Below are positions 1 through 64,000 of a DNA stretch of 64,000 nucleotides, piece by piece. Position 1 is the stretch's first letter; the number at the start of each line of letters is the position of its first letter. Made by a program: the position numbers and the translations under genes. The DNA comes from Podarcis muralis (lineage: Eukaryota): contig NC_135668.1 of NCBI RefSeq assembly GCF_964188315.1, forward strand, positions 30,194,001 to 30,258,000. Direction: 5' to 3'. The notes below the pieces were generated by a model. That model saw only the letters and a program-made list of their open reading frames with translations. It had not been told where the DNA came from and searched no databases.

Positions 1-329
1 TCGGAATCCCAGGCCATCACACTGATCCCTCAAGAGGACCCTGTCCAGTCAGTCCCTGCTCACTCCTCCTCTGCAGACCAATAGGTTTCCCCATCCACAC
101 TACCATCACCACACCTGGATTAAGTTTCAGCTTGTTTGCTCTGGCCCATAGCACAACCGCCTCTTCCAGATGGCCTCTCTGGAACCAGGAAGTGGAAAAC
201 GGGGGCAGAGCAAGTTATATGCACACTGATGATGTTGCAGCCCAAACCTTAGTCACAAGTAACAATAGTTCCACTTTGCTCTGCCCTCAGACCACACCTG
301 GGGTTATGGAGGATATGCAGACTGGAGCA

Positions 330-640
330 GGTTCAGAAGAGAGCAAGAAACATGCTCTGAGATGTATAGGGAAGAAGCCCTATGAGGGCATGTTGAAGAG
401 ATTGAGCATGTTTAGGCTGGAAAACAAAATGGGTGGGGAACATGACTGCACTCCTCAGGGACCTGAAGGGCTGCTACACAGAAGAGGACAGAAATGCAGA
501 AAGGGGAGGTTTCGGTTTAACACTAGGAATAACTTCTTAAGAGAGCAGAGACAAAAGAACCACTGGCTCTGGAAGGGATCACTGGGTGGGTGAGCTCCTC
601 TCCCTCCATGTAAGTATTGGGTGGGCAACCACCTGCTGCA
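330..640 (+). mobile_element. Degenerate CR1 LINE 3' fragment
   Basis: Reads like a decayed CR1 ORF2 C-terminus and 3' region (e.g. PYEGMLKRLSMFRLE, ...ggtttaacactaggaataacttctt). Boundaries approximate. Confidence 0.6.
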
Positions 641-712
641 GGAGCTTCTAGTTCTGGTGTTCTCTAGATCAAGGAGTGGGTGGGAACACATGGCCAACAA
701 GACACCACCCCT

Positions 713-1361
713 TGTAATAAAAAAATTAAGATCTTTTATATATATATAATAAATGTACCAACCAAGCATGTACAATATGTGGACCACATATCTGGAGCAG
801 CACAGGAAGACCGCCCTGAAACCATTTTGACTCCCAAACTGACCAAATGTTTTCTCTGCAAAGAGGGAGAGGGTGAGGGAACCTTCCCATTGTCTCAGGA
901 ATTGGGAAATCACCATCTCAAAGGAATGGCCAGACTACCAGGAAAGTCAATCAGATAAGGCATTTTCAGATAACCTGGCAGACAGGAAAAACAACAACAT
1001 TCAAATTTCTGTTGTAGACCATCTTTTCTGTGATGTAGGTATGATGTTTGTGGGGGTTACACCCCTTCAGTGATGTATGTATGATGTATGGAGGGGAGGT
1101 CTTGAGCTCCAGGGCAGGGAATTTAAAATGTCTATATAAGGGCAGGCACACCTTGGTTCTGAGTCCTCCTCCTTTCCTGCGTGTGAGGGGAGCACCCTGT
1201 TGCAACAGTTCAATAAAGATCAGGCTTACTAGTTGATTTGCTTCTCTATATTCTCTGGTTGGCCTCTGTTATTTTCTCCTACCGATGGAGAACCTACAAA
1301 GGACTCTATAAGGACTCTTGTGTCCCCCATAAGGGAATAAGGGCAGATTTTGCTTATTACA
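713..1361 (+). mobile_element. Solo LTR, 649 bp
   Basis: Begins TGTAATAA and ends TTATTACA (8-bp inverted termini, TG..CA). Flanked by a 5-bp TSD CCCCT (708-712, 1362-1366). Internal TATATAA at 1133-1139 and AATAAA at 1212-1217 lie in U3-R-U5 order. Confidence 0.85.
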
Positions 1362-1749
1362 CCCCTCTGATTTTTCTAACACAGATCTTATTTCATTATT
1401 ATTATTATTTTTAAAAAGAAAGGTACTTTTGGGGTGGGTTAAAAACGTCTATTATTAATTGCACTTATTAGTGGCTTTATTTAAAGAAGTATCAAAGCGG
1501 TTTCACAATTTAATTTCATACTATTATTTAATAGCCTTGCAAATACAGAAGCAAAAAGTGCTCAAAGTTCTGCCCCGCCCCGCGCCCTCACGAAGGCTGG
1601 ACTGGTTGAGAGTGGCTCACGACACCCCTGCAGTGCAGGCCAAGATGAATAATAGCCTGGAGGGCGAAAGGGCCTCTTTCAGGAAAACGAAACGGGGGCA
1701 GGAAGCTGAAAAATGGGTCACAGGACGAGGGGAAGCGGGGGAGGAAGGA

Positions 1750-2084
1750 GAGGAACGCGCTGCTCAGCAAGACCGTTTTCCCCCGTGTGGAGGCGGAGCC
1801 ACACGGCCCCGCCCCCACCCCCACCCGCGCGTACGTAGAGCCAGGGGGGGGGGGGCGCTTAAGGAGCGTCGAACACGCTACGGCGGAAGCTCCTAGTCGG
1901 GGGTCAGGCGACAGCGGAAGTGACGCCTAAACTTGTGTGCTGACATGCGTAGTGGCGTCCTACCTGGCTTCCGATTCCGGTTTGTTCTGGACAGAGCTTC
2001 CGGCTAGAGCTTGGCGTCTGTGTTTGTGTGCCTGGTTCAGTGAGGGCTCCTTTCGCCAGACCCTGAGGAGGAGACACCGCCGCC
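1750..2084 (+). promoter_or_regulatory. MFAP1 CpG-island promoter and 5' UTR
   Basis: CpG-rich. Composite ETS/CRE motif CGGAAGTGACG at 1915-1925, GC boxes, and Kozak gccgccATG at 2085. Confidence 0.7.
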
Positions 2085-5000
2085 ATGTCGGGCTCCAGCA
2101 GCGCCCTCATGAAGCAGCCCCCGATCCAGTCGACGGCGGGGGCCGTCCCCGTCCGCAACGAGAAGGGTGAGGCGTCCTGGGGCGGGGAGCGGGACATGGG
2201 GGGAATCTTACGTATCCTGGACGATGGGGGGGGGGGGGGAGAGAGAAGCAGCTGAACCTGTGCTCTTCTCCCTCCTGGGGCAGGGGCTGCGAGGGGGGGC
2301 GCCCTGGGGCGGGGAGCGGGACATGGGGGGAATCTTACGTATCCTGGACGATGGGGGGGGGGGAGAGAAGCAGCTGAACCTGTGCTCTTCTCCCTCCTGG
2401 GGCAGGGGCTGCGAGGGGGGGGGCGCCCTGGGGCAGGCTCAGTTTCTCCCCTCCTGACTTCTCGCTCCACTTCCAGGGGAGATCTCGATGGAAAAGGTGA
2501 AAGTAAAACGTTACGTCTCGGGGAAGCGGCCAGATTATGCCCCCATGGAGTCCTCAGACGAGGAGGACGAGGAGTTCCAGTTCATCAAGAAGGCCAAGGA
2601 GCAGGAGCTGGAACCGGAGGAGCAAGAGGAAGAGCTCGCTAGCGACCCCCGTTTGCGCCGCCTGCAGAACCGCATCTCAGAGGATGTGGAGGAGAGGTGA
2701 GGGGCAGCAGAGGGTTGAGGGCAAAGTTGCTTGGGAGGTTGCGCTTGGCATGAAGTGGAAGAGGACAATCTGTGGGGGAAAGGCTGTGATCACTTGACAT
2801 AGGAGGGGTGTTTTGTGAGCTGAATGCCATTTTGTCACGTTAAAAGTGGGAGTTAGTGTAATTAGAGCTTTATTTGACTCATGAAGCACCTGTCCAAACA
2901 GTATTCTTGTGTCACATTCTATGTTGCTTTCCTTGATTTGCTTGTTTTATTTTCTTTGATCTTATGTTGTGAGTATTGCAATTATAAAAACCAGTAAAAA
3001 ATATTACAAAAAGGTGGGTGTCTGTGTTCTAGGCTGGCAAGGCATCGTAAGATTGTGGAACCAGAAGTGATAGGGGAGAGTGACTCAGAAGTGGAAGGAG
3101 AGGCCTGGCATGTGGAGAGAGAGGACACCAGTGAGGAGGAAGAGGAGGAGATTGATGATGAGGTATGAGCAGGCCTGAGGAGCCACATTTTCCAGATACC
3201 CAGTCTTGGGTTCTGAATCTTGGGTAGAAATGTGTGTAGTTGGCCTCCTTTATAATGTTTTTATTTTGAAATCTTTAAGATAATATATTAATTTCCTGTT
3301 AAAGCATTCCTATTTTTTTTATACAGTGGTGCCTCGCAAGATGAAAATAATCCGTTCCGCGAGTCTCTTTGTCTAGCGGTTTTTTCGTCTTGCGAAGCAA
3401 CCCGCTTAGCAGATTAGCGCTATTAGCGGTTTAGCGGCTATTAAAGGCTTAGCGGCTAAAAGGCTATTAGCGGCTTAGTGGCTATTAAAGGCTTAGCGGC
3501 TAAAAGGCTATTAGCGGCTTAGAAAAAGGGGGGGGGAGCGAAAAAAATCGCAAGACTTGCAAGACGGAAACGTCTTGCGAAGCAAGCCCATAGGGAAAAT
3601 CGTCTTGCGAAGCACATCGGAAAACCCGTTCGTCTAGCGGGTTTTTCGTCTTGCGAGGCATTCGTCTTGCGAGGCACCACTGTATATGACATTTATTCTG
3701 GATGTTCTAATGTAGGTTGTAAACCGCTTTTGTTATTTTTTTTTCCTTAAAAAATTATAAAGCAGTATAGAAGTGAAATGATGATGATGAAGTTTACAAG
3801 AGACTCCTTGCTCTTCAAGGATATGGACACTTTCCCCAGTTCTACTTGGTAGATGCTGATGGGGACCATTGGAACTTTCCCAGATATGAACATATGAAAA
3901 CTGCTTTAACTGTGTTGGCACATTGGTCTAGCTCAGTAGATCTACACTGACTGGCAGCACTTCTCCAGGGGTTTAGATAGGGGCCTCTCCCAGCCTTACT
4001 TGGAGATGTTGGGGATTGAACCTGGGACCTGCATTTATGCAGATGCTGTACCACTGAGCTCTTTTTTCTTGATAGGAAATTGAACGTCGCCGTTGCATGA
4101 TGCGGCAGCGTGCACAGGAACGTAAGAATGAGGAGCTGGAAGTCATGGAGGTGGAAGATGAGGGCCGTTCTGGAGAGGAGTCCGAATCAGAGTCCGAGTA
4201 TGAGGAGTACACAGATAGTGAGGATGAGACTGAGCCACGCCTGAAACCTGTCTTCATCCGCAAGCAAGTGCCATCAGTCCTGAGCAGGGAGGGGGGAGGC
4301 TGGTTTCTAAAGCACAGTTGGTAGTTAAGAGCCTTCCTGTCAGAGCTTCCCAGCTTGGGCTACTTTCAGAGTTTCCTTCTGTTGACAACACATAAATGCA
4401 AGTCTATGGGGTGGGTGGGGTGCTTCTTAGAAGGTTATGACAAGGGAGGCGATTGGTTCTAGTGAGCATACGGTTTGGCTTGGGGGGTGGTTTGAGTTCA
4501 TCTCCAATGTCTTCTGCAGGAAGGACAGAGTCACAGTCCAGGAGCGAGAGGCCGAAGCACTGAAACAGAAGGAACTGGAGCAGGAGGCCAAGCGAATGGC
4601 TGAGGAGAGGCGCAAGTACACCCTGAAGGTATTGTTAGGATAGGCAGGCATGTGGGTTTCAGGGTTAGAGGAGCCTGAGTACCCCAAGACACTCACTCTC
4701 TGTTAACTTACTGTAGATTGTTGAAGAAGAAACAAAGAAAGAGTTGGAGGAGAACAGGCGCTCCTTGGCAGCCCTCGATGCTCTGGACACCGATGATGAG
4801 AATGATGAGGAAGAGTATGAGGCCTGGAAAGTGCGGGAGTTGAAGCGCATCAAGCGGGACCGAGAAGAGCGTGAAGCGTAAGTGAAATGGGATGTGGCAC
4901 AGTCCTTTTGAGGAGGGAGAGGTCTTCTGGGTTGCTCCAGCCAGGAAGAAGAGGTTGCTCGGATGTGGGTTTGATCTTGCTGGTATCCATTCCCCAGCTG

Positions 5001-6043
5001 ACGGAGTCTTCTGCAGTGAGCAGAAAGTTGGGGAGTGGACATCAGTAATTGAAGTGGAATGGATTTAGATCCATCCAGACCTCTGGAGAGGGATGTTTAC
5101 AGAGATCTCCTGTGCAGAATCAAGTGTCTGGAGTGAAGGATATGTTCTGCTCCACACAGGTTAGAGAAAGAGAAGGCAGAAATTGAACGAGTGCGGAATC
5201 TGACTGAGGAGGAACGACGGGCTGAGCTCCGAGCCAACGGCAAGGTCATTACCAACAAGGCGGTGAAGGGCAAATACAAGTTCCTGCAGAAGTACTACCA
5301 TCGGGGGGCCTTCTTCATGGTGAGTTCCCAGTCAAAGCCTTGTCATTTGAATACACAGTAAGAACTCAATGCGCACTGGAAAGAAAAAGAGGCTGCTATC
5401 CAAGATATAGCCGCCATGGGGAGAGGGGGGCTGAATTCCATCACTTCTCTCAAGCAGTCCCTGAACAGTAGTGTTCTTTTCTATTTACGCTATACTATGC
5501 AGACCTTTACTCCCAAGGCCAGCCTAGGGATGCTTGGTAGAATAAGGGGAGAGAGGCTGCTGTGAGCAAACATGTCTCTACTTACCTTTGTTCTTTGTTC
5601 TCTAGGATGAAGATGAGGATGTATACAAGAGGGACTTCAGTGCTCCAACTCTGGAGGACCACTTTAACAAGACCATCTTACCCAAAGTCATGCAGGTACA
5701 TGAGAAGGAGGGGGTTCTGTTGTTTAGGCTTGGAGCCCCAACTAGCTTTGGCTTGCTGGTGTTGTATGCATGTGCCCCCTCCAACCAGAATTCCAGAAGG
5801 GTTGAAGTAAAGTGAATTCTCTTTGAAGCTTCTCCATTTCTTAAACTCTTTCCTCTGCAGGTGAAGAACTTTGGGCGCTCTGGACGAACAAAGTACACCC
5901 ACTTGGTAGACCAAGATACAACCTCTTTTGACTCTGCATGGGGGCAGGAGAGTGCACAAAACACCAAGTTCTTCAAGCAGAAGGCAGCTGGTGTGAGGGA
6001 TGTCTTTGAGAGACCCTCTGCCAAGAAGCGGAAGGTTACCTGA
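2085..6043 (+). CDS. MFAP1: Microfibrillar-associated protein 1 (spliceosomal B-complex factor), 440 aa, 9 coding exons
   Basis: join(2085..2166,2477..2696,3033..3162,4076..4263,4520..4628,4717..4877,5160..5319,5606..5695,5861..6043) = 1323 nt in frame. Near-identical to vertebrate MFAP1 ([19 protein letters not shown]...[14 protein letters not shown]...[10 protein letters not shown]). Intron 4 is GC-AG. ATTAAA at 6362-6367. Confidence 0.97.
2176..2434. repeat. Tandem duplication of a ~127-bp G-rich unit in MFAP1 intron 1
   Basis: Copies start at 2176 and 2303 (cctggggcggggagcgggacatggggggaatcttacgtatcc...). They differ essentially in poly-G and GA run lengths. Confidence 0.9.
3324..3682. 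mobile_element. Tc1/mariner (Tigger-like) MITE with an internal minisatellite, MFAP1 intron 3
   Basis: TIRs CAGTGGTGCCTCGCAAGA / TCTTGCGAGGCACCACTG and TA TSD (3322-23, 3683-84). Internal repeats gctattagcggcttagcggcta.. at ~3405-3520. Confidence 0.9.
3920..4060 (-). mobile_element. tRNA-derived SINE (related copies at ~19700-19865 -, ~27770-27900 -, ~59485-59560 +)
   Basis: The reverse complement has tRNA-like A/B boxes (agctcagtggta..., ggttcaatccc). Confidence 0.6.
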
Positions 6044-7318
6044 GTCATCAAGAATAATTTGGGGCACTGTTATAATCTTGCTGGATCAGTTTTGCCCTGT
6101 TTCTGTGGCATGGGACTATAGATTATCAAAGGCCTGGACCCACTTTTTCTGTCATCTTTGGATGGAGGATTTGACTCATAACCATAACCCGTTTTTAAGG
6201 AATTAGCACCAGCTCAGCAGGCTCATCGTTGCCCTTGAGGTATGCCAGCTCCCTCTACAGCCCTGTTTTTAGTTTTGGGAGGCATTTGCCAATTGTAAAT
6301 ATTTCTCGTTCTCTTTAGAGGCACTGTAGGGCGGGGGAGAGAAAAGCAAGGTGACACCTGTATTAAATGTATTTCTTACCAAGCTGCTGTTGTGGTAATG
6401 TTCTAACAAGTAGGGACCCTGTTGTGGCAGATGTGATGCTCTAATAAGATAGTCAGACCCACTTCTAGCAGAAAGGGGGCTTGGCAGTGCTGTGTGAGAA
6501 ACACATTTTGTAACCTCTCTGGCTTGTGGGCAGAATTAGGCCCCACACTCATAGGACATCAGGTGTGGGATGTAAAAGCTATGAAAGCACAAACAGGAGC
6601 TTCAAGTTCTTTGTAGGTACAGCTTCCCTTTGGTGCTGTTTGAATTGGCAACAACTGGATATGGCCCAGCACCCCAGTGTGCAAGATGTAAGTTTTTAAA
6701 TCATCTAGGTATAGTTTCCTGAAAGATTTCAAAACTGGCCTCCTGTTCCCACAAACCCGTTCATTTTTCTGAGTTCCATCTAAAGGATTGCCGATAGTAG
6801 CTTAGGAAAATTCCAGTACTGGTTGCCTCAAAAATAATGGCTATGGGGAATTAAGGGCCCACAGTATAGTTTACAATGCAACTCTGCCTACCCAAACTGG
6901 AAAGGGGGGGGGGGGAAGCTGCCCACTTGTTGATTTCTCTTCCTGTCTCCTGCGCGTCACTCCACTGTTTCTCCTTGTCTGGAAAAGAACACCCAAGGGC
7001 TTTAAAAGTCTGAATTTTAGATTGAATTTTGCAAGTTGTTGTTTTAATGGAACAAAAGGATCCCTTTTGTTTACCACCACTAGTCCTTCAGTCAGCTGAG
7101 AACCACCCTGGGATCTTTGGATGAAGGGCAGTATACAAATTTAACAAATGATGATGATAATAAACATCTTATAAACCACATTAACAGCAACTTCAAAAAA
7201 ATTGGTATATTTATTCCAGCAGCTTTAAAATATCATATGCAAAGAACCTGTGCAGAACAGGCCAAAGAGAGGCTATCTCCTTCCCTTGCTCCCCAAAAGT
7301 CCATCTAGCAGGTGGCCC

Positions 7319-10300
7319 TCAGTTGGTGAGGGTAATCAGTGCTTCCACCACGTTCCCCATGTGTTCTCGCAAGCTGCGTTCTGCTGCTGCCCTGGATATT
7401 TCCATCTCGTTCATCTGTAAGGAAAAGAAGAAGATTTTTCACCAAGAGGTGACAACTAAAATGGCCTGTAGTGACATCAGAAAGCAGCCCCTGTCAATGC
7501 TGAGCCATCACCCAAGCTGTCCAATCAACACTGTGCTAGACTCACAATCAACTCCAAATCTTCTTTCTTGATTGTGACTTTGGCCAGTTCTTTTTCCCTG
7601 AAACGGAAGGAAGGAAAGAGGAATTAGGACTCTCTTCTCCTGCTCCACTTTCTAGTAATGGAATGCAGACCTTACTGCCACTCCATCCCCACTCCAAGTA
7701 CTCTGGTAGGGCAGAATGGGAACTACACATAATAAAAACACAGCTCTGGCTTTCTGCAACCAAGCACAGCTCCCCCCATTAATGTCAAGTGCAGCAAAAC
7801 AAGCCTAACTCCTAAACAATTTTAGAATATGGAAATGTGTCCTTAAACAGCAGTTTAGCATGCAGACACCATTCCACTGTGGTGTGATGTTCATAAAAAC
7901 ACTGCTACCTCCAAGCTTGGTCATGGTTTTTAATGTTTTAATGCTGTAACCCACCCTAGGAACTTCAGGTGAAGGGTTGATAATAAATTAGCAATAATAG
8001 TATGCATGCACATCTGGCACTGAATTATGTTTACACATTGTGTGTCACCTCTACAGCTCTGGTTGAAGCAAACAAGTCTGCTCTCCCTTAGCAGGAGATG
8101 AAAACAGGGCACTCACCGCTCCTGCTTTGCTTTTTGCTCTCTGGATCTTCGATCTCCAATCACTGACATTGCCTAAACAAGAGAAAGCAAATTAAACATA
8201 CACCCTCAGACTTTAATATTAATAGCCAGACCAAAATCTTGTACCTTAAAGAGCAACCAGATTATCTCACAGTGGCGCTGTGGGTTAAACCACAGAGCCT
8301 AGGACTTGCCGATCAGAAGGTTGGCAGTTTGAATCCCCGTGACGGGGTGAGCTCCCGTTGTTCGGTCCCAGCTTCTGCCAACCTAGCAGTTCCAAAGCAC
8401 CTCAAAGTGCAAGTAGATAAATAGGTACCGCTCCGGCGGGAAGGTAAACGGCATTCCCGTGTGCTGCTCTGGTTCGCCAGAAGTGGCTTAGTCATGCTGG
8501 CCACATGACCCGGAAGCTGTACGCCGGCTCCCTCAGCCAATAAAGCGAGATGAGTGCTGCAACCCCAGAGTCAGCCGCGACTGGACCTTTACATTTTATG
8601 AGCTTTTATGTAACACCAAGTATAGAGAAAAAACAACCAGATGGCAGTGAAATTCAAAAAATGTAGTCAAATGGCAATGAAGTACAGTTTACTTAATTTA
8701 GTACACTTAACTGGGGTGACGGTAGGCCTGGATGATGTATCAATACAATGCCCGGGACTGGTTTGAGGGCTAGAGTGCAAAGGCGCCTTCACCTGGCAGT
8801 ATATCAATGTTTGGTTGGTGATACATTGCGATATTGAAAAGCTGATCTCTCCCAGCCCTAGATTATGGAGCCCAAATAATTCTAGGTAGCCAAAATCAAG
8901 CAGTCTATGAAAACTCCAATCTATTCTCTTCTAATTGGGATGGATGATGAGATTCAGTGCATGTCAATTCACAATGATACACTTTCGGGTAGAAGTTTGG
9001 CTGTGAACTACCCTGAAAATTAGGCTTCCTGTCACTGAACTGCTGCTGTTGAGGTATGTAAAGAGAAATTGGTGCAGGGAGTTTCTAAGCTCAATGTGCA
9101 CCTGAAAAAACACAAGTCTCATAATTATGCAAAAGTTCCCTGTGGGAGAAATTTCCACACCTAGACAATGTGGGTAATCTACAATGCAAATCTGAATTGT
9201 ATTTTTTTAATGTTGACTGCAAGGAATGTTAGGGAAAGGGGTTGAACCAGATGGTTCAGATAATGATTTGCTGATGCATCAATTCCTTTTACACATCACA
9301 AGTACTGTGATAAGGCAGTCACAAATACTGATTCACAAAGCACAGGAGGGCTACTTTTAATCATTTATATTAAAATATTTTTCAAACCAGCTTACAACAA
9401 GTAGTACAACAAAATACCAATTAAAAATAGTGTGAGAAGTATAAACAACAACAGCACTGAAACAAGCAAAAGAAACTTCAAAACAGCAGGGATCAATTCA
9501 AAAAGTCCTAGATTAAAATGACCATCCTTGAGAATGTTAAGGGAAAGGGTGTGGATCTCCCTAGGTAGAGAATTTCACAGCTGTGGCGCCACCATCAGGA
9601 AGCACAAGAGTTTCTCCTTGTTTCTCTTTGCAACAGCCTGATGCAATGGCAGCTGCTACATGGCAGATGCAGGAAGTAAGGCCGTTCCATCCTCTCTGGT
9701 AAGAGACCAGTGCCATTTACCGGTACCTCTTTCTCTCCATCCCAGCTGATCATTATGAGTACTACTATGTAGTACTGGTGACTACTTGTCTTCTTGCTTA
9801 ATTTTATTCCTATTTGCAATGTGCCTCTTAGACTGTAAACCTGCTGGCAAGGACATCCAACTGAACAACTGGGGCGGGGAGTCTCTTGTCTTAAACCTTG
9901 GGCTCACAGAAGTGAAAGCAACCCTTGAGAACAGAAGTAGGGGAAAACAATTTTCTCTGGTGGGCCAATTAAAAAAATGGCCACACATACCCCAGGGTCT
10001 GCCTACCTGTCAAGCACCTGATGCCATATGACATCGGGTGGATCTGAACCTGCCAGAAAACTGCCATGCCCTCTTACAGATGCGATGGAAGGAAAGGCCC
10101 GCACAAGACTGGCATGAGGCGTTTTGCTGTCTGAGGAGGCGAAACAATGGGCGCCCACCCAGAGCACCTCGGGAAGGCCAAATAGTTCCAGCCCCAAAGA
10201 CAAAGGACACCGCAAGCAAAAGTCCCCAAACCGGCAGTAAGAGAGAAATAGCAACAAGGTGGCAGGGCAGGCGATGCTTCACACGGGCGGTCCAGCCATG

Positions 10301-10646
10301 CTTGCAGGGGCCTCGGGCTGCCTCCACACATGCAGGGTTCCCCGTTCCCACGTACGGCGCTGGGGCTCCAAGGGGCGCTTCGAAAGCGGTCCAGTCCAAC
10401 CGGCTCCGCCCCGCCCGCGGTCACCATGACAACCAGAGCCCCCCAACGCGGCCAAACGCATGCGCTCATCACCGTTTCCAAGTTGGAGCTCTGGATCTCT
10501 TTCTCCTCCGCGTAGTCCGTGACGCGCTCGAGGTCGGCCGCTCCGCTGTCGTGCTTCCGCGGCTTCTCGGCTGGTCGCTCTCCGCTGCCTGCCGAGCCAT
10601 TGGGCTCCGCTTCTAACTCCAGCTCGACATCCCCTTCAGCCGCCAT
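7319..10646 (-). CDS. HYPK: Huntingtin-interacting protein K, 125 aa, 4 coding exons
   Basis: complement(join(7319..7414,7546..7597,8117..8172,10473..10646)) = 378 nt. MAAEGDVELELE...HDSGAADLERVTDYAEEKEI...SRAAAERSLREHMGNVVEALITLTN. All introns GT-AG. AATAAA on the minus strand at 7210-7215. Confidence 0.97.
8265..8595 (+). mobile_element. Sauria SINE in HYPK intron 1
   Basis: gtggcgctgtgggttaaaccacagagcctaggacttgccgatcagaagg...gctggccacatgacccggaagctg. Highly similar to the copies at 21277 and 57190. Confidence 0.9.
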
Positions 10647-10810
10647 CGCTCCGTCTGCCTTCCGCGCTCGTCACGTGGTAAGGCGCGCTTCCGGAAGCAG
10701 CGGAAAAAGGAGAAAGCTGCACTAATATAGAGATCAGCGCAAGATCCTAGAGCGCCGATGCAAGGCTCCACCATAGAGAGTGGAATGTAGATTGGCGAGC
10801 CAAACATCTG
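10647..10810 (-). promoter_or_regulatory. HYPK CpG-island promoter
   Basis: ETS sites (ttccggaag, cggaa), an E-box (tcacgtgg) and a CCAAT box (gattggcg) just upstream of the ATG. Confidence 0.6.
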
Positions 10811-11195
10811 CGGGTAGAGCTTCCAGGTTCATTTTGACCTTCTTGCTCCCACCCCAATAGCTGTTCAGAGAAAGCACTATAGAAACCTAGCAGTTATAAA
10901 TAAGTGTGGTGGGCGGAGGACAGAAAACTGAACCAGAGCAACAAAAGCAAAGGGCTCTACTCCTTTGGAGTTCTCATAGGAAAAATGTGGCTTTCACAAG
11001 ATTTTCAAACATTAAAAAGTACCATGTCAATGCAGCCCATTGTCTCTTTATTGGGTGGGGAACCGTGGCTGAGAAAGCTACTGAATGACATTCCTGCAGT
11101 GTAGACTACTGCAATGTATGCTGTACAATAGAGATGGAGGCAGATTGCAGATATTGAACAACAACCCTGCAAGGTAGCTCAGAATTATTTGTTCA

Positions 11196-11196
<1 letters not shown>

Positions 11197-11240
<44 letters not shown>

Positions 11241-11256
11241 TATCATTATTATTATT
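11197..11256. repeat. (TTA)n microsatellite
   Basis: About 20 near-perfect TTA units. Confidence 0.95.
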
Positions 11257-12199
11257 CAGTCTCTTGGCAGGTTTTATTTAAAGAAAATGCGGATTGAGTG
11301 ACTGTGGAGTTGATCACAGGAATGGCCCAAAGGGAAGAGGTGAATCACTGTTTCCACATTTTTGCAACAAAATTCTTCCCACTTCCTATATTTTATCTTG
11401 CATCGAGAAAGCAACTGTGAGAGTGATTTTGATAGCAAAACAGGGCTAGAGAGAAAGCCTTCACCCCTGGCTCCCCTGGGATCATGTTTGCAAATCTTCT
11501 CTGACTTTGTCTCCTTAAACAAACATGTGCTTTCTTTGATCACTGTATTACTAACTGCTTCCCCCTTTGCACCTTGTTTTCCCCCCACCCCAATGTCCCC
11601 TGAGATTGGAGGATAGGTCAAGCTAGTTCATTGACCCTCCTCCTCGCAGCCCAAATCCAGAAGCCAACTGTATGCCATTCATCCAATGGACAGTCACTTT
11701 TAGATGCTTACAAACTAAAGCTAAAATAAACAGCACCCCATTTACTGGAAACAAGACTGAAAGAGCAGACAAGCCTCCATTTTCTGGGAAGGGGACACAA
11801 ACACTGCTGCCCAGTCCCAGCTATGATAAAAGCCTGGCTTTTTGTATTTCTGCTCACATTTTTGTCCAGGGGCCCCCAAAAGAAACAGTCAGCCTTCAAC
11901 CCTGAAACTGAACAACCTGCATCAGTCTAAATGTTAGGGACAGGTATTTCTATACACCAGTTATGGCAGGCGACAGGCATGGAGATAAGCTCCCACAGAC
12001 TGCCAAACACAACGTTAAGAAAAAGCAACAAAGCGTCTTGTGCCACCTTAAAAATTAACCAATGTAAACCTTTGTGGAGCTACAGGTCATGTCATCAGTG
12101 TTGTCCTGAGTTATCCTGGAAGGGCAAGCATGTGGGTGGAATTGTAAACCGTGAGGTCAAAAGGAAAAGCAGAAAAGTACAAATGGTGGACCTCTTGTG

Positions 12200-12620
12200 G
12201 ATGTGGACTGGATGTGTCCATCTAGTCTAGAATCCTGTTCTCACAGTGACCAACCAGATGTCCCTATAGGAAGCCTACAAGCAGGACCAGAGTGCAATAA
12301 CAGCACGCTCCGCACTCGTGATTCCTATGAACTGGCATTCAGAGGCATATAAGAGAGTACAGGTAGAACACAACTATTGTGGCTAGTAGCCATTGGTAGC
12401 TTTTTCCTTCTTTAATTTATCTAATAATTTTATTTTAAAGCTATCCACATTGGTGGTCATCATTACATATTGTGGTAGCAAATATCTTCGTTAAACTCTC
12501 CTCGGTGTGAAGTGCTTCTCTTTGTCTCTCCTGAATCTCCCACCATCCAGTTCCATTGGACGGGCCCCAGTGAGCTCTTAGTATTATGAGAGAGGGAGAA
12601 AATATCTATCTGCTTTCTTC
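12200..12620 (-). mobile_element. CR1 LINE 3' fragment (similar pieces at ~52130-52300 and ~62270-62600)
   Basis: Shares ctagtc..cagcatcctgttctcacagtg and downstream CR1-type sequence with the other copies. Boundaries approximate. Confidence 0.55.
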
Positions 12621-12892
12621 ACAGGACAACAGGCCTGGAAAGAATAAGAGGCAGAGTGTGGGTAAGGCGGGATGTGCCTAATGTCACAGGGGCGGCGGTG
12701 TTTGTTAGGCGGAGGGAATTATTATGCCATGCAGAGAGCTCAGAGATGAGGCAGTTCATGGGGAAGGAAAGATGAGAGGGTGTGGCAGTGGCTGGGTGAG
12801 GACAGATCCCAGGGGAAAGCAGGCTGAGCCTTTCAGTGGACCTGGGGCCTCTCGGTAGCAAGTCGATGGGGAGGGCACAGGAAGGGAGTCAG

Positions 12893-13342
12893 CAGAGCCG
12901 TCTTTCCCATAAGGCTTAGTGGCGCATCGCGCCAGGGCGCTGGCCTCTCAGGGGCACCCCAGCAAGTGGGAGAGCTGCACGGCTTTGCAGGCGGCCTCCC
13001 CTCTCCCTGCATGCCCACCAGCTGCGCCCCGCCAACCATAAGGCTGGCGGGCGTGCAGCTTTCCTCCCAAGCGTCCCAAGCCTCTGTGGGGATTGCTCTC
13101 CTCCCGAGGAGGCTTGGGAGGGAAGCTGCGCTCTCCTCCCGCGAAGGCTTGGGAGGGGCGCAACTTCACTCCCAAGCCTCTGTGAGGATCGCTCTTCCGC
13201 AGCGGCATGGGGGAGAGTTGTGCCCCCCCCCCCGATGGCTGGCATTGCGCAGCTACAGCCACCCCAACACTATCCGTGGTAATTTGGGGGGCGCTGGGCG
13301 GATATTTGCACCCCAGCGCCGCATCTGCTAAAGACGGCCCTG
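12893..13342. mobile_element. Non-autonomous hAT element, 450 bp
   Basis: TIRs CAGAGCCGTCTTT / AAAGACGGCCCTG and a perfect 8-bp TSD GGAGTCAG (12885-92, 13343-50). Internal tandem repeats of ctcccaagcctctgtg. Confidence 0.88.
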
Positions 13343-13702
13343 GGAGTCAGATACCCACCCACACTTCCTTGCAACAGCTAGGGTGTGGAAATCATTCTCT
13401 AGGACTGGATAAGCAGGATGGTAGAGCAATTGTCATTCTTGTGGCCTCCCCACCTTGTTTCACAGGGATTAGACATCTGGCAAATCCCCAAATGTCAGGT
13501 TGTCACCTGTTTGTCTTCAAGGTGACCCAAACCTGTTTGTTGCTTTAGAGTTGTTCATATCATTAATTATTATATTTATTTATATCCAGCATTTGCCCCC
13601 GACCAGGATTCAAGGTGACTTGCACAAATTAATACAACACAGATAAAATACAGAACGCCCTGATACACAGATAAAATACATATACGCCCTGATTGCTTAG
13701 TT

Positions 13703-14995
13703 CAGTGTTTCCCAACCGGTGTTCCGCGGCACACTGGTGTGCCGTGAGACCTTGCCTGGTGTGCCGTGGGAGGGAGGCGGGAGAGGCGGGGCGGCGGCGG
13801 CATCTCCTGCTGGATGCAAATCCAAACATGGCGGGCGCCTCCCTCGCTCCTTTGTAGGCGGACCATCGAGAGAGAAAGAAAAGGAGGCAAAAGAGCGAGA
13901 GAAGGCGCCTGCGCGGAAAGAGGAGCGAGCAGTGCGCCTGCGCGCCGCGGCGCCCGAGATCGCTTCTCCCCACCGCCCCTTGCTTCAAAAGAGGTCCGGG
14001 GACAGCGGGAAGCGCTTCGCGCTGCCCCCGGACCTCTTTTGAAGCAAGGCTTTGCGGGGAGAAGCGATCTCCCCGCAGCCCCTTGCTTCAAAAGAGGTCC
14101 GGGGGCAGCGGGAAGCGCAGCGCTTCTTCCCCGCTGCCCCCGGACCTCTTTTGAAGCAAGGGGCTGCGGGGAGATCGCTTCTCCCGGTGCTCCGAAGCGG
14201 GGCGGGGGGCGGGAACACCTGCCCCAGCCGCCCCGCTTCGGAACGCTGCTCCGAAGCGGGGCGGTGGGGTGGGAACCTCGCACCCCGCCGCCAGGCATCG
14301 GAACGAGGTCCTGGACCTCTTCTGAAGGCAGGCGGGGGCAAAAGTCTTTGCTCCCCCCGCCTGCCTTCCCGGGACAGCGGAGACTTCTCCGCTGCCCCGG
14401 GCGATCTTAAAATGCTGGCGGGCGGGAGCGAAGCGTTCGCTGCCGACCCCCAGCATTTTAAAATCTCCTCGGGGCAGCGGAGACTTCGCTCCCGCCCGCC
14501 AGCATTTTAAAATCGCCCCGGGACAGCAGGGGCTTTTAAAATGCTGGCGGTCGGCAGCAAAGCCCTCCTGTCCCCGGAGCTTGCGGGGCGGGAGGTGAGA
14601 AGAAGGGCTTTTCTTCCCACCGCCAGCCTTCAGAACAGCCTTCTGAAGGCTGGCAGTGGGAAGAAAAGCCCTTGTCCCCCCCCCCCCCCCAGCCTTCAGA
14701 AGAGGTCGGGGGACAGACTGTCCCCGGACCTGGTCTGAAGGCGGTTTCCCTAGGAACGCATTAATTGATTTTCAATGCATTCCTATGGGAAACCGTGCAT
14801 CGCAAGACGAAAAACTCGCAAGACGAAGAGACTTGCGGAACGAATTAATTTCGTCTTGCGAGGCACCACTGTACTTTTTATATAGTCAATACAGGCACAG
14901 AGTTAAATTTTTTAACATTTTCTAATGGTGGTGTGCCTCGAGATTTTTTTCATGAAAGAAGTGTGCCTTTGCCCAAAAAAGGTTGGGAAACACTG
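13703..14995. mobile_element. Composite non-autonomous hAT element, 1293 bp, with GC-rich palindromic arrays and a captured mariner end
   Basis: Perfect 15-bp TIRs CAGTGTTTCCCAACC / GGTTGGGAAACACTG and a perfect 8-bp TSD GCTTAGTT (13695-13702, 14996-15003). An internal Tigger-type right end, TCGTCTTGCGAGGCACCACTG|TA, ends at 14871. Confidence 0.92.
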
Positions 14996-15133
14996 GCTTA
15001 GTTGGTTAGAGTTTGGTGCAGATAATGCCAAGGTTGCAGGTTTGATCCTTGTATGGGACAGCTGCATATTCCTGCATTGCAGGGGTTTGGTCAAGATAAT
15101 CTTCATGGTCCCTTCCAATTCTACCATTCTATG
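14996..15133 (+). mobile_element. tRNA-head / CR1-tail SINE (another copy at ~32450-32570, minus strand)
   Basis: A box gcttagttggttagag, B box ggtttgatcc, CR1-like tail ccttccaattctaccattctatga. Confidence 0.75.
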
Positions 15134-15289
15134 ATCATCACTAAAAAGCAACTAAACTCCAATAGAAGTAAAACAATATAAAGAATAAAGCTATTAATAA
15201 AAACAGTAAAAATAAACAGTGGTATTAAAAGACCTTTCCTTCAAAATCCCCACAAAACAAGTCAGTTCCCCAAGGCCTGTCGGAATAAA

Positions 15290-15880
15290 ACAGTCTTCAC
15301 CTGCTGGCAGTGGACAAGGTGGGAGCCATTCTAGCTTCTCTAGGAAGTTCATGGGAGCAGCCATCAAGAAGGCTCTGTGTTGCCACAAAGCATGCCTGTG
15401 AGGTTGGCAGGACTGAGAGAAGGGTCTTCCCTGAAGATCTCGGAGCGCAGGCAGGTTTATATGGAAGAATATGGTCTTTCAGATAGGGCTTTATTGGTCA
15501 CAACCAACACTTTGAATTGTGCCTGGAAACAAACTGGTAACCAGCGGAGCTGTTGCAACAAGGGTGTCATATGGTTCCTATAACCTGCCCCAGTCAACAG
15601 TCTATCAGGGGTCAGCAAACCTTTTCAGCAGGGGGCCAGTCCACTGTCCCTCAGACCTTATTTTAAATAAAAGGACACATTCTACTAAGTAAAACCGGCT
15701 GATTCCCAGACCGTTTGCGGGCCGGATTTAGAAGGCGATTGGCCAGATAAGTTTGCCTACCCCTGGTCTAGCTTCACCTTTTTGGACCAGTTGAAGTTTC
15801 TGGGCACTTTCAAAGGCAGCCCAACGCAGAGTATGTTAACAGTAATCCACACAGGGATGCAACTAAAGTGTGTGCCGCTA
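15290..15880 (-). mobile_element. L2 LINE fragment interrupted by a hAT MITE (15606-15765)
   Basis: L2 ORF2-end sequence on both sides, similar to the 48040-48535 copy. MITE TIRs CAGGGGTCAGCAAAC / GTTTGCCTACCCCTG, with no clean TSD. Confidence 0.7.
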
Positions 15881-16452
15881 TGGCCAGATCAGTTTTAGTT
15901 CCCTGATGGAAGCCCTGCCCAGTCTCTGGCAGCCAAAAGAGGCCAGTAGTCCTGCATGGCTGAAGGCTGGTGGAGTCCTCTGCCTGCCTGCCACCCTCCC
16001 TGCCCTTGGAGCAGGTTCACAGAGGCTCCCTTGCCAGGCAAGGCCCTGGCGAGGGAGCCTCTGTGGCTGCTACTTTGCTCCCTGGGGGGACCTGAGGTGA
16101 GAAGGCTCCTATCCCTTCCATCTTGCAACAACAGCCTGAGATTCACCTAACCCAACGGAACGGCTAAGCTCTCTATTTCTGCCGGGTAAGAGGGTTAAAG
16201 AGGCAGATTTGGCTCCTGACATAATCAGGCAGAAAGGCAAGTGGAGGGGAAAGAAGCACCATCCCCCCACCCCAGGAAGGCCAATCGCTGGTCCCAAGGA
16301 TCAAAGGTGGAGGCAGCGGGTTGCCAGTTGGCCAATCTCAGCCTCTCAACTAATTGGCTTTCTCTTTGCAACCGCTTTCTGGAGAGTAGGCTCCACCTGG
16401 TCCCAGGGATGTGCTGCTGAGCAAAGGGCTGGGCCCACTGAGCCAGGAGCAG

Positions 16453-19400
16453 ATGACTGGGGGACGAGGGCAGGTCGTCCAGCCGTTCCCTTGGGGAGCT
16501 GGGGGCACCGGGAACAGAGGAGGAGGGATGGTGCCAGGCTACTGCAAGGCCCAGGTAAGCAGAGGGGAGGCTTCAAGACTTGTCAGCTCTCGGGTTTGGC
16601 CAAGGCCTGTCACAAGAGGCCCCCAAGGGAGGGAACAGCCAGAACAGGCGATGCCAGCTTGAACACGAGCTGCTGCTTCTACCCCTGGGCCACACTGACT
16701 GGCAGCACCTCACCAGGGTATCAGACAGGGGGCATTCCTAGTCTCTCCTGGAGATGCCATGGGTATCAAACCAAGGACCTTCTGCCAAGCAGGTGCTCTT
16801 CCACTGAGCCACAATGGACCTTCTGCTGTTCCTGCAAGGCCCAAGCTCAGGCCAGAGTCCCAGCAACCTCCCCTCAAGTGAGAAAGCCTCTAGCCGTGGC
16901 CAATGTTGGGGAAAGCAAGCTAGCCATTTGCCCAGCAGCTCACTTGGCCCTTGCCCTCAGATCCAGGACCAGGGAAGGATCAGGCCTCCCACGGAGGTTC
17001 AGAGGATAAAGGCTTGTGAGCCTCAGCCTTGACAATCAACACAACTAAATGAAAGATAATTGGACTCACAACGAGAATGTAGAAAAAAACACATGCAGAG
17101 GGTTCTTGGGATGATGCATGTGTGGCCGGGGGGAGGGGGTTGGGGGTTGGGTCGCCCTTCTTGCCTTGTTCACACAGTCTGCCCAGCACTGTTCCCCAGT
17201 GCTCAGGGGGACTTCCAGAAGGGGTTTTCTGTTGCAAACGGGTCCTGCAGGGCTGGTTTTCAGATGCATGCAATTGGCACGTGGCCTTCCACACATCTTG
17301 TTTATTCAACCGTGGATTTTCACTGTTACCCCGCTTGCCATCCACATCAGAGGGTGGAGCCTGGCAGAATTAATTCAGTTGGTGGCTTTTTTGCCCCTCC
17401 TCTGCATCGCTGGCAGCACAGAAGGAGGCATAGCTGTCAACGTTCCCTTTTTTGCGAGAAATTCCCTTATTCCAGCGCCGTTTCCCACTGCTATCCCGGA
17501 TTGTTAGATATCCCGTAGACTGTCCCCAGGACAGGCGAGGTTGCTGATCCCTTATTTTCAAATCTGAAAGTTGACAGCTATGAGAAGAAGGCAAGAGGGC
17601 AAACTTGGCTAGCCCAGTTGTCGTGTTTCACAAGGCACAAAATGGAGGCCTGTTGGCAGAAGGGGGAGCGATATCTCTTGATTCTTTTTTTTATATATAC
17701 TGTACTTGGGAAGTGCTATATTGATCTGCTGTTTGGCTGGGACCAAGTGGCAACATTTTTTTTAAATATGGCTAATCTTATCTATATATCCCTGTAACCA
17801 TTAACAGCACAGCTATGCAGTCTCTTCCCCCACCCCATCCCCAAAGCGCAGCATCAATGAAAGACTGAAGTTCTCTTGTTTAAAAAAATAATTTTTATTG
17901 GTTTTACAAAAAATTTAAAATTCATTATATATCATCTCCTAGAATTCCTTTATCTTTTTACAATTCCACCACATATAATAAAAGGTGCCAAGGAGGAGGT
18001 TTTGTGCATGAAATTCAGATTAAACCTTTTAAAAGAGAAAGTCTGGTGTATGTGCTGTGATTACAGTCTGAAGAGGTAATTCCCCACAATGACTTGATAT
18101 CACAACTTCCTCTCATCAGGCCACTGAAATTCAAATGCACCTTCAGCATTGTAGTCATTACTGGGAATGAACATCTTCTGTCTCTTACTGGTGTATCTGG
18201 AACAAAATAGCTTAACTTGTGCTCTGGAGAGGAGCTGACGAATGCAGGGTTTATGTGTGTGATAGAGGCCACCCACCAAAACTTCAGTCAACACCACACA
18301 CATGACAAACTATCCCTCCCCACCCCCCCAAAAAAAACCCCACAACAACTCTGTGCCAAGAAATTTCTACACCAGACAGTGACAGCGGATGTTTAACAGG
18401 TTGTTTCTACTTATCGGATTTCCCAGAGGAAGGGGAAATCCGGATTAAATGTAAATTTAAAAAATGTGGGCTGGGATTTTGATGGCGGTGATGTTGTATA
18501 AACAATGCAGAAAACTTGTGTGCCTGAGCAGCATTGTTTTCCACAAAGAAATCCTGCCTGGAAGGAGCCTCCACAGGGATGCTACCCCATAACCTGGTGC
18601 CAGCTCTTGCCTCTAGAAGCTCAGGATTCACCCACTCATCCAGCCAGTGTGGTGTAGTGGTTAAGAGCGGTAGTCTCATAATCTGGGGAACCGGGTTCGC
18701 GTCTCCGCTCCTCCACATGCAGCTGCTGGATGACCTTGGGCCAGTCACACTTCTTTGAAGTCTCTCAGCCCCACTCACCTCACAGAGTGTTTGTTGTGGG
18801 GGAGGAAGGGAAAGGAGAATGTTAGCCACTTTGAGTCTCCTTCGGGTAGTGATAAAGCGGGATATCAAATCCAAACTCTTCAGGAATGGAACATGAGCAC
18901 CTTCTTTGTGTAGAGTAGCTTCTAGGAAGCAGAGCGCCAATTTCCCTCTAGGTGTGGTGCCCCTGCCTCTCTTGTAACAGGAATCCAAGGGAGTGTTTCT
19001 CTAAGATGCTGGTTGGTGCCTGGAGGGGTCCTCTCCATAAAATCTCCTTAAGCTGATGGGCAGCAGTTTCAGGCCCCTGGCTCTGGGCACATGGAGAATT
19101 AAGCTCCCCATCTTGAGGTGATATCCCAGCTGGGTTGAGGAACACATTCTATTCAAACTCTTTCCCAGGTGTGCTTCTTGACTGAGGAGGGTGAAAGGTG
19201 TTCAAGGAGCTTCCTGAGGCAGGCAAAAAATGTGGCCAACTAGCAAAGGTGGTCCCTTACCCTGCAATGCATCCCTAACTTCATTGGCCCAACTGCAGAT
19301 CATGGGGAGGGACTCTGCCCAGCTCAGGTGGGAGGAGGGGATGGATGCTGTGCCTGTGTCAATTAGGAGTGACTCTAATCCCTCTCTAGGGTTATTACTC

Positions 19401-21829
19401 AGGTGCAGAGCTAGGGGTGGGTGGGTGGGTGGCTTTGGCTGGCTCCTCTTTGGGGCCATTGCCTTATGGGATCCAGGTGTTGCTGTCCTAGACCCAGGGA
19501 AAGAATAAGAAATGCAACAGCTGCAAAACTGGTTGGAAGCAGCAGGCAGAGAACTCAGTGACACAGGAGCTTTGGAGTCTTTGGAAAGTGGGCCAATGAG
19601 AAGGTTGTTAGCATCCAAAGGTGTCCTGCAGAGTGATAATAAGGCAATGCAAGCAAGTTAAAACAATGAGTCTTAGGAGTGTCAGGAGCCATCTTCTACT
19701 GAATCAGACTAGCCAGCTCAGCACTGTCTACACTGGCTGGCAGCAATAGCTCTCCAGTCTTCATTCAGGGGCCTTCCCAGCCATACCTGGAGAAGGGGCT
19801 TGAGATTGAACCTGGAACCTTCTACATGCCAAGCAGATGCTCTGCCATTGAGCCACAGCCCCTCCTGGTCTTAAAGTGTGCCATTCAGTATCCCTGCTTG
19901 GTATACAAATTCATTTTCCTGTATATGCTCACTGAGATTTACCTTTAAAGTATTGCACTGTCAATTGGACTTATTGACAGTGCCAGAGCAATCCTCCTGG
20001 GCACACGTGAACTCCAGATTACAGGGAAGCCTGTGGAGTCAGCCTGGAAAGCCCATCTCTGCTCACAGACAGGTGCCTATTATGCTACTTCCATAGCAGA
20101 CTGCTCAGCTGGCACGTCTCAGTGACAGGAATGTGCCCTCCCTTTCTAACCTATTGTGTGTTCCACAGTCTCAGGATGGGTGGCACAAAACTCTCTGAGG
20201 GCACAGAAACATTGCAACCCACAGCTGGTTTTCCCACAAGGGAGAAACCATGCATGAATTGTTTTATTTATTAACTGCAGTTAATATAAGAGGAGCTGCT
20301 CTAAAGTACAGCGTAGAACAGCAAAAAGAAATTACCAGTAAGAACTAAAACACCATCTTAGAAATTCTGTGTCACTGCCAGTTCATGACCCACAGCTGGC
20401 CCCAAGAGCTGGGTTGCTTGTTTTGCATATTTTGTCCAGCTGAACCAGAGACTGGTGGGTTGGTGGAAGCACGTTGGACCCTGAATGTGACGCCTGCCCC
20501 CCTCCAGCAGCAACAGATGGTACCTGAGCTTCCCAATCCCCTTAATCCCGCCTCCTGCAGGCTGTGCCCCTCACTCACTGCTCAAGGACCTGCTCAGGGA
20601 CAGCCTTGTGGGTGGGCCAAGCCTAGGGACTGACCCAGGACAATCCGGCTGCCCAGCCCCTCACCCATGCAGGCAACAGACCCTAGCTGCTTTCTGCTGG
20701 CAGAGGCTTGGGGTGAAGGGTCCAGTGAGATGGAAGAGGCAGGGAGTCCAGCTCATTGTGGGTAGGGAGACAGAGGGTTGCTGGGCATGTAGAGAGGGCC
20801 TAAGTAGGTAACACTCAACTTCCCTCTCCCCTACTCAGATTTGCTGCTGCTGCGGCCCAGCCCCTTGCACCTTGTGCTGCCCCTGCTGCCCCGGCATCAA
20901 GGTCTCGACGGGGACCCGGCTCCTCTACATGCTCTTCCACATCCTGGCCTGTGCCAGCTGCTGCTTCATGCTCTCCCGCACTGTGGCTGAAGCCATCAAG
21001 GAGAACGTGAGTGAGTGAGAAGCCACTGCCATTGGGAGCTTCCTCCACCTGCACCTGGAGGCTCATTGGGGTGGGGGGAGGGGAGGACAACTGGCCACTA
21101 TTCTGAGAAAATAATCTCTTCTAAGTGGCAGGGAGGGGCTTGAATGACCAGCTTCCTCTTATTAATTCACTTCCCTTTTAAAAATGCTATTACTCTAGTT
21201 CTATTTAAAAAGAGAAGAAAGCAGAGGGTGGGCTCTGCAAAGCAAACATTTTAATTCCACACTAAATAGTGGCACAGGGACGTGGGTGGTGCTGTGGGTT
21301 AAACCACAGAGCTTAGGACTTGCCGATCAGAAGGTCGGCGGTTCGAATCCCCGTGACGGGGTGAGCTCCCGTTGCTTGGTCCCTGCTCCTGCCAACCTAG
21401 CAGTTCGAAAGCACGTCAAAGTGCAAGTAGCTAAACAGGTACCGCTCCAGCAGGAAGGTAAACGGTGTTTCCGTGTGCTGCTCTGGTTCGCCAGAAGCAG
21501 CTTAGTCATGCTGGCCACATGACCCGGAAGCTGTATGCCGGCTCCCTCAGACAGTAAAGCAAGATGAGCCCAGAGTCGGCCACGACTGGACCTAATGGTC
21601 AGGGGTCCCTTTACCTTTACCTTTTAAATAGTGGCACAATGGTTAGCATGTTGGACTCGGACCAGGAATACAAGGGTTCAAATCCCTACTTGGCCATGAA
21701 GCTCACTGGGTGTGATTTGGGGGGGGCACATCTTGCCTCACAGGGTTTCTGTGGGGATTAAATGAGATGGGAAATAGCCATGCATGCTGCTTTGAGCTCC
21801 TTGGAGTGGCATAAAGTGGGATATAAATG

Positions 21830-21875
<46 letters not shown>

Positions 21876-24800
21876 GGGGTTCCAGGGTGGAAGTTCTGGC
21901 AATGCTTCCCCCCACCCCGGGTCTCTCTCCCTTCCTTCCACAGGTGCCTTTCTACGCAGTGCTGTGTGAGCATCTTCCTGGGGGCAGTGACTGTGACATC
22001 CTGGTGGGCTACTCAGCCGTCTACAGGGTCTGCTTTGGCACCGCCTGCTTCTACCTGGGCCAGGCAGCCTTCTTGGTCAACATCAAGTCCAGCAGCAACG
22101 TCCGTGCCCTCTTGCACAATGGGTGAGGAGAAGGGAGGTCCTGACACAGACCTGGCAGCCCCTGGGCTGTTACGGAGGAACAGGCAGAGGAAGCCACAGG
22201 CCCGTCCATCCAGGGGCCACCCTGGTTATTCACTGCCTCTTTGGGGTCTGTTGCAGGTTCTGGTTCCTGAAGCTCCTCATCCTTGTGGGGCTCTGCGCAG
22301 CCGCCTTCTTCATCCAAGACCAGCGCTTCCTCCGAGGTAAGGAGAATAGAAGAGCAGCCCACTTGGCTGCAGGCTGGTGGCTCTGCAACTTGCTCTTGCC
22401 AAGAGCCCCACCCCTCATCACTGTAGGGACAGCCCTCCAGGTAGGAATGGAGGAAGGCAGCCATTTCCCTTCTTCACCAGCCTCGTTTCCATTCTGCTGC
22501 AGTTCAGTTTCCACCAAATACGACATAATTTGTCTTGCTGCCTGCTGTTTGATGTAGGTTAAAATTATGTAATGTGAATAATTGTTTGGGTAACTTACAT
22601 ACATTTCAAGGTAAAAGAAATATCAAAAGAATGTAAGGAAAGAAAGAAACATTTATCATTCATTGTCATCTGCAGACTTGAAAACAACAAGCGGAACATA
22701 TATGGACCCTTTTTGCTTGACAGATTTCTGAACAGGCAAAAAGGAGCCATTCCCTCATCCTTTTCTGTTTCTGTCAGAATCAGCATCCCTCCCTCTCTTA
22801 CTTCCTTACTGATAATCCTCTGAGGGGACCCATAGGAGGTGGAGATGGCCACCAGCTTTGAAAGATTGCTTTAAGAGATTAGACAAATTCATGGAGGCAG
22901 CTGTACTTCTGAATACCAGTTCCTGGAAAGCACAGAAGGAAAGGGAGCTCATGTGCTCAAATCCTGCTTGCTGGTTTCCCATTGAGGCATCTTGTTGGCC
23001 ACCATGAGATGGGGATGCTGGACCAGATGGGCCCTCATTGGCCTGATTGAGCAGGCTCTTGCTCCCATCATCCTGCTCCTCAGCCAAAAAAGTCTTCTCT
23101 TTGAGGGATCTAAGCCAGAAGAGCCTCTTTCCTGCCTTTCCTGGCCAGAGCTGAGCTGGCTTTCCAGAGTCCTCAGGACAGCCAGAGGTGGCACTTGGCT
23201 TCTTTGGTCCCCCTGACCACCGCCCACATTTCTGTCCTCCTTTGGCCCTTGCAGCCTGGCACTTGGTTGGTGTCTGTGGAGGCTTTGCCTTCATCCTGGT
23301 CCAGCTGGTGCTGATCACAGCCTTTGCCCACACCTGGAACAAGAACTGGTGAGTCTGCCTTCTGGATGGAATGGGTTGGGGCACTTTCCTGGACCAAGTG
23401 CCCACAAGGGGACCGGAGAAGGAAGGGAGGGAGCTGGCCTCAGGTCAGTGCTCCAAACAAGCTTTTCCCTCGTTCTCTCACAGGCTGACAGGTGCCTCCA
23501 CGGACAAGCGCTGGTACCTGGCTATCTTCCTGGCCACACTGGGCTTCTACACCATAGCCTCCACCGCTTACACTTTCCTGTACAAATTCTACACCCACCC
23601 AGGCGGCTGTTTCCTCAACAAGGGGCTGCTGGCCTTCAACGGTGCCCTGTGCCTCCTGATGTCCTTCATCTCCATCACTCCCTGCGTCCGCCTGCGTGAG
23701 TAATGGCATGTGTGGATTTTGCAGCACAGGGTGGGATTGGAGGGGCAGGGCTCATAGCCTTCTGTGGCCTGCAACAAGCAAAGCGTAGAGCACTCTCAGG
23801 ACTTAATTGCCCAAACAAGAAGCACTGAACCAGCGCCCTCTTCTCTCTGGAAGTTCCTCTCCCAAGGATGTTGAGTTCAAGGTGGTTTCCTTAGAGGGAT
23901 GGGTGCTAGGAGGGTAAATAATTTTATCAAATACTCACCTAAGAGAGCAGGCTTCTAGGTACACAACAAGGTGAAGCAGAAAGAATAGGTCCAGGTGCAG
24001 AAGGTGATTCAGAAACAAGGTCATGAGACAGTCCCAGGACCCTGTCACAGGGAGCTCAGCAAGGATGGGGATCAGAGAGCCAGAGGCCTGTGATGTTTCC
24101 AGCAATTGGAAGGGTCAGGAGGCGGCTTATATACTCTGCCTCCTACAGCACACCCTAACTACAGCTCCTGGCAGTGAGGGAGCATCAGGAATCATGTACA
24201 CACAAGTAGACCAATGACTCTGGGCCGATAGACACAGACTGCATTTTCACTCTTTATTGCTGGGATGGGGATGTTTTTTGAGGACACTGATAACCCTTTA
24301 TTCCCCTTGCACCTGCCTGCTCCCAGGACAGCCAAGCTCCAGCCCCTTACAGGCCTCCATCATCTGCTGCTACGTCATGTACCTGACCTTCTCCGCCCTG
24401 TCCAGCCGGCCACCAGAGAAAGGTCTGTGTCAGCTCTCAGCCTTTGCCTTCTGGGGAGATCCACGGGGGTGAGGCAGGCCCTCAATCAGCTAATGGCATT
24501 TTCCTCCTCCTCTCCCACAGTGCAGTACAAGGGGCAGAATCTCACCATCTGCTTCCCCAGTGTGAGCAAGGACGGGATGCAGACTGAGGACACAACGGTG
24601 GCTATCCTGGGGGCTGGGGTCATGTACGCCTGCGTCCTCTTTGCCTGGTGGGTACCTGCCTATGTGCCCCCAGAGGTCTCAGATCCCAAGCCAGGGATTG
24701 ACCCCAGCTTGCCAGAGTGGGGTCTGGGAATAAGGGACCTGCACTGCCACCCATTCCTGTTACAAGTTAACAGACTGGTGGAGAATGCGGGCAAGTTGCA

Positions 24801-35255: not shown

Positions 35256-38200
35256 TCAGCTTGGCTGGGGAGCAGGAGCATCTGTCTGCAAAAGATGGCA
35301 GTGAGGAGACACATGAGTTTTCACAGCCTCACAATTTCTTATTTATCTCTTACATTTTTTTCCACCTTTCCTCCAAGGAGCTCAAGGTGGCATACATCTC
35401 CACATTTTATTCTTACAACAACCCTGTGAGGTAGGTTAGGCTTGGAGGCAGTGACTGGCCAAAGGTCACCCAATAAGACTAATGGCTGAGTGGGGATTTG
35501 AATCTTGGTCTCCCAGGCCCTAGTCAGCACTCTAGCTAGTACACCACACTGGCCAAACAACATGCCCACAAAGGCAGCTGCCACAAGGCCACCGGAACAG
35601 TCTTGGGAACCAAACCCAGCAGCAACAGCAGCAGCCAGGATAAAGTGGCAGGAAGGCACCTGCTAAGTGACAAGGACCCTCAATCCTTTGCCGTAACTAG
35701 GCCGTGATAACAAACCTGAGCACTGTGAGCAATGGTGGGTGTTGCCATGTCTTCCGGAGTGGCCCCTCCTGGGCCAGGGCATTCCAGCTGCCCCCTCCGC
35801 CGCCTTGCTAGTTTGGAGAGCTCAGCATGGATGGCCTAGAGACAGCCAAGGTCTTTTTAATCCTTCTGGGGAGCAAATGGTTAATACACTCGGGAAAGGG
35901 GGGGGGGAATCACCTCCAGTGCCCCCTGAGCACCCTCCCACCAATGCTAGGAATATGATGCCATCTCAGTGTGAGCTGAGCAAAAGGGGAGATGCCAGTC
36001 GCAAGTGCTGAAAATGGCAGAGGATGAAGCTGGCCCAGCAAAGACGGACCTTCCCCACCACCTCTGCCATTGTCCCTTGCCTGTCTTTGCCCTGAGCGTG
36101 TCCTGTTGCCCCACCTTGGTAGTTGGCTCCAGCTGCAGGGCCCTCTTCAGAACGGCGGTGGCTGCCTGGTCCTCTCCCCGCTCTGACAACAGCTAAATAG
36201 CAGAGAGAGTGTGACAGAGATGGGGTGGTATATGAATTGGGTAGGGGTGGGGGAGCCTGCCTTTGTCCACCTCTTTCTCTGGCTGTTCTCTGCAGCTGTT
36301 CCTTGCCCCTCCCTCATGCCTTCTCTCACCTCTTGTGGTCACAACTCCCTTTCCCCCCATTTCAATCCAGACATAGCATTAGGTCAATATTGTGGAACAG
36401 GGACCTTTGCCACACACCCCCCACACACACTCTGGATCTCAGCCAGCTGTATGGCCTTCAGCATGCCGTTCCCTAGCCAAGTTCTTCCCTCCTGGCCCTG
36501 GAGCAGCTGAGGGGCTGGGAGGCGTTTCCCTCATCACCTTCCCTTTCCTGTAAAGTGCCTTGATGTTCTCTGGGTCAAGCTGTATAACTTCATTGCAGGA
36601 TGCCAGGGCCTCATCCAAAAGTTTCAGCTTCAGCTGGGCGGCTGCACAGTTGTTGAGGCATTTGACCCGATGGTCATGCAGCTCCTCTTCCTCCTCCTGG
36701 CTCAGGTAGTCTAGAGAGAAACCCACACAGGTGCAGCGTCACCCTCAGCCAGGAGGTGCAGCTGGGGCTGAGCCCCAGAACTGGGTTTCTGCGGTAGGGA
36801 TGGGTCAAGTGGGCCTTTGCAGGAGAGCACCTCTGGGACAGGGTTCCTCTCCCTTTTCATCCAAAGTGCCCAGATTTGGGCTCACAGCACTATTTCCAGG
36901 CAAGCTGCCCGTCAGCTCTAAATGAACCCTTGCCAACCCCATGTTTCCAGCACCCACCCACATGGCTGTGTTCTGAGGGCTTCATCCCCCAGTGCATCCC
37001 AAGCCCTCAGAACAGTGCCTCACCTGTCCCCGGCAGGGAGAGGACATGCAAAGCCTGCTGATAGGAGTGCAGGGCCTGCTGGTAGTCCCCCCGCTCAAAG
37101 TGGAAGTTGCCCCACTCCCGCTTCTGGTTGCCCAGGCTGAGGCGCTCCATGGTGGGCAACAGCGACAGGTCCGGGCTGTCCTGCACGTGCAGCAGAGTCA
37201 CCTCGTACAGCAACGTGGCATCTTTGGGAATATCTGGCTCTCTGCAGGAGGAGGAGGAGGAGAGGCCTCTGAGAACACACAGCTCTCTTCCCCCACCAAG
37301 GACCCAGATGTTGCCCCCCTCCCTGCCCACCAGTTACAGTGCAGAGCAAAGACTGATGACTACCTGCCCAAGTGACCGTAGGCACAAGCAGGGCCAGCGA
37401 GGAAAAGGGCTATTTCACCAAGCTGCATGGAGAGGACGCCAAGGTCCAAAGCCTAGGGAGAGAAAAAGGAAACAAGGACCTGACCCGAAGTGCCCCCCCC
37501 AATACACACACACACAAACAAACATATATCCTTCTGTCACACCTCTCAGCACCACTACATGCAAGAGTACATTGGCTTGGGCGCAACAGCCATTCTCACA
37601 TGGTCTGCATTGGCCTCTGCTATAATGGCGCACAGGTAGAAAAGGTGAGATCCTGTGTAGAGGGAGGGCCCTGTAAGCATGAGGTTGGGGGTGGCTGCAA
37701 AGCTGCCAGTCCTTTCCACTGAAACAGAACAGAAGCAGAACGACCAGGATTCTCCCCCATTGGTGGCATTCAGTTGCTCAGGCAACGGAGAGAAATGGGG
37801 GCTGAGAATGGGCTGCCCCTGTGGGACAGGCTGCCAGGCAAAGTCAGGGGGCAAGGAACAAGGGAGCCCCTGGGTTGCAGCCTTCCCACACCTTACCTGT
37901 ATTGCCTCCCCCTGGCCAAGGACAAAGGTGAGCTTTTGGTCCTTTTCCACCAGGCTGTGGTCCTCCAGGATTCCCAGCATCTTCACAGTAACCTCTTGGC
38001 CCAGTTGTGGCCAGTTGCCTCCCTCTGGACTGCTCTTCACCAGCCGCTTCCGTAGGGACTTGTCCTCTGGAGGGTGGAAAGGGGAGCATCAGTTCAACTA
38101 CAGGTGGAGGTGTTTGCTTGAGGAAGTGTGTGGAACTCCAACTGCCCAGGTGCAAAGGAAGGAAGGCCAAGGGAGTGCTGGATGATGAGGAAGTTACAGC

Positions 38201-39291
38201 CCCTCTCTCACAACACAACCTGCTCTGGCCAAATGGAGGGGCCTTTTCTCCCCACCATGAGGTACTGCAGTGTCCCACCTGCCCGGTTACCTCCAAATGC
38301 TCCTGGGCCAGGGTCTGATTTACGCCTAGGTGAAGTACACCACAGTTTAGGGCTTCAGGTGATGAAGGCCTCCAAATGCAAAAAAGGGACTAGTTTGTTT
38401 TCATTTGCCTTCTCTGTACTGATATCTATGCAGAAACAAAACATTTATTTCTCTCTTTGGCCTTCCCGATCTGTTAGACTAATATACTTTTGGGGGAAGG
38501 GGTAGAACAATGGGGCCTCTCAAACTTGGCAGAGCTGAGGGCATCAGAAGGTCTTAATGTGGTTCCCCACACCCACCAGTTTTTCTCCTACCTGGGGGGT
38601 AAAATCCACGTCACCCAGGACTTTAAGCATTTGCATTATGCTGCCTTCGTTTATCCTCTTATACCTTTTGATGCACCACCACACATTCTGTGGGGTGCTG
38701 AGGTGGGCATCAGTCAAGCCACTCCTCATTCTGATGCACCTCTAGAACCCCATGGGTGTGAGGGCAGACCCTGGTCTGGGTCGCTGAGGCGGGGGCAGGG
38801 GGCTTTCTGGCTAAGAGGCAGCGAACCCAGCAACCATCTCCTGTCTCCAGTGGCTTCTGGCTGTGGCGCTTGTTAGCCAGCGATGTCACCCCGTCCCCCA
38901 ATGACTGCCAGCAGAGAGGATCATGTAGGGTCTGAGAGTCCGAGCCGCCCTGTTGCCCCCAAGGCCCTCTGGGCAGCAGCAGGACCCTCCATCTCCTGGC
39001 CTGAAAGCCCCCTGCGCTCCGGGCCTCACCTCGGAGGTCCTCCCAGCCGTCAGCCGCAAAGAGCGCTGCAAAGCCGCCTCTTTCTCCTCCCAGCAAGCGC
39101 TCCAGCCGCTGGTAAAAGGCTCGCTCCTGAAGCTGGGGCGGGGGCTCCTGGATGATAGTGTGGGGCAGCAGGAAATGGACCCTCCGTCCAAGGTGGGGGC
39201 TGCCTCCCTCCAGCAGCACCGGCCCGAGGCTGGCGCCCGCCCCTTCACCTTCCTCCTCCTCCTCGCCCTGAAACATCTTGACCAGGAACAT
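35256..39291 (-). CDS. FKBP8(FKBP38)-family protein: acidic N-terminus, FKBP-type domain and 3 TPRs, ~379 aa (last exon uncertain)
   Basis: complement(join(35256..35285,35716..35835,36115..36192,36538..36710,37024..37241,37364..37452,37897..38066,39030..39291)) = 1140 nt in frame, with Kozak gccaccATG. Motifs GWEDL..LRKRLV, GQEVTV, LGQGEAIQALDLGV, IPKDATLLYEVTL, KREWGNFHF, KCLNNCAAAQLKL, NIKALYRKGK and AIHAELSKL parallel FKBP8. Confidence 0.88.
35395..35555 (-). mobile_element. Squam3-like tRNA SINE
   Basis: Reverse complement ggccagtgtggtgtactag...gattcaaatcccc...gtgacctttggccagtca. Confidence 0.75.
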
Positions 39292-40669
39292 GGTGGCCAG
39301 CTCCTCCGTCCTCGGAAGGGGCTTCCCGGAGCGAGGGGCTTTGCCGGCAGCCGCGCATCAGGATCTCGAGGGATTTGCTTCCCCGGCTTGCATGCGACGG
39401 TCGGAGCAGGCCGGCAGCGGCAGAAGCGAGAGGCCGCTTAGCCGTCTCTCCTTCCCTCAGTCTGCACTGAGCGCCTGTAATTCAATTATAGAGTAAGCCC
39501 CCCTACGCCCCAGCTGCGCTCAGGCTTACTTCCAAGGAGGATCTGGGCGTCAGGCTGCGGCTCAGGGATCAGCAGGGCCCCCTCCCGCATCTCAAGCGGG
39601 GCCCCTCCCTTTGGGCTGCCTTAATAAACCCAAGTAGATGCCTTCGCGTCTATAACAGAAGAGGCGGGGAGCAGCAACCCGCTGTTCACCCAGACGCGAC
39701 GGAAAAGGGGTTTTCCTCTTATACTACGCAAGGCCCCAAAGACTTGCGCTAAGAGGGAATACCTCTCGTGGATGAATGGGTTCCGCCCCATCTCCTGACA
39801 GGCTAGATTCTGAGAAAACTCAGTTGGCTTTGCCCTCTATCCCAATTCTCTCATGTAGGAACAGACCACCCAGAAGCAGAAGTGCCAACCTCAATAAAAC
39901 ATTGGGGGAGCAGGTAAGCCCCGCTCGCATAAATGATCACATGATGAGGTGCATGCACACTATTTGAATAGCATTGCCCATCAACTGTGGGGGAAGGCGG
40001 CCCCCGCAAATATTTTTTTGGGCGCTGAACACCCCTTGGCGCCTAGGAGTTTGCTCCTATGCCCATAAGTAAACGTCTATGAAGATCTTCTGGGCGAGGG
40101 AAGCCACTCAACCGAAGAGGCGCATCCGTCAGTCTTAGCGGTTCTTAGGGGATGCTGCCCCGCCCCAGATTATTGCCCGGTGACCTGCGGGGCTCTAAGC
40201 GGCTTAGTGGAGAGTCCCAAGAAGCACGTGGCCCCGCTGCACGTGGCCAAGCGTCCGGGGTCGGCTGCCGCGGGGGGCTTTGCAGTAGATGCGAGGCCCG
40301 CGGCCCAAAGGGAGGCCCAGCCCCGGGATCTCCGGTCTGGGGGACCGGGGACAATGGGCAGAAGCTCCCCCCGAAGACCTGGATAAGGGACCGGCCGTTC
40401 TTCCTCGGGGCAAACTGTTGAGGGGCTTGGTGGGTAATCGGCGGCGCCCTTCTTCTGGACGGGACGGCAGACTAAAGCTCCGAGGTCTCTTCTTGCTCCG
40501 AGCCTTTCCCACGCCCCAAACGGAGGCCGGTCTGGCCAGGCATCCCGGGCTGGGCACGCGCACCGGTTTGTGGAGCAGCAGCGGCTGCCGAGCAAGGAGC
40601 AGCGGCCCCGCCCCGCCGTCGAGCCCAAGTCCCGCCCAGGCGCCGCCGCCACAACCGCTCACTCCAGCG
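38900..40669. promoter_or_regulatory. CpG island holding the divergent promoters of the FKBP8-like gene and ELL3
   Basis: High CpG density. The start codons at 39291(-) and 40670(+) face away from each other, 1.38 kb apart. Confidence 0.7.
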
Positions 40670-43600
40670 ATGCCGCGGCGGGCGGCGGAGCGCCTTTCCT
40701 ACCGCCCCGGCTCGCGGGGCGCCCGCCTCAGCCTCTTCCACGTGAAACTGACCGACTCGGCCCTCCAGGCCTTGGTCGCCTACCAGCGGTGTCAGGTAAC
40801 GGGCTGGGTTGGAGGCGATTGCCGGACGGCCGGTCACTTGGCGGGAGGGGTGGTCTCACTGCCCGCTTTTTTTTCGGCAGGTGGCGGCGCCTCGTCCCGT
40901 GATCGCCTTCCAGGGCAGCCAAGGGGTAAGGATATTTCCCAGCACCGTGCATTGGGCAGGGGTCCTGTCGGGTCCCATCGCCGGGGCTGGGCAACGGAGG
41001 GGCGCCGTGGCCGTTGCTATCGCCGTGGGCGCCGCCTGCTTGCTAACGAGCTCCCCGCGGCTTTCTGCAAGGCGGCTAACGAGTCTCGCGCGAGTGGCAG
41101 AACGAGCCTGGAGTCCTCCCCGCGGAGTGCTCTGCTGTCTTGGCGCTGGAATGGGGCAGCCCGCCCCGTCGAAAGCCGCTTCTTTTTCGGGCTGAAAGTC
41201 CCCCTTAGTAGCAACGGAAGAGGGAAAGAGACGGGGCGGGCAGGAGCCGCGCCTTCGCTGCTCTGTAGGGGGAGCCCCGCCCACTCCCTTCCTGCGCAGG
41301 GCCAAGACTGACCCCTAGAAATGCAGCACCCCACAGTGTTTTTCACCCACGCAGAGCCAGACTCCACAGAAACAGCCCCCAGCCACATATCTAGGGTCAG
41401 GCCCTGCTCCTGAGGCCAAGGGGCCAGACCAGATCCCCACTCTGCTCTTTCTACGCTGTCCAGTATTTGAAGGTGCCCTGCGGTGCCACTGCCGGCCGTC
41501 GTGATCCACGGACTTTCCGCTTCACCTTCTACCTCTCACGCTATACGAAGGAGCAGCCGCAGGCCAGCTTCGATTGCGTCCGCCAGGCCAGTACCAGGTG
41601 AGCTGGCCCAGCCCAAAGACTATTTCCCTGGGGGGTTGGAATGGGGGAGAGAGGCTTCCCTGAACATTGCTCTTCTTTGCCCAGGTGGCTGGAGGGTAGA
41701 GGAGCCATCCAGGAGAAGATCACCATCTGTGCCATGGTTGTGGAGGCCTCCCAGTCCAGATGGGGTGTAGAGAGGTTGACCTGCTGTAGGGCAGCAGCTG
41801 CGTTCCCAAACCCAGGTGAGGAGAGAGGGGCAAGGGGCAGCAAGGGCTTCTTGGATAGGAGCTGAAGGGGGAATTGGCACAAATTGCCACCACCTCTCTC
41901 CCCTACCCACTTCCTGAAAGGAACAATTTGTGAGCGCTGCCATTCAGAGGTCTCTGGTTCTAACCTAGAATGTGTATATCCTAAGAAGCAGCTAGCAAAC
42001 TGTTTTTACTAACATGTGAATATAATGGAACAGTTTAGTTTGGTATCTTAACGAAAACATTATAACTAGTATAAAGCTACCCTGGATTTATGAAATCCTT
42101 CCATGTGTGAACCACCTTGAGATCTTTGGAGTAAGGGTGGTATACAAATTTAATAAGTGGATCTGAAGTGTAACATCCAAATTTCAGCTCAGTTGCTATA
42201 GACAATCACTGTGGAGGAAGAATGGAAACTGTCTTCTGCAATTAGTATTGGGGAGGGGGCAAGTAGCATTGGTGGCTACTGACAGCCAAGGCTGGCTCTG
42301 TTCCCTCACTCCCTTTGCCTTGACTTTCTGCTTTTCTGCACTGTAGAGACTGGCGCCCTCCTCCCAAGGAAAGCAGCCTCAGAGAGCCCCAGTGGGAAAG
42401 GCAAAGGAAGCAGTCCCCCAGCCAATGAGCCCCCATGGCCACCAATGCAGGTGCGGGAAGGAAGAGACCAGAGGGCTGAGAGGCTGTTGGGCTTCTTGGA
42501 GAGGCCACAACTGCAGGCTGAGGTAGGTCTGGGAGAGGCCGCTGGGCTTCCTCACCTTGCTGGAGCCTCCCTCACCACCTTTACCCCACAGACGGGGCAG
42601 CTGAGCCCCCCAGAAAGAAGTTACAGCTTGAAAGAAGACCGTCTGCAACCTAGAAAGGAGGCCTGGACAGGTGCTCTGCAGCAGCACCAGGAAGCATCTG
42701 AGCACTTGCGCAGGTAGAGCAATGAGTCCGGGAGTTAGACTACTGGGGAGGGATAGGGGATCCTTGTGGTTTTAGTCCTCATTCTCTCTCTCCCTCCCTC
42801 CCTAGCATAATCCTGTCTCTTTATGTGTGGGTGCATATTTGTTCCTACTATTCTGCTCTGCCATGGTCAGCTTTTAACAGCTCTCCTTCTACATCTGCAG
42901 GAAAGAGGCCCAGCAAGCTTTGGCCAAGCCCTTCCCAAGCCCTCCATCTGAAAAGTTTGCCCCTTCTCAAGGTGGTAGTCCTTTAAGAGCGGTGAGTCCT
43001 GCAATGGTGGTGCTTTAATTCAGAGTCCTGCAACAGTGCTTTAATTCAGAGCAGTAGCAGCGACAGCCGATGATGCCATGGCAAGGCTGTGGTTGCATCA
43101 CCCCCTCTGGGCAGCCTCTCCAATTCCCAGGCATTGCAGGCTCCTGTGGGCACAGGGGGAGGGGGAGACTTTCTTGTCTTGCATTTCTGCTGTTCTCATT
43201 TGCCTGCCTTTGTAAGCTACTGCATGGTGGTTTTCAGTTGGTCTTCCTGCCTAGAGGGAACCCTCATTATCCTGTTGTCCCTAGTATCCATTTGGCAGAT
43301 TAGACTGTAAGAGAGGGTTTAACATTTGCCATACTCAGACAGAGTGCTTTAAAGTGGACTGTGCCTGGAAAGAGTGAAGAGTGTGGATAAGCCCAGTCTT
43401 TATTTTTCAGAGACTACAACCTCTCCGAGCTGCACTTGGGCCAAGATCCAGGAGATGGCAGGGGCCTCACTTTACAGGAGCCGAGAGCAGCTGGTGGGGA
43501 CGCAAAATGCAGCCTGCAGCGGCAGTGAAGAGCAGGGCCCAGACCGACTGCAGTGACATCATAGGAGAGGTTCAGAGCTCGGATGAAGAACCTGAAGCAG

Positions 43601-44949
43601 GAAGTCATAGAACACCAGAGGTCGAGTGGCCAGAGGAGGAGGAGGAGAGGCAGGCAGGTGAGGAGTCTGGCAGATGCACTCCCAGCACGTCAAATATGAT
43701 GGCAACTGGAACCTCTGCAGTCTGCTCCTGACCTTGAGCAAAATGGAAAGCTCAGCCTTCCCAGTCTGGCAGACTGGTTTAAACCAGGAGGGACTTGTGC
43801 TATCACTTGGGCCTAAAAAGCTAGCTGTCTAGAACCACCTTCCCAATCTTCCAGGTGTTTTGGACTGCAGGCAACCCAGCAGTTGTGCTGATGGGAGGTA
43901 TATACCAAAATTTCCAGATGGCACGAGCCTGGGAAAGGATTGAACAACACACACTGGTGGGAGACGCTGGTGTCCAATGCAGGGCTGCAGGGCGACTGCT
44001 GCTACCACAATGACACTGCTTTTCCTTTTTCCCTCCCCAGACCATGCCAGCACCTCAGAGGAAAACCTCAAGTACTACTTGTAAGTATTTAGCTGCACTG
44101 CACACAAGGCAAGGACATTTTTCATAGGCCTCAGCCATTTGGGAACCAGCATCATTTTCACTGGTGCCCAGCCTTGTTGTACATTTGGTGTGGGGATCTC
44201 ATGCCTAGGGACCAAATGGAGCTTCTGGAAGACTGTCCATGCTGGAACACAATCCTTGGGACCAAAAAAGGTTCTACTCCTGATGTGGGAGATGGATTGG
44301 AGAGGTGGCTGCTGCTGTTGGCCTTCCCAACCAATACAGTGTTTGATACCTTGGGTCAAATTCCCCAAGGGAGGAGGCTCTCCCTTTCCATCTTCTGACT
44401 CGCATAATGTGTCTTTTGAAACTAGGAAATATGTCCCCATTTGCTCAGTAAAGCAGTACCGAGCCTACCAGGAGGACTTCAGTGCAGACTACACCACATA
44501 CCGCCACCTCCATGCCAGGATTGGGAGTGTGAGCAGAAGGTTTGCCCAGCTGGGCACAAGGCTTAGGCGAATGCAGCAAGGAACCAAGGAGTACAAGGTA
44601 ACTACAATCCAGGGAACAAAGGGGAAGGGACCTTCCCTGCCTGCTCCTGGGCTGAACTAGCTCTCTTGGGTTACAGGTCCTAGAAGATCAGATTTTGCAA
44701 GAATACAGGCACTTCAAAAAGGTGAGGCTGGAGCAGTGGGAACCCAGGCTGGCATCAGGGAGGGGGGTGCTTTCTTTCCCCCTGGTGGCTGAACTGTTTC
44801 CTTCTCTGCAGGTGTATCCTAACTACCAAGAAGAAAAGAGGCACTGCGAGTATCTGCACCACAAGCTCTCCCACATCAAGGCTCAAATCCTAAACTTTGA
44901 GCAGAATGTCCCTCCGGCTGGGCAGAGGGGCTGTGGCGAGAGGAGATGA
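40670..44949 (+). CDS. ELL3: RNA polymerase II elongation factor ELL3, ~488 aa, 12 coding exons
   Basis: join(40670..40795,40881..40925,41464..41597,41685..41815,42347..42522,42592..42713,42901..42991,43411..43657,44041..44080,44426..44597,44677..44721,44812..44949) = 1467 nt in frame. ELL N-terminal domain (LFHVKLTDSAL, PVIAFQGSQG) and occludin/ELL C-terminal domain (YRHLHARIG, EYLHHKLSHIK). Position between SERF2 and PDIA3 identifies it as ELL3. Confidence 0.9.
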
Positions 44950-46212
44950 TGAGGGCAGCATCACCTGCAACTCCTCACAGCAAGCACAGGGGGGCTCTAG
45001 TGTTTCATTACAACTGCTTGCTCTTGGAGTGAGTTTTGTACTGCTTAAGAACAGGCCCGGCTTACAGTACGTTCCTCTTATGTTTTGGTCCAAGTCTGCT
45101 CTGCAACATCTTGCTAGCTGAAAGCAATTTGAAAAGAAACACTTAAAGCAGGGCGGGGGTGCTCCCTTTCCCCCATCCTTCTGTAGCAACTTGTTTGTGG
45201 CAGCCTAAAGTTACTTCAAGCTATCCACAACCAGAGCAGCCATCTTTGGCTTGAAACAAAGCTGTGCTTTAGAATTGTTTCATAGTCAGCAAGTATATTC
45301 TTGTGCCTTAGATTGGAAAAACTGGAGTGTGGGTAGTCTTGCATTTTTAGATAAGACGAATCTCAATATGCTAACACTTAGCCTGTCCAACTCCAGTTGA
45401 CATTTGTTCAGACACTCACACCCAAGGCAGTAGGAACTTTGCTAGAAACCTTTTCTTCAAGGAATACTTTAATCTTGCCTGGCTTATGCTGCTTTGTTTT
45501 CAAAGTTTCTAGTGGCTGCAGAGACAGGTCTTTGTCACACAGGCTTAAAGCTTGGCACCTACCACATCTCTCAGAGATGCTCCACATGAGAAGTTATACA
45601 AAAAATTGCATTTTGTGAAGATCGTTTAAACAGACATGCCATCTCCCTTCGTATCAATCAGTTATGTTATCAATCTGCTACATGTTCATTTGACAATGCT
45701 GCTTAGGCCCATCTGCAGAGCTAGGCTATCCCAAGCTAAAATCAACATGCAAACTTCTCATGGACAGCTGAGTTGTTCAGTAACTTCTATGGGGAACAAA
45801 AGTTCTCTGGCAGAGCAGCCTCCCAAGCTAGCAAAGTACCAGAAACAGGTAAATGTATCCCGCTCAAAGAGACAGGGAGAAGTCTTTCCCCTCCCATCAT
45901 CACAGAAAGGCAATTTGGGGCCTAAGGGGGTCATTTATTGATTCACTTCTTCAAATGTACAAAAAATTAGAAAACAAACCCTCCCCCTCCCCACCCACAA
46001 ATATCAGCCAGTCCAGGGCATTCAAGGCCAGTGCAGTTAAGAGATGAGGGGGCAGGAAATTAAACAGAACAGCAGCAGCAGCTGGGTCCCCTCTGCTCAA
46101 TGTGGCTTCACTTTCCAACAGCTTAGACTGCCCCACAGGGCCCCACCTCCAGGAGTGGCCATGGGCTCTTCTGCAGACAAGGGCGATGATGACACCAAGC
46201 CCCCCTCCCCGC

Positions 46213-55005
<8,793 letters not shown>

Positions 55006-55500
55006 GAGGCCCAGCCGCCGGCGAGCGAGAGAGAGAGAGGGAGAAAGGCGAGGAATACGGAGAGCGAGCCGGAGAAAGCGGCGGCTGAGGCGACTTTCGC
55101 TTTCTCTCGTTCTCGCCTCAGCGGGAAGCTAATGAGGAGGCGGAAGTCCCGCCCCTCCAGGAGACGGGGCCGGATTTGCAGTGTGGCAGCTGCTCACTGG
55201 CCCACGCCTGCGGGAGGGCGGCCAATGAGGAGGAGAGATGGTGGCAAGAGGAGGCTGGGTGGCTCTGCGCTCGTCGTCATAGCGATGCCGCGAGGGGCCG
55301 CCCTGGCCTCGCGCTCGAGAGCGGGCTTCGCGTGTTGGCCCCGCCTCCCGCCATTGCGGCTCCCTCGTCTCCCCCTCAAGAGCAATGCCTGAGGGCCAGA
55401 GAGATGTCCGCGCCTTTTTCGAAAAGTGCCCCCTGTTGTGAAGAGCTGGTCCCTCAGCCGAGCGGCTGAAGCCAAACTCTTTTATCACCCTCGTTGCCCA
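55006..55500 (-). promoter_or_regulatory. PDIA3 CpG-island promoter and 5' UTR
   Basis: CpG-rich, with ETS+GC box (cggaagtcccgcccc) and a CCAAT at ~55222. Confidence 0.6.
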
Positions 55501-57189
55501 ACTGCAGCACAACAGCCCTGCAGTGCTGCCAGGGGGCCTTTCTCTCCGGTGCCTGCCGCCACCCTCCCCACTTACTCCTGCATCCCCAAATGAGAAGGAA
55601 ACTGGGATGCATTAAAGCAACTACTTTTTAAAAATGTTTTGAGCCAGTGGCCTAGCACTTCTCGGTCAAATCTACGCACACAAATTGCTGGGGAAAGCAG
55701 AGCTAGCTAGCTTCCAGCTGCCTTTTCTTTGTCCAAGATCAAAGCAGCTAGCTCATTTCACTGACAGACCCCCTTCATCCAGGAGCTCTGAGACCAACTG
55801 CATCTCTGTTTCCTTATGGGCTACTGATCCTAAACCCAGTAACCTGAATGCCATGCATCTAGGTACATGGGAATTCTATGGCAAACAGACCCACTTCAGC
55901 AGTCAATTTAGGAGACTTTGTTAGGAATAAAAGGGAAGCAGACAGAAAGTTAAAAACAATATAAGATGAACCTTGGTATTATGGCTCTAAACTGAACTAA
56001 CCCTAGCCTATTCACTACATTCACTGTTCAAGTTCACTCATGAAGAATAAGCAAGGCTGTCCTGTGTGGTCTAGTTGAGATTTGGTGAGTGATTGCCAAA
56101 GAATTTGAGATTCCTGCATTGCTGGGATTTAGATTAGATGACCCTGAGGTCCCTAGCAATTCTATGATTCTAAGGAGCAGCTCAGCTTTGTAATCTCCTC
56201 TCCCCTCTCACAGCTCTTCAGATGAAGGGTGGTATACAAATTTAATACAGTAATAACAATAAGCCTGTATTTCTGTGCATTTTCTTGCCTGACATGTAGA
56301 GATCCTGGCTTAGAGATGCAGCACCTTTGTTATGAAGGCGCTCATTTCATTTGACTGCCCATGCCCCGTTGTTACGCAATTCCTTTAGCTATGCTCAGCA
56401 ATGCAACGTGTACATATTGGTTGAAGAGAAGGCAAACTTTTGGCTTAGAGTGGCTGCCCTCACTGAAAAGGGATTACGTGTAGACACAGAATTGAGAGGA
56501 ACAAGAACTCCAGCTTTATGCTAACATGTCATTATGCACCTGTTCATTAGCCAATTGCTAGCACAAATGCAAGTCTTAACTTGAGGGGCACTTGAACAGG
56601 ACCACGTCAACCCATTGCATCACCACCAGGGACTAGCAATGAGCCTGGCCATCACATGCTTGCACACATCACCGCTCACACATCTAGCAGAATCAAGCAG
56701 GGACGGAGTGGTTTTCATGCTCAGCACAGCAGAGTGGTTTAAACCTTTCTCCCCAGCCCAGTGTTATGATGGGGGATACCAGTTTTCCCATCCCTGATAA
56801 TCATATCAGATCATGTGAGGAAGAAGCTGTGATGTCACCAGCTGCTGCCATCTTTGTTGCAGTGGGAAAGCACCTGGCCTGGACTGGACCCTGTATGTAT
56901 GACCAATGCTACCTGATGCCACCTTGGCTTGAGGGGCCAACCATGGTCTACAGGCCAGTGGTCCTTCACCATCCCTGCCTTTTTTTGTATTTGCTATACA
57001 AACACATTTTGATTCTGTAAATTGGGAACCCATTGCTCCCAAAATGTTCTGGCAGCTCTGACCTTCAGAAAGTTATTGCTAATATTTCATCAGAATCTCT
57101 TTTATTGTCACTTGCTTTGGGTCCCACCCTCCAGAGCAGCAGAAAACAAACTTGCTCCATCTTCCATGTAATAACCTTTCAGATATTAA

Positions 57190-57549
57190 AGGTAAAGGGA
57201 CCCCTGACCATTAGGTCCAGTCACGGACGACTCTGGGGTTGCAGTGCTCATCTCACATTTCTGGCTGAGGGAGTTGACGTTTTTCCACAGACAGCTTCTA
57301 GGTCATGTGGCTAGCATGACTAAGCCACTTCTGGCAAACCAGAGCAGCGTACGGAAACGCTGTTTACCTTCCCACTGGAGTGGTACCTATTTATCTACTT
57401 GCACTTGACGTGCTTTCAAAACTGCTAGGTGGGCAGGAGCTGGGACCGAGCAATGGGAGCTCACCCCAGTTGCGGGGATTCGGACCACCAACCTTCCAAT
57501 CAGCAAGCCCTAGGCTCAGTGGTTTAGACCACAGCACCACCTGTGTCCC
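57190..57549 (-). mobile_element. Sauria SINE inserted in a CR1 fragment
   Basis: Reverse complement matches the 21277 copy. Flanked by TTCAGATATTA (57178-88, 57563-73). CR1 sequence continues to ~57850 on the minus strand. Confidence 0.88.
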
Positions 57550-58009
57550 CTGAACACCCATGTTCAGATATTAGAAGATGGCTATCATATCACCTCTCAA
57601 GTTTCTTCTTCTCCAGGCTAAACATACCCAGCTCCCTCAACTGTTCCTCATAAGGTTTGGGTTCCAGCCCCTTGATCATTTTGGTTGCCCTCCTCTGCAC
57701 ATGTTCCAGCTTCTCAATATGCTCCTTAAATTGTAGTGGCCAGAACTGAACACGGGACTCCAGGTAGGGTCTGATCAAGGCAGAATAGAACAGCACTATT
57801 ACTTCTCTTGATCTAGACACTAGATTTCTGCTGATGCAGCCTAGTATTGCACTAGCTGGATCACAGTTAACTCATGCATGCTAAGGTTTTGATCTACCAA
57901 GACTCCTCGCTCCTTTTCAAGCCAGATGTCCCTCATTCTATATAGTGTGCAACTGAATATTCCTTGCTAGGTGTGGAACTGTACATTTGTCCCTATTGAG
58001 ATTTTCTCT

Positions 58010-58495
58010 ATTGTGCAGAGGATGGCAACCAAGATGATCAAGGGTCTATAAGCCAAGACTTATGAGGAACATTTGAAGGAGTTGGGTAGCTTTAGCCTGG
58101 AAAAGAGACTGATAGGAGATACAATAGCCATTTTCAAATATCCTATGGGCTGTCACATGGAAGATGGAGCAAGCTTGTTTTCTCCTGCCTGGAGGGGAGA
58201 TGTTTTATTATTTTATTTATCAAATTTATATACCGCCCTATATCCATGAACAAATGGCTTCAAGTTACAAGAAAGGAAATTCTGACTAAACATCAGGAAG
58301 AACTTTCTGACAGTAAGCACTGTTCAACAGTGGAATGGTGTCCCTCAGGAGGTTGTGCACTCTCCTCCTTTAGAGGTTCTTAAGCAGAGGTTGCATGGCC
58401 GTCTGTCATGGATGCTTTAGTTGACATTCCTGTGTTGCAGGGGGCTGAACTAGATGACCCTTGGATTCCCTTCCAACTCTATGATTGTATGAGGT
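58010..58495 (+). mobile_element. CR1 LINE 3' end
   Basis: gcaaccaagatgatcaagggtct...aacatcaggaagaactttctgacagta...ccttccaactctatgatt tail. Confidence 0.85.
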
Positions 58496-58965
58496 ATTAG
58501 CCTCCCAGTTTGATGTCAAATTTGATGAGCACCCCCTCTATTCCTTAATTCAAGTCATTTATAACGATATCGAACAACACTGGGCCCTGGAAAAAACCCT
58601 GTGGCACCCCATTTGTCACTTTTCCAGGATGATGAGGCACTGTTGGTGAGCATTCTTTTGGTCAGACAACCAGCTATAAATCCACCCTAACAGAAACATT
58701 GTCTAACCCACGTTTCACCATTAATGTCTTGGTGTTTTAAAGTCCAAATTGGTAGTAGAATTTGTGGTTTTTTAAAAAGTCTGGTAATAAAGCAAGTTAA
58801 GTTATAGTACAATATACCCCCACTACACGGCAAGGGAGTTCCATGTTTGAAACCCCAGATATCACTCTTATAATATGTATGCCACATAAAGTGCAGTCAG
58901 GTACACATGTAGGTTTGGCAACACCTTTAGTAAGTGTACAGTTTTGATGTGCCTACAGTTCAATC

Positions 58966-59186
58966 CAGTGGCAGAGCTTCATGCTCCGGCATGGGGGGGG
59001 GGGGCAGAGAGCAGGTGGGGCGGAGCTGACGTGCCACCCGCAGGGACGTGGCGCATGTCCCAGGAGTGTGGCACCCAGCACACACGGGGGGGGGGGGGGG
59101 AGGAGGGGAGCCACAATGGCACCCTGCCGGGATTGTGCTTCTGGGGAGCAGTGTGCTCCCCCCGCACTCCTCTTCTTCTGCCAGTG
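58966..59186. mobile_element. hAT MITE, 221 bp
   Basis: TIRs CAGTGGCAGA / TCTGCCAGTG and perfect TSD GTTCAATC (58958-65, 59187-94). Confidence 0.85.
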
Positions 59187-60096
59187 GTTCAATCATCTGA
59201 TGCTGACAGGAGCCCAACTCTGCCAAAAGTCTATCAAGGCACAAATGGCTCCCTTTCCACTTCAAGGAAAGAGTCAGAGCTGAGCAAAACTCTCTGATCT
59301 CACCTAGTTTCATGAGGTGCTGCTTGCACATGCTGCCCAGCTAGAAATGTTTCCTTTCAGGTATCTGCACCCTTTGCCATTTTGGTTTCAGAAACAAGTA
59401 TAGCATCCTCTCCGGCTAGTAACTGGTTGCAAATCCCCCCATGTTAGTTGAAAACATGTCAGAAGCAAAGCCTTTGGAGAAAGGCCACAGCCCAGTGGTG
59501 GAGCAGCTGCTTTGCATGCAGAAGGTCACAGGTTCAAACCACAGCAGCACCTTCAGCTAAAATGATCCGGTAGTGGGCAATGAAAACAACCAGCTTCTCT
59601 GGCAGAGACCCTCTTAAGAGCTACAGCCAGCAAAAGTAAATGTACCAAGCTATATTAGGCAGCTGCCTACATATCTTCCCAGCAGGGGGTGCTGCGGTCC
59701 TATCTGGTTTTGGGTCTCCGCACACACCCTGCTCCAATTCCCCTTTCCTAGCTGTCTTCCCAATTGCTGTGGGGGACTGAGGGGAAAGACCAAAGCAATT
59801 TCTTATCACCTGAGCAAAGAACAGAACTATGCCGTGAGTCTTACTGTCACAGGAATTTGGGTGAGGTGGAAGAGCAAATAAGAACCAGAAAGGCCTTAGT
59901 TCCAAAGAGTTATAAAGTGGTCAGATCTTTAATAAAAACATTTGAAGGCACAGCCTATCAGTGTCCGCTTGGGAAGAGGGGGGAAACGGGAGGAGAGAAG
60001 CCACCACCCCTTCATTCTAAAAAGCTGCCTCCTGGGAAGCCGAGCCTGCCAGTGTCCATCTCTGCAGGGAAGGGCATCCCACTCAGCTGCTGGCCC

Positions 60097-61738
60097 TCAG
60101 CCCAAGAAGCGCAGGCCAGCCATCCCTGAGAAACCCAGCAGCACAGCAAGGACTTTGAGCAGGCGCCTGGCAGGATCGTTCAGCTCCTGAGGCAAGATTT
60201 CCAGGAAGGTGATGTACATGAAGGTCCCGGCAGCCACGCCTTCCAGCACACTCCGGGTCATGGTGGGACTGCCGCTTGCATCAGGACTCTGCATCACAGC
60301 CATGCCCAGCCCCACACCCAGAGGGGACATCAGCGCGAAGGTGATGATGGAGGCTGCCAGCCAGCGCAGGGGGAGGCGGCTCTGGAGCAGCAGCAGGGCC
60401 AAGCTGGCAGCGATGATGGTCTTGTGGAGGAGAATGGCCACAGCCAGCTGGAGGACCTTTGATTCTGTGTCTTGCAGGCCCACCGCCAGGCCCTCAAACA
60501 CTGAGTGGAAGGAGAGAGAGAGGGTCAGCACCAGGGAGCGGAAGGACGAGGGTGCTTTGGTGTCCCCCGTGTGGCAGTGGGGGGTCCCCGCCTCCAAGCG
60601 CGGCTGCTGCTGCTGCTCAGCCAGGCTGCCCTCTTCGCCGTGTGGGGGAGAGGGGCAAGGCAAGAGGGGCAGGGAGGCCTCATCCCCCTGCTGCTCGCTG
60701 CAGGCCAGGATGATGTGCTCTAGGACCAGGACCAGCAGGAAGCCCAGCGCCAGGACCAGTTCGGGCATCGGGAAGTCCAGCTGTGGGGCAGGGAAGAAAA
60801 GGGAGGCACCATCAGGTTAGGAGAGAAACCGTTCCCTCGAGGCCCCGACACCCACCCAAGGGCGTCTCCCCTGGAGCCAGGAGAGCCAAACCACCAAAGG
60901 AGCTCCAGAGCCTCTGGGCTCCTGAGAATTCTTCCCCAGAGCTGCAACAACCCCTATCTTGGGAATTAAACAGGAAAGGTTTCAGGTAAATGAATGCTTG
61001 GCTACTGCTTTCAGAAGGTCACAGGGCAGCCCTGGTGTGCTTAATATGGAGGGGAGGTAAGCAGCCCATTTGAAGACCACCTAACCTTTCCCACAGGGCA
61101 TGGGGCAAATCTGAGAGCAACTCAGGCCTTTGTCCAGTCAACATCTCGCGGCCTCTTCCCTGCACCATCAAGCATAGGAGCGTGTGAGTCAGCTTAGCCC
61201 CATCACATGCTGTCTCGCAAAAGCTGGGCGGGCAGGGCCAGCGGGACTCCGGCGACCAGCAGCGCCAGCAAGATGTTCGCTGGAGCCCCCCTCCCCACTT
61301 TTAGTTCGGGGGCTGCAGCCCGTGATGCGGCTCCAACCCTCCGGGCCCGGTCACAGTGTCCTGATCCCCCGCCCTACTCTTCCCTGCTCGGTACCGGGGG
61401 AATCTGTTGGCTCAGGTCCTCGCGCAGGTCGGCCAGCGAGTCCGGCACGATGTCCAGCAGGCAAGCGGACAGGAAGACGCCACCGGCTGCGCAGCTCAGG
61501 ACGCCCCGCCAGCGCGCAAAGAAGCCTGCGGAGGGAGAAAGAAAAGCGGGCGCTGAGAGGGGGGGGGGGAGGAGCCCGGCCGCGACCCGCGCCCAGCTCT
61601 GCCCTGCTCTCTCCCTCACTCACCGGTCCCGCCAGCCCCCCGGAGGCTGAGAAGGACGGCAGGCAGGAGGCCGCAGAGAAGCGGCAGCAGCGCCAGCCCC
61701 AGCAGGCAGCCCAGCTTCAGAACCTGCAGCGAGCCCAT
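60097..61738 (-). CDS. ZIP (SLC39A) subfamily II zinc transporter, ZIP1/2/3-like, 309 aa, 3 exons
   Basis: complement(join(60097..60780,61395..61525,61624..61738)) = 930 nt in frame. Motifs CAAGGVFLSACLLD, TM4 LSFHSVFEGLAVGLQ, TM5 LLHK, and GTFMYITFLEILPQEL. Confidence 0.92.
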
Positions 61739-61749
61739 GGCGCAGCCTG

Positions 61750-61880
61750 GCCCACGCGCCCCGCCCCGCCCGCGCCGAGGGGTATTTAAACCTTCGCGCC
61801 ACGTGATGGGTACCGCCCATTGGTGGGCGCCGATTGGCCGACTGCCGCCTATGGGGCGGGGCTCGCGCCCACGTGCACCA
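61750..61880 (-). promoter_or_regulatory. Compact TATA-type promoter of the ZIP gene
   Basis: TTTAAATA at 61783-90, CACGTG at 61800-05 and 61870-75, CCAAT boxes at 61819-23 and 61833-37, GC box at ~61853-62. Confidence 0.65.
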
Positions 61881-62058
61881 GGCTAGGGCCGGGAGCGTGG
61901 CTGCGGGCTCACTTCTCAGCAGCTTTATCTCCACCCGAGGGGGAAATTATGACGGTGGAGCGGACTTTGACCCCGAGAGCAGAGGTGGCCTCCCTTACGC
62001 GTCTCTCCTCTGGCCCCTTGGCACCCGCTGGCCAGAGCTATGGACAAGAGGAGTAGCT

Positions 62059-62148
62059 CATAGCTGTCAACGTTTTCCTTTTTTTAAGGGAAATTCCCTT
62101 ATCCCGAATAGGATTCCTCGCAAGAAAAGGGAAAAGTTGACAGCTATG
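62059..62148. mobile_element. 90-bp MITE with 13-bp TIR and perfect 9-bp TSD
   Basis: CATAGCTGTCAAC / GTTGACAGCTATG. TSD GGAGTAGCT (62050-58, 62149-57). Confidence 0.92.
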
Positions 62149-63049
62149 GGAGTAGCTGCAGAGGCAAGGGGGCGTCATCTGGTTCTGTAGCCTCTGCTAC
62201 CAGAGGCCCCCATGGGAGGGAGCCCGCAGGCAGGGCCAGAACAGCCCCTTCCCCTCCTGGCCATCTAAGAGCATAAGGAGAGCCTGCTGGATCAGGCCCG
62301 TGGACCATCTAGTTCAGCATTCTGTTCTCACAGTGGCTGACTAGATTCTCCCAATGGGAACACCTCAAGCAGGATCCTAGCATTCTAGCAAATCTCCCCT
62401 CCTGCAGTTTTCAGCAGTTTCTGCCTTTAGCCATGGAGGCAGAGTGTAGCGATCAATAATAGCCATCGACCACCGTGAGTTTATCTAATGTTCCTTGAAA
62501 GCCATCCGAGTTGGTATCCATCACTGCCACTCCTATTGGAGTGAGTTCCACAGCTGTGTGAAGAAGGACTTCCTTTTATTTGTCTTGAATCTTCCATGTG
62601 CTTCCTTGGGGGTTGGTGAGAGTTGCCTTGAGCTGAGTCAATTTGACCTTTAGCCCAGCCTTGACTGCTGGCAGGGCCAAAGAGCCTCCTCCAGAGTGTG
62701 CAATGGACTGCAACACGAGTCATGGAAAATCTGATTGGGTGGGCTGCAGGGCCATTGGAAGCTTCAGTCCAAGGCGGTGGCGGTGTGGCCACGTGACTTT
62801 GGAACCCTCAGAAGTAGATGAGGGCTGTTTGGCTCTCTGTCCTGTTTGGGTGTGGACTCCATTTAGTGAAGGGAGTCCTTAATGCATCCTCTGGCACTTC
62901 TTCCCAGAAGAGAGGTCTGCCAGGCCTGCTTTGTGGGAGCCTTAGTGGTGATGGTGAAAACTTCTCCTTTTCCAACATGTTATCATTTTGTACACTGGAA
63001 TTTACTCTGTTGCATCTATTAGTTTTTAGATTTTAGACACAATCCTATA

Positions 63050-63288
63050 CAGTGGACGTTCGGGTTGCGAACGTGATCTGTGCGGGATGCACGTTCGCAA
63101 CCTGAAGTGGCACGTCTGCGCACGTGCGGGTTGCGATTCGACGTTCATGCGCAAAGCACAATTTAGCGCTTCTGTGCATGTGTGACCCCTGAAACCCGAA
63201 AGTAACCCGTTCCGGTACTTCCGGGTTTCGGCAGGTCCGTAACCCGAAAAAATGCAACCTGTAGCGCCTGTAACCCAAGGTATGACTG
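63050..63288. mobile_element. Tc1/mariner (Tigger-like) MITE
   Basis: TA|CAGTGG...ACTG|TA termini with internal subterminal repeats (gttgcgaac, cgtaacccg). Confidence 0.75.
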
Positions 63289-64000
63289 TACTCGAATTCT
63301 GACAGTTTGTGAGCTACAGCAAAGGCACCTCTGTGTTAGTGTAACTTAAGATACCTTACATCTCCATCACTTCATACAGAGACAGGAAACTTGTGGCCCT
63401 GCAGATGTTGCTAGACTCCAGCTCCCATCACCCCTGATTGTTGGACATGCTAGCTTGAGCTGTTGGGAGTTAAACTGGAGGGTCTCAGGTGCTTTGTCCC
63501 AAACAAGCTATGCCACTACAACGCTGCAGTGCAACTCTGCTGATACAAAATCTTATGCCACTTAAATCTCCATTCAGGTTTCCCACATCAGAGTGGGTGG
63601 CTTATGTTAAAAGGCATCCGTTGAGCAGAGTGGTGTATTGGTCTAGAGTTGGAGTCAGAGATCCTTTCCTATTTCTGCAGCAGAGTAGCTGCCATCTTCA
63701 GCCTCCTAGAGCTGCCCCTTCAGCTCCAAAGGGGAGCTTTTCAGCTACTGTGTGCTCCAAAGTCAAGGGCAGAGGAACACTGAAAAGACAAGCCAGGCTT
63801 CCATTTCAAGAGAACAGGCTGCAAGTTCTGTTATGCGCAAGGGATCTTCACAGGAAGCACAACTTAAAACACACCAAAGGAATGTACTGAAGTACTTCAA
63901 GGCATTTGCCCATGTACGTGCACAGAAAATAGTAGATTTATCTGGGAAGCAGCACATGGAAATCTGCACTGGTTGTTGCAATGCATTCCTCATTACTGCA

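Follow-up and report, generated by a model that had tools for sequence, protein, structure and literature searches.

Gene content and gene model

In the window, by which we mean the whole 64,000-nucleotide stretch of Podarcis muralis DNA that was analysed, the genes run in the order ELL (plus strand), FKBP16 (minus strand) and SERF2 (minus strand). The coding region of FKBP16 ('FKBP8-like') occupies positions 35256-39291 of the minus strand, on the evidence of the exon model, of its identity with the P. raffonei protein and of joints in RNA contigs. An ELL-family gene, ELL3 by its position, lies at 40670-44950 on the plus strand, with its ATG at 40670 and Pfam matches to ELL and Occludin_ELL; it stands head to head with FKBP16, ~1.4 kb separating the two start codons, and P. 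raffonei is annotated likewise. Downstream of FKBP16 and on the same strand, SERF2 (30554-31662) was recognised by its match to Pfam SERF-like_N.

The FKBP16 coding sequence extends from an ATG at 39291 to the end of a TGA at 35256, comprises eight coding exons and encodes 379 amino acids with zero internal stops, and all seven introns are GT-AG. Exon 1 (39030-39291, like all that follow on the minus strand) encodes a Glu-rich disordered N-terminus with an RVxF-like motif and two predicted helices (residues 54-79). The first half of the FKBP domain is found in exon 2 (37897-38066; contig joints at both sides), its middle, with 'IQALDL' at the canonical active-site Trp position, in exon 3 (37364-37452), and its end, followed by a linker and TPR1, in exon 4 (37024-37241). 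TPR2-3 are encoded by exon 5 (36538-36710; TPR_1 32 bits) and the end of TPR3 by exon 6 (36115-36192; joints in runs X5 and X6), while exon 7 (35716-35835; joints 35835/36115 and 35285/35716) adds the TPR capping helix 'AIHAELSKL' and a Pro/Gly-rich tail. The coding part of exon 8 (35256-35285; joint 35285/35716 in run X5) contributes nine residues and the stop, and is a terminal exon of squamate type.

Spliced contig joints from three runs, belonging to three studies, match six of the seven introns exactly (introns 1, 2, 3, 5, 6 and 7), including the intron 1 joint 38066/39030 in contigs of run X1 and the intron 3 joint in all three runs. The intron 4 joint is absent among the joints listed; one contig piece coincides exactly with the exon 4 borders (37024-37241). 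The runs were guessed to be RNA, and their exon-exon joints and ~20% word share agree with transcriptomes. The sequence-only reading had proposed an intact, open 8-exon gene; its coordinates were exact, the frame is open and six of the seven splice joints are present in RNA contigs, so that transcription, which had been posed as a check, is seen in three studies. Expression is low, with contig depths of 2-13 and a single raw RNA run almost devoid of exon reads.

A CpG promoter had also been proposed, and the 5' end is indeed CpG-rich over 39000-39750 (GC 0.61-0.65, CpG observed/expected 0.66-0.73). The 'perfect Kozak' holds for the consensus upstream of the ATG in GCCACCATGT, though not for position +4, which is T and not G. 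At the other end, the 3' untranslated region covers at least 34648-35255 on the minus strand (contig pieces 34648-35287 in run X1 and 34865-35261 in run X6), and a joint at 34772/35185 in one contig (run X5) reveals an optional intron within it (35184-34773). No AATAAA or ATTAAA was found within 1 kb of the FKBP16 stop, and an Rfam scan of a highly covered stretch at 33800-34187 gave no match.

FKBP16, its relatives and its origin

A P. raffonei RefSeq protein named 'FKBP8-like' (P0168) shares 98.4% identity with the window protein, and P0168, or single exons, stood in for the spliced 379-aa protein in whole-protein searches. The best 120 relatives, all at E < 1e-76, are named FKBP16 or FKBP8-like; in fish and sharks the family goes by the name 'FKBP prolyl isomerase 16'. 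Since FKBP16 is already in RefSeq under this family name, and is thus already known as a gene, the present finding adds no new gene. No functional study was found, and full-text searching of a literature collection returned no paper on vertebrate FKBP16, the name matches being plant FKBP16s and an AIP alias.

These 120 relatives come from squamates, turtles, alligator, birds, frogs and salamanders among the tetrapods, and from coelacanth, gar, bowfin, sturgeon, teleosts, sharks and chimaera among the fishes. Retention had been claimed for squamates; it holds there and extends to all non-mammalian jawed-vertebrate classes sampled. No mammalian protein of the annotated databases is among these 120, while every other jawed-vertebrate class is represented, which provides indirect evidence, confined to annotated proteins, that FKBP16 was lost in mammals. 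The search retained the best 120 proteins of near length, and its moray and gar FKBP8 queries, together with that of lizard FKBP16, returned only FKBP16 or ray-finned FKBP8. An IQ-TREE tree of 55 rows, including seven invertebrate FKBP8 proteins and built without tetrapod FKBP8, FKBPL, FKBP6, lamprey or hagfish, resolves FKBP16 and ray-finned FKBP8 as separate clades, each at 100/100, and joins the two at 99/98 against invertebrate FKBP8. The FKBP16 clade spans chimaera to birds. Human FKBP8 was placed by scores against its PDB chain (371 bits with gar FKBP8, 212 bits with lizard FKBP16), and on these sequence scores it clearly appears to be of the FKBP8 type rather than an FKBP16 orthologue.

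The position of FKBP16 between ELL3 and SERF2 is conserved, at least partly, in chimaera, zebrafish, Xenopus, goshawk and lizard. In chimaera and Xenopus, FKBP16 is followed by SERF; the zebrafish order is ELL(-), FKBP16(+), SERF(+), and that of the goshawk is PDIA3, FKBP16, SERF2, Serinc. P. raffonei has PDIA3, ELL, FKBP16, a 62-aa gene and Serinc, the 62-aa gene, without a Pfam match, sitting where the window has SERF2. In gar, FKBP8 and another ELL gene follow each other in tandem, which bears out the part of the earlier paralogon claim that placed FKBP8 beside ELL.

With a probability of roughly 85%, we regard the gene as the lacertid orthologue of vertebrate FKBP16, a sister paralogue of FKBP8/FKBP38 that arose after the divergence of amphioxus and before the jawed vertebrates split, that was kept between ELL3 and SERF2, and that has no copy among annotated mammalian proteins. 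The sequence-only reading, an old FKBP8 paralogue of the ELL3 locus, is thereby supported. We infer that it originated in whole-genome duplication rather than in an old segmental duplication. What speaks against this picture is that ELL3 and FKBP16 stand head to head, as opposed to the gar FKBP8/ELL tandem, so that a simple block duplication needs an extra inversion. A small-scale duplication of an ELL-FKBP8 block, outside the vertebrate whole-genome duplications, is an improbable alternative: in its favour, the tree brackets the split no more narrowly than by the divergence of amphioxus on one side and the ancestor of jawed vertebrates on the other, and the orientation of the FKBP gene relative to ELL is unlike between the two loci. 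However, ELL paralogues stand beside both copies and the timing is that predicted by 1R/2R. Furthermore, SERF2, SERINC4 and PDIA3, the genes around FKBP16, have known paralogues elsewhere, which also counts against a segmental event.

Architecture of the protein

The FKBP + TPR architecture proposed earlier was confirmed by Pfam, P0168 scoring 59 bits for FKBP_C, against a cut-off of 21.1, and 62 bits for TPR_1; single FKBP16 exons gave sub-threshold matches only. The AlphaFold model (pLDDT 83) has as its top Foldseek match 5MGX, the structure of FKBP38 with MEEVD (target TM 0.92, rmsd 2.0 Å, 45% identity). Together, Pfam and Foldseek reveal an FKBP domain joined to three TPRs and arranged as in FKBP38.

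In FKBP8, the MEEVD peptide is contacted by R225, N229, K273, N276, N277, N305, K307, R311 and K314 (PMC5344419). All nine contacts are kept in FKBP16, as R215 and N219 in exon 4 and as K263, N266, N267, N295, K297, R301 and K304 in exon 5. Six of the nine are invariant in a 40-sequence alignment (A1) and two are conserved at 90% or above; neither K304 nor R174 (see below) is among the conserved columns listed for it. The clamp had been described as intact from the outset, and so it is, except that the Arg of 'KREWGN' (R215), and not the preceding Lys, supplies the basic residue of TPR1, in agreement with the FKBP38-MEEVD crystal structure (PMC5344419). FKBP16 is likely to bind the Hsp90 MEEVD, judging from its sequence and model; most likely, its three-TPR domain would grip the C-terminal MEEVD of Hsp90 through the intact carboxylate clamp, as that of FKBP38 does. 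The assignment of 'AIHAELSKL' to the FKBP8 calmodulin-binding region needs correction: with this segment, which forms its final (capping) helix, the TPR domain closes. The calmodulin site of FKBP8 is described as 'downstream of the TPR domain' (PMC5344419). Beyond the capping helix, FKBP16 and FKBP8 are not conserved in sequence.

The FKBP domain itself appears to be of the FKBP38 type. R184 is said to occlude the active site of FKBP38 (PMC5344419), and this residue is kept in FKBP16 as R174, whose codon is divided by intron 3. Because 'ALDL' replaces the active-site Trp and the pocket-occluding Arg is kept, neither constitutive prolyl isomerase activity nor FK506 binding would be expected. 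It is quite unlikely that we are dealing with a drug-binding immunophilin whose prolyl isomerase domain is active and whose main function is catalysis rather than TPR scaffolding. Such a role could draw on an FKBP_C match far over threshold and on a confidently predicted fold that superposes on FK1 domains at TM 0.85, but a Leu occupies the canonical pocket Trp position ('IQALDL') among other FKBP38-type substitutions, the Arg that reportedly blocks the FKBP38 site is retained (PMC5344419), and FKBP38 itself is without constitutive activity.

The C-terminus of the window protein bears no membrane anchor, the highest 19-residue hydropathy of the tail being 0.08. In terms of automatic gene models, from which most of these counts derive, a hydrophobic tail is present in none of 15 squamate and none of 33 bird FKBP16 models, in 20 of 21 amphibian, 17 of 17 ray-finned and 6 of 7 cartilaginous fish models, in the alligator, and in 3 of 10 turtle models; the squamate terminal exon has an RNA joint. 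Comparison of squamate C-termini indicates that exon 8 occupies the place of the membrane-anchor exon of other vertebrates. From these sequences the tail anchor appears to be ancestral, and it is gone from the squamate and bird models. A tblastn search of 32000-36200 found no anchor-exon remnant (best E ~2-3). One candidate remnant in intron 7, 'ILAAAVAAGFGS' (35641-35606), was rejected because its tblastn E of ~3 is not significant. An alternative anchor-encoding last exon may exist, unannotated, in other species; none is recognisable in the window. Since the squamate tail is a short Pro/Ala segment instead of an anchor, squamate FKBP16 would be expected to serve as an adaptor in solution in the cytosol and not at the membrane of mitochondria or ER.

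The N-terminus carries a feature defined within the present analysis, namely an [RK]x[VI]xF motif with LP after it, which occurs in 108 of 113 FKBP16 N-termini and in 1 of 136 FKBP8 N-termini, with 13.5 expected from shuffles. In the window protein it reads RRVHF (R36 to F40, an FKBP16-specific motif of RVxF type; codons at 39172-39186, minus strand), followed by LLP..II. It lies in a region of pLDDT < 50, and the hydrophobic pair II is at residues 46-47. Motifs of the RVxF type are degenerate and frequent by chance, and the window FKBP16 fits the pattern. In the RVxF docking motif for protein phosphatase 1 (PP1), [RK]-x-[VI]-x-[FW] is placed in disordered sequence and a pair of hydrophobic residues comes 5-8 positions later (PMC10731240). 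We would suggest, very tentatively and from the motif and tail sequences, that the putative RVxF motif of FKBP16 might dock PP1 and thereby bridge it to Hsp90 and its clients; such an adaptor would have come off the membrane when squamates and, independently, birds lost the anchor exon, and in mammals it would have disappeared altogether.

Constraint and comparison with known FKBP proteins

The window gene and that of P. raffonei differ at 17 synonymous and 6 non-synonymous sites, with a synonymous divergence of 6.5% and an intron divergence of 4.4%. The resulting dN/dS of 0.108 indicates purifying selection on FKBP16; with its open frame and spliced transcripts, the gene is functional. That the lizard gene should instead be a relic, decaying or without function and heading for a mammal-like loss, is very improbable: the very low expression in the sampled runs, the disappearance of the ancestral anchor and the lack of a canonical poly(A) signal close to the stop would fit such a fate, but the frame is open, every splice site is canonical, only six replacements have accumulated at this synonymous divergence (dN/dS 0.11), the clamp residues are all intact, and the anchor-less architecture is common to squamate families.

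The RefSeq name 'FKBP8-like' (plain 'FKBP8' in Anolis and Pogona) might suggest that the gene was duplicated recently from FKBP8 within squamates, or that it is an FKBPL or FKBP6 orthologue. The former is contradicted and the latter extremely improbable: the window gene is nested among squamates (100/99, sister to P. raffonei) within an FKBP16 clade separate from FKBP8 and with orthologues from chimaera to birds, synteny has been conserved since cartilaginous fishes, and no other solved protein comes nearly as close as FKBP8. Indeed, lizard FKBP16 scores 212 bits with FKBP8, which ranks first, and 120-140 bits with FKBP4/5; FKBPL and FKBP6 are not among its 60 best solved chains, which argues, at the level of sequence similarity, against orthology to either.

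FKBP16 represents a vertebrate immunophilin family that has been conserved for more than 400 million years with a complete Hsp90-binding clamp and that is missing from annotated mammalian proteins. FKBP8 has roles in Bcl-2 and mTOR control, mitophagy and Hedgehog signalling. If FKBP16 shares these roles, fkbp8 studies in zebrafish, frog and chicken may be buffered by it. Moreover, the repeated loss of the anchor, in squamates and in birds, offers a natural experiment on tethering in such co-chaperones.

Among known systems, the closest to the window gene are the FKBP16 genes of non-mammalian vertebrates, with which it shares its clade (100/100), the ELL3-SERF2 position, the [RK]x[VI]xF-LP motif and the 8-exon, 379-aa structure. 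The P. raffonei protein, at 98.4% identity, is the nearest of these, and no feature distinguishes the window FKBP16 from other squamate members; in contrast to the fish, frog, turtle and alligator proteins, it is devoid of the C-terminal membrane anchor. Human FKBP8/FKBP38 (PDB 5MGX, 2AWG and 3EY6) resembles FKBP16 in its Glu-rich N-terminus, non-canonical FKBP domain, three TPRs, full MEEVD carboxylate clamp and capping helix (~41-45% identity; target TM of the model 0.92). It differs in belonging to a distinct paralogue clade, in its locus, in its tail anchor, which the window protein lacks, and in its 'YRKMLGNP' stretch ahead of the anchor, which has no counterpart there, while the structured N-terminal helical segment and the RVxF-like motif of FKBP16 are both absent from FKBP8. 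Finally, FKBP51 and FKBP52 (FKBP5 and FKBP4) combine FKBP and TPR domains in a soluble protein and bind the Hsp90 MEEVD, and the anchor-less FKBP16 of squamates would work in the way they do; unlike FKBP16, they possess two FK domains, the first of which is active, and they share 25-29% identity with it in a different domain arrangement (rmsd 6-8 Å over the whole model).

Gene structure and transcription of FKBP16

The FKBP16 gene is encoded on the minus strand, with its start ATG at position 39291 in the context GCCACCATGT. The coding sequence is an open frame distributed over eight exons (39291-39030, 38066-37897, 37452-37364, 37241-37024, 36710-36538, 36192-36115, 35835-35716 and, for the coding part of exon 8, 35285-35256); all introns are of the GT-AG type and the translation of 379 aa is free of internal stops. 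This rebuilt model coincides exactly with the coordinates, exon number and protein length proposed in the sequence-only reading, and the CpG promoter noted there is borne out by the 750 bases around the start codon (GC 0.61-0.65, CpG observed/expected 0.66-0.73).

Splice joints were sought in contigs from three small runs of three different studies, each of which contains approximately one fifth of the words sampled from the stretch, as expected of mRNA. Contig joints fall exactly on the borders predicted for introns 1, 2, 3, 5, 6 and 7, and the short last exon (35285) is backed by such a joint; for intron 4 there is no joint among the rows listed, and one contig piece corresponds exactly to exon 4 (37024-37241). 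The 3' UTR extends to 34648 or beyond in the contigs, and contains an optional intron (35184-34773, GT..AG on the minus strand) that is spliced in one contig of run X5 (joint 35185 to 34772) and left unspliced in other contigs. Contig depth over the gene is low (2-13), introns are retained in some contigs, and one raw RNA run has almost no reads here. Since the joints coincide with the predicted intron borders, FKBP16 is expressed and correctly spliced, weakly in the sampled runs, in agreement with the intact gene originally proposed. Furthermore, comparison with the Podarcis raffonei locus reveals 17 synonymous and 6 non-synonymous differences (dS 0.065, dN 0.007, dN/dS 0.108) alongside an intron divergence of 4.4%, and the coding sequence is clearly under purifying selection.

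Other elements were observed in the window. Coverage of the segment 33800-34187 is very deep in all four runs, at hundreds to thousands in contigs and 40-80 reads in the raw RNA data; fixed mismatches are numerous, and the loose ends at 34089/34090 are diverse. The segment has no Rfam match, and its behaviour is that of an interspersed repeat with transcription from many loci. A SINE-like element in intron 7 (35340-35545) reaches a contig depth of 280-400 and is bordered by joints and loose ends. The sole Rfam match in the window is to tRNA (19794-19862, minus strand, 34.6 bits against a gathering score of 29), between HYPK and SERF2, a candidate tRNA gene or tRNA-derived SINE head.

Relatives, phylogeny and origin

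Single exons gave only weak Pfam matches; with exon 4 alone, the best natural solved protein was human FKBP8 (1.7e-12, versus 2e-4 for FKBP5). Relatives were gathered by an exhaustive exon 4 search, by cluster look-ups and by a word search for which the top full-length match served as query. Across its full 379 residues, the window protein shares 98.4% identity with 'peptidyl-prolyl cis-trans isomerase FKBP8-like isoform X1', a RefSeq protein of P. raffonei; this gene model is thus already public. Pfam analysis of this full-length protein supports the FKBP + TPR architecture read from the sequence, with FKBP_C (59 bits, residues 107-191) and TPR_1 (62 bits) each scoring well over the curated cut-off. 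The best 120 relatives (every E < 1e-76) derive from squamates, turtles, alligator, many birds, frogs, salamanders, coelacanth, gar, bowfin, sturgeon, teleosts, sharks, a ray and a chimaera, under the names 'FKBP8-like' and, in fish and cartilaginous fishes, 'FKBP prolyl isomerase 16'. None of these 120 annotated proteins is mammalian, consistent with the claim that mammals lack the gene.

Some gene models are unusual. Those of salamanders (P0007, P0196, P0009 and P0155) are 675-710 aa long, with an N-terminal extension of ~300 residues that other vertebrates lack. Two bird models, P0194 (Pipra filicauda) and P0225 (Zosterops borbonicus), are fusions of FKBP16 with the downstream SERF2; one of them goes under the name 'small EDRK-rich factor 2 isoform X1', and Pfam SERF is present in the other. 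As the two genes are only ~500 bp apart in the goshawk, read-through transcription or an annotation artefact is the likely cause.

A maximum-likelihood tree (IQ-TREE, LG+C20+F+G4; 444 columns) was built from 55 rows: 36 FKBP16-type proteins plus the spliced window protein, and FKBP8 of ray-finned fishes (11) and invertebrates (7), with tetrapod FKBP8, FKBPL, FKBP6 and jawless fishes outside the sampling. FKBP16 and FKBP8 (the ray-finned rows) each form a single clade with support of 100/100, jointly set apart from invertebrate FKBP8 (99/98). Branching within the FKBP16 clade broadly mirrors the species tree, the window protein being sister to that of P. raffonei within squamates (100/99). This topology places the FKBP16/FKBP8 split after divergence of the amphioxus lineage and before that of cartilaginous and bony fishes, which excludes a recent squamate duplicate of FKBP8. 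Human FKBP8, which entered only through solved structures and PMC5344419, was placed indirectly by scores against solved chains: on 5MGX_E, gar FKBP8 scores 371 bits versus 212 for lizard FKBP16, indicating that the human protein is of the FKBP8 type. Bird FKBP16 joins squamates rather than alligator (96/86), on a long stem (0.78) and with composition bias flagged in tree rows; this grouping, probably an artefact, coincides with the tail-anchor loss common to both.

The gene order in the window is MFAP1 (+), HYPK (-), SERF2 (-; 31662-30554), FKBP16 (-), an ELL-family gene (+; ATG 40670, Occludin_ELL domain near 44900), PDIA3 (-) and a ZIP transporter (-), the latter recognised by a strong Pfam Zip (zinc transporter) match of 160 bits in a long open exon (60100-60816, minus strand) upstream of PDIA3. 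FKBP16 and ELL stand head to head, with start codons ~1.4 kb apart. From a further ATG at 40289 (+), the open frame 40289-40670 continues in frame into the first ELL exon; the equivalent upstream start is apparently the one used in the 724-aa RefSeq model of ELL in P. raffonei, and with it the ELL and FKBP16 start codons would be only ~750 bp apart.

Public annotation shows this neighbourhood to be shared, in part, by P. raffonei (PDIA3, ELL(-), FKBP16(+), a 62-aa gene, Serinc(-)), goshawk (PDIA3, FKBP16, SERF2, Serinc), Xenopus tropicalis and elephant shark (FKBP16, then SERF in both) and zebrafish (ELL(-), FKBP16(+), SERF(+)). In gar, a different ELL gene lies 4.3 kb downstream of FKBP8 on the same strand. 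FKBP16 and FKBP8 hence each adjoin an ELL paralogue, as a block duplication predicts, though one copy must in addition have been inverted; whole-genome duplication is the inferred, probable origin. The evolutionary interpretation of the sequence-only reading was right, though largely implicit in existing nomenclature: public annotation already includes the gene together with its exon structure and family name. Our literature search found no papers on vertebrate fkbp16 or 'FKBP8-like'.

Fold, putative Hsp90 clamp and membrane anchor

An AlphaFold model made on a 40-sequence alignment is of high confidence (mean pLDDT 83, domains above 90), and its best structural match is the crystal of human FKBP38 in complex with the MEEVD peptide of Hsp90 (target TM-score 0.92; rmsd 2.0 Å over 264 columns, 45% identity). 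FKBP38 contacts MEEVD through R225, N229, K273, N276, N277, N305, K307, R311 and K314, and its Hsp90 binding is abolished by K307E (PMC5344419). In a gap-free alignment with a 10-residue offset, all nine are present in the window protein (R215, N219, K263, N266, N267, N295, K297, R301 and K304), so that the clamp is intact, as had been proposed. Across FKBP16, FKBP8 and invertebrate FKBP8 in the 40-sequence alignment, six of the nine show no variation and a further two reach at least 90% conservation. FKBP38 has no constitutive isomerase activity, which was put down to R184 occluding the pocket (PMC5344419); its counterpart is R174, which, like K304, is not among the conserved columns listed for that alignment. 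The two proteins also have 'IQALDL' in common, at the position of the pocket Trp of canonical FKBPs. Conserved residues and fold suggest that the TPR domain would bind the Hsp90 C-terminus, as that of FKBP38 does, and that the FKBP domain may serve in regulation or interaction rather than as a constitutive enzyme.

The C-terminal hydrophobic tail, which marks FKBP8 as a mitochondrial/ER membrane protein, was scored per gene model. It is present in FKBP8 of invertebrates (7/7) and ray-finned fishes (7/7), and in FKBP16 of ray-finned fishes (17/17), cartilaginous fishes (6/7), coelacanth (1/1), amphibians (20/21), alligator (1/1) and turtles (3/10), with none in squamates (0/15) or birds (0/33). 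Read on the species tree, the anchor has been lost at least twice in sauropsids. Because the short, squamate-type last exon is backed by an RNA joint, and no anchor-exon remnant is recognisable between FKBP16 and SERF2 in the window, the lizard protein is predicted to be soluble.

An RVxF-like module at the N-terminus

FKBP16 carries a motif, [RK]x[VI]xF followed by LP, which in the window protein reads RRVHF-LLP (residues 36-43) within a disordered stretch, and after which two helices are confidently predicted (residues 54-79); FKBP8 lacks this motif-plus-helices module. It is present in 108 of 113 FKBP16 N-termini (13.5 expected from shuffles) and in one of 136 for FKBP8; as the sequences are related, these counts gauge conservation rather than independent recurrence. 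As far as literature searches show, this motif and the anchor loss in squamates and birds are unreported, modest observations, resting partly on automatic gene models. RVxF-type motifs are frequent by chance, and it is rather improbable that this one would dock protein phosphatase 1. In form, it is the same as the RVxF docking motif of that phosphatase, and a hydrophobic pair (II) follows six residues on, as in the RVxF-PhiPhi arrangement (PMC10731240).
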